64,000 bases of DNA from assembly GCA_965140585.1 (NCBI GenBank), contig OZ223264.1, forward strand, positions 448,001 through 512,000, given 5' to 3'. Below are positions 1 through 64,000 of this stretch, piece by piece. A program made the translations under genes and the position numbers. This DNA is from Spirochaetia bacterium. Its GTDB lineage: Bacteria > Spirochaetota > Spirochaetia > UBA9216. The notes beneath the pieces were generated by a model that did not search any database, was not told where the DNA came from, and saw only the letters and a program-made list of their open reading frames with translations. Every line of letters starts with the position of its first letter. The stretch's first letter is position 1.

Positions 1-276
1 GAATACGTATCAGGCTATATCGGACATGGTAGTTCTGTTGATGATATCAAAACTTTCAGAAAGAAGATTCCGCAGAATCAGCTGCTGCTTATGCCGGGAG
101 TACAGCTTCAGCAGGGCGGCGATAAGCTGGGGCAGCAGTACCTTTCAGTTGAGGACGCGATGGCAGGTGGAGCGGACTGCATCATAGTGGGCCGCGGAAT
201 CATCGCGGCGGAAGATCCTGCGGCAACAGCGGAAATATACAGAGAAAGAGCCTGGAAGGCTTTTAAAGCAAAATAA
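1..276 (+). CDS. pyrF: Orotidine-5'-phosphate decarboxylase, 3' part (truncated by window edge)
   Basis: Frame +1 is open from base 1; motifs MPGV, GDKLGQQY and IIVGRGI; lies directly upstream of pyrB-pyrI. Confidence 0.9.
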   Translation, partial: EYVSGYIGHGSSVDDIKTFRKKIPQNQLLLMPGVQLQQGGDKLGQQYLSVEDAMAGGADCIIVGRGIIAAEDPAATAEIYRERAWKAFKAK

Positions 277-295
277 ATTATAGGGAGGAGAGCAC

Positions 296-1228
296 GTGAC
301 TGATAAGTTTAGTCAGAGGCACATTATTTCAATGAAGGACCTCAGCAGAGAGGATCTGCTTTACCTTGTTGAAACTGCGGGGTTGATTGAGACAGGCCGG
401 CTCAAGCCGGATATGGGCGGAAAGATAGCAGCACTGCTTTTCTTCGAGCCTTCAACAAGGACCTGCTTTTCATTTGAATCAGCGATGAAGAGACTCGGCG
501 GGGAAACTCTGCTGATGAAGGGAACCGGCGGTACGTCGGTACAGAAGGGTGAAAGCTTTGCCGACACACTGAAAACCATCGAGCGCTACTGCGATATCAT
601 GGTTATAAGATCCGCTATTGAAGGTGCGGCAAGATATGCGTCAGAGATTATAGGCCTGCCCATAGTCAATGCCGGTGACGGTGCAAATCAGCATCCTACC
701 CAGGCCCTGCTTGATATGTATTCAATCAAGAAGACCCAGGGAACGCTCGAGGGGCTTAAAATAGGCCTGATGGGTGACCTGCGATTCGGCAGGACGGTTC
801 ACTCGCTTGCCCAGGCACTGGTCCCTTTCAGGCCGGAGTTTTACTTTATATCACCGCCGCACCTTCATATGCCCGACCATATTAAAACCGGGCTGACCGA
901 CCTCGGAATCGGATACACCGAACTTGCAACAGTCGATGAAGTTGTCCCGGAACTGGATATCATGTATGTAACAAGGATTCAGAAGGAAAGGTTTGCCGAC
1001 CCCGAGGAATATGAAAAACTCAAAGGCTCATATATAGTCAACAATAATACAATCCGGGGAGCAAAGGATAATATGAAGATTCTTCATCCGCTTCCAAGAG
1101 TTGATGAAATAGCGACCGAGGTTGACAGCTCGCCCCACGCCTACTACTTTCAGCAGGCCGAGAACGGCGTATATATGCGCCAGGCGATTCTCTCAACACT
1201 TACCGGAATGGCAGGAGGTGCGGCATGA
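296..1228 (+). CDS. pyrB: Aspartate carbamoyltransferase catalytic subunit
   Basis: FFEPSTRT, HPTQ, RIQKERF and HPLPR motifs; GGAGG SD before the GTG start. Confidence 0.97.
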   Translation: MTDKFSQRHIISMKDLSREDLLYLVETAGLIETGRLKPDMGGKIAALLFFEPSTRTCFSFESAMKRLGGETLLMKGTGGTSVQKGESFADTLKTIERYCDIMVIRSAIEGAARYASEIIGLPIVNAGDGANQHPTQALLDMYSIKKTQGTLEGLKIGLMGDLRFGRTVHSLAQALVPFRPEFYFISPPHLHMPDHIKTGLTDLGIGYTELATVDEVVPELDIMYVTRIQKERFADPEEYEKLKGSYIVNNNTIRGAKDNMKILHPLPRVDEIATEVDSSPHAYYFQQAENGVYMRQAILSTLTGMAGGAA

Positions 1229-1689
1229 AACAGATGAAAGTTGATGCCATCAAAGACGGAACTGTAATCGACCATATTCCCGGCGGAAAAGCTCTTCTTG
1301 TTCTCAAGATTCTCAACGGTGGAGGTAAAGATCTTGTCAGTGTGGGAATGAATCTTTCAAGTCCCAAGCTTGGCAGAAAGGATATCGTAAAGATTGAGAA
1401 TCATGAGCTTACAGCTGATGATGTAAATAGGATTGCCCTGGTTGCGCCCACAGCCACCATCACCATCATCAGGAATTACGAAACTCAGGACAAGTGGAAG
1501 GTTGAGCTTCCCGGGGTACTTGAAAATATTGCCCATTGTCCCAATTCCAACTGTATTACTAATGTTGAAAAGCTGAAGAGCCGGTTTGACAAAACAAAAA
1601 ACAATTCAGACTACATGTGTCATTATTGTGAGAAGATTTATGACGCAGACGAGCTAAGAATTAAAATATCGAAGGAATTCCCGCTTTAG
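1225..1689 (+). CDS. pyrI: Aspartate carbamoyltransferase regulatory subunit
   Basis: GTVIDHI motif, CPNSNC...CHYC zinc ligands, ATGA overlap with pyrB. Confidence 0.96.
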   Translation: MKQMKVDAIKDGTVIDHIPGGKALLVLKILNGGGKDLVSVGMNLSSPKLGRKDIVKIENHELTADDVNRIALVAPTATITIIRNYETQDKWKVELPGVLENIAHCPNSNCITNVEKLKSRFDKTKNNSDYMCHYCEKIYDADELRIKISKEFPL

Positions 1690-1696
1690 GGCGGGA
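1679..1696. terminator. Hairpin between convergent genes
   Basis: TCCCGCT-TTAG-GGCGGGA inverted repeat spanning the pyrI stop; no clear U-tract. Confidence 0.35.
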
Positions 1697-1697
1697 T

Positions 1698-2360
1698 CTA
1701 TTTAATAAAATATTCTTTCGGCACTTCCCATGCCCGGCCGAATACGCGCAGCAGATGGCTGGAGAGATACCGGCCTTCCGGGTCAGGGGGGGACCCCTTC
1801 ATCCGCATAGGAGAGTTAAGCCTTGTATTATCCGGTTTCTGAAGGTTCATACTCTCATAGACTATCCCTTTTCGGTAATTTTCGTGGATATATGTAATAT
1901 TTCCTTTGCTGTCGATATCGACAACCATGCCTACATGGGTGAAGTAATCATTGAATTTTCCGTCTTCATTACGATCGTAGGTATTATCCCAGAAAATCAG
2001 GTCGCCGGGAGAGGGCGTTTTGCTGGTGTGGATAAGACTGTTGTCGCGAAGAAACTGGTATATCCGTCTGACTCCGTTACCTTCATAGAGCGCATAGCTT
2101 TTTTCAAGATCAATTCCGGCATGGTAATAAATGGCGAGCACGGTTCCGGAGCAGTCCATGTTGAAATGTCTTCCGTCGATATCCAGGCTTTCTTTACCAA
2201 GCATATATTCAGCGGAAGCCTGAAGTTTTTTCTGGATTTCTGTTTCAGTCCGGACGGTTCCGGTTCCATTCAGGAAACCGCCCTCATTTGATGATGTTGT
2301 TGCACATGAAAAGGCGGCTGCTGTAAATATTAAAAGTATAAGTATATTAAGTCTTTGCAT
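1698..2360 (-). CDS. NlpC/P60 (CHAP-like) cell-wall peptidase lipoprotein
   Basis: Lipobox AFS-C, catalytic DCSG, PGDLIFW and HVG. Confidence 0.85.
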   Translation of the reverse strand: MQRLNILILLIFTAAAFSCATTSSNEGGFLNGTGTVRTETEIQKKLQASAEYMLGKESLDIDGRHFNMDCSGTVLAIYYHAGIDLEKSYALYEGNGVRRIYQFLRDNSLIHTSKTPSPGDLIFWDNTYDRNEDGKFNDYFTHVGMVVDIDSKGNITYIHENYRKGIVYESMNLQKPDNTRLNSPMRMKGSPPDPEGRYLSSHLLRVFGRAWEVPKEYFIK

Positions 2361-2929
2361 TACATCCAGTTGATCTGGATTTTTATGAAGACAAGCTCAA
2401 GTTCTTTTCTGATGTCGGCAGGAAAATCCAGATACAAAGCTTCCTCTATTATATCCCTTGCTTCTTCATATTTCTTCTGGTTGAGATAAGAATATGTAAG
2501 TGCATACAATGTCCGGTAATCATAGGGGTTGAGATCATATGATTTCATTATATAGTCATGCGATTCTTCAACCTTGTTCTGAATTCCGTAGAGAACACCA
2601 ATGTTTCTCATAATTGACGGACTTTCCGGTGAGAGACGTTCAGCCCTTTGAAGGTATTCTTCGGCTCTGAGCAGATCTCCCTTTTTAAACCAGGCACAGC
2701 CCAGTGCTTCCCAGGCTTCCGGGGTTTCAGTGTTCTTTTTGATGTAGTAATCAAGAGTTCTGATCGCTTCATCATTTTCACCGCTTTCCGTGAGGACTAT
2801 TCCCATGTAACATATGGCACGATCGTTATCCGGCTCTTCCAGCAGTATTGTTGACAGTATTTTTCTGGCTTCTCTCAGGTAGCCTGTAAGTATTAAGTTC
2901 TCAGCAATATCAATCGCGTTTGCATTCAT
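2360..2929 (-). CDS. Tetratricopeptide-repeat protein
   Basis: Repeated ~34-aa TPR pattern (AWEALG, IMRNIG, LNP); 1-nt overlap with the NlpC/P60 gene. Confidence 0.85.
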   Translation of the reverse strand: MNANAIDIAENLILTGYLREARKILSTILLEEPDNDRAICYMGIVLTESGENDEAIRTLDYYIKKNTETPEAWEALGCAWFKKGDLLRAEEYLQRAERLSPESPSIMRNIGVLYGIQNKVEESHDYIMKSYDLNPYDYRTLYALTYSYLNQKKYEEARDIIEEALYLDFPADIRKELELVFIKIQINWM

Positions 2930-3035
2930 TGAAACCTCTCCAAAGATTGACCCCTCGGTTTAATTTCGGCTTCAACATTTATAATATTGATACTGAAAAT
3001 TTCAAAGAGATGAGAAAATGTGGGAATTTCAGCAT

Positions 3036-3644
3036 TCAGGCTTTGTGATAGTTGAGACCTGTGAGATATGTCTCAAAAGATTCCTTTCTGCAGGCTTTTG
3101 GTTTGAATATTTTAACTGTTTCAAAATCCGGGGACAGCATTTCTGCCAGGGCTTTTTCATCGCCGCCCTGGAATATTTTTATAGTAAAATTTCCGCCTTC
3201 GGTCAGAAATACCGGAATCATCCCTATTATCCCTTCGGCAAGGCTGTATGAACGGCCTGCGTCAACTGTACGGTTTCCTGTTGTTGACGGGGCTGCATCA
3301 CTTATCACCGCGTCATAGGGTCCCTTTTCGCCGATTTCAGCCTGAATTTTTTCATCAAAAAAGTCTCCCTGCCAGAAAAAAAGCCTCTTATCCGGTTTAA
3401 TTGTCAGTTCTTTTAAGTCCACCGCGGCAACTATTGAATCAGGTCCGGTTTTACGCAGGCAGTAAAGGCTCCAGCTTCCCGGAGCAGCACCAACATCGAG
3501 AATACGGCTGTTTTTTCTGAAGATTCCGAACTTCTGGTTCAGTTCTTCGAGCTTGAAGATTGACCGTGCGGGGTATCCGTCCTTCTTTGCCCTGATCGTG
3601 TAATGATCGGCTTCACTTCTTTTTCCGCCTTTCTGCTTTGACAT
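3036..3644 (-). CDS. rlmE: 23S rRNA Um2552 2'-O-methyltransferase
   Basis: GYPARSIFKL, LDVGAAPGSW, SDAAP and KPKACRKESFE motifs. Confidence 0.95.
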   Translation of the reverse strand: MSKQKGGKRSEADHYTIRAKKDGYPARSIFKLEELNQKFGIFRKNSRILDVGAAPGSWSLYCLRKTGPDSIVAAVDLKELTIKPDKRLFFWQGDFFDEKIQAEIGEKGPYDAVISDAAPSTTGNRTVDAGRSYSLAEGIIGMIPVFLTEGGNFTIKIFQGGDEKALAEMLSPDFETVKIFKPKACRKESFETYLTGLNYHKA

Positions 3645-3681
3645 ATTGACGTAACTCCCATGTTTGTGCTTTCTAGTATAT

Positions 3682-4725
3682 ATGGATAAACATTATATGG
3701 AATTACTGGAGAAGGTAGAAGGGGTGATCTCCCGATCTGTTCCTGCTGTGACAGATAAGGGCTGGTTATCACGGACTGCCGGACCGGTTAGAAATAAGAT
3801 AACTGAAACTTCTGTAGATAAAATTAATGAACCTGCACTTGAACTTCTTGGTCGCGGGGGCAAACGCTGGAGGCCTGTTCTGATGGTTCTCTGCTGCGAA
3901 CTTGCCGGCGGTGATGCCGAGAGCATAATGCCGCTCTGTCCCCTCGTAGAGTTTCCTCACAACGGCTCTCTTATCATAGATGATATCGAAGACAAGTCGG
4001 ATATGCGCAGAGGCGAGCCTGCCGTACATAAGATTTACGGTGAGGACATGTCTATAAACACAGGCAACCTTCTTTATTTTCTTCCGACCTACCTGATTGA
4101 CGAGAGCGATCTGGATGATGAAATGAAGCTGAGGTTGTACCGCTACTATACTCTTAACCTAAGAAGGCTTCATTTCGGCCAGGGGCTGGATATCCAGTGG
4201 CATAATAACCATGAATACTTCCCTAGTGTTGAAGAATATCTTCAGATGTGCCGCTTTAAAACCGGTGCACTCTCCAGAATGGCTGCCCAGATCGGCTTTG
4301 CCGTGGGAGGAACCGATCCCAATACCTGTGTAACCCTGGGCGATGTATTTGAAGATGCCGGTGTTGCCTTCCAGATTATCGATGATGTTACAAATCTTAC
4401 AACCGGCAACCCCGGAAAAGATCGGGGCGATGACATTGTAGAAGGTAAGAAGAGCCTTCCGGTCATCCTTCATGCGATGGCCTATCCAGATTCACTGCCC
4501 CAGCTTGTTTCTCTGTTTGATAAGGCCGCGGAGCTTGGTGCAGAAAACGGCCGCGAGGCAATTGAAGAGGCTATCGCGCTGATAGAATCATCAGGCAGCA
4601 TTGAAAGGGCCAGAAACCGGGCTTTTGAAATGATTAGAGGCACAAAGGGATTGATTGAAAAATCTTTTCAGAGTTCCGCAGCGCTTGATGCAGTTTCTGA
4701 TATGCTCAGTATGTTTTTACCATAA
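3682..4725 (+). CDS. Polyprenyl diphosphate synthase (GGPP-synthase-like)
   Basis: GGKRWRP, FARM DDIED..RRG, GQGLD, KT and SARM FQIIDD; ATG at 3682 preferred over TTG at 3664. Confidence 0.9.
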   Translation: MDKHYMELLEKVEGVISRSVPAVTDKGWLSRTAGPVRNKITETSVDKINEPALELLGRGGKRWRPVLMVLCCELAGGDAESIMPLCPLVEFPHNGSLIIDDIEDKSDMRRGEPAVHKIYGEDMSINTGNLLYFLPTYLIDESDLDDEMKLRLYRYYTLNLRRLHFGQGLDIQWHNNHEYFPSVEEYLQMCRFKTGALSRMAAQIGFAVGGTDPNTCVTLGDVFEDAGVAFQIIDDVTNLTTGNPGKDRGDDIVEGKKSLPVILHAMAYPDSLPQLVSLFDKAAELGAENGREAIEEAIALIESSGSIERARNRAFEMIRGTKGLIEKSFQSSAALDAVSDMLSMFLP

Positions 4726-5448
4726 TCCGAGTTCCTGCATCTGCCTGATTACAACGTCATCCCAGCCCCTGTTTGCGGCTGGGCTGGCAGGACTTGGATG
4801 CAGGATTGAGGCGTGTCTGTAGCGGCCCTCAGCGATTCCATCTTTCAGGGCCGCCATTATCCTTTTTTCAGCAAATTTACCGACGCCGATCACCCATTCC
4901 GGTTCAAGAATACCGCAGATAGCTTTCAGATGCTCATCACAGACTTCGAAGAGGCTGTCGCGCTCATTTGCTGGAAGTTTATCCGGTGTTATGTTTCTGC
5001 TGCTCTCAGCCATGAAGCTCAGGGGGCAGTAGTTTTCAACATAATGATCTTCAAAGAATTTTGCAGGAGTTTCGAACCTGTTTTTCATAAGCCCCCACAG
5101 CCGGCGGCCGCTTACTTCACTTTTGGCGCAGCTGAAGCCCTCGACCGGACGTTTGGGATGTTCAAGAGCTGGTTTTTTCACCTCTGATTCAAGTCCCAGC
5201 CAGTCGCGTGCAGCTTCAATTTCACCGAAGGGTATTCCTGTCTGGGCCATTCCCCATGGGCCGGGATTCATGCCTACAAAAATAACACTCTTTTTATTCC
5301 CTGCGTAGAGACTCAGGTATTTTTCATGCGGTACAGCCGCATATTCAAGCGGGTTGTAGGAGCAGTATACATCTCCTGCAAATCTCAGTTCTCCGGCATC
5401 GCGGCTTAGCTTTCTTGAGGCTTCTATCATTAATTTGCTTTTATTCAT
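4717..5448 (-). CDS. SMUG1-type (family 3) uracil-DNA glycosylase
   Basis: GMNPGPWGMAQTGIPFG and HPSPASP motifs. Confidence 0.93.
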   Translation of the reverse strand: MNKSKLMIEASRKLSRDAGELRFAGDVYCSYNPLEYAAVPHEKYLSLYAGNKKSVIFVGMNPGPWGMAQTGIPFGEIEAARDWLGLESEVKKPALEHPKRPVEGFSCAKSEVSGRRLWGLMKNRFETPAKFFEDHYVENYCPLSFMAESSRNITPDKLPANERDSLFEVCDEHLKAICGILEPEWVIGVGKFAEKRIMAALKDGIAEGRYRHASILHPSPASPAANRGWDDVVIRQMQELGLW

Positions 5449-5887
5449 TGATTATTTCTTTGAGTTCCCTTGTGAGTTCTTCGAGGCGTTCAAGGTTATG
5501 TGAAAATGTGCAGGAAAAAAGCTCCCTCATCAGTCTGTCATTACTGCTTCCGGGCCCTTTATCTGAACGGTAGAATCCGGATATTTTAAGTTCATCACGG
5601 ATTACAGGAAGAAGATACCTTTTGGAAGTAGTAATAATCTCTTCAAGCGCTTCAATTCCGTCCTGAAAGACTTCTTTTTCGGTGTTGAAAACAGACTGGA
5701 TACCAATCATATCATGTACATAGCGCAGGCGGTAGGGGTTGAATGCGTTTTTCTCAAGAAGAGAGGTAAACCAGTAGTTGTCAAAATGCCCCAGAAAAAG
5801 CTCTCTAAGCTCATCAATGGTCTGAGCACAGATATCTGTTTGTGAGGCTACTGCCGCTGTCCCTTCAGTCATATATCGCTGATACAT
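5441..5887 (-). CDS. Hypothetical protein (helical)
   Basis: 148-aa ORF, GAGG SD-like site, overlaps the SMUG1 start. Confidence 0.7.
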   Translation of the reverse strand: MYQRYMTEGTAAVASQTDICAQTIDELRELFLGHFDNYWFTSLLEKNAFNPYRLRYVHDMIGIQSVFNTEKEVFQDGIEALEEIITTSKRYLLPVIRDELKISGFYRSDKGPGSSNDRLMRELFSCTFSHNLERLEELTRELKEIINE

Positions 5888-5970
5888 TACTACCTCTATC
5901 GGCAGGGAGGGGCAGTTTGCAAAGTAATTCTTGTTGAATTGTCGGTTTTGTGATAAAAAATATAGTGATT

Positions 5971-6051
5971 GCTTCTCCGGAAAGTTTTTCTACCCATTAT
6001 TCCGGGATGAGGCTCCCGGAGGCATCGTTGATGCCCTCCGGTTTTTATTTT
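5971..6051 (+). ncRNA. Candidate small RNA (two hairpins, second is an intrinsic terminator)
   Basis: TTGTCG-16-TATAGT at 5939-5966; stem-loop 5971-6013; CCGGAGGCATC-gtt-GATGCCCTCCGG followed by TTTTTATTTT; both flanking genes are on the opposite strand. Confidence 0.45.
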
Positions 6052-6084
6052 ATTAAGTCAGCCTTCTGCAGCAGAGTGTATCAT

Positions 6085-7170
6085 CTACTCTGTCGGGTCT
6101 GTTTCCTGCCTTATTTTTGCATATCCGGGTTTAAGCACATCATAGATAACTTTAAGACGATCATCATAATGTGCAAATGCCGACTTCATGGCGTTAAGGG
6201 TAATTCTCTCAAAGTCCCGTATTGTGAGGTTGTAGTACTCCGAGGCAAGTGAAAACTCTTTTACCAGGTCTGTGTTGCTCATCAGCGGATTGTCGGTACA
6301 GAGGGTTACTCTGAAGTTATTCCGGTAATAAACATGAAATGGATGTTCATCTAGTGAGGGTGCAGCGCCTGTCTGAATATTTGAAGACAGACACATTTCA
6401 AGCGGAATTCTCTTGTCCCGTACAAAATCGGCTATTGAACCGAGCTTTTCAATTCTTGTTCCATGAACAACCATGTCTTCAAGAAGTTTGGTTGCGTGGC
6501 CAATGCGGTGGGCTCCGCATATCTGTAGTGCCTGCCAGATTGATTCTATTCCGAATGCCTCACCGGCATGAATTGTGATATTGAAGTTCTTATTGCGGAT
6601 ATACTGAAAGGCATCAAGATGCCTCTTGGGCGGATGGCCGAACTCATCTCCGGCTATATCAAATCCTACAACTCCCCTGTTTCTGTATGCAACTGCAAGC
6701 TCAGCCATTTCAAGTGATACCGGGGAGGGCTGATGTCTCATTGCACAGATTATCAGTCCGTATGCCGTACCTGTTGACTGCTTACCTTCCTCAAGCCCGA
6801 TCAGAACTGACTCTACAATCTCTTCCAGGTTGAGCCCCTGCTCAGTGTGAAGAATAGGGGCAAATCTGATCTCAGCATACTTAACGTTGATTGATGCTAA
6901 ATCTTCTATTGTTTCACGGGCAATTCTTATAAGGGCTTCTTTAGTCTGCATTACTGAGCAGCTGACTGCAAAACCCTCAAGGTAGAGAGCCAGACTTTTA
7001 CGGTCTGCTCCGCGGTGAAACCAGTCTGCAAGTTCATTTGTATCATGAGACGGAATTTCAATATTCTGTTTTTCAGCCAGGTCGATGATTGTCGCCGGCC
7101 GGACACCACCGTCAAGGTGGTGATGAAGCTCCACCTTCGGAAGCTTTTTTATCATTTCATTTGTAACCAT
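6085..7170 (-). CDS. add: Adenosine deaminase
   Basis: PKVELHHHLDG, HAGE, RIGH and TDNP motifs. Confidence 0.93.
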   Translation of the reverse strand: MVTNEMIKKLPKVELHHHLDGGVRPATIIDLAEKQNIEIPSHDTNELADWFHRGADRKSLALYLEGFAVSCSVMQTKEALIRIARETIEDLASINVKYAEIRFAPILHTEQGLNLEEIVESVLIGLEEGKQSTGTAYGLIICAMRHQPSPVSLEMAELAVAYRNRGVVGFDIAGDEFGHPPKRHLDAFQYIRNKNFNITIHAGEAFGIESIWQALQICGAHRIGHATKLLEDMVVHGTRIEKLGSIADFVRDKRIPLEMCLSSNIQTGAAPSLDEHPFHVYYRNNFRVTLCTDNPLMSNTDLVKEFSLASEYYNLTIRDFERITLNAMKSAFAHYDDRLKVIYDVLKPGYAKIRQETDPTE

Positions 7171-7176
7171 ACATAT

Positions 7177-7205
7177 ATGTTACTGATGAGCGGCGGATAT
7201 TGCAA
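7177..7205 (-). promoter_or_regulatory. Sigma70-like promoter, leaderless spacing, for add
   Basis: TTGCAA-17-TAACAT-6-ATG. Confidence 0.55.
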
Positions 7206-8940
7206 ATGTGTTTTTGATCATTTGGATGAATTTATCACTAAGCATCGGATCAAAATCTTTTCCCCTGCGATCCTGAATGAAAACAAGAGCTTCTTCCTCA
7301 GTCATGTTGCTTCGGTACGGACGTTTGGATGTAAGCGCATCATATACATCGGCCAGCGCTATAATTCGTGCAAAAACGGGAATATTTATGTTTTTAAGGC
7401 CTTCAGGATAGCCGCTGCCGTCCCATCTTTCATGATGATATCTGACTCCCTCGCAAATGTCTGAAAAATGAGGAATGCTGCCGGTAATGCTGTATCCGAT
7501 CTCTGTATGTTTTTTTATTAGTCTGAATTCTGCGGCATCAAGTTTTGACGGTTTATCCAGGATCTCTTCGGGAATACCGATCTTTCCTATGTCATGCAGA
7601 ACGGCTGAAATAATCAGCCGTTCAAGCATTGATTCGTCGAAATTTAGCTTTTTAGCCAGCTGCTCACTCAATCTTGCAACTCGTTCGCTGTGTCCTGCAG
7701 TCCATTTTGACTTTGCGTCAATTGCCCGTGAAAGCGCCATTATCGATCCCATCTGCATCTGGTTTCTTTCTTCAATTTCTGTAACTCTCTGAAGCGCAAC
7801 AGCAGCCTGATCGCCAAGTTTTTTTAAGGTCAGCTTTTCTTCATCAGACAAACCTGAATTCTCTTTTCCGGTTACAAGAAGTGATCCATAATATTTCCCC
7901 TGCATGTACAGCTGGATCCGGTAGGGCTCTTCTGTGCCGAAAATATTTTCTGTCTCAGGAGACCTCAATCCTGACCTGCTGATTTTGCTGTGACCTGCTT
8001 CTGATTTTATTTTATAAGTCGAATCTTCATCATTATAAACTGCAATAGCGACTCTGCTTCCCGGAACATAATCTGAAATTATTTCTGTAACTCTCTGAAT
8101 CAGTTCATCTATGGTTACCGCTCCCAGTACTGCTTTGTCTATACTGTTCATAAGCTCCATGGCATGATGGCGGGATGATGATTCCCGGTAGGTTTCGTCC
8201 AGAATCCGGGATAATACGCCGATTTCGTCATTTCTTGACAGTTCACCGCTGATACGATTATTTCCGTTCTGAAATTCCAGAGCCTTTTCCGCCAGGGTGT
8301 ATATAGGTTTTGTAATTCTTCTGGCAAAAACTATACCCAGAATGTATGAAAAAATCAGGAGGCTTAAACCGAATATTATCAGGTCGGGACGTTTTTCAGA
8401 AAGGTAATGGATAATACTTTTTTTTTCTATTGTTACAGAGTAGATAGCATTTATCTCTGATTCAGGTGCATTTATATATGCCGTTACTGTATCTTTTCTT
8501 TTGAAAAACTGAAAATCCGTAATCTTTATTCCTTTATTCAGAACCTGATTAAGAAAACGGTCTGAAGCGATGAAACTGTCCATGATGCCCGAATTATAGA
8601 TATTATGCATCTGCCAGTGAGTATCAGTGAAATTTTTAAAATAAAGTCTGAAACTGAATGGCTCAGGAAAATCTATGTACTCGGAATTTAAGAGAACCTC
8701 CAGATCCTGCTTCAGTTTCAGTCTGGACTCTTCGGGATCTGAGTCGATGTAGTAAAGTTCTATCTTCACTGCGATGTGCCTGCTGATATCTGTAAGCTGC
8801 TGTCTTGTGGATATCATTGCTGAAAAATAAAATGAAATTATTCCTACAATTAGTCCGAATATTACAAAATTAATGGTAAATTTATATTTGAGAGAGAACT
8901 TGGGTTTGGTGAATAAGTTCTCATGTTTAGTAAATTTCAT
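7180..8940 (-). CDS. Membrane HAMP-GAF-HD-GYP phosphodiesterase
   Basis: Two TM segments, HAMP (RNDEIG), GAF-like region, HDIGK...HHERWDGSGYP. Confidence 0.9.
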   Translation of the reverse strand: MKFTKHENLFTKPKFSLKYKFTINFVIFGLIVGIISFYFSAMISTRQQLTDISRHIAVKIELYYIDSDPEESRLKLKQDLEVLLNSEYIDFPEPFSFRLYFKNFTDTHWQMHNIYNSGIMDSFIASDRFLNQVLNKGIKITDFQFFKRKDTVTAYINAPESEINAIYSVTIEKKSIIHYLSEKRPDLIIFGLSLLIFSYILGIVFARRITKPIYTLAEKALEFQNGNNRISGELSRNDEIGVLSRILDETYRESSSRHHAMELMNSIDKAVLGAVTIDELIQRVTEIISDYVPGSRVAIAVYNDEDSTYKIKSEAGHSKISRSGLRSPETENIFGTEEPYRIQLYMQGKYYGSLLVTGKENSGLSDEEKLTLKKLGDQAAVALQRVTEIEERNQMQMGSIMALSRAIDAKSKWTAGHSERVARLSEQLAKKLNFDESMLERLIISAVLHDIGKIGIPEEILDKPSKLDAAEFRLIKKHTEIGYSITGSIPHFSDICEGVRYHHERWDGSGYPEGLKNINIPVFARIIALADVYDALTSKRPYRSNMTEEEALVFIQDRRGKDFDPMLSDKFIQMIKNTFAISAAHQ

Positions 8941-8986
8941 AAAGATAAATTATTACTTTTTTACTTATCTATCAATCTGCTGAATG

Positions 8987-9415
8987 TTAATTATTGTTAA
9001 TTCTTGTTCTTCCCTTATAGCACTCGGTGCATCCAAGAACATGCACATGTGTTTTCCCGGGTTTCTCGAATACCCTGGCAATCAGGAAGCTGTCAGACGG
9101 CATTTTTTTACGGCATACGGGGCATGTGCGGCTTTTTTCTGAATCCGGGAAACGGCAGTGAGGACAGCCGAAGATTTCCATCAGGCTGTCAGGTTTTCCC
9201 GGATATAAAACAGAATGAACTTTTTCCGACTTAGTCAGCAGTTCTCCGCAGAGCGGGCAGGGTTTTACCCGTTTTTCTCCATCGTTTTTGCTGCCCGAAG
9301 CTTTTTTTTGAACAGTTTCGGTGTTTTTTAGGTTGGACAGAAACCAGATTAACAGGAGAAAAATAATAAAAAGTACGAGAAGCACTGCAATTGTAATCAG
9401 GTTGTCGTTATTCAT
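8987..9415 (-). CDS. Membrane-anchored protein with four CxxC motifs (double zinc-ribbon-like)
   Basis: N-terminal TM helix; CPLC, CPHC, CPVC and CTEC. Confidence 0.8.
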   Translation of the reverse strand: MNNDNLITIAVLLVLFIIFLLLIWFLSNLKNTETVQKKASGSKNDGEKRVKPCPLCGELLTKSEKVHSVLYPGKPDSLMEIFGCPHCRFPDSEKSRTCPVCRKKMPSDSFLIARVFEKPGKTHVHVLGCTECYKGRTRINNN

Positions 9416-9422
9416 CCTTAAC

Positions 9423-9450
9423 TTATCGGTATTGAATCGACTGCTGTTGA
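9423..9450 (-). promoter_or_regulatory. Putative sigma28-type promoter
   Basis: TCAA-N16-ACCGATAA just upstream of the CxxC gene. Confidence 0.45.
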
Positions 9451-9498
9451 CAATTGTTTAAAGCGATGTGAACATAGAAAAAAATACGAGGGGATAAA

Positions 9499-10191
9499 TT
9501 GAAAACCGGTTCGGGAACTTTATATATAATTGCCACACCTATAGGAAATCTCAAGGATATAACACTTAGAGCCCTTGATACATTAAAGGAAGTTGATGTT
9601 ATTGCCTGTGAAGATACCAGGCATACTCTTAAACTGCTCAATAACTATGGCATTAGCAAACAGCTGCTTAGCTGCAGGGCTGCCAATGAAGCAAAGGCTG
9701 CGGAGAAAATAGCGGGAATCCTTGAAGAAGGCAGGAACGTTGCATATGCATCGGATGCGGGTACTCCGGGTTTGAGCGATCCCGGAAGTATTCTTGTAAG
9801 ACATGTCAGGGACTGCGGATTTGATGTAGTTCCCATCCCCGGGGCATCCGCCTTTGCCACCCTCACCAGTGTCGGAGCTTTTCCAGACAAGGGGGTTACA
9901 TTTGAGGGGTTTTTATCACCGAAGCCGGGAAGAAGAAGAAAACGGCTTGCTGAACTCCTTGAAAGATCGGAAGCTTTCATTATTTATGAATCTCCGTTTA
10001 GAATTATAAAGCTTTTAACAGATATTGCCGATCTATCTTCTGACAGGCAGGTTCTTGTAGGCCGGGAAATGACTAAAATTCATGAAGAATTCCTGGAAGG
10101 TCCTGTTAATGAGGTTCTTTCAGTACTGGAAGAGCGGAGCAGCCAGAAAGGAGAATTTTCTGTACTTGTTTCTGGTAAGAAAAAGAGTTAA
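9499..10191 (+). CDS. rsmI: 16S rRNA C1402 2'-O-methyltransferase
   Basis: ATPIGNL.DIT.RA, ACEDTR, SDAGTPGLSDPG, YESP and REMTKIHEE motifs. Confidence 0.96.
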   Translation: MKTGSGTLYIIATPIGNLKDITLRALDTLKEVDVIACEDTRHTLKLLNNYGISKQLLSCRAANEAKAAEKIAGILEEGRNVAYASDAGTPGLSDPGSILVRHVRDCGFDVVPIPGASAFATLTSVGAFPDKGVTFEGFLSPKPGRRRKRLAELLERSEAFIIYESPFRIIKLLTDIADLSSDRQVLVGREMTKIHEEFLEGPVNEVLSVLEERSSQKGEFSVLVSGKKKS

Positions 10192-10215
10192 AATATAGTT
10201 AAGAATTGCCGATAA
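10189..10215 (+). promoter_or_regulatory. Sigma28 (FliA) promoter of flgM
   Basis: Exact TAAA-N15-GCCGATAA consensus. Confidence 0.85.
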
Positions 10216-10239
10216 TTATATCGGAAGGCAGGTTCAGAA

Positions 10240-10524
10240 ATGACAATAGATAGACTGGGACCATTAGATCCGTTATCGAAACTCAATAAGTCAGGAAAAA
10301 CAGGAAAACCGCAGCAGGTTGATTCCAAGGATACCGTCAGTGTTTCTTCTGAAGCAAAGAATATGGGCGAGATCTACAGGGCAACAGAGCTTGCTAAAGC
10401 TGCTCCGGACATCAGAATGGACAGAGTAAATGAAGTAAAGCAGAAGCTTCAGGATCCCAATTATCTCGACAGCAAGGTTGAAGAAGTTGCTGAACGTCTT
10501 ATGGATGCTTTCGGCCTGTCCTGA
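10240..10524 (+). CDS. flgM: Anti-sigma28 factor FlgM
   Basis: DTVSVS, PDIRMDRV..VK......Y motif; size; sigma28 promoter upstream. Confidence 0.88.
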   Translation: MTIDRLGPLDPLSKLNKSGKTGKPQQVDSKDTVSVSSEAKNMGEIYRATELAKAAPDIRMDRVNEVKQKLQDPNYLDSKVEEVAERLMDAFGLS

Positions 10525-10545
10525 TTAAACAATTGAGAGACTTAC

Positions 10546-10583
10546 AGCAGAGAGTGTATCATTGCGCTTTCTGCTTTTTTTTT
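10546..10583 (+). terminator. Intrinsic terminator after flgM
   Basis: AGCAGAGAGTGTA-tcat-TGCGCTTTCTGCT followed by a T run. Confidence 0.8.
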
Positions 10584-10605
10584 CACTTTTTAAAGGAGTG
10601 AGTGC

Positions 10606-11754
10606 ATGCAGCATCTTAATTTCAATGTTCCGGTAAATATCAATATGGGTGAGGGCGTAACCGGAAAAATCGGTATCACGGTTGAAAAGGCGGGCGGACG
10701 CACGCTCATTGTCACGGGTGCTGATGTTATTGAAACCGGTCTTCACAAGCGTATTGAAAAAATGCTTGCGGAACGCGGTGTGGACAGTATTATTTTCAGC
10801 GGGATCGGCCCCGATTCAACCTGCAGTGTTGTTGATTCAATAGTTAAACTTGCTTCAAGCAGCAAGGCAAGGACCGTTCTCGGTATTGGCGGAGTGCGTA
10901 CCATGTCGATTGCCAGAGCAGCGGCCATACTCTCGCCGGCAAAAATCAGGATAGATGATTACCTTGACGGAACCAGAGCCGGTGTTCCTGCACTCCCTTT
11001 TATAGGCATACCTTCAACATGTCGTGATCCTTTCATGTTTAAAGACTCCATGATGCTTACCGACAGCCGGAACAGAAGATGCATGATAGTAGATACTAAC
11101 GGCGTTCTACCCCATGCTGTATTCATTGACCCGACGAATGCGGAAACAATGCCCCCTGCAACTTTTATTTTCACCATTCTCGACACACTTATGTATGCGA
11201 TAGAAGGCTACATGTCGGTCAAAAGCAATTTTCTTTCAGAAAGCCTTTTTCTAAAGGCTGTATCGGCTGTTGTTTCCTCCGAAAAACGGCTAGATGAGAA
11301 TTCTGCTGATAAGGAAGCCTTTGAAAAGGCCGCCAAGGCCGGACTTGTTACTTCCATGGGCCTGTCCATGGCCGGGCCGGGGCTCGGGGCGGCTCTGTCG
11401 ATGATAATTTCAAGCCGTTTCAGAATACCCAGAGCGCTTGTTTCGGCAGTGCTCCTTCCTCATATTCTTGAATACGGGCTGCAGGTTTATCCTGAAAAGG
11501 TGGCTCGTCTTGCTCCGATTCTGAATGAACCTACAGAAGGCCTGAATGTTGTCGAAGCAGCTCAGCGAGTTATTGATACAATCCGTCACAGGGTAGGGCT
11601 CAGACGTGTACCCATGCGCTTCAGTGAATTCGGTGTTACGATGGATGATCTTGGGAATATTGCCGAAACCGTTAAGAGTTTTGACTTTATCACTCAGCTT
11701 CCCGCACCTCTTTCCTCTGACGATATTATCGGAATTCTGAAAAACGGACTCTGA
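10606..11754 (+). CDS. Iron-containing alcohol dehydrogenase-fold protein (metal ligands degenerate)
   Basis: Fe-ADH architecture (IPST, P.AVFIDP, AIEGY.S) but His ligands and GGGS motif not evident. Confidence 0.8.
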   Translation: MQHLNFNVPVNINMGEGVTGKIGITVEKAGGRTLIVTGADVIETGLHKRIEKMLAERGVDSIIFSGIGPDSTCSVVDSIVKLASSSKARTVLGIGGVRTMSIARAAAILSPAKIRIDDYLDGTRAGVPALPFIGIPSTCRDPFMFKDSMMLTDSRNRRCMIVDTNGVLPHAVFIDPTNAETMPPATFIFTILDTLMYAIEGYMSVKSNFLSESLFLKAVSAVVSSEKRLDENSADKEAFEKAAKAGLVTSMGLSMAGPGLGAALSMIISSRFRIPRALVSAVLLPHILEYGLQVYPEKVARLAPILNEPTEGLNVVEAAQRVIDTIRHRVGLRRVPMRFSEFGVTMDDLGNIAETVKSFDFITQLPAPLSSDDIIGILKNGL

Positions 11755-11759
11755 TATTT

Positions 11760-12614
11760 ATGATTACGCTTAGAAAACTAGCCTCATTAAAGCCAGGAAC
11801 ACGGCTGCGCAAGATTATTGTTCTTCTGCAGGGCTTTGAAAAAGAGCTTGGTGAAGGCAGTTTCTCTGATGTCCTGTATTTCCGGGGAATGCTTCAGCAG
11901 CTGCTGGGCACTGTAGACTCACCGGAAATCAGTTTTGAATCAGGCGGCCCTCGGCGGGTTAAAGCCGCCGTGGAGGCTCTGCTTTCCGATATTGACGATG
12001 CTGATCTTCCGGTTCTGCAGAGACGGATAAACAGCCTCAGGCATCAGCTGCTGCTTGAAACCGGCAATTCTGCTGCAGACTGGGACCTTTTAGTGCCCAA
12101 TATGCCGGACCCAATAAAACTTCTGCCTGTCGAAGGGGCGCAGAAGCCTTGTCCGCCATCTGCCGGCCCGGGAGTCGAAATATTTCTCGATGATATACGC
12201 TCCCCGTTTAACCTCGGAGCCATTTTCCGAACTGCCGAGGCTCTAGGTGCTTCATGCATTATCCTCTCTCCTGACTGTCCTGATCCGGCTCATCCCAGGG
12301 CCAGCCGGACATCAATGGGAACTGTAGACCGTATACCCTGGAAGCGCATGCCCATAGAGGAGGCGGCAGAGGGTAAAAACGTCTTTGCTCTCGAACTCGG
12401 CGGAACATCCATTGAAAGTTTCAACTTTCCTGATAAGGGACTTGCGATTATCGGTTCAGAGGAGTTGGGAATCAGTCCAGCCGCACGGGAACTTGCCGGT
12501 AAAAGTCTGGGGCTTGTAACAATTCCGATGTACGGAACAAAGGGCTCGCTTAATGCGGCTGTCTCATTCGGGATACTCATGCAGCGATGGTCTGAAAACC
12601 TCCATATCAGCTGA
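11760..12614 (+). CDS. TrmH/SpoU-family RNA methyltransferase
   Basis: LDDIRSPFNLGAIFRTA, IGSEELG and SLNAAVS SPOUT motifs. Confidence 0.9.
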   Translation: MITLRKLASLKPGTRLRKIIVLLQGFEKELGEGSFSDVLYFRGMLQQLLGTVDSPEISFESGGPRRVKAAVEALLSDIDDADLPVLQRRINSLRHQLLLETGNSAADWDLLVPNMPDPIKLLPVEGAQKPCPPSAGPGVEIFLDDIRSPFNLGAIFRTAEALGASCIILSPDCPDPAHPRASRTSMGTVDRIPWKRMPIEEAAEGKNVFALELGGTSIESFNFPDKGLAIIGSEELGISPAARELAGKSLGLVTIPMYGTKGSLNAAVSFGILMQRWSENLHIS

Positions 12615-12654
12615 GAAGAATTTTATTCTGTATTTAATTGTTTACCAGTCTTTA

Positions 12655-14139
12655 TCAGTCCGGACTGTTTGCCCTGTCGGCATTGAAGGCAGCCGAGAGC
12701 CGCTGCTGTATTGCAACAAGCTGATCTTCAGAATGAATGCCGAACTCAGACATGATCTGCGGGTCTATCTGTTCAAATGTGATTTCACCTGTTTCAAGAT
12801 TACTCATTGAATTTGCAAGATAAACCGTATTAACTACATCGTTGGTGGCCCGTGGTGCCTGATTAGGTTCGTGATGGTATTTGATTGCATCAACTAGCGA
12901 TTCGGGGAAATTCCATTTTTCAGCAATCATACCGCCGATTTTAGCGTGGTTGAGACCTGCAGAGAGCTCTTCCATGATATCGCTCTGGAATTCCTTCTCT
13001 GAGCAGAACCTTGAGATTTTCTCAAGCAGGTTCGGATGAACGCTTGAAAATATGATTTTACCGATGTCGTGAAGTATTCCTCCGACGTAGGCATCATCAA
13101 GCAGCTCCTTCTTTCTTTTGAAGTTCTTTGCAAGGTTGTAGGAGTAGAAGGCAACTCTGTATGAATGATCCCACAGGCTCTTCTGATCGGTTTTAAGTAC
13201 TTTCTGTGTTCCATATGAGAACAGCATGTTTCTTATACCCCGGAGTCCTACCAGTTTGACTGCTTCAACTATATTATCTACCTTTTTAGGAAGCATGAAC
13301 TGGGCTGAGTTTACCACCTTCAGAAGGTCGGCAGTAAGCGAGGGGTCCATACTTATCTGTCTTGCTATGTCTGTAAGTTCCGATTCAGGATCATTAATCA
13401 GCTTCTGTATGAAAACGACATTCTCGGGGAACTGAGGGAGATCTTCAATTTCATCAACAACTTCCTGTGCAAGCTGGTTGAGGTTTTCAAGATGCACGTT
13501 GGCAAAGGGGATGGTTATTCTTGCGACTGTTTCATCGCCTTCAACATCGATATCAAATGCATCCTCATCCAGTCCGATCTTTTTCAGCATCAGTACCAGA
13601 ATAACAATCCCGAGTCCGGCGCCTTCCGAGTCATCCAGTACCGAGGACAGGGCTTCTTCCATTGACTCGAATGCGCGTGAACGTGCTATGCGGTCGTAGA
13701 CTCTCATCTGTTCCTTCTGGGATATCAGCGCATTGTTTTTGATGGATATTGAAAATGAATCACCCTTTGAGTGAAAAACTATCTTGATATACAGGCCCGC
13801 ATCTTTCTGTTTTTCGAGCCAGTAGTTAATGTTGTCGAGTGTTTCCTGTTTGAAGGTTTTCATACCTACCGAGTAATCTTCGGAGTCATTGATGTCGAGA
13901 TTTTTTTCAGAGAAATAGACACGCTTGGTGTTTGCTTTCTTCGCATTTACGGCAAGCTCTCTTAGGCAGTATGATATTCTGTCTTTCAGGGCTCCCTGTC
14001 CGAATTTTTCAAGGTATACTCCAAGAATTTCTTCCATGTACATCTCGGTTTCATGGGGCAGGGTATAGCTTTTGATCGTGACTGGAATTGAAGAAACTAT
14101 TGCTCGATTAATCTGGGCTGCGTCTACTTTTTTCGGCAT
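12655..14139 (-). CDS. HATPase-like plus HDOD domain signalling protein
   Basis: ELAVNA / GAGLG boxes at the N-terminus; LPQFP..DPSLTA.LLKVVNS, LWDHS, LHDIGK and HH HDOD motifs. Confidence 0.87.
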   Translation of the reverse strand: MPKKVDAAQINRAIVSSIPVTIKSYTLPHETEMYMEEILGVYLEKFGQGALKDRISYCLRELAVNAKKANTKRVYFSEKNLDINDSEDYSVGMKTFKQETLDNINYWLEKQKDAGLYIKIVFHSKGDSFSISIKNNALISQKEQMRVYDRIARSRAFESMEEALSSVLDDSEGAGLGIVILVLMLKKIGLDEDAFDIDVEGDETVARITIPFANVHLENLNQLAQEVVDEIEDLPQFPENVVFIQKLINDPESELTDIARQISMDPSLTADLLKVVNSAQFMLPKKVDNIVEAVKLVGLRGIRNMLFSYGTQKVLKTDQKSLWDHSYRVAFYSYNLAKNFKRKKELLDDAYVGGILHDIGKIIFSSVHPNLLEKISRFCSEKEFQSDIMEELSAGLNHAKIGGMIAEKWNFPESLVDAIKYHHEPNQAPRATNDVVNTVYLANSMSNLETGEITFEQIDPQIMSEFGIHSEDQLVAIQQRLSAAFNADRANSPD

Positions 14140-14295
14140 TTGGACTCCAACAGGTAATTAGAAATTTATCACAGACAAGTATAGTTTTCGTTGCTGTTAT
14201 ATGTCAATACAAAAATCGGGCCTATCCTTTAGTAAAGTCCGGGTTTATAATTATTACTGTTGAAATAATATAATAACGTCATTCAGGGGATTTGT

Positions 14296-15825
14296 ATGGG
14301 GAAATACATTCTTGCGCATGATCTTGGAACTTCAGGAAACAAGGCTGCGCTTTTTGATGATGAGGGAAAGCTGGTATGCAGCCGGACTTCCGCCTATAAA
14401 ACGGTCTATCTCAGCGGCAACAGGGCCGAGCAGTCTCCTGATGACTGGTGGAATGCTGTCTGCAGTTCATCTGCAGAAGTCCTTTCGGAAATTGATTCAT
14501 CGGCACTTGCCGCAGTGTCATTCAGTGGACAGATGATGGCCTGTCTTTGTGTTGACAGGCAGGGAAGGCCGCTGCATGATGCACTTATATACAGTGATCA
14601 GCGGAGCACAAAACAGGAGCAGGAGCTGATTGATATTTTCGGGATGGATGGGATCTACCGGATTACCGGCAACCGTCCCAGTTCTACATATACTCTGCCT
14701 AAGCTTATATGGATAAGGGAAAACCGTCCTGAGATATATTCCGAAACCTTTAAGGTCCTACAGGCCAAGGATTATATAAACTACAGGCTTACAGGCACCT
14801 ATTTTACCGATTATAACGATGCATCGGGAACCAATGCCTTTGACCTGAATAAACTCTGCTGGTCGGAGGATATCTTTGAAAAAACGGGTATCCCGCTATC
14901 CCTGTTTCCCGAAGCTGTGTCTTCAACCCATGTTACGGGAACTGTGAGTGCCGCGGCCTCTGCTGCAACAGGGATTCCCGAAGGTGTTCCGGTAGTAATC
15001 GGAGCAGGTGACGGCGGCTGCGCTACACTGGGAGCAGGTTCTGTCTCTCCGGGCAGGCCGTACTGCAACATGGGATCCACTGCCTGGGTTTCAGCTACTA
15101 CTGAAAAGCCGCTGGATGATCCACAGATGAGGGCGTTCACTTTTGCCCATCCGGTTGAGGGCTTGTACCAGCCCTGTGCAACAATGCAGTCGGCCGGTAC
15201 GGCATTCAGCTGGTTCAGCAGCATTATCAGCGGTAAGGCAGATGCTGAATCTCTGAATAAGATTAACGGTGAAGTTCTCTCCTCTCCGCCCGGGGCAAAC
15301 GGGGTTATCTTCCTTCCGTATCTGATTGGTGAGCGTTCACCATGGTGGAATTCCTCTGCTAAGGGAGAGTTTCTGGGGATGAATCTGAATACAAGCCGCG
15401 GTGATATGGGCAGGGCTGTAGTTGAGGGTATAGCCATGAATCTGAACCTTTCGCTTTCACTGATGACTGCTGTTTTCGGAAAAGGATTATCTGCAGAAGG
15501 GGCGGAACCTGTAATGTTTATGGGCGGAGGAGCCAGGAGTGAGGTCTGGCGGAGGATTTTTGCCGATGTATTCGGACGGAATCTAACGATTCCAGAGCTG
15601 CTGCTTGAGGCAACCAGCATGGGGGCCGCACTTCTCGGCGGAGTGGGTACCGGGGTTTATGGTGATTTCAGTATGGCGGAAAAGATGAACCCGGTTGCAG
15701 AACTTGTAGAGACCGACAGCAGCCTTAGAATACTTTACACTGAACTCTCGGATATTCTGGTAAAATCATACAAGGCTGTTGAACCGCTGTTTCAGGACTT
15801 TGATAATTTCAGAGACCGGTTTTAG
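14296..15825 (+). CDS. FGGY-family sugar kinase (xylulokinase-like)
   Basis: HDLGTSGNK, SGQM, DASGT, LPYLIGERSP and GGGARS motifs. Confidence 0.9.
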   Translation: MGKYILAHDLGTSGNKAALFDDEGKLVCSRTSAYKTVYLSGNRAEQSPDDWWNAVCSSSAEVLSEIDSSALAAVSFSGQMMACLCVDRQGRPLHDALIYSDQRSTKQEQELIDIFGMDGIYRITGNRPSSTYTLPKLIWIRENRPEIYSETFKVLQAKDYINYRLTGTYFTDYNDASGTNAFDLNKLCWSEDIFEKTGIPLSLFPEAVSSTHVTGTVSAAASAATGIPEGVPVVIGAGDGGCATLGAGSVSPGRPYCNMGSTAWVSATTEKPLDDPQMRAFTFAHPVEGLYQPCATMQSAGTAFSWFSSIISGKADAESLNKINGEVLSSPPGANGVIFLPYLIGERSPWWNSSAKGEFLGMNLNTSRGDMGRAVVEGIAMNLNLSLSLMTAVFGKGLSAEGAEPVMFMGGGARSEVWRRIFADVFGRNLTIPELLLEATSMGAALLGGVGTGVYGDFSMAEKMNPVAELVETDSSLRILYTELSDILVKSYKAVEPLFQDFDNFRDRF

Positions 15826-17549
15826 TTGCCGAAGTTTTTTGCCTGCATTGCAATCTGCTTAAGTTTTTTCTCAACCAGAGAGTTGAATGTTCCGGCGGGA
15901 AAGATTCCTCTGGCGTTTCTCTTTCCTGCAGTCATCCCGGTAAGGATTTCAATACTGTCATCAACTGTCTCTACCGGGTAAATGTGAAACTTCTCATTTT
16001 CAATATCATCCAGTATTTCATCGGGTAGGATGATGTTCTTTATGTTCTTCTCGGGAACAATAACGCCCTGGTTTCCTGTAAAATTGATTGTGCGGCAGAC
16101 CTTGTAGAAGCCTTCAATTTTTTCGCGCAGGCCTCCGACCGCCTGGATTTCCCCGGTCTGGCTGAGGCTTCCGGTCACAGCAATATCCTGCCTAAGCGGT
16201 ACTCCTGTAATCGCGGAGAGCAGGGCATAGAGTTCGGATGACGAAGCAGAGTCTCCGTCAATTTCGCTGTAAGACTGTTCAAAACAGAGGCTTGCAAATA
16301 TTGAAATCGGAAAATCACGTGCAAAGCTGCCGCGTAGAAATCCTTCCAGTATAAGCACCCACTTGTCATGAATCTCACCCGAAAGTCCTGCCTCGTGCTC
16401 TATATTGACAAGACCGCTTTCGCCCGGGGCAATCCTTGCCGAAATCAGTCCGGGGATTCCGAACGAATAGGGACCCTTATCCAGAATCGCCAGACCGTTA
16501 ACCTTGCCGACTTCGCTGCCGTCGACTTTCAGGTTCAGCTCTCCGCATTTGATGTCTTCAAGAATTCTGCGTTCAAGGAGGTTGTACCTGCCGGAGACCG
16601 CCGAAAGTGTCTTCTTAATGCTGTCCGCGTCTATTTCCCCGGATCCGGAAAAACGTTCGGAAGCTTCGGTTATCACCGGCAGGATCTCATTTATAGATGT
16701 GCTGAGCTTGTCCCTGTTTTCTGCCAGTGAAATACTGTGTTTCACAAGTTCCAGTGCGGCGCTGTCTGAAAGGCTTTTACCGCAGATGTTTTCAGCGTGA
16801 TTTCTAAAAATATTTACCGACATTTCAAGGTTGACTTCGTTGAGCGGAATAATTGCGTCAGTCTCTACAAAAAACTGAAAACTGTCGCGGAAATCCTCAT
16901 CTGTAGCATAAAACAGGTCGAACTGATTTTCGGTACCGATTATGATAATTTTCAGATCTGCATAAAAAGGGATAACGTCAAAGGTCCCTGCTTCGGGAAA
17001 GCCCTCTGAGGTTTTAGGGCTGACCGGTTCAATCATTCCGGTTCTGAGAGTTCTTTTGAGAAGGTCCCAGCTTTCTTCTTCGGCAATAAGATCGTCAGCT
17101 CTAAGGATCAGAACCCCTCCGCTTGATTTATGCAGTGAACCGGGTCTGATGTCCTGGATATTCTTTGCTGTAGTGCCGAACAGCCTTGCAGGCGTCGGGT
17201 GGTTTTCGGTCACAGCCGGAAACGATTTACTGTCTGTCTTGTCGGCGATTATTTCAGCTTCAGTTTCGTTCATTTTATGTACACGATATACCGGTGCCTG
17301 CCTGCTGAAGTTTCCCTCTGCTTTGATACTGTTCACCACTTCTACAACTGATTCGTATTTCTGACTTCCGGGGGGGCCGCAGACGAATATATTATATTCC
17401 TTTCCCCTTATACGCAGACCTGCCTCAAGTTCGCTGCGATAGGATTCATCCATCATTACTCTGAGGTTTTTATCGGTCTTTACAGCTTTTATATTTTCTT
17501 CTGTAACTGATGTACAGATATCGGTTTTCAGTAGTTTTCGGGTTTTCAT
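15822..17549 (-). CDS. Lon-like S16 protease with degenerate AAA region
   Basis: DGDSAS (Ser) and GGLREK (Lys) dyad; GSLHKSSGGVLIL; Walker A degenerate (GPPGSQK). Confidence 0.88.
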   Translation of the reverse strand: MKTRKLLKTDICTSVTEENIKAVKTDKNLRVMMDESYRSELEAGLRIRGKEYNIFVCGPPGSQKYESVVEVVNSIKAEGNFSRQAPVYRVHKMNETEAEIIADKTDSKSFPAVTENHPTPARLFGTTAKNIQDIRPGSLHKSSGGVLILRADDLIAEEESWDLLKRTLRTGMIEPVSPKTSEGFPEAGTFDVIPFYADLKIIIIGTENQFDLFYATDEDFRDSFQFFVETDAIIPLNEVNLEMSVNIFRNHAENICGKSLSDSAALELVKHSISLAENRDKLSTSINEILPVITEASERFSGSGEIDADSIKKTLSAVSGRYNLLERRILEDIKCGELNLKVDGSEVGKVNGLAILDKGPYSFGIPGLISARIAPGESGLVNIEHEAGLSGEIHDKWVLILEGFLRGSFARDFPISIFASLCFEQSYSEIDGDSASSSELYALLSAITGVPLRQDIAVTGSLSQTGEIQAVGGLREKIEGFYKVCRTINFTGNQGVIVPEKNIKNIILPDEILDDIENEKFHIYPVETVDDSIEILTGMTAGKRNARGIFPAGTFNSLVEKKLKQIAMQAKNFGN

Positions 17550-17603
17550 CAGAGAAAGATACTACTATAATCTTGTGAAAGTATCTATACAGCAGAGGAT
17601 GGC

Positions 17604-18974
17604 ATGAACACAGCGGACAGATATATATCAGCATATATAAATAGGGCGAATACTGCCCGGAAACAAATAGAATCCTGGAGTCAGGAGAAGATAGATGAGG
17701 CGGTTATGGTCATCGGCAGGGTGGTCTACGATAACGCAGAAGATCTGGCGGTTATGGCTGTTGAAGAAACAGAAATGGGCAGAGTTGATCATAAAACTGC
17801 AAAAAACAGGGGCAAGGCCGGAATTATATGGAACAGCCTCAGAGGCGAGAAGTCACGCGGTATTATCAGCAGGGATGAGAAACGCGGTATTGTCGAGATA
17901 GCGAAACCGGTCGGGATTGTTGCGGCTGTTACACCTTGTACTAATCCTGTTGTAACGCCGATGTGCAATGCTATGTTTGCAGTAAAGGGCGGTAATGCGA
18001 TAATCTTTACTCCGCATCACAGGGCTATAAAGACCAGTACAAGAACAGTTGAACTGATAAATAGTGAACTGCAAAAACTCGGCGCACCCGACAACCTTAT
18101 TCAGATTCTCGATCAGCACTCCAGGGAAAATACCCGTGAATTGATGGCGTCGGCAGATGTTGTTGTTGCTACCGGAGGCTCCGGAATGGTCAAGGCCGCC
18201 TATTCAAGCGGTAAGCCTGCCTTTGGTGTCGGTGCCGGAAATGTTCAGTGTATAATTGACAGGGATATTGATTTTAAAGAGGCGGCGGTTAAAATCCGGG
18301 ACGGAAGAAGTTTTGATAACGGCATTATATGTTCAGGAGAGCAGTCCGTAATAGTACACCACGACGATCTTGATTCGGTAATTTCAGCATTCAGAAGTGC
18401 CGGCTGCTGGTATACTGATTCTGAAGCGGAGGTTGATGCCTTCAGAAAATCTGTTTTTCCTGCAGGTCATATGAATCCTGCGCTGGTTGGTAAACCGGCG
18501 GCGGCTGTTGCTGCTCATGCGGGAGTGGAAATTCCGGAAGGAACACAGGTTATTCTGCTGAAGGCTGACGGCAGTGGTGGGGCCGATAATCTTTCAAAGG
18601 AAAAAATGTGCCCTGTTCTGTCTGTATATACATATACCGATTCCAATGAAGCCCTGGATATCGCAGAAGCCAATCTCAATCTTGAAGGTGCGGGTCACTC
18701 GGTATGCATCCATTCTAAAAACAGGGAATTTATTGAGCTATCCGCGCTCAGACTTCCGGCGAGTAGATTTGTTATCAATCAGCCTTCATCAACAAGTGCC
18801 GGAGGCAGCTTTTTCAACGGGTTCACGCCCACTACAACACTGGGCTGCGGTTCATGGGGTAATAACAGCATTTCCGAGAATCTTTCATTCCGGCATTTGA
18901 TAAATATATCAAGAATCGGATATTTTATGAAAAATAAATCTGTACCTGATACAGAAGAATTGTGGAGGCAGTAG
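17604..18974 (+). CDS. CoA-acylating aldehyde dehydrogenase (succinate-semialdehyde dehydrogenase-like)
   Basis: PCTNP, ATGG, GVGAGN, FDNGIICSGEQ and TLGCGSWG motifs. Confidence 0.88.
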   Translation: MNTADRYISAYINRANTARKQIESWSQEKIDEAVMVIGRVVYDNAEDLAVMAVEETEMGRVDHKTAKNRGKAGIIWNSLRGEKSRGIISRDEKRGIVEIAKPVGIVAAVTPCTNPVVTPMCNAMFAVKGGNAIIFTPHHRAIKTSTRTVELINSELQKLGAPDNLIQILDQHSRENTRELMASADVVVATGGSGMVKAAYSSGKPAFGVGAGNVQCIIDRDIDFKEAAVKIRDGRSFDNGIICSGEQSVIVHHDDLDSVISAFRSAGCWYTDSEAEVDAFRKSVFPAGHMNPALVGKPAAAVAAHAGVEIPEGTQVILLKADGSGGADNLSKEKMCPVLSVYTYTDSNEALDIAEANLNLEGAGHSVCIHSKNREFIELSALRLPASRFVINQPSSTSAGGSFFNGFTPTTTLGCGSWGNNSISENLSFRHLINISRIGYFMKNKSVPDTEELWRQ

Positions 18975-19751
18975 ATGACGCTTGCTGAACTTGACCGGTA
19001 TTTTAGGGATAATCTGAAGATTGAAGAAGTAGGATCGAGGGATATTTCGCTCAACGGCATTCAGGTTACCTCCGGTACCGGAGAGCCGGAGAATGCTGAA
19101 ATTAAAAAGGCTGCATTTGCTGTCGATGCCTGTATGGAAAGCTTTGAACGCGCTGCCGCACAGGGCGCGGATATGCTTTTTGTTCACCACGGACTTTTCT
19201 GGGGAAGGCCGGAAGCTCTTACAGGTTCTCACTATAAAAGACTGAAATTTCTTATTGAAAATAATATGGCACTTTATGCGGCACATCTGCCTCTTGATAT
19301 GCATCCGGAGTTCGGCAACAATGCCGGAATCTGTGTGGCTCTGGGTGCAGCAAATGTCGAACCCTTCGGTGAGTACAAGGGCATGATGATCGGGTTTTCA
19401 GGTGAACTGAAGCAGGAGGCTGATCTTGATTCTGTACTATCAATGATGGGCCTTACCCGGGAAAGCTGTCTTTCAGTACTGCCCTTCGGTCCGGCAAAAA
19501 TTAAAACCTTCGCGGTGATTTCAGGCGGAGGCACAGATGATGTTTTTGAAGCAATGGATATGGGCGCTGATCTCTATATCACCGGTGATGCCTCACACAC
19601 TGTATATCACCCCTGTCTTGAACGCGGAATCAACCTCGTAAGCGGTGGCCATTACAATACAGAAACCTGGGGTGTTAGGCTTCTTGCCGAGCGCTGTGCG
19701 GCCGACACAGGAATTGAAACTTTCTTCATCGATGTTCCGACCGGACTCTAA
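18975..19751 (+). CDS. Nif3-like dinuclear metal-centre protein
   Basis: NGIQV, VHHGLFW, HLPLD.HPE.GNN and GHYNTE motifs. Confidence 0.93.
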   Translation: MTLAELDRYFRDNLKIEEVGSRDISLNGIQVTSGTGEPENAEIKKAAFAVDACMESFERAAAQGADMLFVHHGLFWGRPEALTGSHYKRLKFLIENNMALYAAHLPLDMHPEFGNNAGICVALGAANVEPFGEYKGMMIGFSGELKQEADLDSVLSMMGLTRESCLSVLPFGPAKIKTFAVISGGGTDDVFEAMDMGADLYITGDASHTVYHPCLERGINLVSGGHYNTETWGVRLLAERCAADTGIETFFIDVPTGL

Positions 19752-19856
19752 ACGAAGTTCAGAGTCCCTCTCTGCTCGCACATAAATTGATTTGTGTCCG
19801 GAAATATATATACTTAAATTCTATAAGTCTGTATTTGTATTTTCCGGAGGTCGGGT

Positions 19857-21683
19857 ATGAAAAGGATTTTATCATTCAGAAGCAAAATTATCTTCGGGTT
19901 CCTGTTGATTCTATTGCTTTTGGCAATCGGGTTTACTGCAATTCTTTTTAACTGCAGAGACCTTGTTTATAATTCTGAGAAAATTTATAAAATCAGACTT
20001 GTCAGTATGGATTTTCTGATAGAAGCCGACAGGGATGCCTACCAGAGTGAACTTGCCCTTCTTCAGGCTGTTACAGAATACCTTGAAGGCGACACTGAAA
20101 CCTCAATGGCTCTGTACAGCGATGTGGAGGAAAACAGGGATCAGGTTCGGGAACGGTTTGATAAATTTGTTGCTGCATATACTTCGGATACGGGCAATAA
20201 AGCACCGGAGTCTATAGAATCCTATATTGCCGATTTCAACAAATATTATGAAAGCTGGATTAAAGCCCTGTCATATACCATGGACCTCATTCCTGAAGAT
20301 GCTGCTGAAGCCCTTGAATTTACTCAAACTGATGAACATAAACAACCTTTTGGTGATATGCGGAATGTTTTGGATGAGCTTACCAACCTTTCTCTTAGCC
20401 TGGCTGAAACCGAGTTCGGCAACGTGCATAGCATCTCTGTACGATCTCATACAACGATCTATATCATAATTGCTGTACTTTTTGTCTCCCTGATTATGGT
20501 TTACTTTTTTATTGATTTCTCAATTGTTAAACCGATAAAACATGTTACTGATCTGACTACTGAATTTTCAGAGGGCGACGGGGATCTCACACGGCGTATT
20601 CCTGCGGGAAAGGGCGATGAAATAGGAGTGATGAGCGATAATCTGAATGTCTTTTTCGACAGTATTACGCTTATAGTCAGAAAGATGCAGGAAGCCGTAG
20701 AGCTTAATACGAATTATAAAAACGATCTCCTCCATAATTCTGAAGAGGCAAGCGTTGCTTCCGTTGAAATCTCCGAAAATATCGGAAATATGAAAAATAA
20801 AATCAGTCTTCTAAATGATAATATCGTTTCCTCAACAGAGCTGATAGCTGAAATAGACGCCAGCATTAATGATATGGAGGCGCAGATTCTTGAGCAGAAC
20901 GGGATGATTGATGATTCCACTGCTGCTGTTACCCAGATGATAGCCTCGATAGCCAGTGTAGCGGATATTACACGTGAAAAAGCAAAGGCAATGACCGAGC
21001 TTGAGAATACCGTGAAAACCGGCGGAGAAAAGGTTGAGCAGGCGCTTTCTTCGGTGGAGCAGGTAAATAACAATTTAGGTTCTATAGGAGAAATTACCGA
21101 GATGATTAACTCCATTGCATCACAGACGAACCTGCTTGCCATGAATGCCGCTATCGAGGCTGCTCATGCAGGGGATGCCGGTAAGGGGTTCGCGGTTGTT
21201 GCAGATGAAATAAGGAAACTGTCAGAAACGACCGGTGAGCAGTCTAAAAGAATCAGTTCAATCCTTGAACTTGTTCTCCGCGAAATTACAACTGCCTATG
21301 ATGCGAATAAGAGCAGCAACGAGTCTTTTAATCAGATGATCAGCGATGTGAATATGGTTGCCGATGCATTGAGAGAGATTTCAGCCAGCACTGTTGAACT
21401 CAAGCAGGGGAGCGATCAGATTCTCTCAGCAGTAACCGGCCTTCAGGGTGTCTCCGGAGCGGTAATTGATTCATCAAGAAATATTCAGTCTTCCTCAATG
21501 AGGATTAAGGGCGGCATGGAACAGCTGAATGATATTTCAAGAGATGTTGTTGTGGCGATGGATGAAAGTTCTGAGGGCATGCGGGAAATTACAAGGGTCA
21601 TTATTTATCTTAAGGATGTTGCAGAAGATATCGGCAGCCAGGCAGAAATAATCCACAGCCAGGTGAACCGGTTTAAGGTATAG
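19857..21683 (+). CDS. Methyl-accepting chemotaxis protein
   Basis: TM-sensor-TM-HAMP; [34 protein letters not shown]. Confidence 0.96.
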
Positions 21684-21685
21684 GT

Positions 21686-23326
21686 CTAATAGCCGTCCGA
21701 CATTGAGCGGTTAATGTCTTTTTTATAGAGCTCATTGTAGACGAAGCCCCGGTTTTTCAGTTTGTCTCTAATCTCATCAGGGAAGGGCATGTCTCTCCAG
21801 AATATTCCTCTGACCTCGCGCTCGAGCTTCTGGGTTCCTTCACTTTCTCTGGTTATCCAGAGTATATAATCGTTGATGAAGCGTTCCCTGACATCGCCCT
21901 TCATCCTCTTTTCAGAGAACCACTGGTAATAATGACCGGTCAGGCCTTCTTCCATCCAGTAGTGCTGGGCTTTCTCCTTGGCAACCTGCCATCTCAAATC
22001 AGCCATAGCGGCAATAATTGCTGTGTTCAGGTCCTTTGAGTACATAGGGATGGCAATTCTGCCGCGGCTTGTTGCCCTGTTGTATTTTTCAAAGGGCTCC
22101 CAGCATATTCCTCTTTCCCCATAGCAGGGCACCAGAATAATATAGGGAACAATCCTGGTTGTTTCACGCTTGAATGTTCTCATGAACAGGCCCGGATCAA
22201 GTGATTCAACCTTGGCCATTTCGCATATTACGTTTTCCCTTGTTCCAAGGTTATACTGATCGGCATTGAAATACTGTTTCATCAGGATTGGAATATGATT
22301 GCCCTGCCGTCCAACACACATTTTCGCCATCTGTCTGATGGAACCGAACTCCTTGATTATTATAGAGGTATCGACATGCATTACCTCGCCAAGGCGTTCA
22401 GCCTTTTCTTCAAGAGATTTAAGCAGCTTGTCGTTTTTTTCAAGATCAAAAAACAGCCCGGAAATTTCCTTGTCCTGTTTCTGCAGATATTTCAGAATCT
22501 GGCTTATGTCGTAATGAGCACGTCTCTGTTCTGAATTATATGTGTTGTAAAGGTCCGGATAATTGAGGTTTCTTTCCTTGCAGCTGGCAAGTTTTATCTT
22601 TTCAAGCAGGAGGTTCTCATTGTCGGCAAGAATTTCCTGTTTTCGCTTGATAATTCCCATTATTGAACGGCTCTGGCCCTGCAGCTTGTCTATCTGCGGC
22701 CTGAGGTTTTCAGAGCTCTTCAGTTTTGTGGTCTTGACCTCATCAGTAATCGAGGCGTTTACTACACCGGTGGATATTTTATACAGCCATTCATCAAGGT
22801 AGTGAACAGGCTCCGGTGTGCTGTTTTCGACTATAACTTTGGCCAGCAGGTCTCTGGTTTCGGCTGAGATGATATTGGGAAGTACAGACCCGTATCGCAA
22901 TGTAAATTTTTTAGGATCAGGCAGACCGGAATGGATCTTCTTTGCTATGCTTTCAGCAAGATCCCAGTAGGCGGAAATCAGTTTACCTCTGATCATTGAG
23001 CGGTCTTTGGGGTTTTCGGTATTCATGTATTCGGTAAGGTTCTTATGAAAGCGCTGAGCTTCTTCACCCTCACCTGATAAAGCCTGTTTATAGTATTCCT
23101 TGTTCCGAAAAATCTGGCTTGGAGTATCTTCAAGAAATTTTGTTATTTTTTCAAATTCTGTGCTTGAAAAGCCGGGTTCTTCAGGCGGAAGCTCACTGCC
23201 CTTGCCGTCGTCGAAGAGGAGATCAAAAGAAGGACCCTCTTCATTGTCAAAGCCCATTAAATCGGCTATGTCAGGGTCCATCTCTCCTGAGAAAAGATTA
23301 TCGTTTTTATTATTTTCGATATCCAT
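21686..23326 (-). CDS. Hypothetical protein with central coiled coil
   Basis: Long ORF; the ORF-track start (23380) lies inside the tRNA, so the start is moved to ATG at 23326. Confidence 0.8.
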   Translation of the reverse strand: MDIENNKNDNLFSGEMDPDIADLMGFDNEEGPSFDLLFDDGKGSELPPEEPGFSSTEFEKITKFLEDTPSQIFRNKEYYKQALSGEGEEAQRFHKNLTEYMNTENPKDRSMIRGKLISAYWDLAESIAKKIHSGLPDPKKFTLRYGSVLPNIISAETRDLLAKVIVENSTPEPVHYLDEWLYKISTGVVNASITDEVKTTKLKSSENLRPQIDKLQGQSRSIMGIIKRKQEILADNENLLLEKIKLASCKERNLNYPDLYNTYNSEQRRAHYDISQILKYLQKQDKEISGLFFDLEKNDKLLKSLEEKAERLGEVMHVDTSIIIKEFGSIRQMAKMCVGRQGNHIPILMKQYFNADQYNLGTRENVICEMAKVESLDPGLFMRTFKRETTRIVPYIILVPCYGERGICWEPFEKYNRATSRGRIAIPMYSKDLNTAIIAAMADLRWQVAKEKAQHYWMEEGLTGHYYQWFSEKRMKGDVRERFINDYILWITRESEGTQKLEREVRGIFWRDMPFPDEIRDKLKNRGFVYNELYKKDINRSMSDGY

Positions 23327-23334
23327 TTTTGTTC

Positions 23335-23408
23335 TGGAGGTGAGGGGAATCGAACCCCTGACCTCGTGAATGCCATTCACGCGCTCTAGCCAACTGAGCT
23401 ACACCCCC
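23335..23408 (-). tRNA. tRNA-Ala(GGC), CCA not encoded
   Basis: GGGGGTGTAGCTCAGTTGGCTAGAGCG-CGTGA-ATGGCAT-TCACG-AGGTCAGGGGTTCGATTCCCCTCACCTCCA; cloverleaf with G3:U70 pair. Confidence 0.97.
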
Positions 23409-23419
23409 GACTGTTCGGA

Positions 23420-23448
23420 AATATACCAGAACATCTTTCTGCTGTCAA
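23420..23448 (-). promoter_or_regulatory. Sigma70 promoter of tRNA-Ala
   Basis: TTGACA-17-TATATT, 11 nt before the tRNA 5' end. Confidence 0.75.
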
Positions 23449-23457
23449 TACAGTCGA

Positions 23458-24453
23458 TCAGCCGGGTCTTCTAAAGTCTTTAAAAAGATAAATCCGTCTG
23501 TCTTCAAATTCCCCGTTCTTTTTAAACAGGTTAGCCATCCTGTCCGTCAGAACAGAATAGACTTCTTCGGTGATAGATAATGAATCGGGATCTGTGTATT
23601 TAGCCCCGAGATGATATATAGAGTTTATGGAATCAGAAATAATTGTTCCTGTTTTACCGCGGCTTTTGTAGGTAGTCTTCCCAAGATGCATAGCCGCTCT
23701 GAAACTTACAGCATCATGCATTCCGAACTCTTCAATACTCATTGTAAATCTGTTTACAAAGAGTTTTACTGCTGCGAGTACCGGGGCAGTTGTGTCTCCG
23801 TTATAGGGGAAAAGGGCAAGTCCGCCGTAATCGTTCCAGATCCATATCCTTCCGCCGTAGTCGGTTACGGTTCGCTCAACTGTTGTCTGAAATACCTGAA
23901 TCATCCGGGTGAGAAACTCGGTACCGGATTTCTTTTTCATTTCAGAGGTGATTCTTATTTCAGTATAAAGCATGAAGAATGTGTATTCCCGGCCGCTTCT
24001 AATGTTTTTCCAGTCAACACCGCTGTATGAAGGCTCTGAACATCCCTGCGGAGCCGGAGAGGGTTCTTTGTCTATAAATTCAGGATCCTGTGCCCTGAAC
24101 TCAAGATACTGTTTAAGTCTTGCCGCTTTATATCCGCTGCGGTACATATCTGAACTGATGTAATCAAAACCTTTAAAGATGATTCCTGCCGGATCTTCAA
24201 TCTGATTTTTCCGGTCTACTACCAGCAGGGGGAAGCCTTCTTTTTTAAGAATGTATTTAAGATCTTTTAACGCCGACGTATCGCTGCCCGAGGCGTAATC
24301 GTATACATAAATATTATCTGATGATGGAGCTTTCAGAATTTTACGCATCTCATTAAGCATGCAGTAGGTGAGAGTATATTCTTTTTTCTTTTCAAAGCTC
24401 TCAAAACATTTGAGTTTGCCTTTTATATCTGAAAAAATAATGATTTCCGGCAT
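23458..24453 (-). CDS. Class III nucleotidyl-cyclase-like protein lacking metal-binding Asp residues, with N-terminal receiver-like domain
   Basis: C-terminal half follows the class III pattern (GGRIWIW..GGLALF, FRAAMHLG, TIISDSIN..HL); paralogous to the upstream gene. Confidence 0.72.
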   Translation of the reverse strand: MPEIIIFSDIKGKLKCFESFEKKKEYTLTYCMLNEMRKILKAPSSDNIYVYDYASGSDTSALKDLKYILKKEGFPLLVVDRKNQIEDPAGIIFKGFDYISSDMYRSGYKAARLKQYLEFRAQDPEFIDKEPSPAPQGCSEPSYSGVDWKNIRSGREYTFFMLYTEIRITSEMKKKSGTEFLTRMIQVFQTTVERTVTDYGGRIWIWNDYGGLALFPYNGDTTAPVLAAVKLFVNRFTMSIEEFGMHDAVSFRAAMHLGKTTYKSRGKTGTIISDSINSIYHLGAKYTDPDSLSITEEVYSVLTDRMANLFKKNGEFEDRRIYLFKDFRRPG

Positions 24454-25388
24454 CAGTCTGCTAACTCCAGTTTATAGCGGTAATATACCCTGTTATCCTT
24501 TGCCTTGAAGCTGTTGAACTGTTTGGCTGTAAGCGGTTCAAGCATTACGTTGACGGCCTGGCTGATTGTGACAGAGTCTGTTTCCGCCTGGTTTTTCTCT
24601 ATGGAATTAACCTTTTTAACCGTTTCCGCCTGCTGTATCTCCTCGCTGCCGGATGTGTATTCAAAGGGTCCGCTGTGCACTGCTATTCTCACATGGATGC
24701 CGTCATCTACCGGACAGTCGGTGTGGTTATAAAGAAAAAGTTCATGGATTACTTCAAGAGCGGCCAGTACAGCTGTTTCATTCATATTCCCGAAACAGAA
24801 GGCGGCAAGTCCGCCGTCACCGTCCCAACCCCAGACACGGCCGTTTCTTTTATCAACAGCACGGGTTACAATGCCGCGGAGTGTCCGGTAGGATTCCTTG
24901 ATCTGTTCGGCTCCGTGTTTTCTTACAAGCTTTGTATTGCCGGCAATGTCTATCCGCAGAAATGCGATTGTATACTCAACATTGTTTTTAAGAGTTCCCC
25001 AGTTTCTGGTTTTTCTGACTGCAGGGTTTTCCAGAAACATTCTGCTGCTGGGGTCATATATATATCCCAGCTGGTATACGGAGTTAAGTATCTGCCTGAG
25101 ATAGGGGATAGCGATCTTTCTGCCGGCGATGCCCTTTCCCTGGTCACTGAAATTTATCAGCAGCAGTACGAAATCAAGAAAGAGGTTGCAGGCTATGATG
25201 TCTTTTACTACCTGACGTGCCGCGTTCTGGTTCGGTATGGCTACGCTTGATGGGATTCCTGTTCTCTGGTGAAGATCATAACCGGGAATTAATCTTCTGG
25301 TGAGCGTCGACATAGTCCTGTTGTCCATGGACTGCGATAACGCCTTAACGCAAAATGTGATAGTACTGTTGGGGATACGCATCATCAT
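24453..25388 (-). CDS. Class III nucleotidyl-cyclase domain protein with uncharacterised N-terminal domain
   Basis: IDIAG and WDGDG Asp pair, VRIAVHSG; start is one of three tandem ATGs at 25382-25388. Confidence 0.82.
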   Translation of the reverse strand: MMMRIPNSTITFCVKALSQSMDNRTMSTLTRRLIPGYDLHQRTGIPSSVAIPNQNAARQVVKDIIACNLFLDFVLLLINFSDQGKGIAGRKIAIPYLRQILNSVYQLGYIYDPSSRMFLENPAVRKTRNWGTLKNNVEYTIAFLRIDIAGNTKLVRKHGAEQIKESYRTLRGIVTRAVDKRNGRVWGWDGDGGLAAFCFGNMNETAVLAALEVIHELFLYNHTDCPVDDGIHVRIAVHSGPFEYTSGSEEIQQAETVKKVNSIEKNQAETDSVTISQAVNVMLEPLTAKQFNSFKAKDNRVYYRYKLELAD

Positions 25389-25445
25389 TATTAAAACGAT
25401 AATCAATAGTATAGTCAAGAACCTGTTTTATGTTAAAATGTTGCA

Positions 25446-28184
25446 ATGAAAAAAATCGAAGAATTGCTGATTCGCGAAGGTATAGCCGCCGGGGCTGTTT
25501 ATGTTTTTCCTTCAGAGGCTGCTGTTGTCAGCTGGAGGATGAAGGTTCTGAAGCTTCTCCAGGCTGATGCTGTACGCAACGATGTGTTTTTATCATGGGA
25601 CAGTTTTAAGGAATCGGTTACCCTGCATGACCGGATTGAAAGACCTGTAAACTCTATTCACCGCAAGCTTTTCTGTTCAGATCTGCTTGCCCGTAATATC
25701 TCACAAGCCCCGGTCTACAGATATATTCTGCCCTCGGGATTCGACGAGGTCGCTTCCGGATTTGCCGACCAGCTTGTCAGGGTTCTTCCGGGGCTTAAGC
25801 GTTTTGCGGAAGCCTTTCATGAGAATGAGTCTCTGTTTCGTGAAGCAGCCGGTGACGGTCTATCCGATGACTACATGAGGCTGTATGAGGAATATTCTTC
25901 GGTTCTTGAGAAAAACAGCCTATTTGAGCCCGGCTGGGATATGCCGGATATCAGTACACCGGATAAAAAATACTACATAATATTCCCAGAACTTATCGAA
26001 GACTTTGAAGAATACCGGGCAGTTTTGTCCGCATCCGGATGCAGCTTTATTTCGGATGTCGGAGACGTAGATTGCCCCTACCATTTTTATGACAACTCGG
26101 TAATTGAAGGCGACGAAGTGATTGCCGGAATTTCCAGCCTGCTGCAGCAGGGGCTGCGATACCAGGACATAGCTGTGACATGTCCGGATGAGGAGCTTGC
26201 TGCCTACATGATTTCCAAAGCCGGACGTTACGGGATTCCGCTGAGTGTAAGAAGCGGTACACCGGTCGGTGAGCTGCCCGGAGGCCGTCTGCCCGAACTT
26301 ATCCGTTCCTGCTATTCAGGCAGCTTTGATATAGCATCAATGAAAGTGCTTCTGCTGTTCCGGGCCTTTCTCTGGAAGGAAAAAGAAACCGCAGATGCTC
26401 TTATCCGTTTCGGAATTGAGAACCGCTGTCTGCGCAACTTCGGCCCGGGAAGTGATGGTGATGTATGGGAGCAGCGGCTTACAATCATGAAGAGGTGGGA
26501 TCTGAAGGATTTTTACCTCAAACTTAAAAAGAGAATTACAGCAGTTGTAAAAGCCGGCAGCCTGAAAAAACTAAGCGATGAGATCCAGATATTCATCAGC
26601 ACTTTCCTTGAAACGGATGAAGAGCTCTGGGATTTTGAAACCCTTAAGGTTTTTCAGAGAACAAGAGAGATTCTTTCCTCGCTCCAGGATGCCGAAAACG
26701 CCCTTGAGGGAATAAGTATCAGGGATCCGCTGGGGCTGTGGATCGAGGTGCTGAAGGAAAAAATCTATGTATGCCAGGCTGATTCAGAAGCCATTCCGCT
26801 GTACAGGTACAGGGTGTCTGCGGGTATCAGGCCGAAGCATCACTTCATTGCCGGGCTCAACCATGAGAACTCGGCCGTTGTTTCGGTACCGCTGCCATTT
26901 TTAGGTGATCAGATAAGAAGGGGATTGAAGCTCCAGGAAAATAATATGACCGAAGCCTTTCTTCGAGTCTATTCAAAAAGTGGAAATTCTCCGGTAATTT
27001 CAGGGTCGGCTGAGACCTTCTCCGGTGTTGCCCTTGCCCCGGCATATTTTATTTCAGCCGGTTCTGTTGAGAAAATGAATTTTTCAGAAGGTTCCGGTAA
27101 TATAGGGCAGGCCGGTGCCGGGGTTTCAGATCCGGAACAGCTTGAATCCTCATGGTGGTACGGAGACTCTGAGGTTGACTGGCCGCTTACGAAGTCACAG
27201 GCCGACGGTTTTGATTACTCGGCAGCAACAGGACTGCTTCCGGCTTCCGATGATTTTACCTTCACCCCTCTGAAGGATTCTGAACTTTCCGAAGCCTGTA
27301 TAGCAAGGCGCTACGGTGAAGAGCTGAATCTGAAAATATCGGCCACAACACTCAACCGCTGGACGAACTGTCCCTACAGTTATCTGCTTGCTGATTTACT
27401 CGGAGTCCGTGCGGATGAGTATGTCCTGCAGGTTGAAGACCCCTTCACCGACGGAGAGCTTCTTCATGAAATTCTGGGTCATTTCTTTAGTCTGCTGAAA
27501 GAGTCGGGGCAGGCTTTTTCGCTTGAAAAGCGGGATGAATACCGCGAAATGATAAGGGGCTCAGCCCGGAAGGTCTTTGCGGACTGGGAAAAGAGGGAGA
27601 ATTACTTCTTTGGCCCGGCCTGGGATACAGCCTGCAGAAAGGCTCTTGAATACATGTCCCGGATGCCTGAAGCTGAAGGTGCCCTTTATGACGGCTATAC
27701 TCCGGCACTGATCGAAGACTGGCTTGAGTACGAGATTCCGGGTGAGAACATAAAAGCTGCGGGCCGTACGGACCGGATATCTGTAAAAGCGGGCAGGGCT
27801 GCGGTTATCGACTACAAGCGGAACTGGAAAAAGAAGAAGACCGCAGACTATTTCAGCCTTGATGAGTCGGGAGCGCTGATGAAGCCTTCGATAGGATACC
27901 AGATACCATTTTACATTATCCTTGCCAGGCAGGCCGGCTTTGAGGTTGATTCAACATCCTATTACAGCGTGACCTCTGCCGAACATTTTCAGGTTTCAGG
28001 TGAGGCTGGAATTCTTGATGCCGAACAGGTAGAAGCGCTCTGCCGCCTGACGATGAATGAAATAATCAGGATGGGCAAATCGGTAAGAGAGGGCATTTTC
28101 ACTGCACCCGAACGCTGCGGCGGCTGTGATTTTTACCCCGTCTGCCGCAGAAAATATGCAGTTAAGTTTGGAGGCCGTAAATAA
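25446..28184 (+). CDS. addB: AddB/RexB-like inactive helicase plus PD-(D/E)XK nuclease
   Basis: SATTL..W..CPY, GRTDRI, IDYK and C-terminal CGGCDFYPVC Fe-S staple; coupled to a UvrD-type gene. Confidence 0.85.
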   Translation: MKKIEELLIREGIAAGAVYVFPSEAAVVSWRMKVLKLLQADAVRNDVFLSWDSFKESVTLHDRIERPVNSIHRKLFCSDLLARNISQAPVYRYILPSGFDEVASGFADQLVRVLPGLKRFAEAFHENESLFREAAGDGLSDDYMRLYEEYSSVLEKNSLFEPGWDMPDISTPDKKYYIIFPELIEDFEEYRAVLSASGCSFISDVGDVDCPYHFYDNSVIEGDEVIAGISSLLQQGLRYQDIAVTCPDEELAAYMISKAGRYGIPLSVRSGTPVGELPGGRLPELIRSCYSGSFDIASMKVLLLFRAFLWKEKETADALIRFGIENRCLRNFGPGSDGDVWEQRLTIMKRWDLKDFYLKLKKRITAVVKAGSLKKLSDEIQIFISTFLETDEELWDFETLKVFQRTREILSSLQDAENALEGISIRDPLGLWIEVLKEKIYVCQADSEAIPLYRYRVSAGIRPKHHFIAGLNHENSAVVSVPLPFLGDQIRRGLKLQENNMTEAFLRVYSKSGNSPVISGSAETFSGVALAPAYFISAGSVEKMNFSEGSGNIGQAGAGVSDPEQLESSWWYGDSEVDWPLTKSQADGFDYSAATGLLPASDDFTFTPLKDSELSEACIARRYGEELNLKISATTLNRWTNCPYSYLLADLLGVRADEYVLQVEDPFTDGELLHEILGHFFSLLKESGQAFSLEKRDEYREMIRGSARKVFADWEKRENYFFGPAWDTACRKALEYMSRMPEAEGALYDGYTPALIEDWLEYEIPGENIKAAGRTDRISVKAGRAAVIDYKRNWKKKKTADYFSLDESGALMKPSIGYQIPFYIILARQAGFEVDSTSYYSVTSAEHFQVSGEAGILDAEQVEALCRLTMNEIIRMGKSVREGIFTAPERCGGCDFYPVCRRKYAVKFGGRK

Positions 28185-31100
28185 TGAAACCCGATATTTA
28201 CCAGCAGGCTGTAATAGATTCCAACACTAACTCGGTTGTCTCTGCAGGCGCCGGTTCAGGCAAGACAACAGTTCTTGCCCTGCGGTTCCTCCGGCTTGTG
28301 GCTGAAGGCCGTGCAGATGTCTCGGAGATTCTTACGCTGACTTTTACCCGCAAGGCTGCGGCTGAAATGTATGAAAGAATATACAGGCTGATGTCCTCGG
28401 AGCCTTCAAATCAAAGGGTAGCCGATGCCGCAGCCTCATTTGACAAGGCCGTTATCTCAACACTGGACAGCTTCTGCTCGAGGATTGCACGCGACTGCTG
28501 CGGCATGTTCGGGATAGCACCGGGCTTTGTTACAGATGAGAGCCTTGCTTCCGAACTTTCCGGGGCCGCAGGGCTTGAGTTTATTCTGAGTCACAGGGAA
28601 GACAGGGCCCTTACTGAGTTCATCTATATCAACGGATTTGAAAAGGTATGGCACGAATATTTTGAATGGCTTTCTTCGGCATGTTTTTCAATAGGAAACC
28701 CGCTGGATTTTTCAGATATCTTTCAGAAGCAGATGCATACCGCCGAAAACGATCTGAAAACAGCTGTCCGAAGGCTTTCGGAATTTACCGCAAATGCCGC
28801 GGCGCTTGAGCCTGTAACAGAAAGTATGAAAACCGCTGCTGCAAGCCTTCCCGACATGGAAATAATTGCAGAACTTACTGCAAATGCTGATTTCTCAGGG
28901 CTGCTAAAATATCTGGCCACGGTTAAAACTGAAAAGCCGCGCGGAGCCTCAAAAAAGGAAGAGTTCGTTAGCTTCAAGGAATATGTAGATGAAATAAGGG
29001 ACTTCCTGTCTGTAATTAGTGAAATTACCGGTATGCTGGACAGCCGGGAGCTTATTGAGAAACTATTCGCTCTTACTCAGGAATTTCAGACTCAGCTGTT
29101 TAGAAAAAAACGACTCAGCGGGATTTTAAGTTTCGGAGATGTTCAGAGTATTGCGGTAGAAGGCCTCAAGCAGGATAAGAATCTGCGCCGCTACTATAAA
29201 AGCCTCTTCCGGTTCATCATGATCGATGAGTTTCAGGATAACAACAGCGTTCAGAAAGATCTGCTCTATCTGCTTGCAGAAAAGGAAGGGCAGGAAGCCG
29301 ACGGAATCCCCGGAACCGCTGATCTTGATCCGGGAAAACTCTTCTTTGTAGGTGATGAAAAGCAGTCAATCTACATGTTCCGGGGAGCTGATGTCAGCGT
29401 GTTTAAACAGCTGAGCAGCGAACTGGCTGAAGCCGGCGGACAGGCCCTCTCTCTTAAACGGAACTATCGAAGCGATCCGGGCCTTATCGGGTTTTTCAAC
29501 AAGGTTTTCAGCAATGCCATGAGCGAAAGTTCCGAGGACTATCAGGCCGCTTTCGAAGCACTCGAACCGGGGCTTTCGCCTCTGGATAAAGCTCCTGATA
29601 TCAGGCTCCTGTATAAGAGCTGGAATCAGAGCCCCGAAGAGGATGATGTTCATCACGATGAGGCCGAGGCCTGGAGTATTGCAGAGTACATAAAAAAGAC
29701 TCTCGGCGTTCTTGATGTATCTGAAAAGGGGGAGCTCAGAAAGGCTGCCTACCGTGATTACGCTGTGCTTTTCAGATCCGGAGCCAACCAGAAAACCTAC
29801 GAGAAAGTTTTCAGGGCAATGTCTATTCCATACGATGTCCATTCAACCAGAACCTTATTCCAGGAGGCTCCGGTTAACGATATCTACAGCTTTCTGCAGA
29901 TCTGCCTTTACCCGCAGGATCGGGCAGCCTCTGCTGCGGTAATCCGCTCGCCCTTCATGAATCTTTCAGATAAAAGCTTTATAAGCCTGATGCTTTCTGA
30001 AAATCCTCTTTTCACTGAGGGAAACGAGGACCTCTGCAGCAGCGGGGATGACCTTTTGAAATACAGGACGGCAGCCCCTCTTTATTCTGAAATCTCATCA
30101 TCCCTGGACCGTGTTCCGCTTGCAGATATAGTATCCTCGCTGTGGTTCAAGTCGGGCTACAGGTACATCCTTCTTGCAAATCCGGAATACAGCGGTTATC
30201 TGGAATATTTTGACTATCTGCGGACACTTGCTGCCCAGGCAGATGAACGTTCAGAGACAGCTGCAGTCTTTCTTGATTATCTGCGTGAGAACCTCGGTGA
30301 ATACCGCAAGGTTAACGATCTCAATATTCTGAAATATTCTACCGGCGGTGTAAGGATGATGCCGGTTCACCAGTCAAAGGGGCTGGAGTTTCCGATTGTG
30401 ATAATTGCCAACTCCGGCAATACAGGGATGAATGATACCGGAAGTTCGATGCCTGCCTGTATCTCCGATAAATACGGGCTGTCATTCAACCTTGTTGCTC
30501 CCGATACCTCCGGAAAGGGACGAGCCCGCTGTAATTATTTCTACACCCTTGGAAAAAATGAACGTAAGGCCCGTGAGGAAGCAGAACTACGCAGGCTTTT
30601 CTATGTTGCACTCACAAGGGCCGGAAACCATCTTGTGATTTCAGGCTGTCACGGCAGGCAGAACAGGAATTCTCCCGCCTCGATGCTTAATATCTTTCTT
30701 GCTTCGGCCGGAATGAGCTATGAGACGGTTTTTGATGCTGATCAGGATCTTTTCACAGTTGAGGAAATTAGGGACCGCAAATGGTTCGAGAGAACTGAGG
30801 CCGGAGCGGCTAAATCACCAGATGATGCAATGGTTATCAGTCAGTACAGGCAGAAGGCACCGCTTGATTTCAGCCGGCCGAAGTATCAGTATTCAGCCAC
30901 CGGTCTTAATGCTGAATTAAATACTCAAGCAGCGTATTCTGATGAGAATATGCTTTCAGAGCTTGGTGAACCCGCCTCGTCAATTATTGCAGAATCGGGA
31001 CTTGAGGCCGCTTTCGGAACACTATGCCACCGGATTATCGAGTACCGGATTAAGAAGGCCGATTACGGTTCGACTGAACTGCAGCCTCAGTTTGCAGGGA

Positions 31101-31459
31101 TTGATGAAAAAGGCTGGCCGGCAGTCTATGCCGAAGCACTGCGAATATCCGACGGTTTTTTTGTCTCTGATGTATGGGGGGCCGCAGGGACAGCTTTAAA
31201 TATTGAGTCGGAACTTGCCTTTACCCTGCTGACTGAGCACGAGGGCAGGGAGATAACGGTAAACGGAATTATGGACCTTGTAATTGAGCTTGCCGACAGG
31301 GTTATTATTGTTGATTTCAAGACGGACCGCTACTGTCTGCCGGAGGAATACAGTACCCAGATGAAGCTTTACGTCAGGGCTGCCCGGAGTATTTATTCCA
31401 AACCGGCTGAATGCAGGCTTTTCTACCTGCGTGATGCGGTTGAAATTGTATCAGCCTGA
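28184..31459 (+). CDS. addA: AddA/RexA UvrD-type helicase-nuclease
   Basis: AGAGSGKT, TFTRKAA, IDEFQD, VGDEKQSIY.FRGA, NYRS, H.SKGLEF, YVALTRA and VDFKT motifs. Confidence 0.9.
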   Translation: MKPDIYQQAVIDSNTNSVVSAGAGSGKTTVLALRFLRLVAEGRADVSEILTLTFTRKAAAEMYERIYRLMSSEPSNQRVADAAASFDKAVISTLDSFCSRIARDCCGMFGIAPGFVTDESLASELSGAAGLEFILSHREDRALTEFIYINGFEKVWHEYFEWLSSACFSIGNPLDFSDIFQKQMHTAENDLKTAVRRLSEFTANAAALEPVTESMKTAAASLPDMEIIAELTANADFSGLLKYLATVKTEKPRGASKKEEFVSFKEYVDEIRDFLSVISEITGMLDSRELIEKLFALTQEFQTQLFRKKRLSGILSFGDVQSIAVEGLKQDKNLRRYYKSLFRFIMIDEFQDNNSVQKDLLYLLAEKEGQEADGIPGTADLDPGKLFFVGDEKQSIYMFRGADVSVFKQLSSELAEAGGQALSLKRNYRSDPGLIGFFNKVFSNAMSESSEDYQAAFEALEPGLSPLDKAPDIRLLYKSWNQSPEEDDVHHDEAEAWSIAEYIKKTLGVLDVSEKGELRKAAYRDYAVLFRSGANQKTYEKVFRAMSIPYDVHSTRTLFQEAPVNDIYSFLQICLYPQDRAASAAVIRSPFMNLSDKSFISLMLSENPLFTEGNEDLCSSGDDLLKYRTAAPLYSEISSSLDRVPLADIVSSLWFKSGYRYILLANPEYSGYLEYFDYLRTLAAQADERSETAAVFLDYLRENLGEYRKVNDLNILKYSTGGVRMMPVHQSKGLEFPIVIIANSGNTGMNDTGSSMPACISDKYGLSFNLVAPDTSGKGRARCNYFYTLGKNERKAREEAELRRLFYVALTRAGNHLVISGCHGRQNRNSPASMLNIFLASAGMSYETVFDADQDLFTVEEIRDRKWFERTEAGAAKSPDDAMVISQYRQKAPLDFSRPKYQYSATGLNAELNTQAAYSDENMLSELGEPASSIIAESGLEAAFGTLCHRIIEYRIKKADYGSTELQPQFAGIDEKGWPAVYAEALRISDGFFVSDVWGAAGTALNIESELAFTLLTEHEGREITVNGIMDLVIELADRVIIVDFKTDRYCLPEEYSTQMKLYVRAARSIYSKPAECRLFYLRDAVEIVSA

Positions 31460-31464
31460 AAATT

Positions 31465-32454
31465 ATGTTAGAATCCATATCAATGAGTGAAGAGAGCGGA
31501 TTAACATTTAGTGAAGCTTCTGAAGTCCTTAACCGTCTGGTTGAGGAGGCATCAAGGGTAATCAAGGGAAAGAGAGAGTTTCTTGAGTATCTTGTAACGG
31601 CTGCCGCCTCCGGCGGACATGTCCTTGTTGAGGATATGCCGGGACTGGGGAAAACAACCGCCGCGAAGACCCTTGCCTCTCTGATAGATACATCGGAGAG
31701 TGATTTCCCGGGCTTCAGCAGGATTCAGTTTACGCCCGACCTGCTTCCCTATGATATAACCGGTGTTGATGTTTTTCACCCCGAGTCGGGCAGCTTCAAT
31801 TTCGCGCACGGACCGGTGTTCACCTCCATCCTGCTTGCTGATGAAATAAACCGTACAACTCCGAAGGTTCAGTCTGCCCTGCTTGAGGTTATGGCCGAGC
31901 ATCAGGTTACAGTAGGCGGAAAAACACACAGCCTGGGTGAATTCTTTTTCGTAATGGCAACTCAGAACCCCGTTGAAATAGAAGGAACATATACCCTTCC
32001 GGCCGCCCAGCTTGACCGGTTTTTGATGAGACTGTCGATAGGCTATCCGGATGCTGAATCAGAGTTTCTTATCGTTACCGAAGATCCTTCAGTTAAAACA
32101 ATCCCTTCACTCAGCCCGGTCTGCACAGGAAAGACAATAACTGCAGTCCAGAATACGGCCGGGGAGATCTACTGTCATCCCGAACTCATAAAAGCGGTTA
32201 TTTCAGCCGTTTCACAGACCAGGGCAAAAAAAGAAATAGAACTGGGCGCCTCACCGAGGGGCTCACTCATGCTGATAAAATCGGCAAAGGCTCTCGCGCT
32301 GCTCCGCGGAAGAGACCATGTTGTCGATCAGGATATCATTGACCTCGCAGTACCTGTTCTCGCGCACAGGATAGTAATGAAAAAGAGGGAAAGTGGAAGT
32401 CGCGAAATGATAAGGGAACTGATAATTGGCAGTCTTGATAAAATCAATTACTAA
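31465..32454 (+). CDS. moxR: MoxR-family AAA+ ATPase
   Basis: PGLGKT, RIQFTPDLLP, DEINR, ATQNP.E.EGTY.LP.AQLDRF. Confidence 0.94.
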   Translation: MLESISMSEESGLTFSEASEVLNRLVEEASRVIKGKREFLEYLVTAAASGGHVLVEDMPGLGKTTAAKTLASLIDTSESDFPGFSRIQFTPDLLPYDITGVDVFHPESGSFNFAHGPVFTSILLADEINRTTPKVQSALLEVMAEHQVTVGGKTHSLGEFFFVMATQNPVEIEGTYTLPAAQLDRFLMRLSIGYPDAESEFLIVTEDPSVKTIPSLSPVCTGKTITAVQNTAGEIYCHPELIKAVISAVSQTRAKKEIELGASPRGSLMLIKSAKALALLRGRDHVVDQDIIDLAVPVLAHRIVMKKRESGSREMIRELIIGSLDKINY

Positions 32455-32517
32455 AACTGGCACAGGTTTTTTTTTGCCTCGCTGGTATTTCTGATCACTG
32501 GACTTATCCGCATTGAA

Positions 32518-33723
32518 ATGGGAACCATACTGTTGGGCAGCGGGTTTCTCTTTCTTTTTCTTTACTCATTCACCGGAACAGTAATACAGTATCTGACTCT
32601 TAAAAAAAGCATACGGCATGGAATACGGCTTTACGGTCCTGAACTTCCGGTCACCTGCGGCGAAGAAACAATCTTCAGATATGAAGCTATGCCTCCGTCT
32701 TTTCTGATGCCCGGATTCTACTGCAGGCTGACTGCCGAGCTTGCTTGGATGAACAGGCTTATCCGTTTAAGCCGTCCTCTCGGCCCCGGGCAGGAACCTT
32801 CCGGAAGTATAAGCGCAGTCCCGGAACAGAGGGGAGCCTATACCTGCAGCAGCTGCGGTATAGAAACAGGCGATATCCCCGGCTTTTTTAGACTTAAACT
32901 TGAGACCGGCTGTGAGTGTCCGGTTGATGTTAACCTGCTTTCTGAAGTAAATACCATTACTGAAAGACCTCCGGCACGGGGTGGAGTAACATCAGCCAGA
33001 GTCAGTCGGAAAAAGCGCAATGAAGATATGATTGAGTCACGGGCCTACTACCCGGGTGATGATATAAGACGGCTGAACTGGAAGCAGTTTGCCCATTCCG
33101 GTGAGCTGTTTATCCGGATAGGCGAGGAAGTTCCTCTGCCTGAAGAGCGTCTTCTGCTGGTTGCGGATCTAAGCTGCTGCTTTGAACCGGATGGAGAGTA
33201 CCGTGATCTTCTTGATATCTACCTTGATGAGACCGTCGGAAAGCTTATGAGCATGTGCAGACTCTACGGTGATGCCGGGATTGAAGTGAATCTTGCTGTT
33301 TATCCGCAGGCACCTGTTATTCCGACAGAAAAACTGTATCCGGGTCTATGGTGGTCCGCTGCCGGCGCCGGGGAGGCTGTATCAGCAGACAGGCCTGTCT
33401 TTGCAGACAGTTTTAAAAACTGGAATGCCGATAGGCGTTTTAAGAGCGCGGTACTGCTTACAACTGCTGTCACAAGGGATGCTGCCGGGGTAGCGCGCAG
33501 AATGAATAAGGCAGGCCTTGATGTGCATCCGGTGATCAGTCTTAAGGCCGGAGACAGCAGGGACTACAAACGCAGCCTGCTTAGCTCTGTTCTTTTCAGA
33601 AAGCTGGCGGAAGAGAAGCTGGCGGGGAAGCTTAAGCAGCAGAGCCTCTCTGTGAACAGCAGAGCACAGGCTGTCGGAGCGGAATTGTCTGCCGCAGGAG
33701 GCCGATTTGTCAGGTTTTTCTAA
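32518..33723 (+). CDS. DUF58 domain protein (true start possibly TTG 32435, split by a T9 run)
   Basis: RAYYPGDDIRRLNWK motif; lies between moxR and the transglutaminase gene. Confidence 0.85.
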   Translation: MGTILLGSGFLFLFLYSFTGTVIQYLTLKKSIRHGIRLYGPELPVTCGEETIFRYEAMPPSFLMPGFYCRLTAELAWMNRLIRLSRPLGPGQEPSGSISAVPEQRGAYTCSSCGIETGDIPGFFRLKLETGCECPVDVNLLSEVNTITERPPARGGVTSARVSRKKRNEDMIESRAYYPGDDIRRLNWKQFAHSGELFIRIGEEVPLPEERLLLVADLSCCFEPDGEYRDLLDIYLDETVGKLMSMCRLYGDAGIEVNLAVYPQAPVIPTEKLYPGLWWSAAGAGEAVSADRPVFADSFKNWNADRRFKSAVLLTTAVTRDAAGVARRMNKAGLDVHPVISLKAGDSRDYKRSLLSSVLFRKLAEEKLAGKLKQQSLSVNSRAQAVGAELSAAGGRFVRFF

Positions 33724-36700
33724 AAACGAAGCTCTTGTTTTTACTTTCCGCGTCACTGCCCAGTTCGTTCTGATTATAATAGGCTTCCGGTTTCTTTATG
33801 ATATAGCATCTCCTGTGATTTTTATTTCCGGCTTTGCCGCTGCAGCCGTCGGAGGTTTTCTCGGCGGCCGGAGCAGTCTGCGTTTTGTATCTGCTTTACT
33901 CGGGGCTGGAGCCCTGTTCTTTATAATCAGGTTTATCTATATCTTTATTTCAGACCGTTTTGCCGCGGCGTCTTTAAATCCGGCATATGATTTTGGCGGG
34001 ATCTTTTTTGATTCGTCTTTTATACCGCTCTTTATCCCGATGCTGTATATATGGGCAGGCGGTTTTCTTTCATCCCGCGGCCGGATATTTCTTATTCTCG
34101 AACTGGCAGCGAACTCGCTAATTCTTTCTGCTCTTCTCTGGTCTCAGGCCGGATATAGACTGACAATTTTCCCCCATCAGGGCTACCTTGCGCTTATCTG
34201 TGTTATTTATATCATAGCAGAGGTTCTTGTGATTGTTTTTTCCGGTCCGGAGGGGGAGACCGCTTTTATTCAGCGCTTTCTGCCCTTTCTTCTTACAGTG
34301 ATTCCGGCCATAATTCTTGTTCTGTTTCTGATTCTCGGAAGTTATTCGGATGGTGCAGCCAGAGAAGGCGGGGGATTAATGAAGCCGACTCTCTTCCGCT
34401 TTGACTTTTCAGACTATGTGAAGCTTGAAAGTGAGATTTCAATGAATACCGATCTGGTAATGCTGTTCAGAAACTACGGCTATCTCAATTCGGTGTACCT
34501 GCGGCGCTACTACCTTTCCGGATACCGGGAGGAGCGCGGCTTTTATATCCAGACAGGTCCCGGAGAACAGGAGCAGCTGACTGTGCTGCCCGACAGACCG
34601 TCAGTAACCAATGCCGAGCGCTATCCAAAGCGGATAACCGCCGAGCAGGAATATTTTATTCTTAACTTTGATCCCTCATCACTTATTGCAATCAACTACC
34701 CTGTCGAGATAACACCGCTTACCAACTGGGACGGTTCTTCATTCCTGAGAAATTACCGGGCTGTTTCCGATGCAATTGAACTGCCTTCATGGGATCTCAT
34801 GGATGCGGGAATGCTTCCAATGTCCGACCGGCTGTACAGCTTCTACACTGAATACGGCGATGATGAAGCAATCCGTGAACTTGCGGAAGAGGTGACCGAA
34901 GGCCTGGACCTCTACTACGACAAGGTGATGGCGATAATGTATTATCTGCGTGATAACTATTATTATTCGCTTAAACCCGGCGTAGCTGTCGATGGTAACC
35001 AGCTTGACTACTTTCTCTTCGACAGCAAAAAAGGATACTGTTCATACTTTGCATTTTCAATGGCGCTGATGTGCAGAAGTCTGGGAATCCCTGCCAGGGT
35101 CGCCGCCGGATTTTATATCGATCCCCAGTCCGGTATCCTGAACGTTTACCCTGTAAGGGCTGATATGGCGCACGCCTGGGTTGAAGTCCCCTTTGAGCAA
35201 TTCGGCTGGGTGGAATTTGACCCGACCTCAGAAACTGTGGCTCCCGGTGAAGAGCTTGAGTTCTGTTCGATTAATCCGGATGAATACTCATCATATGTTG
35301 AAGAAATATTTGAAAATGAATACAGCCTTGCAGAGAGTCCTGATGATGAGCCGGATGCTGCTGATACTCATGGGCTCAGCCTTCAGGCTGTTATCCGTTA
35401 CGCGGCTGCAAAGTGGCCCTTTATACTGGCAGGCCTTTATATTTTTACAGTATTGGCCGTACATCTTTCCGCTCTTATAAGAATCAGGTTTAATTCCTGT
35501 CGGAAAAAGGCACGAGCTGTCTTCAGGAGGGCTTCAGCATGGGCTTCGGCTTCCGGGGGCTTCCGTTACTCAGACGAGAGCATTCATGAATATGCAGTGC
35601 GCACAGAATCAAAAACCGGCCTTTGCTTCACCGTTCTTGCGGATTCCTACCTGTCTTCGGTATTTTCCGACAGCTATACTGATGCTGATGCAGAGGCTCT
35701 TGATTCATCATGGAAAGCCTTTCGCATCAGTCTTAAAAATGTTTCTATTTTTAAACGCATCCTTTTTATTCTTTTTCCGTTCCGGAGACTCCGAAGCAAG
35801 CGTATTACAGCCCTCGTTCTTGTTTTAGCCGCGCTGATGCTGCCAGTATCACATTTGGAAGCTCAGGATTTCGTGGATAATTCCCCGGGGGAACAGAGCG
35901 GAGCCGCACCGGATGCCGGCTGGTATATTGATATGGCCGGTAGGGAGATGGATGCTGAAAATTATGAGGCGGCTCTCAGACTGCTTAAAGAAGGGGCTTC
36001 TGAATACCCGCAGAGCGCGGAAATATATACCGAGCTTGGGACACTTTATCAGGATCGTGAATTGTACAACATGTCGGTTGAAAACTATAACCGTGCTCTT
36101 GAAATAAATCCGCTGGATTCTGAAATCCTCTATATGCGTTCGGTTTCAGAGGGGCTGTTAAACCATGATGCCGAGTCGACTGCCAGTCTGGAACAGGTGC
36201 TCAGCCTTGACCCTGAAAATTTCGAAGCCATTGCAGATCTGGGCTGGATGTATTTTAAAACCTTCAGGCTTAATTCCGCAGAGGCTCTTCTTCTGGATGC
36301 TGTTGAACGATTTCCCGATTCCCCCATCCTGTATATGACGCTTGGAACAGTGTATTCGGGCAAGTATGACTATGATAATTCCAGACTGAATTATCAGAAG
36401 GCGATTGATTTAGCTCTTAACGAAGGATGGAGCTACTTTGCCTCGGTTTCCTATTACAATCTGTCGCTGCTTGAACATGGTTTTTATCACTATCAGGAGT
36501 CAATGGATCTTACAAACATGTCAATTGAAACCTCGGAACGTGCACCCGGCTACATTGCCAGAGCTGAGCTGTTCACACGTAAGCTTGATTTTACCAATGC
36601 CTTTCTTAATTATCAGAGGGCTTATATTCTGGACTCTACCCCGCTTGCCCTTATGGGCTATGCTGATCTCTACCTTACCTTCGGCCTGCTTGATGAAGCC

Positions 36701-37615
36701 CTGTCGCACATTAATGAGGTACTCAACCGCAGTGATGATTCATGGATGTACTATTTCGGTGTGGACCGGGACAGGCATCTGATGGAGGTGGACAGAATCC
36801 TTGCGGGGATTTACGAGGGCCTGGCATACCGTACCGAAGGAATGCCGGAGACTGGATTCGCACTGCTGGGGAAGCTGTTCCAGGGTATGAAATACAGGAT
36901 GCTTTCATGGTTTCACGACCGCAGATACCGGAAAGCCTCCTTCACTGTCGGCAGCCAGAATTATGCGGAGGGTAACAGTCTGGATGCAGCATGGTCCTTC
37001 TACAAGGCTGCAGAGAAATATCCGCGAAAGGCGCTTCCCTATCTTCTGCAGGCTGAGAAGATAGAGACCGCTGTAGCTCCGGAGGCCGAACCCTCCTACC
37101 TGCTTGAGAAGGGCAGGCTTTTATCCGACCCGGTGATGCTCAGCACTGCCGCCGGCAGCTTTGATCCCGACTGGGAGAAGCTTGAATTGTCGGAAGCTCT
37201 GACCGAGCTGATCCCTATAGCTGAAGATTCGGGAAGGCCGGAAATGAGCGATGAAATGGCCTGGCAGCTCTATGAACTCAATCCGGGAATTTTTCTCAAA
37301 ACGGATCTGAAATTTCCGCTTCGGCTTGATTTTGAGCCGGGATTCAGGTTCAGACATATCCTTACATCATCAGGTTTTAATATTTTATCAAATAAATCGG
37401 ATATTCATTACAGATATAGCCTGAAGGCTGCCGATAATCTGACCAGTGGCCGTGTATACCAGCTTGAAGACGGGCTTTCAGGAAGAATTCTGTTTTCAAT
37501 TCCAGTAGAAACCGATTTAAGCAGCAGGCGGGATATTACGGCTTTTGTAAAGAAGTTCAAGGAGAAGCTGTACAAAATATCTGATGAAGCGGATGCTGCT
37601 CTACCATATCAATAA
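33707..37615 (+). CDS. Multi-TM transglutaminase-like (TgpA-type) protein fused to a TPR array
   Basis: N-terminal TM helices; GYCSYFA...HAWVE...FDPT triad; C-terminal TPRs. Confidence 0.88.
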   Translation: MSGFSKNEALVFTFRVTAQFVLIIIGFRFLYDIASPVIFISGFAAAAVGGFLGGRSSLRFVSALLGAGALFFIIRFIYIFISDRFAAASLNPAYDFGGIFFDSSFIPLFIPMLYIWAGGFLSSRGRIFLILELAANSLILSALLWSQAGYRLTIFPHQGYLALICVIYIIAEVLVIVFSGPEGETAFIQRFLPFLLTVIPAIILVLFLILGSYSDGAAREGGGLMKPTLFRFDFSDYVKLESEISMNTDLVMLFRNYGYLNSVYLRRYYLSGYREERGFYIQTGPGEQEQLTVLPDRPSVTNAERYPKRITAEQEYFILNFDPSSLIAINYPVEITPLTNWDGSSFLRNYRAVSDAIELPSWDLMDAGMLPMSDRLYSFYTEYGDDEAIRELAEEVTEGLDLYYDKVMAIMYYLRDNYYYSLKPGVAVDGNQLDYFLFDSKKGYCSYFAFSMALMCRSLGIPARVAAGFYIDPQSGILNVYPVRADMAHAWVEVPFEQFGWVEFDPTSETVAPGEELEFCSINPDEYSSYVEEIFENEYSLAESPDDEPDAADTHGLSLQAVIRYAAAKWPFILAGLYIFTVLAVHLSALIRIRFNSCRKKARAVFRRASAWASASGGFRYSDESIHEYAVRTESKTGLCFTVLADSYLSSVFSDSYTDADAEALDSSWKAFRISLKNVSIFKRILFILFPFRRLRSKRITALVLVLAALMLPVSHLEAQDFVDNSPGEQSGAAPDAGWYIDMAGREMDAENYEAALRLLKEGASEYPQSAEIYTELGTLYQDRELYNMSVENYNRALEINPLDSEILYMRSVSEGLLNHDAESTASLEQVLSLDPENFEAIADLGWMYFKTFRLNSAEALLLDAVERFPDSPILYMTLGTVYSGKYDYDNSRLNYQKAIDLALNEGWSYFASVSYYNLSLLEHGFYHYQESMDLTNMSIETSERAPGYIARAELFTRKLDFTNAFLNYQRAYILDSTPLALMGYADLYLTFGLLDEALSHINEVLNRSDDSWMYYFGVDRDRHLMEVDRILAGIYEGLAYRTEGMPETGFALLGKLFQGMKYRMLSWFHDRRYRKASFTVGSQNYAEGNSLDAAWSFYKAAEKYPRKALPYLLQAEKIETAVAPEAEPSYLLEKGRLLSDPVMLSTAAGSFDPDWEKLELSEALTELIPIAEDSGRPEMSDEMAWQLYELNPGIFLKTDLKFPLRLDFEPGFRFRHILTSSGFNILSNKSDIHYRYSLKAADNLTSGRVYQLEDGLSGRILFSIPVETDLSSRRDITAFVKKFKEKLYKISDEADAALPYQ

Positions 37616-39416
37616 AATCCCAGGTTACATTAAGAACGCTGAAATACCTCAGTGGGCAGAGCTGAAGTCTATCGAAAATCTCGAGCAGATAGTTAAAGAA
37701 GAAAATACCGTTACTGCGTTTATTACAACATACCGACAGTTTATTAAACTCAGAAGCAGACTCGGCGAACTTCTCTGCAATGCAAGTGTGCTGATTGCCT
37801 ACCATGACAGGCGTCGTACTGACCTCGACGATGATCCTCTTGTTTTTGATCAGCTCTCAACCCGGAGACTTAAAATATTCCCCCATGTCATTGATAACAT
37901 GTATAAGCGCATGATGATCGAACTGAAGGCGGATGAACTTCAGAAGATAAATAAAAAACTTCTTTCGATCGGAGTAGCTCTATCTGCCGAGCGCGATAAC
38001 AACATCCTGCTTGATGATATCCTGCGTAAAACCCGTGAGATAACAAAGGCTGATGCGGGAAGCCTATATCTCCTAGAAATAAAGCCTGAAGATAACAGTA
38101 AGTGGCTTCTGTTCAAAATTGCGCATAATGATTCAAATCCGAAAGAATACTCTGAATTTAAAATGGAGCTTAATAAGAAATCGATAGCCGGTTATGTTGC
38201 TGAAACCAGTGAAATTCTGAATATTCCGGATGTTTATGAAATATCCGGGGATACTGCCTACTCATTTAACCGGGACTATGATATTGCCACGTCATACCGA
38301 TCAAAGAGTATGCTCACAGTTCCGATGCTCGACCACAACTCCAAGATTATCGGGGTAATCCAGCTTATTAACAGGAAGAAGGATTTTGACTACAGGCTCT
38401 CAACCGACAAGGATTTTACAGATAATGTAATTCCCTTTACCAAAGAGAATGAGGATATAGTTCTCGCACTCGCCGGGCAGGCCGCGGTGTCGCTTGAGAA
38501 CAACATTCTTTACAATGAAATACAGACCCTGTTTAAAGGATTTGTATGGGCTTCGGTAAAGGCTATTGAATCACGGGATCCGACTACAAGCGGTCACTCA
38601 AGCCGTGTTGCCGCATACAGCCTTGCAATAGCCGAAGCTATCAATCAGGACTGCTGCGGTGATTTTGCCGATATAGCCTTTTCTGAAGATCAGCTCAAAG
38701 AGCTTGAGTATGCGGGGCTGCTGCATGATTTCGGCAAGGTAGGTGTCAGTGAGCCAATTCTGATAAAAGCAAAGAAACTCTATCCGGGACAGCTGGAACT
38801 TCTGAAGATGAGATTTGCCTACATCAAAAACCAGCTGATGCAGGAGACCGGCGAGCTTGTCTGGAAAAAGGATATAGACCGGGCGCTTATCACACTCATT
38901 GAAGCGAATGAACCCGGAGTAAGTGTGGAAGAGCTGACGGATGAGCTTGAGGTTTACCGCAGAAGGACATATACAGATGTGGACGGAAAGGTTAAACCAT
39001 GGATTACCAACGAAGAATATGAAATGCTTTTGATTGAAAAGGGTAATCTTAATGAACTTGAACGCCGTGAGATAGAATCGCATGTTGTTCATTCATATGA
39101 GTTTCTTATAAACATTCCCTGGACAGATGCCTTCAAAAACCTTCCGAAAATTGCAAGGGCTCATCATGAAAGAATGGATGGTTCCGGCTATCCGGACGGC
39201 CTTACCGGTGAAGAGATGCCCCTTCAGTCAATGATAATGGCAGTCGCCGACGTATTTGATGCTCTCACCGCAAATGACAGGCCCTATAAACCGGCCATTC
39301 CGGTTAAAACCGCTCTTGATATCCTTAAAGAAGAAGCAGACGCAAACCATCTGAATTCAGATGTTGTAAATATATTTATTGATAAACAAGTTTATAAGCA
39401 GGTCATGGCCAAATGA
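37584..39416 (+). CDS. GAF plus HD-GYP phosphodiesterase
   Basis: GAF (SIAGYVA...SKSMLTVPM...QLINRK), ESRDPTTSGHS, HDFGK and HHERMDGSGYP. Confidence 0.92.
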   Translation: MKRMLLYHINKIPGYIKNAEIPQWAELKSIENLEQIVKEENTVTAFITTYRQFIKLRSRLGELLCNASVLIAYHDRRRTDLDDDPLVFDQLSTRRLKIFPHVIDNMYKRMMIELKADELQKINKKLLSIGVALSAERDNNILLDDILRKTREITKADAGSLYLLEIKPEDNSKWLLFKIAHNDSNPKEYSEFKMELNKKSIAGYVAETSEILNIPDVYEISGDTAYSFNRDYDIATSYRSKSMLTVPMLDHNSKIIGVIQLINRKKDFDYRLSTDKDFTDNVIPFTKENEDIVLALAGQAAVSLENNILYNEIQTLFKGFVWASVKAIESRDPTTSGHSSRVAAYSLAIAEAINQDCCGDFADIAFSEDQLKELEYAGLLHDFGKVGVSEPILIKAKKLYPGQLELLKMRFAYIKNQLMQETGELVWKKDIDRALITLIEANEPGVSVEELTDELEVYRRRTYTDVDGKVKPWITNEEYEMLLIEKGNLNELERREIESHVVHSYEFLINIPWTDAFKNLPKIARAHHERMDGSGYPDGLTGEEMPLQSMIMAVADVFDALTANDRPYKPAIPVKTALDILKEEADANHLNSDVVNIFIDKQVYKQVMAK

Positions 39417-40729
39417 AAGTATTGGGAATTATAAGTTCTGACGGGAACCTTAACAGAAAAATTATGCAGGCTTTTGAGCTAAGCGGGGACAGGTACTATC
39501 GCCTTGAATTTATTTCAAATGATGACGGCATCTATGAATTTATCAACTATGAGCTGCCCGAAATAGTCATAATTAATTTTTCTGATCCCGGTATCAAAGT
39601 GAACGATTTGATTCACCGGCTCGAACAGGATATCTGGCTTCATCATTTTGGAATTATAGGGCTTCATGACCAGGAGCATATTGATGAAGTTGATCTGCTG
39701 AACAAGCTTAAGAATATAAATGTCCTTACCCTCCTGAGCACTTTCAGGCTACGCTCCCATTTGATGAAGAGTGTTGAGATCATCCGGGAGAACTACCAGA
39801 TAATCTTTCAGCGCGGATTTGCGTCGAAGATCATGGAAAGCACCTCCGGATCCTTTTTAATTCCTAATGATATTCTGTCTGTTCCAATTTATGCCGGAAT
39901 TGCCGCGACAACACTCTCCCAGTCCGGTAAGATTGACACAGACTCTAAAATGCACCTTCAGCTGGCACTTGCCGAGCTTATAGTTAACGGAATTGAACAT
40001 GGAAACTGTGAGCTTTCGTATGATGAGAAGACTGTCTTTATGGAAGACGGCGGCAATATTGTTGAACTGATAGCAAGAAAATGCGAAAACACGGAAATTG
40101 CGGCAAAACGGGTTCACCTCGACTGGGAGATGCATAATAACTATACATGTTTTACCATCCGCGATGAGGGAAGGGGTTTTGATGTCTCCGACCTTAATGA
40201 AAAACTCAAAAATCAGGATGAACTGTCCCTTCACGGACGCGGTATCAGAATGGCCATGGCGCTGTGCAGGGAACTATATTATAACAAAACCGGAAATCAG
40301 GTCACGCTCATAATAGACCATGTTGAGCAGGAGGCTCAGCCCTTCCCGATACGGTTTAGAAAAGAAGAGATTCTTGAAGTAGAGAAGGGTGATATAGTTT
40401 TCAGAGAAGGTGAAGAAAGCGACTTTCTTTATTATATAGTTTCCGGTAAATATTATGTCTATCATCGCCGAAAAAAAGTAGGTGAGCTTAATCAAAATGA
40501 TATTTTCATGGGTGAGATGTCATTCCTTCTGAGCAACAAGCGGAACGGTACCATCAAAGCAGCGGAAAAGGGTAAACTCATCAAAATATCGAGAAAGGCT
40601 TTTGTTACCCTTGTTCGTGATTATCCCTATTATGGTATCTTTCTTTCCAGGCTTCTGGCAAAAAGACTTGCCAGATCCAATGATCAGAACGCCCAGCTTA
40701 CGGAGAGACTGAAAAAATTTGAAACTTGA
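39413..40729 (+). CDS. Receiver-like + RsbW-type HATPase + cNMP-binding domain protein
   Basis: ELIVNGIEHGN, IRDEGRGF, HGRGI; C-terminal FREGE..D.LYYIVSG...GEMSFL...R. Confidence 0.85.
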   Translation: MKVLGIISSDGNLNRKIMQAFELSGDRYYRLEFISNDDGIYEFINYELPEIVIINFSDPGIKVNDLIHRLEQDIWLHHFGIIGLHDQEHIDEVDLLNKLKNINVLTLLSTFRLRSHLMKSVEIIRENYQIIFQRGFASKIMESTSGSFLIPNDILSVPIYAGIAATTLSQSGKIDTDSKMHLQLALAELIVNGIEHGNCELSYDEKTVFMEDGGNIVELIARKCENTEIAAKRVHLDWEMHNNYTCFTIRDEGRGFDVSDLNEKLKNQDELSLHGRGIRMAMALCRELYYNKTGNQVTLIIDHVEQEAQPFPIRFRKEEILEVEKGDIVFREGEESDFLYYIVSGKYYVYHRRKKVGELNQNDIFMGEMSFLLSNKRNGTIKAAEKGKLIKISRKAFVTLVRDYPYYGIFLSRLLAKRLARSNDQNAQLTERLKKFET

Positions 40730-40765
40730 TTTTTGCATTGTTTAGTATAAAAGGTTATTAAAAGT

Positions 40766-42502
40766 ATGTCGGGAGAACTGGATTTTTATATCAGGATATT
40801 TGAAAACTCACAGGACGGGCTTCTTCTTCTTGACCGGAAAGACTGGCGGATAAAGTTTATAAACCAGCGCTTTCTGGAAATGACGGATCTGGAGCTCAAG
40901 TCTGTTCTCGACGATCAGCAGACTTTCCTCTCCAATTTCAAACTGTTCGGAGGTGAGGGAATTGAGCACACCGCCAGTATTAAATCCAGAAAAGGCGAAG
41001 AGTCAAAATTCAAATATACCTACATATCGCAGGGGAAGAACAATGAACTTCTGCTTCTGCGTCTTGAAGAATTTCAGGAAAAGAAGCTCGCTCCATGGAC
41101 GGGTAATGTATACAAGCATCTTTATTACAATCTCCCCGACCCCGTGGTTTCAATGGATATAAGGGGAAATATAATTACAGCAAACCCGGCATTTACCGAA
41201 CTCCTTGGCTGGAATCTTAAGTCGGTCAAGGGTGCCGATGCTCTGTATACCGATAAGGATGCCTTCAACCTCAGAAAAAGAACCCTGGTGGAATCAAGAA
41301 CTGTTTTAAGTCAGACTGCCAGTCTGAAAGCAAAGGACGGCGCTGAAAAGAAGTTTTTTGAAACGATATGGCCGCATTTTGATGAACATTATGATCTTTC
41401 CGGCTACACTGCACATTTTCAGGATCTTTCAAGAGAAGAACTTCTGAAAGCCCAGCTTGATGCAAGTCAGACAAACTATAACAGGCTCTTTGAATACTTC
41501 GCCTCATCCATCGTTATTGTTGATGAACTTGGGATGATTGTGAATATGAACAGTGCTGCCGAAAGCATGTACGGATACAGCAGGGTCGAGGTTCTCGGTG
41601 AAGATTATGACAAGTATTTCTCCGCCGGTTCGGACAGGCCCGATATTCTTGAGATTATAAACCTTACAAGGGAGAACGGCGGAAGGTATGTCGAGATTGG
41701 TATTCCCCGAAAACGTCAGAACGGCGGACTGCTGTATACCTATGTAACTTACTATATCGTAGATTTGAGCGGAGAAGGCATGTTCGCCCTCTTTGTTCTT
41801 GAAAAGGATCTCACAACTAAAATCAGGCTTGAGAAGCAGCTTACCGACTCACTCTATCAGCTTAAGGAAACTCAGGCTGCTGCCATAATGGGGTTTGCCA
41901 AGCTGACCGAGTACCGTGACCACTGTACCGGCGGACATCTTGAACGTGTCCAGGATTATACGAGGGCACTTGCGGAGTCTTTGAGTGAACATTCTGAATA
42001 TATGGGATATATTACTCCGGAATATATAGACGATCTTTCGCTTTCCTCGGTTCTTCATGATATTGGAAAGGTCGGCATCAAGGATTCTGTTCTGCTGAAG
42101 GCCGGAAAATTCTCTGAAGAAGAATTTGAGATGATGAAATCCCACTCCAAGATGGGCGGTGATGCCTTAAGTGTTATTGCCGATGATGTAGGCCATAAAT
42201 CCTTTCTTACAATAGGTAAGGAAGTCGCCTCGTATCATCATGAAAAATGGGATGGAAGCGGATACCCCGAAGGCCTGAAAGGCACTGAAATCCCGCTTTC
42301 TGCCCGAATTGTCGGACTTGCCGATGTCTATGATGCTCTTAGAAGTGAACGTCCGTATAAAAAACCCTTCTCGCATGAAGAAGCAGTCAAACTTATTACC
42401 GAAGAAAGCGGCCGGCATTTCGATCCCGACATTGTTGAAGCCTTTATCAAGTGCAGGGATGAATTCGCCCAGATAAGCGATCTAAAATCCGATGAGGAGT
42501 AG
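40766..42502 (+). CDS. Multi-PAS HD-GYP phosphodiesterase
   Basis: Three PAS-like repeats; EYRD..TG.H, HDIGK and HHEKWDGSGYP. Confidence 0.92.
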   Translation: MSGELDFYIRIFENSQDGLLLLDRKDWRIKFINQRFLEMTDLELKSVLDDQQTFLSNFKLFGGEGIEHTASIKSRKGEESKFKYTYISQGKNNELLLLRLEEFQEKKLAPWTGNVYKHLYYNLPDPVVSMDIRGNIITANPAFTELLGWNLKSVKGADALYTDKDAFNLRKRTLVESRTVLSQTASLKAKDGAEKKFFETIWPHFDEHYDLSGYTAHFQDLSREELLKAQLDASQTNYNRLFEYFASSIVIVDELGMIVNMNSAAESMYGYSRVEVLGEDYDKYFSAGSDRPDILEIINLTRENGGRYVEIGIPRKRQNGGLLYTYVTYYIVDLSGEGMFALFVLEKDLTTKIRLEKQLTDSLYQLKETQAAAIMGFAKLTEYRDHCTGGHLERVQDYTRALAESLSEHSEYMGYITPEYIDDLSLSSVLHDIGKVGIKDSVLLKAGKFSEEEFEMMKSHSKMGGDALSVIADDVGHKSFLTIGKEVASYHHEKWDGSGYPEGLKGTEIPLSARIVGLADVYDALRSERPYKKPFSHEEAVKLITEESGRHFDPDIVEAFIKCRDEFAQISDLKSDEE

Positions 42503-42548
42503 ATGAAAGCCTCAATTTTCTAAAAACGCAATAGTCCGAATACTATAG

Positions 42549-42577
42549 TTGACAATTACTTAACCTGGATTTATCCT
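42549..42577 (+). promoter_or_regulatory. Sigma70-like promoter, leaderless spacing
   Basis: TTGACA-17-TATCCT-6-ATG. Confidence 0.6.
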
Positions 42578-42583
42578 TGCATA

Positions 42584-43033
42584 ATGGATCTTAAAAGAGT
42601 ACTCACTGAAGAATTAATTACGACAGATTTAAAAGGAAACACCAAAACAGAGATCATAGACTCACTGATAGAATTATTGAGTGTTTCAGGAAAGATATCA
42701 GATAAAGCCAAAGTCCGGGAATGCATATTCGACAGGGAGGCAAAAATGTCGACTGGTATGGAAACCGGCATTGCCATTCCTCATGGAAAGACTGATGCCG
42801 TTGATGAGCTTGTTGCCTGTGTCGGTATCACAAGGGAAGGCGTTGACTTTAAATCGCTTGACGGTCTGCCCAGCAGAATCTTTATAATGACAGTTTCTCC
42901 TGCCCACCGCACCGGACCGCACGTTCAGTTTCTGGCTGAAATAAGCAGGGTTTTAAGAGATGATGAGCACCGGCAGAAGCTGATGAATGCTGAAACCCCT
43001 GCCGATGTTTACAGGATTATCTGCCTTGAATAG
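42584..43033 (+). CDS. Stand-alone PTS EIIA (Fru/Ntr family)
   Basis: RE..MSTG...GIAIPH phospho-His motif. Confidence 0.92.
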   Translation: MDLKRVLTEELITTDLKGNTKTEIIDSLIELLSVSGKISDKAKVRECIFDREAKMSTGMETGIAIPHGKTDAVDELVACVGITREGVDFKSLDGLPSRIFIMTVSPAHRTGPHVQFLAEISRVLRDDEHRQKLMNAETPADVYRIICLE

Positions 43034-43051
43034 GGCCTGAATTATAAGGGC

Positions 43052-44710
43052 TCATTTTAACCGATTGGAAAAGACCAGTCCTTCATAGTCCGACAGGCTT
43101 ATCTCGCTGTTATCCGGAGCTGAACCTGTGGACTGTGTTGAAACACTTTTATTCAAGCCTTCGGCGAGTTCTGCCTTAATCTTTTTTTTCTTTCCGGTAA
43201 AATTTAAAAGCACAAGACATTCCTCATCTTCATACTTCCGCCGGTATCCAAGAACGCCCTTTGAAAGACTGTTCTCCGGCAGCAGTTCAATGTTGCCGAA
43301 ACGCAGCGCCCTGCTGCTGTTTCTGAAATGAAGGAGACGGCTGTAACAGTTGTAGAGTGAGCGGGAATCCTTCTGCTGCATTTCTGCATTAACGGTTTCG
43401 TAATCAGTATTAATCGGCAGCCATGGCACTGCTCCCGGAGCCGCAAAGCCGGCGTTCTGCTCGGAAGTCCATTGCATAGGTGTTCTGCAGTTGTCGCGAT
43501 TCAGAGCGCAGCTGACTTTATGGTCTATAAAGTTAAAAACCGGCCCGGGCAGCCAGCTGAAGCCTCCGGAAACCGGATCAAGTGACTGCTTTCCGGGTAT
43601 TCTTCCGTTTGACATTCCAATCTCTTCTCCGTTGTAGATGAAGGGAATACCCCGTACCGTCAGCTGGAAGAATATGCTCAGTGCTGCTTTTTTTTCATTT
43701 TTCCCGAGTGCGGAGAAGCGTCTTATTCTGTCATGATTTGAAAAGGCCCAGCAAGGGGTTAGAGGATATTCAAAGCAGTCTTCGTATTCCGCTATAAGCT
43801 TCCGAAATGATTCAGCAGTAAAGGGTTCGGATGCGCATTTAAAGGCAAAGGCTGCGTGCAGTCCCCGGTTTCGGCAGAACTCCGCGATGTCATCAGGAGT
43901 TCCGAAGGTTTCCCCGACTAGTATCCTTGGAGGATTCTGAAACTCCTCTGTGACCCTTCTGAGTTCTTTGGTGAATTCAATACTTTCGGGCAGATTGTGC
44001 GTCATTTTTGTGCTTTTAAAAAGCATGCCTTCATGGGTTTCGTCAGGAAAAAGTTTCAGTGACGCCGGGTTGTTTCTGAAATCCGCATCTTCGAAGATGC
44101 TTCCTATTATATCCAGCCTGAAACCGTCGGCTCCGCGTTCAAGCCAGAAGCGCAGTGTTTCCAGCATTTCGTTTTTAACATCGGGGTTCCGGTAGTTCAG
44201 ATCCGGCTGAAAGGGCAGGAATGAAGCCCAGTACCACTGCTTGGTTATCTCTGAATAGTGCCAGCCTGAACCGGAGACCTGGCTCAGCCAGTTGTTCGGC
44301 GGGAGTCTCCCCCTTCCATCCTTCCACACATACCAGTCACGCCGCGGATTGTCCAGGGACGAGGATGATTCTTTAAACCATGGATGTTCGTCGCTTGTAT
44401 GGTTAAGAACCATATCAAGGATTATTTTCATGTCTCTTTTGTGAATCTCTTCAACGAGTCTGAAGTAGTCTTCCATAGTCCCGTATTCAGGGGCTATGCT
44501 GCGGTAGTCGGATATGTCGTAGCCGAAGTCCTTCTGCGGACTCGGAAAGAAGGGTGAACACCAGATTGTTTCAAATCCAGTTTCCTTAATGTAGTCGAGC
44601 CTGCTGATAATACCGCGGATATCTCCGATTCCGTCGTTATTGGAATCGGAGAAGGAGCGGGGGTAAATCTGGTACACATTGGTACCGTACCACCACCTGG
44701 TTTCGGACAT
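43052..44710 (-). CDS. GH13 alpha-glucosidase / oligo-1,6-glucosidase
   Basis: YQIYPRSF.D, NHTSDEH, QPDLN, GFRLD, GE and NHD motifs. Confidence 0.93.
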   Translation of the reverse strand: MSETRWWYGTNVYQIYPRSFSDSNNDGIGDIRGIISRLDYIKETGFETIWCSPFFPSPQKDFGYDISDYRSIAPEYGTMEDYFRLVEEIHKRDMKIILDMVLNHTSDEHPWFKESSSSLDNPRRDWYVWKDGRGRLPPNNWLSQVSGSGWHYSEITKQWYWASFLPFQPDLNYRNPDVKNEMLETLRFWLERGADGFRLDIIGSIFEDADFRNNPASLKLFPDETHEGMLFKSTKMTHNLPESIEFTKELRRVTEEFQNPPRILVGETFGTPDDIAEFCRNRGLHAAFAFKCASEPFTAESFRKLIAEYEDCFEYPLTPCWAFSNHDRIRRFSALGKNEKKAALSIFFQLTVRGIPFIYNGEEIGMSNGRIPGKQSLDPVSGGFSWLPGPVFNFIDHKVSCALNRDNCRTPMQWTSEQNAGFAAPGAVPWLPINTDYETVNAEMQQKDSRSLYNCYSRLLHFRNSSRALRFGNIELLPENSLSKGVLGYRRKYEDEECLVLLNFTGKKKKIKAELAEGLNKSVSTQSTGSAPDNSEISLSDYEGLVFSNRLK

Positions 44711-44713
44711 CTG

Positions 44714-47287
44714 CTATTCCGACTTGGCGTCAAGACGCTCCAGAGCCCAGAGCGTGTATTTACGGACACGTTTGTCCGGGTCATTTTTTAATTCTTCAAG
44801 AATCGGTTTGCCCTCTTTGGTGTTAAGCATTTCAAGGGCCTTGAGCACTTCAACCCGAACATTCTGATCCGGATCCCTTGAAGCGAGAACTATACCCTTA
44901 AATGCTTCCTTTGTTTTTATCAGGCTGAGAACTGCAGCAGCGTCCTTTCTTACGTCGGGATTTCTGTGCAGAAGTTTCTTCATTGTTGTATCAATGTATC
45001 CGGTTTTCAGCAGAATGTCGGCAAGCACACCGTGGAGTGATGTGATGTTTTCTTTAAGTATTGATACAATTTCTGGTTCAATACTGCTTCCCATCAGTTT
45101 AAAGGATTCGGCTATGCGATCCCTGACTTCCGGTGAGGCATCCTTGAAGTATTCAAGCAGAAGCTTGAGAAGTTTACCCGGCTTTTTTACACTGAGAGCC
45201 TGTACGGCTGTATCGGCAAGGTCGGGATCCTTCAGCAGATTTACAAGGATTCCAACCGATTCTTCACGTTCGGAATAGCCAAGCCCTATCACTGCCGCTT
45301 TCTTGACTGGGTCGACCTCATTAGGATCCTTTATGATTTTTTCAAGTTCAGTCAGAGCCGCTGCAGGTCCGGAGGCGGCAATTACCTCTGCCGATTCCAT
45401 TCTGACTCTTTCAACAGGATCCCTCAGCATGGCAGTCATCTGGCCTATAACCTTTGTCTCTCCGAATCCTGCCAGAGCTCTTACCCCGGCTATTCTTACC
45501 TCGGGATCTGAATCTCCGGCTGCATCTTTGATTGTTTTCACAAAACTTGTCATTCCGGTTGCCGGGAGGCTGCTGATAAGCGCTGCCTTTACGGCAGCAT
45601 CGACAGACTCAAGCAGATCAGAAACCCTCTCCTCGAAAACATCCGGAGCGTATTCCGCAAGCAGTGCGGCAAATTCCTGCTGCTGACCCGGAGAGAGTAT
45701 CGTGAGGTTTTCAAGTATTACCTGGAGGCAGCAGGGCATTTTCAGCTCGCCGAGTATTTTAAAGGCTTCCTTCCGGATATTATCTTCGTAACCTCCGCCT
45801 TCGTTGTGAAGAATGGAAATAAGCACTTCCAGATAGGTTGAAACGGCGAAGCGTTCGATTGTGTGCCTGAGAAGATCCGGTTTACAGAAATTACCCTCAG
45901 TAAGAAAGTTTATCAGGGTCGGTATGAAGATATCCTCTCCGCGTTCCGGGAGGGCTTTTAGTAGAATACTCAATCTAACCGGATCATCAGCTGATTTCTT
46001 GAGCTCCTTATCCATCAGTCTAAGTGCGTCATCACTGCCACGAAGTGCTATACATTCCACACCGGAAGCATAGAGTTCAATGAAGGCTTCTTTCGCATTT
46101 GCTTCAAGCGTCGGAGCGAATATTCTTTCGGCAAGGTAGTCAACAAATTTACGGCTGCCGTTCTGCTTCAGCAGATCCGCAGCCAGCATTATCGATGCCG
46201 GGTTCTCTACAGTTCCTATTTTTTCGAGGAAATTAGTACAGTTAACATCACATGCGTTTGCCAGGAGGGTAGATACGCGTTTGTATCCCTCCCTGTCCCC
46301 CAGATCGGCCTTTATAAAAAGCCGGCTCAATGCGTTTTGTCTCTGAAGATAAACTGCGGCCTGGAGCCTGATTTCCATATCATCGGAAATTAAATACTGG
46401 AGCGCAGTATTCTCGTCTTCCTTTGAATCGTCATGAAGCTGTTCGAGTACATGGAAAAGCTGGGTTTTATTAAGGTCTCCGGTATCTATACGGTAGAACT
46501 CCGGATAATCGTTGTCCAGACGCCTTCTTGCGGCAGTTCGTACTATGAAAGACGGGTCATCCTTGAGAAGTTCCAGCAGATGTTTTCCAAGCATCTTTTT
46601 GTCTGCGGTCTTGAATTCTGCGGCAAGGGCGGCACGGATTCTGAAGGCAGGATCCTTGAATGCTTCCCAGCCTGCACGTTCTGCCCTCTTGTCGCTGTAA
46701 TGTATTAGAAGTTTCAGGGCGAAGAATCTGACTTCCCATTCCGGGTCTCCGGTCATCTCAAGAAGGTTCTGAAGCTGGTCAGGAATAAGTGATGCTGCAT
46801 ATTTTCCACTGAAATCGGTTCCTTTTCCTGCAATGGCAATTCTTTTAAGCAGCAGTTCATCGCTGCTGTCAGCTGTTTTTTTTGCGAGGATCTTACCGAA
46901 ACCGGGCTTTGAGGGCCCTGCTTCAAGGCAGTAGAATAAGCCCCTGTCGGGGTAGTATTTCAGCAGTTTTTTAAGATCGGAAATTCTGCGGTTTGTTCTG
47001 AGCCTCTCTTCCCAGAGTATGTCGAGTCCTGTTGATGCAATGAAGTCTCCCTCGTTCTTTTCAGAGGCTCTTTGAATCAGCCGGGCCTTTCTGAGACGTG
47101 CTGCGGGCGGATACTTTTCCAGAAAAGCATTAAGCAGTTCCTCATCGCTGCAGGCCTTATCGCAGGTCTTCAGAAAGCGGAAGTTAAGAAGCAGTTTGAT
47201 AAGAACAAAGATAATGATTGCCGTGACAGCGCTTAATATTAGAATAATTGCCCATAACGGCATTATTAATCCGGGGATTATCTCCAT
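44714..47287 (-). CDS. Membrane-anchored HEAT-repeat protein
   Basis: N-terminal TM; many DP...VR..A..AL repeats. Confidence 0.88.
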   Translation of the reverse strand: MEIIPGLIMPLWAIILILSAVTAIIIFVLIKLLLNFRFLKTCDKACSDEELLNAFLEKYPPAARLRKARLIQRASEKNEGDFIASTGLDILWEERLRTNRRISDLKKLLKYYPDRGLFYCLEAGPSKPGFGKILAKKTADSSDELLLKRIAIAGKGTDFSGKYAASLIPDQLQNLLEMTGDPEWEVRFFALKLLIHYSDKRAERAGWEAFKDPAFRIRAALAAEFKTADKKMLGKHLLELLKDDPSFIVRTAARRRLDNDYPEFYRIDTGDLNKTQLFHVLEQLHDDSKEDENTALQYLISDDMEIRLQAAVYLQRQNALSRLFIKADLGDREGYKRVSTLLANACDVNCTNFLEKIGTVENPASIMLAADLLKQNGSRKFVDYLAERIFAPTLEANAKEAFIELYASGVECIALRGSDDALRLMDKELKKSADDPVRLSILLKALPERGEDIFIPTLINFLTEGNFCKPDLLRHTIERFAVSTYLEVLISILHNEGGGYEDNIRKEAFKILGELKMPCCLQVILENLTILSPGQQQEFAALLAEYAPDVFEERVSDLLESVDAAVKAALISSLPATGMTSFVKTIKDAAGDSDPEVRIAGVRALAGFGETKVIGQMTAMLRDPVERVRMESAEVIAASGPAAALTELEKIIKDPNEVDPVKKAAVIGLGYSEREESVGILVNLLKDPDLADTAVQALSVKKPGKLLKLLLEYFKDASPEVRDRIAESFKLMGSSIEPEIVSILKENITSLHGVLADILLKTGYIDTTMKKLLHRNPDVRKDAAAVLSLIKTKEAFKGIVLASRDPDQNVRVEVLKALEMLNTKEGKPILEELKNDPDKRVRKYTLWALERLDAKSE

Positions 47288-47308
47288 ATGAATATTCCTC
47301 CATAGCCG

Positions 47309-48862
47309 CTAAATCGCGACATTATATATTTCAATCGGTTTAACCTTGCCTTTGACCGTTACAGGAGAACGTTTTTCAAGTTTGAAACGGTCATCAAGCA
47401 GGGCTTTTGTTGATTCAGTAATAATTATTTCATTTGCACCGGCAACACCCTCAAGTCTTGCAGCAAGATTCACTGTGTCACCGATGACTGAATAATCCAT
47501 TCTGCGTGAACTGCCAAGGTTTCCGGCTACAAGGGGGCCGGTATGCATGCCTATACCAATCTTAAGAGATCGTGCCGGCCCTGTAAAGAATTGACGCTGT
47601 TTGGATGCTACAAGTCTCTGTATTGCTACCGCGCACTCCACCGCCTTTACGGCGTCTTCTCTCTCATCTGAAAGAGGCACTCCCCATGCCGCCATAATGC
47701 AGTCGCCTATGAACTTATCAATATATCCTCCGTGCTGAATGACAAGCTCTACGGCTTCACGGAAATATTCGTTCAGAATATCGATAATAACTTCCGGTTC
47801 CTGTCCTTCGGAGAAGGCTGTGTATCCCCTGATGTCGGCAAATAATACGGTTGCGGTCTTTTTGGAGCCGCCGGGATTTACAAGTTCCGGCTGTTCCATG
47901 AGGTGATTGACTATCTCGTGGGAAAGATACCTTGAGAACATATCCTTTATAATCCTGCGTTCTTCGACGGCGATGTTTACTCTGTTTTTCAGTTCTTTTT
48001 CTGCACTCTGATCTTTGAAGATCAGGGTAAGTCCCTCTTTCCGGCCCCTCTTGGTCTGAAGCGGTGTAATATTCAGGGAGTAATCGATGTTTGTCTTTTC
48101 TCCCTTGAATATACCTTCGAGGCCGAGGATTATGCTGCTGTTCTTTTCAGATTCGGAGATTGTATTTATGACTCTGGGAGTAAGTTTCTTTTTGAAGAAG
48201 TCTTTCAGGTCACTCCCGATATGCCCGCTGTTGAGGCCGAGCTTTTCCGCAGCGGCATCGTTGAAATAGTGAATGCTGCCGTTGGGATCGGTTGTGATTA
48301 GGAAGTCTGACATCGATGTAAAGATTCCTTCCTGGTAACGCTCCATGCTTTCAATTACCCTGAACTGTTCCTGCAGCTGGGAGTATAGAATCGAGTTATG
48401 AAGCATCCCTCCGGTAAATTTAGCCGCTGATTCCAGGAAACGGAAACGGTCGCCCCGATAGAAGCCCTCGGTATCCGAGTTCAGAACCAGAAGGCCTATC
48501 CTCTCACCGGGAGCATTCAGCGGAAGGATTATTCCGCTGTTCATTACTTCTGTAAGCAGAACCTCAGCGAAGGGACTTTTTTTACGGCTGTTTAGAACAA
48601 CTGCCTCTCCGCAATCTTCCAGGAAATTAACAAGCTCTGATTTCCGGTTCAGTTTTGCGGGAATCTCGTGCCAGCCCCTTTTGTATACAAGTTCGGGATC
48701 CTTATCAGGCTCCGGATATATGAAGAGCCCCGCAAGTTCGGAGCGGCTGATATCAAGTGTCTGTTCCACAAGTATTGAGAAAAGTGATTTCAGACGGTTC
48801 TCACGAGCCAGTGCAGAACATAGTCTTACTGTTTCATCTAATAGCTGATTTTCTTTTACCAT
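47309..48862 (-). CDS. GAF-PAS class III adenylate cyclase
   Basis: ADIRGYT, DKFIGD, DYSVIGDTVNLAARLE and VKGK; full catalytic set present. Confidence 0.93.
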   Translation of the reverse strand: MVKENQLLDETVRLCSALARENRLKSLFSILVEQTLDISRSELAGLFIYPEPDKDPELVYKRGWHEIPAKLNRKSELVNFLEDCGEAVVLNSRKKSPFAEVLLTEVMNSGIILPLNAPGERIGLLVLNSDTEGFYRGDRFRFLESAAKFTGGMLHNSILYSQLQEQFRVIESMERYQEGIFTSMSDFLITTDPNGSIHYFNDAAAEKLGLNSGHIGSDLKDFFKKKLTPRVINTISESEKNSSIILGLEGIFKGEKTNIDYSLNITPLQTKRGRKEGLTLIFKDQSAEKELKNRVNIAVEERRIIKDMFSRYLSHEIVNHLMEQPELVNPGGSKKTATVLFADIRGYTAFSEGQEPEVIIDILNEYFREAVELVIQHGGYIDKFIGDCIMAAWGVPLSDEREDAVKAVECAVAIQRLVASKQRQFFTGPARSLKIGIGMHTGPLVAGNLGSSRRMDYSVIGDTVNLAARLEGVAGANEIIITESTKALLDDRFKLEKRSPVTVKGKVKPIEIYNVAI

Positions 48863-48919
48863 AATAAATTATTCCGAATGATATCATATAATAAAATTAT
48901 GTGATAGATTTTAAAAATT

Positions 48920-49555
48920 ATGGATGTGAAAAAAAAATACTACTCAACTATGTCAAAAAAACTGCTTTCAGAAATCAGGAAGCGGAATATGGACGCTGAA
49001 TATTACGAAGATTCCGCCTCTGCTCTTAAGGCCGTCATGGCTGATATTCCCGAGGGTTCTGCCGTGAGCTGGGGAGGTTCTGTTTCACTTGCCCAGGCCG
49101 GTTTTCATGATGCACTTAGAAACGGCAATTTTAATCTTCTTGACAGAGACCGGGCGGAAACCCCTGCCGAGGCTGATGAGATTTATCGTAATGCCTTTAA
49201 CTGTGATTATTATTTTATGGGAACCAACGCTATTACCGTTGACGGCAAACTTGTTAATATCGACGGGAGGGGCAACCGCCTTGCTGCGCTGCTTTTCGGG
49301 CCTGCCCATGTGATTATTGTTATCGGAATGAACAAGGTCACCGCCGATGAGAAGGAAGCTCTTTCAAGGGTAAATAATGTTGCTTCACCGCAGAACGCCG
49401 TGAGGCTTGATAAAAATACTCCCTGTGGAAAGACCGGCCGCTGCGGCGACTGTCTTTCAGACGATAGTCTCTGCAGCAATATTGTGATTACCAGACGAAG
49501 CTGGACAGCCGGACGGATTAAGGTGATTCTTATCGGCGAGGATCTGGGGTATTAA
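48920..49555 (+). CDS. LUD/DUF162-family protein
   Basis: GGSVS, NAIT.DG.LVNIDG.GNR and Cys cluster PC...G.C.DC. Confidence 0.85.
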   Translation: MDVKKKYYSTMSKKLLSEIRKRNMDAEYYEDSASALKAVMADIPEGSAVSWGGSVSLAQAGFHDALRNGNFNLLDRDRAETPAEADEIYRNAFNCDYYFMGTNAITVDGKLVNIDGRGNRLAALLFGPAHVIIVIGMNKVTADEKEALSRVNNVASPQNAVRLDKNTPCGKTGRCGDCLSDDSLCSNIVITRRSWTAGRIKVILIGEDLGY

Positions 49556-49581
49556 AAAGAAGCCGGCTGCAAGTTCCGGCT
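49556..49581 (-). terminator. Terminator-like hairpin between convergent genes
   Basis: AGCCGG...CCGGCT followed by TCTTTT on the minus strand. Confidence 0.45.
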
Positions 49582-49593
49582 CCTGTCTGTCTG

Positions 49594-50547
49594 CTACTTA
49601 TCTTCTCTGACGTAGGGATTTCCCAGTGCCTGGGGAGGCCCCGAAAGGCTTTTACGGTTTTCCCAGACTGTTATTATTACAAGTACAACAATCGTTGCTA
49701 TGTATGGAAGCATGTTCAGAAATGTTGCAGGGATGTCAGTTCCCGAGGCCTGAAGCCTGAACTGCACAGCATTGATACCGCCAAAGAGTACCGCTCCCCA
49801 AATGGCCCTTGATGGATTCCACAGTGAGAATATTACCAGTGCAATTACAATCCATCCGCGTCCGCCGGTGATATTTTCAATCCAGCCCGGTGTGTAGGAA
49901 AGGGCCAGATGAGCTCCTCCGACTGCGGACATCATTCCCCCGAAAATTGTATAGATGTACCTTGTCCGCGTGACGTTTATGCCCATCGCGTCCGCCGTTT
50001 CCGGACTTTCGCCTACTGCCCTGAGATTCAACCCATGCCTTGTTTTATACATGAAAAACCATGATACCGGCAGCAGAATAAGCACTATATAGGTCAGAAT
50101 ATCCTGATTGAACAGTACTCCGATAAGGGGGATCTTTGAAAGTCCCGGAATTGAGAGCGCTGTAAATTTGGCGGCAGTCAGGCCTGTAAGGTAATTGCTG
50201 TTTGTCTCCGGGCCCAGTGTCTGTCCGAGAAAACTTGCCATTCCTGTTCCGAACAGGGTTATGCTCAGTCCGCTTACAACCTGCTGAGCCCTCATCGTTA
50301 CCGATAGAAATGCATGAATCAGCGAAAGCAGGGCTCCTACAGCACAGGCTGCAAAAAGAGCTGCAAAAAGATTATGCGTGTAATAGGAAACTGCAAAGGA
50401 GGTTACTGCTCCCATCAGCATGGTTCCTTCAACACCGAGGTTCAGGACTCCTGATTTTTCAGAGTAAATTTCCCCGATCGTTGCATATATTAGCGAGGTT
50501 CCGGCTTTAAGTGTAATAGCCAGTACAGATGCTATTATGGCTATCAT
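49594..50547 (-). CDS. Nucleoside/purine ABC transporter permease
   Basis: EKSGVLNLGVEG, LRAVGE.P..A...G and GRGWI motifs. Confidence 0.92.
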   Translation of the reverse strand: MIAIIASVLAITLKAGTSLIYATIGEIYSEKSGVLNLGVEGTMLMGAVTSFAVSYYTHNLFAALFAACAVGALLSLIHAFLSVTMRAQQVVSGLSITLFGTGMASFLGQTLGPETNSNYLTGLTAAKFTALSIPGLSKIPLIGVLFNQDILTYIVLILLPVSWFFMYKTRHGLNLRAVGESPETADAMGINVTRTRYIYTIFGGMMSAVGGAHLALSYTPGWIENITGGRGWIVIALVIFSLWNPSRAIWGAVLFGGINAVQFRLQASGTDIPATFLNMLPYIATIVVLVIITVWENRKSLSGPPQALGNPYVREDK

Positions 50548-51638
50548 TCGGCAGCCTCCATACTATTATTGTCCGCTGAACTGTTTCTGATTATTTTCAG
50601 CTTGTAGTCGGTGAATACCGAGCCGGCAAGCATCGGGAAGAGAATCATACCCTGCATAACCTGACCCATCGCGGCAGGCAGCTGCATCATAATCTGTACG
50701 CTGTCGCCTCCGACAAGAAGTCCGGCCATTACAACCGAGGTAAAAATACAGGCTATTGGGTTAAGCTGGCTCATCCAGGCAATGATAATTGCCGTATAAC
50801 CGTAGCCGAGGGAAAGTCCCTGCTGCAGCCTCCGGGCGATCCCGGTAACCTCCGTGGCTCCGGCCAGTCCTGCCACAGCTCCTGATACAAGCAGTGCCAG
50901 CATTATGTTCCGTTCTATACTTACACCCAGAACCCTGGCTGCTTTGCGGTTTTTTCCTATCATCTGCAGTTCAAATCCCCAGCGGGTCTTGTAAACCACG
51001 AACCACAGCAGTACTGCAATTGCAATGGCAAAAAAGAGTCCGGCATGTGCTCTTCCGTAAAAACGGGGAAGCCATGCGGCTTCCGGGAACTTTGCAGAAC
51101 CCGGAAATCCAAACCCTTCCGGGTCTCGCCATGGGCCGTGATATATTCCGTCATAGATGAGTATCGCAATGTAGTTGAGCATAAGCGTGGTGAGCGTCTC
51201 ATCGGTTTTAAGTTTTATCTTTAAAAGTGCGGGAATTCCTGCCCATAGACCGCCTGCAGCGGCGCCGATTATCAGTGTTACAGGCAGAAGCAGAAAGGGC
51301 GGGAGCCAGGATGACCAGAACAGGGCAACCCAGGCTGCCGCTATTCCTCCAAGTACTATCTGACCCTCTGCTCCTATGTTCCAGAACTTGAGCCTGAAGG
51401 CTATTGATACGCCAAGACTTGCAAGCATCAGCGGAATTGCTTTTACCAGAGTTTCGCTGAAATCACGCATTGATCCGAAGGCTCCGCGAAGCATAGCAGA
51501 AAATGTTACAAAGGGATTAATATCAAAAATTCCGAGCATCAGTGCTGTAAGAACAAGCGATACGGCGAATGAAATAACCGGTGTAAGCACAGTGGCCGAT
51601 CCGGAATAGGCTTTCCTTTTGACAAAAATAATTTTCAT
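50544..51638 (-). CDS. Nucleoside/purine ABC transporter permease
   Basis: WNIGAEGQ, TLMLNY and GYGYTAI motifs. Confidence 0.92.
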   Translation of the reverse strand: MKIIFVKRKAYSGSATVLTPVISFAVSLVLTALMLGIFDINPFVTFSAMLRGAFGSMRDFSETLVKAIPLMLASLGVSIAFRLKFWNIGAEGQIVLGGIAAAWVALFWSSWLPPFLLLPVTLIIGAAAGGLWAGIPALLKIKLKTDETLTTLMLNYIAILIYDGIYHGPWRDPEGFGFPGSAKFPEAAWLPRFYGRAHAGLFFAIAIAVLLWFVVYKTRWGFELQMIGKNRKAARVLGVSIERNIMLALLVSGAVAGLAGATEVTGIARRLQQGLSLGYGYTAIIIAWMSQLNPIACIFTSVVMAGLLVGGDSVQIMMQLPAAMGQVMQGMILFPMLAGSVFTDYKLKIIRNSSADNNSMEAAE

Positions 51639-53206
51639 TCACTGCCCCCGGCTGCTGCATTTTCTTCGGGGACTCCGGCCATCATCAGCCCCAGTTTATT
51701 GATATCAGCGTTTTTGCTGTCCACTATTCCCATAATCCTGCCTTCGAACATTACCGCTATCCGGTCTGAAACAGTGAGCAGTTCCTCCAGATCTTCCGAC
51801 ACCAGAAGCACTGCCTTTCCGCAGTCCCTCTGCTTGACCATCTGAAGCCTTACTGCTTCAGTAGCTCCTACATCAAGGCCTCTGGACGGGTAAGCTGCAA
51901 CCAGAAGTCCGCCGCATGCATCAATTTCTCTTGCAAGAATTGTTTTCTGGATGTTCCCTCCGGAGAGGAATTTTACATGTGTATGCGGTCCAGGCGTTGT
52001 AATGCTGAATGCGGAAATCATTTTTTTTGCAAAATCGAGTATCTTTGAGGAGCTCATGACTCCCCGGCTGACGATGGGCTGCTTTCTGTAGCCCTTCATT
52101 ACAAGGTTGTTTGCAACGCTCATATCGCCGACTATTCCCATTGCAACCCTGTCCGAGGGGATATGGCTTACACCGGCCTTTATCAGTTCGAGCGGCTGTC
52201 TGTTTGTCCGGTTGCTGCCGTTAAGCATAATCTGTCCGGATGATACATTTCGAAGGCCGGTAACAGCTTCGGTCAGTTCAACCTGACCGTTTCCTGCAAC
52301 TCCGGCTACACCCAGAACTTCCCCCTCACGTATGGTGAGATTTACATCCTTAAGAACAGCTTTTTCATGTTCGCTTACAGCTGTTACATTCTTCAGTTCC
52401 AGTACCGGGTCTCCCGGTTCAGACGGTTTTTTATTTATATTGAAAAGAACTTCCCTTCCGACCATTAAACGGGCCAGTTCCTCCGGGTTTGTCTGTGCTG
52501 TTTCCTTAACTGCTATCAGCTTTCCCTTCTGCAGAACTCTTACCCAGTCGGAGAATTCCATTACTTCTTCCATCTTGTGGGTTATGAAAATGGCTGATTT
52601 TCCTTCCGAAGTCATCTGCTTGATAACAGCATTGAGTTCTGCAGACTCCTGGGGTGTTAGGACCGCTGTAGGTTCGTCAAGGATTAGAATGTCCGCACCT
52701 CGGTAGATCAGTTTGAGAATCTCAACCCGCTGGCGTTCTCCTACGCTCAGCCGTCCGACAAGGGCACGCGGATTCACCTTTAGATCATAGTGTTCGGAAA
52801 TTTCCTTTATCCGCTTTTCTGCCTCTCTTAGATCGGGAATGAAATTCTGGTGAAGATCGCCAAGAATTACATTCTCAATCACACTCATTGTATCTACGAG
52901 TTTAAAATTCTGATGGACCATTCCGATCCCGAGTTCCATGGAGTCCTTCGGTGAGGAAATATTCACCTTCTTTCCATGCAGGAAGATCTCCCCCTCATCC
53001 GGTCTGTAAAGTCCGATCAGGACGTTCATCAGTGAGCTTTTACCTGCACCGTTTTCACCAAGCAGGGCAAGTACTTCTCCGCTGAAAAGTTCCAGATCGA
53101 CGTGATCATTCGCAAGCACTCCCGGGAACTGTTTGGTAATCCCTCTCATTTCCAGGATCATATGAGGGGCCGTATTATCTGTATTCTGATTTTCTGTTGG
53201 AATCAA
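51635..53206 (-). CDS. Tandem ABC ATPase (CUT2 type)
   Basis: GENGAGKS, LSVGERQ, LDEPT and LSGGNIQK. Confidence 0.94.
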   Translation of the reverse strand: MIPTENQNTDNTAPHMILEMRGITKQFPGVLANDHVDLELFSGEVLALLGENGAGKSSLMNVLIGLYRPDEGEIFLHGKKVNISSPKDSMELGIGMVHQNFKLVDTMSVIENVILGDLHQNFIPDLREAEKRIKEISEHYDLKVNPRALVGRLSVGERQRVEILKLIYRGADILILDEPTAVLTPQESAELNAVIKQMTSEGKSAIFITHKMEEVMEFSDWVRVLQKGKLIAVKETAQTNPEELARLMVGREVLFNINKKPSEPGDPVLELKNVTAVSEHEKAVLKDVNLTIREGEVLGVAGVAGNGQVELTEAVTGLRNVSSGQIMLNGSNRTNRQPLELIKAGVSHIPSDRVAMGIVGDMSVANNLVMKGYRKQPIVSRGVMSSSKILDFAKKMISAFSITTPGPHTHVKFLSGGNIQKTILAREIDACGGLLVAAYPSRGLDVGATEAVRLQMVKQRDCGKAVLLVSEDLEELLTVSDRIAVMFEGRIMGIVDSKNADINKLGLMMAGVPEENAAAGGSE

Positions 53207-53290
53207 CGCGGGTTCCGCCTTCCATTAAATGTAGTTGAAAGGCACGGGACAGAAAGCCCCGTACCGTGATAATAAAAAGTATCTTTGGTT

Positions 53291-54397
53291 TTACTGGCTT
53301 ATTTTGCCTTCAACGCCTTCTACGAACCAGCTCATTCCAAGCAAGTCGCCGTCTGAAGGTGAAGTACCGGCTGCAATTTTAACGCTGCCGCTCTGATCTT
53401 TAACAGGTCCGCTGAATACGTCCCATGAACCTGATTCAATCTTTGCTGCTTCTTCAGCAATAAGAGCCTTTGTTGCATCGTCTACAAGCGGGCTGAAGTC
53501 TGAAAGTTTAACAACCCCTTCCTTGAGACCGCCCCAGTACTGATCGGCTGTCCAGGTTCCGTTCATACCTGCTTCGATTCTGTCGATGTAGTATGTTGAG
53601 AACTCCCACATTGCACTTACAAGTACGCTGTCGCCTACGAATTTACCCATGTCTGAGTGGTAGCCTACAGATACGGCGCCTCTCTCCTGTGCTGCTTTCT
53701 GCGGTTCGGTTGTATCCTGGTGCTGAGCAATAACGTCAGCGCCTGAATCGAGAAGTGCTACAGCAGCTTCTCTTTCAAGAACGGGATCATACCATGTGCT
53801 TGTCCAGACAACCTTAACTACTGCATCCGGATTAACTTTCTTTACACCGAGTGTAAAAGCGTTGATTCCGCGGATAACTTCAGGAATAGGGAAGGCGCCT
53901 ACATAGCCGATGATGTTGCTCTTGGTAGCCTTACCTGCTGCAATACCGCTTAAGTATCTTGCCTGGTAGATTCTTCCGAAGTAGTTGCCCATGTTGTCGA
54001 GGGTTTTATATCCAGAGCAGTGCTCGAAGAGTACATCAGGGAATTCCTCAGCAACTTCAAGTGTAGGATCCATGTAGCCGAAAGATGCTGTGAAAATCAT
54101 CTGACATCCCTGCTGTGCTAGCTGGCGGATAACTCTGGTTGCATCAGGACCTTCAGGCACGTTCTCAACAAATACTGTTTCGATCTTGTCTCCGAGGGCT
54201 TCAACTGCGCCGAGTCTTCCACGGTCGTGTTCGTATGTCCAGCCCAGGTCTCCCGGAATACTGAGATATACAAAACCGACCTTGTACGGCTGTGTTTCTG
54301 GCGACGCGGCGGGTTCTTCCTTTGACCCTCCGGCAAAAGCAACTGCTGAAACCATAACCAGCAGTACAATAAGAAGCGGAAAAATGTGTTTTTTCAT
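53291..54397 (-). CDS. BMP-family substrate-binding protein (purine/nucleoside)
   Basis: Signal peptide ending FAGGSKE; D.GWTY.H, YLSG, EVIRGINAF and QHQD. Confidence 0.92.
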   Translation of the reverse strand: MKKHIFPLLIVLLVMVSAVAFAGGSKEEPAASPETQPYKVGFVYLSIPGDLGWTYEHDRGRLGAVEALGDKIETVFVENVPEGPDATRVIRQLAQQGCQMIFTASFGYMDPTLEVAEEFPDVLFEHCSGYKTLDNMGNYFGRIYQARYLSGIAAGKATKSNIIGYVGAFPIPEVIRGINAFTLGVKKVNPDAVVKVVWTSTWYDPVLEREAAVALLDSGADVIAQHQDTTEPQKAAQERGAVSVGYHSDMGKFVGDSVLVSAMWEFSTYYIDRIEAGMNGTWTADQYWGGLKEGVVKLSDFSPLVDDATKALIAEEAAKIESGSWDVFSGPVKDQSGSVKIAAGTSPSDGDLLGMSWFVEGVEGKISQ

Positions 54398-54455
54398 TTT
54401 AAATACCCCTTTTAGGAAAAATAAAAAAGTATTTTACTTCTTAGGAGGTAATAAA

Positions 54456-54962
54456 TCAACCGTGTGAATCAATATCTACAGCATCCCAGGGGTAGCATAT
54501 CCACTTGTCTTCAATTTCTTCACCGACATAGTATCGGTTTATCTCTTCAGGAATAATGCCGCGCTTCTCCTTTAGTTTGTTGTGAAGTACTGCAACGGCT
54601 ATTTCAGAGGGTTCGTCACTCAGGAGCTCTCTGAGACAGTATTCAAGGGTGGTTCGTGAGTCATCAACCTCGTCAACAAGAAGAATCTTCTTCCCCTTCA
54701 GCTTTTTTTCGACTTCATCGATCCACTGGATTTTTTCTGGAGCAGCCTTCGGCTGATTGTTTTTGTCGTAAAGCGAAAGGCCTACAGTCAGAATGGGTCT
54801 TGCAATGAAGGTTTTTATGATTCTGGCCGGAATAAAACCACCGGTTCCTATTGCAACAATAAGATCAGGGTCGTATCCTGATTCAATTATCTCTTCAGCA
54901 AGGTTCTTTATTGTTTTATGTATCTGATTATACGTATAATAGATCTTCTGGGGTTCTGACAT
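54456..54962 (-). CDS. Purine phosphoribosyltransferase (xanthine/hypoxanthine/guanine)
   Basis: PRPP motif LLVDEVDDSRTT, IGTGGFIPAR and YPW; first gene of the purine ABC operon. Confidence 0.88.
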   Translation of the reverse strand: MSEPQKIYYTYNQIHKTIKNLAEEIIESGYDPDLIVAIGTGGFIPARIIKTFIARPILTVGLSLYDKNNQPKAAPEKIQWIDEVEKKLKGKKILLVDEVDDSRTTLEYCLRELLSDEPSEIAVAVLHNKLKEKRGIIPEEINRYYVGEEIEDKWICYPWDAVDIDSHG

Positions 54963-55023
54963 GTAAATCTCCGTGTTTGTGGATGGAAGTCAGAATAATG
55001 AACTGAAAATAACTTTTCAAGTG

Positions 55024-55060
55024 AGCTTTTTGCAAAACTCGGTTAGTTTTGCAAAAAGCT
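55024..55060. repeat. Perfect 16-bp inverted repeat
   Basis: AGCTTTTTGCAAAACT-cggtt-AGTTTTGCAAAAAGCT. Confidence 0.9.
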
Positions 55061-55071
55061 TTGAAGCAAAA

Positions 55072-55091
55072 TTTTACATAATCATGTAAAA
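55072..55091. promoter_or_regulatory. Operator-like palindrome
   Basis: TTTTACAT-aatc-ATGTAAAA in the divergent promoter region. Confidence 0.45.
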
Positions 55092-55139
55092 CATTATTTA
55101 ATAACAAATTGTAAAATTTTCTTCATTTACATTAAGGTC

Positions 55140-55172
55140 GCAATTTCAAAACTTTCTAAGTTTTGAAATTGC
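55140..55172. repeat. Perfect 15-bp inverted repeat
   Basis: GCAATTTCAAAACTT-tct-AAGTTTTGAAATTGC. Confidence 0.9.
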
Positions 55173-55218
55173 CTCAAGTGCAACGCACTATTTTTCGAGA
55201 ATATAATCAGAGGAAGAA

Positions 55219-58200
55219 ATGATCAGGATTAAAAATATAATTTTCGGGTTAATGATTGCCGGATGCGGACTTCTTGTGGCTTTTCTGGGCTTTAATATTG
55301 TGCAGAGTACTGTTTCACTAGGCAGTTTTTCGGCAGGAAGCAATACAGTGAAAGTTCCTGAGGGCAAAACAGTCTCTCTGGACAGCCGTTGGCTGTTTGT
55401 AAAAGATGAGCTTGTCGCTCCTGAAGATGCTGCAGTGAGATTCAGCAGTGTCACCGGTACAATTTCACCTAAGATTTTTCCTTCAGGATCCGGAAGTCTG
55501 TATCTTATTCTTGATATCGATGAATCCTGTAAGAATCCGGCGCTTCTTATTAATCCTGTTTATTCCGCTTTTTCAGTTTATATTAATGGTAATTATGCCG
55601 GCGGAGCCGGTTCGCCTGCAGAAAATTACTCCGGTGAAACGGCTTCAACCGATACAATGATTATTCCCTTTCAGACCGACTCCTCAAAGATTGGAATTCT
55701 GATCCATATATCAAACTTTTCACATTACTATGGCGGAAGCCTGCTTAACTGGGTTGAGCTGGGCCGCTTTGATAATATTGTAAAGCGGGAACGCTTCGGC
55801 AAGATTCTTGATTCGCTGATGTTTTTTATGATGCTGGCCTTTGCGGTGATGCACTTTATTAATCAGTTTTACCAGAAGAAAAGGGATTACAGCATGTTTT
55901 TCTCTCTATTCTGCTTTTTCTATTCGCTCTATGTTCTTACAACCGGCAGAATGCTGCTTACCGCCATAATCCCGCAGATTCCACTCGGGCTGGTTTTCAG
56001 GCTTGAGATTATTTTTCTGATATTTTCAGTTCCTCTGCTTGCAAATTATTTCCGTTCGCTTTTCAGTTCCGAGGTTCCGAGATGGTTTGTCATAATTCTG
56101 CAGACAGCGGCTATACCCTTTACTCTGGTGATGGCTGCAGCGCCCCTCTGGATTACTGTCTATGCGGCAAGGGGCTTCATTGCCGTACAGGCCGCAGCAT
56201 TTCTTTTCCTGCTGATCTTCATCATAAGAGCTGTAGCTGCCCACCGGAAATTCAGCAAAATGTCGCTTTTAAGTTTTTCAGTCTTTTTTCTTGTTATGCT
56301 GAATGACGGATTGATTCTGCTTGGTCTGATACATTCGATAAAACTGATATGGGCAGGAGTCTTTCTCTTTATCCTTCCTCAGACATACAAGGTTATAGTA
56401 GACGGATTTACCGATCTGAGAGAATTTCAAACACTGCATATGCAGCTTGCAGCAGTGACAAAGCAGAAAGATCTCTTCTTTTCAAAGAATTCCGATGAAC
56501 TTGCCAAACCAATACATAATATAGTTGAATTGGGTGAGAGCCTGCTGCGAGGCTCAATAGGTCCGCTCAATTCCGAGCAGATAGCAACATCCTCGCTTAT
56601 CGTCTCAAACGGAATCAGGCTTTCCAATATGGTCAACGATCTTGTGGACTTTACCGTCATTAAGGAAAAAACGGTTAAACTCAATTTCGGATCTGTGGAT
56701 CTGTTCAAGGTTTCCAGAAAGGTTATAAGCAGCTGTGACGCCCTTGTTGCAGTTCGGGATCTCTCTCTGATGAGTGAAATTAACAGAGATGATCCTTTTG
56801 CCTACGGAGATGAACGGCGTATTGAGCAGATTCTCTATAATATAATCACAACCTGTATCAGGCATCTTACCAGCGGAAGTATAAATATATCCGCAGATTT
56901 TACAGATACTCATGCTGAACTCAGGATTAAGACTGAAGGCTGCAGTATGGCCGAAGATGCAATAATGCAGCTTCTGAATGTGGAAATCTCAATGTCGAAG
57001 GATAATGAAAGCGAGGATATGGGTGAGATGAGTCTCGCTATCGCATATATTCTGGCAGAGATGCATTCCAGCAGGGTTAATGTTGAAAAGCAGGAGGATG
57101 GCTCGGTTCTGTTCAGCCTTAAACTTGAAAAGTGGGCAGGAGAGGAGCCTCTGAGTGACGAGGAATACCTTGAGATGGATGCACTCATAAATTTGCAGCC
57201 CGTCTTTGATGAGGTTACATCTGACAGGGATATTGAAGTGCTTCTTCTCGGAAAGGATGTAGAAGAACTTCAGATCATGAAAAGCCAGCTCGCCTCAATG
57301 AATTATACGGTAATCCCGATGTTCAACGGCAGAGATGCACTATCCCGCATAAAAAGCGATCCGCCTAATCTGGTAATTGTAAATGTGAAGCTTACGGATA
57401 TGAGCGGATATGATGTCTGCAGCGAAATAAGAACAGTGTATTCAAAAGATGCCCTTCCTGTAATTCTTGTTATGAATAAGGAAGACATGAGTGAAATGAT
57501 GGAAGGGCTAACCTCCGGGGCTAATGACTTCCTTTCTCGCCCGTACATTCAGGAGGAGTTCCTGACAAGGGTAAATACTCATCTCCAGCTTTCAAGAATC
57601 AGCACTGTATACAGCCGCTTCGTTCCAACGGAGTTTCTGCGTTCACTGGGGTCGCATAATATTGTGGATGTTGAACTCGGTGATCAGGTACAGAAGGAGA
57701 TGACAATCCTTTTTGTTGATATCCGTGCATTCACAAACCTGTCTGAAAATATGACTCCGGAGGAAAACTTCAAATTTATCAATTCCTACCTGAGCCGCTT
57801 CAGCCCCATGATAACCAATAACGGAGGGTTTGTTGACAAATACATCGGTGATGCCATCATGGCGCTTTTTCCCAACAGTCCAGAAGATGCAATCAGAGCA
57901 GCAAATCAGATGATTGAGCATGTGGCTGTATACAACGGACATCGTGCCAATGTCGGCTACCGTGCCATCAATATCGGAGTCGGTATCCATACCGGTAACA
58001 TGATTCTGGGAATCATCGGTGATGAAACAAGAATGCAGGGAACCGTTATATCGGATGCTGTAAACCTTGCCAGCCGTATTCAGGATGTTACCAAGCTCTA
58101 CAAGGCCAATGTCGTAATCAGTCAGGAAAGCTTCATGAAAATTGATGATATGATGAATCATAACTTCCGCTTTCTAGGCCGTGTACGGGTAAAGGGCAAG

Positions 58201-58449
58201 GACCAGGCTGTAGCTCTATTTGAAATATTTGACGCCGATACCGAGGAACTGAGAGAGCTTAAGAACAATACCAAGACTGACTTTGAGCAGGCAATTATGA
58301 AATTTTCACTGAAGGATTTTGATGGAGCGCTGGCACTTCTTCAGAGAGTCATGGAACTCAATCCAAATGACAGTACTGCTCAAGTCTTTATTGAACGTAT
58401 AGAAAAAATGCAGATTGCTGAAAAGAAGAACTTTCTTACTTCTCTTTAA
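55219..58449 (+). CDS. 7TM-DISM-like sensor + degenerate His kinase + pseudo-receiver + class III adenylate cyclase
   Basis: Seven TM segments; SDELAKP; GDERRIEQILYN; IVNVKL; VDIRAF, DKYIGD and TVISDAVNLASR. Confidence 0.9.
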   Translation: MIRIKNIIFGLMIAGCGLLVAFLGFNIVQSTVSLGSFSAGSNTVKVPEGKTVSLDSRWLFVKDELVAPEDAAVRFSSVTGTISPKIFPSGSGSLYLILDIDESCKNPALLINPVYSAFSVYINGNYAGGAGSPAENYSGETASTDTMIIPFQTDSSKIGILIHISNFSHYYGGSLLNWVELGRFDNIVKRERFGKILDSLMFFMMLAFAVMHFINQFYQKKRDYSMFFSLFCFFYSLYVLTTGRMLLTAIIPQIPLGLVFRLEIIFLIFSVPLLANYFRSLFSSEVPRWFVIILQTAAIPFTLVMAAAPLWITVYAARGFIAVQAAAFLFLLIFIIRAVAAHRKFSKMSLLSFSVFFLVMLNDGLILLGLIHSIKLIWAGVFLFILPQTYKVIVDGFTDLREFQTLHMQLAAVTKQKDLFFSKNSDELAKPIHNIVELGESLLRGSIGPLNSEQIATSSLIVSNGIRLSNMVNDLVDFTVIKEKTVKLNFGSVDLFKVSRKVISSCDALVAVRDLSLMSEINRDDPFAYGDERRIEQILYNIITTCIRHLTSGSINISADFTDTHAELRIKTEGCSMAEDAIMQLLNVEISMSKDNESEDMGEMSLAIAYILAEMHSSRVNVEKQEDGSVLFSLKLEKWAGEEPLSDEEYLEMDALINLQPVFDEVTSDRDIEVLLLGKDVEELQIMKSQLASMNYTVIPMFNGRDALSRIKSDPPNLVIVNVKLTDMSGYDVCSEIRTVYSKDALPVILVMNKEDMSEMMEGLTSGANDFLSRPYIQEEFLTRVNTHLQLSRISTVYSRFVPTEFLRSLGSHNIVDVELGDQVQKEMTILFVDIRAFTNLSENMTPEENFKFINSYLSRFSPMITNNGGFVDKYIGDAIMALFPNSPEDAIRAANQMIEHVAVYNGHRANVGYRAINIGVGIHTGNMILGIIGDETRMQGTVISDAVNLASRIQDVTKLYKANVVISQESFMKIDDMMNHNFRFLGRVRVKGKDQAVALFEIFDADTEELRELKNNTKTDFEQAIMKFSLKDFDGALALLQRVMELNPNDSTAQVFIERIEKMQIAEKKNFLTSL

Positions 58450-59064
58450 TCAGACTGTAGCGTCAGCAATAGCGACTCTGTTTCTACCTGATTCTTTAGC
58501 TTTTTACAGAGCATTGTCGGCACGTGCGAAAATTGATTCAAAATCATCATCCGTTTTATAGCATGAAACCCCTATGCTTACGGTTATAACGGAGCCGGCA
58601 ATAGTGATTTCTTCAACAGTTGATACAAGCTTGTCGCATAGATCCCAAAGTTCTTCACTTATTTCATAAAGGTTTTCATAAGGGGGTTGAACCTCCCTTT
58701 GAATCATTATAGCCTGCAGAAGGCTGTCCCACAGTCTTTCAATCTCAAGAGTGTATTTATGAATCTGCGTTTTATATTTTAAGCTGATGATTACTGTTTC
58801 GGTCTTTTTCAGGATATCTATTTTGTTGTCGATGATATTTATCTGTTCAGCTGTATCAAGTTTATAAATCTCATTTTTAACCAGCCTCTGGATTCCACCT
58901 CTTATCCGCCCGGTTCCATTAAGCATTGTTGAAAAAAAACCAATCTGTCTTGAAATACTGAAAATAATAACACTTGTGATGATAAGAATAATAAGCATAA
59001 TTGATGATACAATGAGTAGATTCGTTGTTACTGATCGCTGATCCTGTCCCCGTCTTTGTTTCAT
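58450..59064 (-). pseudogene. Diguanylate cyclase remnant (NarX/PilJ-like sensor fused to GGDEF C-terminal tail)
   Basis: LNGTGRIRGGIQRLVK sensor, then ITVSIGV...ARADNAL*KAKESGRNRV; in-frame TAA at 58504-58506; no GGDEF core. Confidence 0.8.
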
Positions 59065-59118
59065 ATCTGACAGTTTTAAGTATTATTTTTAAGGGAGCGT
59101 ATATCAAGTCCGGAGATT

Positions 59119-59953
59119 TTATTGTGTAAAGGCCTCAATTCTGACTGACGGCAGTCCCTGCTCTGTAATTTGATGTTTCCCCGTCAGCAGACTGAAGATT
59201 TCTGCGGCGTTCTGAATTGCCTTGCCCTTATGATGGTTATTGAAGGTAATCAGAAGCCTGTTGACTCTTGAGGCTATTTCCTCAATACGGCATAACCAGG
59301 ACTGAAGCTCGTGGTTATTGTACAGGTAATCGTAGCGGCTGGTGCTGTCTCCACCCCACCAGTTTTCTGCGTTCCGGCCGTGAAAGCGGATGTATCCGAT
59401 ATCTGAAGTTGTTACCGATGTCGGCAGCGGTAGTTTGTCGAGCAGCGGGAGATCTGTCTGCACAAAACAGATATTTCTTGCTGAAAAAATCATGGTACAC
59501 CTTTTCAAGCATCCATTCACTGTTGCGGAACTCAATGCACAGCGGGAGTCCGGAAAGTATTCCTGTCAGTTCTGATAGATAGAGCCTGTTGGTTCGGTTG
59601 TGATGAAAACTGAAGGGGAACTGAATAAGTACCGAGGCCAGCCTGTCCTTTTCTTTCATCGGTGTGAGTGCGTGATAGAAGGTCTCTGCATCCTGCTGCC
59701 ATCCCTTTCCCCTGCCGTGTGTCAGGCTCTGGAAGGCCTTGACTGAAAACCGGAATGTTTCCGGCGTCTGGGTGACGAAGTTTAGAATCTGACTGCGCTC
59801 GGGCATCCGGTAATAGGAATAATTGAGTTCGCAGAGAGGGAAGCGTTCGCTGTAAAAACCCAGGTACTCATCTTTTCTGAGGGTTTCCGGATAGAAAACG
59901 CTCTTCCAGTCGGGATAATAGTAGCCGGATGTTCCGATAAGGATTTCAGCCAT
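59119..59953 (-). pseudogene. DUF72 (YecE/YunF) protein, frameshifted at an A6 run (59484-59489)
   Basis: IGTSGYYY.DW...FYP, FSVKA, QFP.SF and EFR in one frame; YIRFHGR, YDYLY and FNNH in another; may be a sequencing error. Confidence 0.8.
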
Positions 59954-60009
59954 GGCAGTCATTATATCTGTGCTTGCACATAAAATCCATATCCGGTTAT
60001 TATTTGAAC

Positions 60010-60882
60010 ATGCAAATAGAAACTCTCAATCAAAAACAGATAATAGATGCCTCAGGCGGACTTTTAGCCGGGCTGCTTGAGCTTTGGGCTGATGCCTCAA
60101 CTTTACGCTTCGGCTCTGCCGTTCCTGTAATGCTTGGTAACCGTCGTGATAATGCCAGTCCTGTCAGCCAGGGAATCCTGACCGAGACCGTACTTACAAG
60201 CAAAGACGGCAGCCTAGTTATGATGATCTGGTGCGATCCAATGGAGCTTTACTATGATAAAAGGATTGCTGAATCCGGCTACAGCAGTGAGCTTATCACC
60301 GAGATTTCGGAAATGCTACGGACCGGAACTGCGCCGGGTAAAGAGTTTGATCCGGTTAAGCATCCGGATAAGATTGAATGGGACGGAATTGCCAGACAGA
60401 TAGGCCGCTGGCTGCTGCGTGTTCGCGGGTTTAAAAAGCTTCGCAATGAGGACCGCCACTTTCATGAGCTTGAAAGTTTCCTGAACCTTGAACTGATGAT
60501 ACCTCCGCTCTATGCGCTTTTTGATGAAGCCGGCTACAGCTGGAAGTCCGGGGAAGAGAAGCGGATAAGGGATGTCCTTGAGGGGCTCAAGAATATGGAT
60601 GAACCGTCAAAGCGGATAGATCGGGTGCTTAACTGTATAAGGCTCAGTTTTATTTACCGGTATTCAGCTGAGGCCGGCATTGATTCAACAGAACTTAAAG
60701 AAACGGTTATCAGCCGGTTTGAATCATTTCCGGAGCTTATAAAAAAAATATCCGCGATGGCTGATAATGCGGATCCTGTTTCACCGGAAGGTAATATTTC
60801 ATTCCGGAAAGAGCTTGTAAGAACATTCCGGATTCCCGGAAGCTGGTCGACCGTCGATGAAGTTGCGACAGCAACAGTTTAA
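60010..60882 (+). CDS. Hypothetical protein
   Basis: Long ORF; ATG at 60010 preferred (TTGCAC-18-TATTAT-6-ATG) over TTG at 59974. Confidence 0.7.
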   Translation: MQIETLNQKQIIDASGGLLAGLLELWADASTLRFGSAVPVMLGNRRDNASPVSQGILTETVLTSKDGSLVMMIWCDPMELYYDKRIAESGYSSELITEISEMLRTGTAPGKEFDPVKHPDKIEWDGIARQIGRWLLRVRGFKKLRNEDRHFHELESFLNLELMIPPLYALFDEAGYSWKSGEEKRIRDVLEGLKNMDEPSKRIDRVLNCIRLSFIYRYSAEAGIDSTELKETVISRFESFPELIKKISAMADNADPVSPEGNISFRKELVRTFRIPGSWSTVDEVATATV

Positions 60883-60971
60883 GGAAGTAATTTCTAGTAA
60901 CTGATGACTTTGTAAGTTCTTGACCTGTAATTTCTGGAGATTACATCAGGGTTTTTTTATAAAAAGCTCCA

Positions 60972-61001
60972 TTGACATATCACAGCAGCTGCTGTTACTA
61001 T
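60972..61001 (+). promoter_or_regulatory. Sigma70 promoter of the rib operon
   Basis: TTGACA-18-TACTAT with extended TG, just 5' of the riboswitch. Confidence 0.75.
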
Positions 61002-61007
61002 GTTCCC

Positions 61008-61154
61008 AATGATTTTCAGGGCCAGGTGAGTTAATGACATTTAAAAATGTCATATGCAATTCCTGACCGGCGGTTATAGCCCGCGACTCCCGAAAGGGAC
61101 TGAACCGGTGAGATTCCGGTGCCGACGGTAAAGTCCGGATGGAAGAAATTCGTT
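61008..61154 (+). promoter_or_regulatory. FMN riboswitch (RFN element)
   Basis: AGGGCCAGGTGA...AATTCCTGACCGGCGGT..AGCCCGCGA...CCGGTGAGATTCCGGTGCCGACGGTAAAGTCCGGATGGAAGA, upstream of ribD. Confidence 0.95.
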
Positions 61155-61196
61155 GATGTACAGTTAGAGCTGTATTAATACACCAATCGAAACTTC

Positions 61197-61228
61197 AAGC
61201 CCTGGAGAATGATCCGGGGCTTTTTTTT
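61197..61228 (+). terminator. Riboswitch attenuator (intrinsic terminator)
   Basis: AAGCCCTGGA-gaatga-TCCGGGGC followed by T8. Confidence 0.88.
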
Positions 61229-61300
61229 GCTTTGAACCTGTTAATCCCATAAGGTTTCACAGCAATCCAAACGCCCCGGCCGCATACTGGGGAGAGAATC

Positions 61301-62435
61301 ATGCACAACAACTCAACACACTTCCTCTACATGAGGAAGGCTCTGGCACTGGCCTGTAAAGCCGGTGTCCGGGAAACCTCTCCGAACCCGAGAGTCGGTG
61401 CCGTCATTTTCAAAGACGGCCGGATAATCGGAGAGGGCTATCATCACGGGCCGGGGGCTCCGCACGCGGAAGCCGCGGCCATCGCAGACGCACGGACGCG
61501 TTTTCCGCAGCAGCTGCCCGGAGCAGACCTCTATGTCACCCTGGAACCCTGCTGTCACAGCAGCCCGGGTAAAAGGACTCCGCCTTGCACGGACGTTATT
61601 CTGCGTTCGGGGGATTACTTCAGTCTGTGCCGCTGTCCAGGATCCCAATCCGCAGGTTGCGGGTAGGGGTCTTGAACTGCTAAGAGCCCGGGGGCTGAAG
61701 GTTACTTCAGGAATTCTTGAACAGGAAGCTGAAGAGCTTAACCGCTGGTATTTTCATTCAATGCGTACAGGCCGCCCCTGGGTTATCCTCAAGGCTGCCC
61801 AGAGTCTGGACGGTTTCATCGCAGACAGGAGCGGAAAGTCAAAATGGATCTCCTGTCCCGAGTCGAGAGAGGAAGTTCACCGGCTTCGGGCAGATGTCGA
61901 CGCGGTTCTTGTGGGCCGGGGAACTTTCAACTCCGACGACCCTCTTCTTACAAGCCGGGCAGGGAGGTTTCAGGATGCTGACGTCCGTCAGCCTGTTCCG
62001 ATAATTCTTGGAAGTCCCGGCAGACTTAACCCCGGCAGCAGGCTTTTACTCAATCCTCCCTCCGGGATGATAATTGCCTGTTCAGATGAGGCTTTCAATA
62101 ACGCAGAAGAGTTTGAATCAAGGGGTATAAAAATCCTGAGGTTCACCGATCTTTCTGAGCTTCTTCGAACTCTCAGGACTCTGGGAATCAATTCCATCCT
62201 TGTTGAAGGAGGGAACCGCGTATTCAACAGCTTTATTGGACAGGGCCTCGCAGATGAGATGATGCTTTATATCGCTCCGCTCCTGTTCGGCTCGGGGCTG
62301 CCCGGGTTGTCAGGCTTTGACGGAGCCGGGGAAAATGCTGCTCCGGCCTTCATTTCAGCAGACTGGGCCCGGTTAGGTACTGATATCCGCTTCCGCGGCC
62401 TCTTCAAAGGAGGTCCAGAATGTTTACCGGCCTGA
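61301..62435 (+). pseudogene. ribD: Bifunctional RibD deaminase/reductase, frameshifted at a G5 run (61609-61613)
   Basis: PNPRVGA, HAE and TLEPC in frame 1; DPNPQVAGRG, SLDG and LVEGG in frame 2; removing one G restores ILRSGITSV; may be a sequencing error. Confidence 0.88.
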
Positions 62436-63064
62436 TTGGCGGGCGTGGCAGGGTATTCAGGCTTGAAAGGCGGAGCGGTTCGGCAGTTCTGTCATTTTCA
62501 GCCGGATCACTTGCAGACGAATTAAGCTGCGGCGATTCAATTGCGGTAAACGGTGTATGCCTCACCGTCACATCAAAAATCAGCCGCTGTGTTACCGCAG
62601 ACGTATCAGCCGAGACTCTGCGAAAAACACTTACAGGTACCCTCTCGCCCGGAGATGAAATAAATCTTGAACTCCCACTTGCTGCCGGTGATCGTTATCA
62701 CGGCCATGTTGTAACCGGTCATGTGGCCGGAGCCGGAACAGTCGGCCGTGTGGTAAGCCGTCAGGGCAGCCGCTGGCTGACAATCCTGATTCACGAAGAG
62801 ATACGCAGACAAATCACCCTTGAAGACTCTGTCGCTGTCGACGGTGTAAGTCTTACCGTCAGCGCAGTAAGCCGTGATGCGATTACTGTCTGTCTTATTC
62901 CGGAAACACTTTCAAGAACCAGTCTTGGAAGGCTGCGCAGCAGAGACCGGGTGAATATAGAGCCTGACCGGTTTAAACCCGGTAGGAATCCTGATAACAA
63001 TTTTGGAGAAATAATCAATGACATACATAAAAACAAAAGAAGATTCAGTTTACTGCTCGGTTGA
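62420..63064 (+). CDS. ribE: Riboflavin synthase (alpha chain)
   Basis: MFTGLI start, [19 protein letters not shown] and DGVSLTV. Confidence 0.93.
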
Positions 63065-64000
63065 AGACGCACTTAAAGAGCTGGCTGCCGGCAGAATGAT
63101 AATAGTTACCGATGACGAGGACCGTGAGAACGAGGGTGATTTCTTTATCCCGGCCTCACGCTGTACAGCCCGTCATATCAATCTGATGGCATCCTGGGGC
63201 AAGGGCCTTATCTGCGCGCCGATCAGTGGAACCGTCGCAGAGCGGCTTAAACTCAGTCTGATGATTCCCGAAGGCGCTAATGCCCTGCACGGTACTGCCT
63301 TTACCCAGTCCGTTGATGCCATTCCCGGCTGTACAAGCGGAATATCTGCAGCTGACCGGGCTGTAACGCTTCAGATGCTGGCCGACGGCAGTACATGCCC
63401 CGAAGAACTGGCCAGTCCGGGACACATTTTTCCAATATTGGCCAATCCTGACGGGATTGCCGGACGTGACGGTCATACCGAGGCTGCAGTTGAGCTCTGC
63501 AGGCTGGCAGGCGAGCCGGAGGTCGGGGTTATCTGCGAAATCCTTTCTTCTGACGGGTCTATGGCCAGGGGCCGCATTCTTGAAGATATGGCTGCAGCCT
63601 GGGATATTCCGATACTGACCATCCAGAGACTCAAGGAATTTATTCTGAATAAAAAAAAGCCTGTAGAAACAGTGCTTCCGCAGTCTGGAGAAGCTGTACG
63701 TACCCTGTATTATCCGGCGGAAGCCGTAGGCTGTGAGGCTGTTGTTCTGATCAATGACGGTTGGGACGTCAGGCCCCTGGTGAGGATTCATTCGGAATGC
63801 CTTACAGGTGATGTTCTGGAGAGCGGCCGATGCGACTGCGGTTCCCAGCTGAAGGAGGCGAAGCGCCGAATCCTTGAAGAAGGCGGAGTTTTGATCTATC
63901 TGAGACAGGAGGGCCGGGGCATCGGACTTGAAAACAAGCTTCGCGCCTATGCCCTGCAGGATCGCGGCTGTGATACGGTAGAAGCTAATACGGCCCTCGG
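63018..64000 (+). CDS. ribBA: Bifunctional DHBP synthase / GTP cyclohydrolase II (runs off the window; absent from the ORF track)
   Basis: ATG at 63018 with GGAG SD; [15 protein letters not shown], in-frame [15 protein letters not shown] and QEGRGIG. Confidence 0.93.

Follow-up and report, generated by a model that had tools for sequence, protein, structure and literature searches.

Genes A and B, which stand next to each other on the minus strand of the 64,000-nucleotide window analyzed here (the whole stretch of spirochaete DNA, to which all coordinates refer), probably form a translationally coupled two-gene operon for a class III-type nucleotidyl cyclase that is an obligate heterodimer, each gene encoding one subunit; we place the probability of this reading at about two-thirds. 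The defining trait of the animal adenylyl and soluble guanylyl cyclases (sGC) is an active site that is split over two paralogous cyclase domains. In tmAC, one domain supplies the two metal-binding Asp residues, and the other supplies the Asn, the Arg-position, and the base-side residues. Homodimeric bacterial class III cyclases are symmetric head-to-tail dimers. A/B resemble mammalian C1/C2 and sGC in that they divide the residues in the same manner. A would take the role of C1 or sGC alpha, contributing metal-binding Asp147 and Asp191 together with the DIxGN(S/T) phosphate loop, while B would take that of C2 or sGC beta, contributing Asn277 for the ribose and the transition state, His281 where canonical enzymes have Arg, and a conserved Thr268/Ser273-Asp274 segment. 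Of the two pseudo-symmetric sites in an A:B dimer, one would be catalytically complete and the other fully degenerate; neither homodimer, A:A or B:B, would have both halves of a site. We infer a head-to-tail catalytic dimer that cyclizes an NTP and is regulated by its N-terminal domains.

Gene A (24453-25388, minus strand) is an open reading frame that encodes 311 amino acids from its first ATG. A longer frame begins at a TTG (24453-25418, minus strand), and the third ATG may be the true start, since the homologues in the family alignment begin MR(I/V)P. Gene B (23458-24453, minus strand) encodes 331 amino acids from an ATG. The first-pass annotation described the two genes as overlapping at 24453, and both the reading frames and the junction bear this out: the minus strand reads TGATG, in which the stop codon of A (24455-24453) and the start codon of B (24453-24451) have one base in common. 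Across the pairs, A and B mostly overlap or lie end to end. A promoter-like site lies upstream of A (25408-25436, minus strand; TTAACA and TATACT separated by a 17-nt spacer, 10 of 12 matches in a consensus scan), but it is weak evidence because sites of this kind are no more numerous in the region than expected from shuffling. Directly after B comes a tRNA-Ala gene that has a promoter-like site of its own, which leaves A-B as a self-contained bicistron.

The C-terminal domains of the two proteins are confirmed as paralogous class III cyclase folds. A single BLASTP comparison aligns residues 129-302 of A with residues 147-322 of B at 26% identity (E 5e-18), a similarity which, by this score, is far beyond chance, and this alignment contains the common pattern EYT, GR(V/I)W.W, GGL..F, R.A.H.G that had first linked the two genes. 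The cyclase homology domain spans residues about 135-311 in A (24456-24986, minus strand), where it includes a DI(A/V)GN(S/T) loop, and residues about 150-331 in B (23461-24006, minus strand). The AF2 models have pLDDT values of 94.2 for A and 88.9 for B. When the A model is used as a Foldseek query, the best matches are class III cyclases, with 6sir at E 6.6e-10 and Ma1120 at a TMt of about 0.8; the top matches to the B model are the guanylyl cyclase Cya2 (2w01, E 6.7e-10), Ma1120, and the cUMP synthase 7r65. Target TM values for the two models reach 0.81. The A family profile matches the solved structures 3mr7 (E 2.3e-7) and Ma1120 (E 5e-5), and a single-sequence search of the PDB with B returned nothing relevant. 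The homodimeric enzymes Ma1120, CyaC, Cya2, and 3mr7 have the same fold as A/B and rank first among the structural and profile matches, yet each carries all catalytic residues in one chain, as does the solo paralogue S described below, whereas A and B hold half each. Pfam and NCBIfam searches with A, B, and the neighboring 564-residue protein gave no usable matches, and B is annotated as a hypothetical protein wherever a source gives it a name.

The division of the catalytic residues is reciprocal and is kept throughout both families. All motifs that had been quoted for the two proteins (IDIAG, DGDGG, and AETVKKVNS in A; TEI, NDYGG, and TIISDSINSIYH in B) are present in the translations. In A, the metal-binding positions are occupied by Asp147 (codon 24948-24950, minus strand) and Asp191 (codon 24816-24818, minus strand), each of which is found in 120/120 database relatives. 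The transition-state Asn is found in none of the 120, with Lys258 at this position in A itself; at the Arg/His position A has Ser262, and its relatives have His in 4 and Arg in 7 cases out of 120. The opposite holds for B, where Glu165 and Tyr209 stand at the first and second Asp positions. Among 21 database relatives of B, Asn277 and His281 are kept in all and Glu165 in 20, while position 209 is Tyr in 17, Phe in 3, and Thr in 1, and never Asp. These data uphold the first-pass claims that A retains both metal-binding Asp residues and has lost the Asn and that B has lost the Asp pair and retains the Asn, with His in place of Arg. Both Asp residues are found in A and not in B, so that by this measure class III membership belongs to the pair rather than to its separate members.

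The Asn and His of B belong to a signature, GKTGTIISDSINSIYHLG (residues 266-283; 23605-23658, minus strand), which also contains Thr268, Ser273, and Asp274. G266, K267, T268, G269, T270, S273, D274, S275, N277, H281, and G283 are each present in 21/21 close relatives, and in a 37-row alignment that includes distant pairs, S273, N277, and H281 remain invariant and T268 and D274 are kept in at least 90%. A wider residue table covers 52 proteins from 33 loci, comprising 21 A-type, 19 B-type, and 12 solo S-type sequences. Distant pairs included, the D...GDG pattern is present in 21/21 A-type proteins, and the Asn is absent from 20/21. The B-type proteins have the Asn and His in 19/19; one of them has an Asp at the first Asp position, two have one at the second, and none has the pair. 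The solo paralogue S, which is present in related genomes, carries all catalytic residues: D, D, and N in 12/12, with His (10), Arg (1), or Lys (1) at the Arg position, an interchange that would suit a function like that of the canonical Arg. Taken together, the complementary half-sites imply that A and B are most likely functional only as a mixed pair.

The residues that select the base follow neither of the usual patterns, which are Lys with Asp/Thr for ATP and Glu with Cys/Ser/Gly for GTP. The Lys position is occupied in A by Gly187, which is variable (profile alignment, in which 3mr7 has its Lys in that column), and in B by Ile205 (family alignment), so the adenine-selecting Lys is missing from both proteins as first proposed. 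The accompanying proposal that B keeps the purine-reading Thr stands only in part. Thr270 is conserved in the close relatives (21/21), but it is replaced by E, Q, N, H, or K in distant B proteins and by R, S, M, Q, or N in the complete solo paralogue; the residue that is conserved family-wide is Thr268, two residues upstream. With no Lys and with Thr270 conserved in close relatives only, A/B do not possess the base-selecting pair, and because the residues that usually choose the base are either missing or variable, the product is unpredictable by the usual specificity rules.

The absence of these residues, together with the His that replaces the catalytic Arg, could also mean that both proteins are pseudoenzymes in which the cyclase fold serves as a nucleotide- or ligand-binding scaffold within a signaling complex that produces no cyclic nucleotide. 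It would agree with such a role that a Pfam search returned no PF00211 match for A or B even at E 1 and that nine canonical class III cyclase domains are already present in the genome. We nevertheless regard this as improbable: the residues retained by A and B are invariant and coincide exactly with catalytic ones, and S has the full catalytic set, with one of six S paralogues above the PF00211 gathering score (28.2 bits versus 21.9) and the other five below it (13.6-21.2 bits).

The pairing of A with B is inherited along with the residue pattern. We surveyed 301 genomes of the phylum and considered the 100 best A-profile rows; among these, B lies directly downstream on the same strand in 58/59 rows at E<=1e-90 and in 71/75 at E<=1e-60. 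Of the four unpaired A rows, the three that were examined correspond to a contig end, an S-type protein, and a rearranged genome that has, at a distance of 64 kb, an orphan B next to a remnant of A. That homologues co-occur as adjacent pairs with the same reciprocal pattern is therefore upheld for 58 of the 59 strong A matches and extends to distant pairs. In several families, a majority of the genomes have the pair (16/17 and 9/9 in two examples). No fused A-B protein was present among 3028 candidates of 546-2000 amino acids, which is weak evidence. In a tree that uses six canonical cyclase domains from the same genome as the outgroup, the whole family forms one clade (SH-aLRT 100), as do A (95) and B (98), and the A and B trees contain the same two major subclades. 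The full residue set of S fits the splitting of a complete ancestor. We suggest a single origin of the pair, from an S-like cyclase of the same divergent family that was complete and presumably homodimeric, followed by co-inheritance across many spirochaete families.

A model of the A-B cyclase-domain complex reached an ipSAE of 0.70 (0.70, 0.70, and 0.73 in separate runs) against 0.17 for the best control; the runs have at least 88% of contacts in common, and pLDDT in the partner does not fall below 86. Of 80 solved complexes, 58 attained the mark applied to such models, as did 2 of 110 mismatched pairs; these counts are only a rough calibration because our own alignments were used here. Since class III dimers have already been solved, the pass could partly reflect likeness to them. 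The interface comprises residues 208-223 (helix alpha3), 284-292, and 306-311 of A and residues 222-241 (alpha3), 245-248, 303-311, and 325-331 of B, with 57 of the 59 contacts in these segments. It includes no catalytic residue, no beta2-beta3 strands, and no beta4-beta5 arm, whereas the interface of solved class III dimers is described as made up of the beta2-beta3 strands and the beta4-beta5 arm (PMC2576301). Given this noncanonical interface, the model supports an association of A with B and not a shared active site. Conservation of alpha3 is unusually high in both families as judged from the alignments: H215 and N221 of A are invariant, N234 and R235 of B are nearly invariant, and E241 of B is invariant.

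A placement of B on the alpha3 helix and C-terminus of A, away from the catalytic cleft, would suit an arrangement in which an A:A homodimer with a weakened site is catalytic and B is a noncatalytic regulator that binds the outer alpha3 face and relays the signal of its receiver-like domain. The outer alpha3 face is roughly where G-proteins bind the mammalian cyclases, and the high conservation of alpha3 in both families and of the metal-binding Asp pair across the A relatives would agree with this arrangement as well. It is an unlikely one in our view. The site of such a homodimer would miss both transition-state residues, and the arrangement leaves unexplained why the Asn is never found in A, why B has lost exactly those residues that A keeps, and why Asn277, His281, Ser273, and Thr268 of B are kept across very distant pairs. 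The 1:1 A-B heterodimer with one complete site, as first proposed, is instead supported by the adjacency of the genes, the reciprocal residues, the clades, S, and the complex model that scored above its controls, with a modeled interface that is noncanonical.

The obligate A-B heterodimer may be compared with the systems that it most resembles. The features that mark C1/C2 are present in A/B: reciprocal catalytic residues, adjacency in nearly all strong matches, and one clade for each type. The alpha and beta subunits of sGC contain paralogous domains that form one catalytic and one degenerate pseudo-symmetric site (PMC3591389). Unlike tmAC, which is one polypeptide, and sGC, which has large multidomain subunits, A/B are encoded by two separate small bacterial genes. 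A/B further differ from the mammalian enzymes in having His for Arg, in lacking the Lys/Asp or Glu/Cys base-selecting pair, in their N-termini (family-specific helical in A and receiver-like in B), and in their predicted noncanonical interface, and the tree places their split as an independent event inside a divergent spirochaete clade. Our search of the main texts of freely available papers found no bacterial two-gene complementary class III heterodimer. The adjacent genes GcyB and GcyC of Rhodospirillum centenum encode putative guanylyl cyclase subunits but are also annotated as hypothetical proteins and called noncatalytic subunits (PMC4681086); we rejected them as a precedent on this description, which, in the part of the source consulted, mentions no reciprocal half-sites.

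The division of the site underlies the regulation of the animal cyclases in that the dead pseudo-symmetric site forms the forskolin or allosteric pocket. A/B may represent a C1/C2-like solution built from two small, soluble, separately encoded bacterial proteins, of which a complete solo paralogue survives. Together with S they would offer a simple system for asking how and why an obligate heterodimer evolves out of a homodimeric enzyme, which residues make the two chains pair with each other and not with themselves, and how a degenerate site is used. A so-called hypothetical protein, B, is thereby marked as a putative half of an enzyme, and the pair as a candidate spirochaete signaling module whose nucleotide product may lie beyond the usual specificity rules. 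It is possible, although considerably less likely than not, that A/B are an independent bacterial counterpart of animal C1/C2 that combines a noncanonical product, an allosteric dead site, and a second, alpha3-alpha3 interface. The product, made at a single composite site that has His for Arg and no purine-selecting pair, could be, for example, a cyclic pyrimidine nucleotide, as hinted at by the kinship to the PycC models considered below; Glu165 and Tyr209 of B with Lys258 and Ser262 of A might form the allosteric pocket; and the strongly conserved alpha3-alpha3 contact, as a family-specific interface, might let several A:B units assemble under the control of their N-terminal domains, receiver-like in one subunit and helical in the other.

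PycC is a bacterial class III-like family that makes nonpurine cNMPs, and its PADLOC models are the best-scoring family models for A (6.9e-10) and B (7.5e-6), with S at 2.3e-5; the matches to A and B cover the first half of the domain only. Foldseek and profile matches also include 7r65, a cUMP synthase, and 8jsf, a cytidylate cyclase, and in clade A PycC one cyclase domain directly follows another (PMC11224242). The general statement that bacterial class III cyclases are normally homodimers, made in the first-pass annotation, accordingly has a partial exception in clade A Pycsar (PMC11224242), although these two domains lie in one polypeptide, whereas A and B are two genes. That the pair itself is a Pycsar-like anti-phage pyrimidine cyclase is highly improbable, and we rejected it. 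PycC adjoins an effector gene and serves in phage defense, but no effector gene is found beside A/B, and clustering of all open reading frames found no conserved neighbor across the 33 loci. Inheritance of the pair follows the host families, unlike that of a patchy defense island, and canonical adenylyl and guanylyl cyclases match it about equally well. For the 564-residue gene and the PD-(D/E)XK gene that flank A/B, BLASTP at 1e-6 found no counterpart at any of the other 32 loci. Neighbors recur only sporadically and include PNP_UDP_1 phosphorylases (4 loci), MCPs (5), and SpoIIE-type phosphatases (4).

The N-terminal domains, by which the A-B cyclase would be regulated, differ from each other. 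Residues 1-122 of B (24088-24453, minus strand) form a receiver-like (beta-alpha)5 domain with Asp52 ending strand 3; DSSP assigns E3-7, H15-23, E27-31, H33-40, E48-52, H58-70, E76-79, H88-93, E97-99, and H101-106 in the AF2 model. D52, D80, D87, D97, and Y98 are invariant in the 21 close relatives. The B family profile gives a weak match to the response regulator 8svz (E 0.021), and its ESM Atlas matches to "response regulator" clusters score 0.85, below the level at which such a match counts for more than a lead. A canonical receiver has a conserved Thr/Ser at the end of strand 4 and a Lys at the end of strand 5. When the sequence is read against the model strands, Asp80 follows strand 4, and there is no Lys after strand 5 (DYISS), so that B appears to contain a receiver-like domain without the usual Thr/Ser and Lys. 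The first-pass description of this domain as receiver-like holds for the fold and for Asp52; it does not extend to a PF00072 match, which a Pfam search did not return, or to the usual Thr/Ser and Lys. Residues 126-145 of B make up a disordered linker to the cyclase domain.

The N-terminal domain of A (residues 1-125; 25014-25388, minus strand) consists in the AF2 model of helices over residues 7-106 and a beta hairpin at 109-120. It has no Pfam or NCBIfam match, in keeping with its earlier description as helical and unrecognized, and a search of the ESM Atlas gave no usable match. A phmmer search of 1.84 billion representatives returned 72 matches, most of them proteins of about 290-330 amino acids in which the domain is N-terminal, with the rest being mainly shorter pieces. 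The same domain is also present in the solo S paralogue.

The open reading frames proposed in the first-pass annotation were confirmed on the minus strand, gene A at 24453..25388 (311 aa counted from the first ATG, with a longer frame possible from a TTG at 25418) and gene B at 23458..24453 (331 aa), and all motifs quoted for them are present in the translations. The stop of A and the start of B share one base in a TGATG junction, and the claimed paralogy was borne out by pairwise alignment, the C-terminal halves being 26% identical over 179 residues (E 5e-18). The B stop is followed at once by a promoter-like site close to consensus (TTGACA, 17 nt, TATATT; 11/12 matches; 23448-23420, minus strand) and a tRNA-Ala(GGC) gene (23335-23408, minus strand), which argues that A and B make up a two-gene unit of their own. 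Downstream of B, the 564-aa ORF in its longest frame (21686-23380, minus strand) starts with GTG and overlaps the tRNA gene, so the true start is probably a Met about 18 codons inward and the first codons are probably not real. Its protein showed only chance-level matches and no Pfam, NCBIfam or PADLOC family, and we place it outside the cyclase module because it has no counterpart beside the pair in 32 other loci. The divergently transcribed 912-aa protein (25446-28184, plus strand), possibly AddB-like, has a C-terminal PD-(D/E)XK nuclease domain (E 3.1e-20); its gene is not kept beside the pair at other loci, and ORF comparison and clustering found no further neighbour conserved around the pair across the fetched loci.

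An alignment to PF00211 had been proposed, but Pfam and NCBIfam searches of A and B gave no useful match even at E 1; the cyclase fold was supported instead by structure models. AlphaFold2 models built from our own alignments reached pLDDT 94.2 (A) and 88.9 (B), and Foldseek searches of both against the PDB place class III cyclases (adenylyl, guanylyl and uridylyl) alone at the top, with E about 1e-9 to 1e-10 and target TM reaching 0.81; the models thus argue that both C-terminal domains are cyclase homology domains, from a clade that has diverged very far. As a single sequence, A matches the solved cyclase 3mr7 weakly (E 0.004), while a profile of 23 A relatives reaches 3mr7 at 2.3e-7 and Ma1120 at 5e-5, with a weak match to a cytidylate cyclase. 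PADLOC models of PycC, the Pycsar cyclase, outscore Pfam (A 6.9e-10, B 7.5e-6) and could point to a Pycsar-like defence cyclase; the matches span the first half of the domain, and we consider this reading very improbable.

The proposed reciprocal division of catalytic residues held. Among 120 listed A relatives, the metal-binding D147 and D191 are each present in 120/120, the Asn position never holds Asn (0/120; K 71, S 12, R 9, I 9, E 7, others), and the Arg/His position is E in 59, D in 26, R in 7 and H in 4, with others. In 21 B relatives N277 and H281 are without exception (21/21 each), as are T268, T270, S273 and D274, and the first metal position is E in 20/21 and the second Y (17), F (3) or T (1). 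We also tabulated 52 family proteins, the window's own two among them and the others from 32 fetched loci of other genomes of the phylum, a set that spans a distant subclade at ~20-30% identity to the window's A and B. First Asp and GDG are kept by 21/21 A-type proteins, with the Asn missing in 20/21 and His in 0/21; Asn and His are kept by 19/19 B-type proteins, both Asp by 0/19, and a single Asp occurs at the first position in 1/19 and at the second in 2/19. The same pattern extends to homologous pairs of the distant subclade, bar these rare single-residue exceptions. Conservation of Thr, Asn and His in B stood in part: S273, N277 and H281 are invariant in a 37-row alignment, with T268 and D274 at 90% or more, but Thr270, the candidate base-reading residue, varies beyond close relatives. 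One very divergent pair (L005, 2567-4505, minus strand) has an upstream protein with both Asp, while its downstream protein combines Asn and His with Asp at the second metal position.

The family also includes 12 partnerless proteins with A's N-terminal domain (type S), which combine the first Asp, GDGG and a T-G-x-I-x-S-D-x-I-N...H-L-E-K segment in one chain. Two carry Arg or Lys in place of His, as expected if the residue fills the canonical Arg role. The PF00211 cut-off of 21.9 bits is passed by 1/6 S proteins (28.2 bits; the others 13.6-21.2). The window's own genome holds one A/B pair, and S was not found in it.

Profile searches over 301 genomes sampled across the phylum matched A in 93 and B in 74 (E<=1e-5). 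Pairing was counted on the 100 best A matches and the 74 listed B matches, excluding mere cross-matches on A/S proteins. Among these, the expected adjacency was found: B lies directly downstream on the same strand for 58/59 A matches at E<=1e-90 and 71/75 at E<=1e-60, and the longest A and B ORFs overlap or abut in most fetched pairs. The four exceptions are an A at a contig end, the S-type protein of locus L027, another match from its genus, and a solo A in a complete genome, where an orphan B stands beside an A remnant 64 kb away; the other unpaired matches (E 1e-36 to 1e-56) were mostly S among those examined. That genome (locus L028; G080:C1:2165626-2166816 and 2230363-2231277) has an intact pair as well as the solo A and the orphan B, whose preceding 125-aa remnant matches A's C-terminus only, in what looks like a rearrangement that broke up a second pair. 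In a quick maximum-likelihood tree of cyclase domains, rooted with six canonical domains from the same genome and leaving out the L005 pair for its very long branch, SH-aLRT support was 100 for the family, 95 for A and 98 for B; the A+B sister grouping was weak (60) and S was placed without resolution. A and B subtrees contain the same two major subclades, and the tree thus suggests that each type arose once and that the two have been inherited together since.

Where paralogues that always lie side by side hold invariant residue sets that complement each other exactly, the most economical reading is a 1:1 head-to-tail A:B dimer, to which we give a probability of about two in three. A would contribute Asp147, Asp191 and the phosphate loop, and B Asn277, His281, Thr268 and Ser273-Asp274, to one complete site, and the second site would be dead. 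His in place of the canonical Arg and the missing base-selecting residues could also mark a non-catalytic pseudoenzyme pair; given the invariance of the catalytic residues retained, we think this improbable.

For complex prediction, residues 120-311 of A and 140-331 of B, covering the cyclase domains, were each supplied with their own alignment; A-B scored 0.70, 0.70 and 0.73 against 0.17 for the best control, with contact agreement between runs of at least 88% and partner pLDDT of at least 86. The score mark was reached by 58/80 solved complexes and 2/110 mismatched pairs, rough counts with our own alignments in use, and the pass was possibly helped by likeness because class III dimers are already solved. 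Modelling thus favoured the pairing but not the textbook interface: 57/59 predicted contacts join three elements of each chain, helix alpha3, the alpha5-beta7 region and the C-terminal tail, whereas in solved dimers a small sheet (beta5 with beta1/beta4 extensions) packs against the other monomer's beta2 and beta3 (PMC2576301) and a beta-hairpin flap wraps the partner (PMC6005667). The contacts include no catalytic residue, and the predicted interface is no demonstration of a shared active site. Since alpha3 conservation is unusually high in both families, the modelled contact may be a genuine feature peculiar to this family. It would suit catalysis by A:A with B as a regulator docking on alpha3, a reading we hold unlikely beside A's missing Asn and B's invariant Asn and His.

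The N-terminal domain of A (residues 1 to ~125), first described as helical and unrecognised, is modelled as helices plus a hairpin. Its 72 phmmer matches among 1.84 billion representatives are mostly ~290-330 aa proteins with the domain N-terminal, the remainder mainly shorter pieces, and it appears specific to the family. B was called receiver-like: residues 1 to ~122 have the (beta-alpha)5 order in the model, with an Asp52 invariant in relatives at the end of strand 3, but the response regulator match is weak (E 0.021; Atlas lead 0.85), a PF00072 search gave no match, and we read the sequence as having neither the customary Thr/Ser nor the Lys. Residues 126-145 are a disordered linker between this domain and the cyclase domain.

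The A:B shared site would work like mammalian C1/C2 and sGC alpha/beta (PMC3591389), but A and B are not members of those families, having originated within a bacterial clade apart from them. Clade A PycC, the nearest case from bacteria found in print, carries two cyclase domains in succession on a single polypeptide (PMC11224242), against two genes here. No bacterial two-gene pair with reciprocal half-sites is described in the full texts searched, subscription reviews and supplements excepted, and from its sequence A/B appears to be a two-gene bacterial form of the known half-site division with no printed equivalent found. The adenine-selecting Lys is absent as claimed, its position being Gly or Ile; as the second specificity position is also variable and pyrimidine cyclases are among the nearest family models, the product is not inferable from sequence. 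The genome's 9 canonical class III cyclase domains (PF00211) and 16 cNMP-binding domains (PF00027) indicate extensive cyclic-nucleotide signalling, to which the pair is an addition. In the window these include PF00211 domains at 47324-47863 (minus strand, 115.9 bits, 519-aa open frame) and 57688-58209 (plus strand, 76.1 bits, 1080-aa open frame) and a cNMP-binding domain at 40376-40621 (plus strand). Five loci, the window included (19857-21683), have MCP genes close to the pair or solo paralogue, and a PNP_UDP_1 (nucleoside phosphorylase superfamily) gene adjoins A in four distant-subclade loci, L013 (2992-3852) and, at the corresponding place, L014, L017 and L019.
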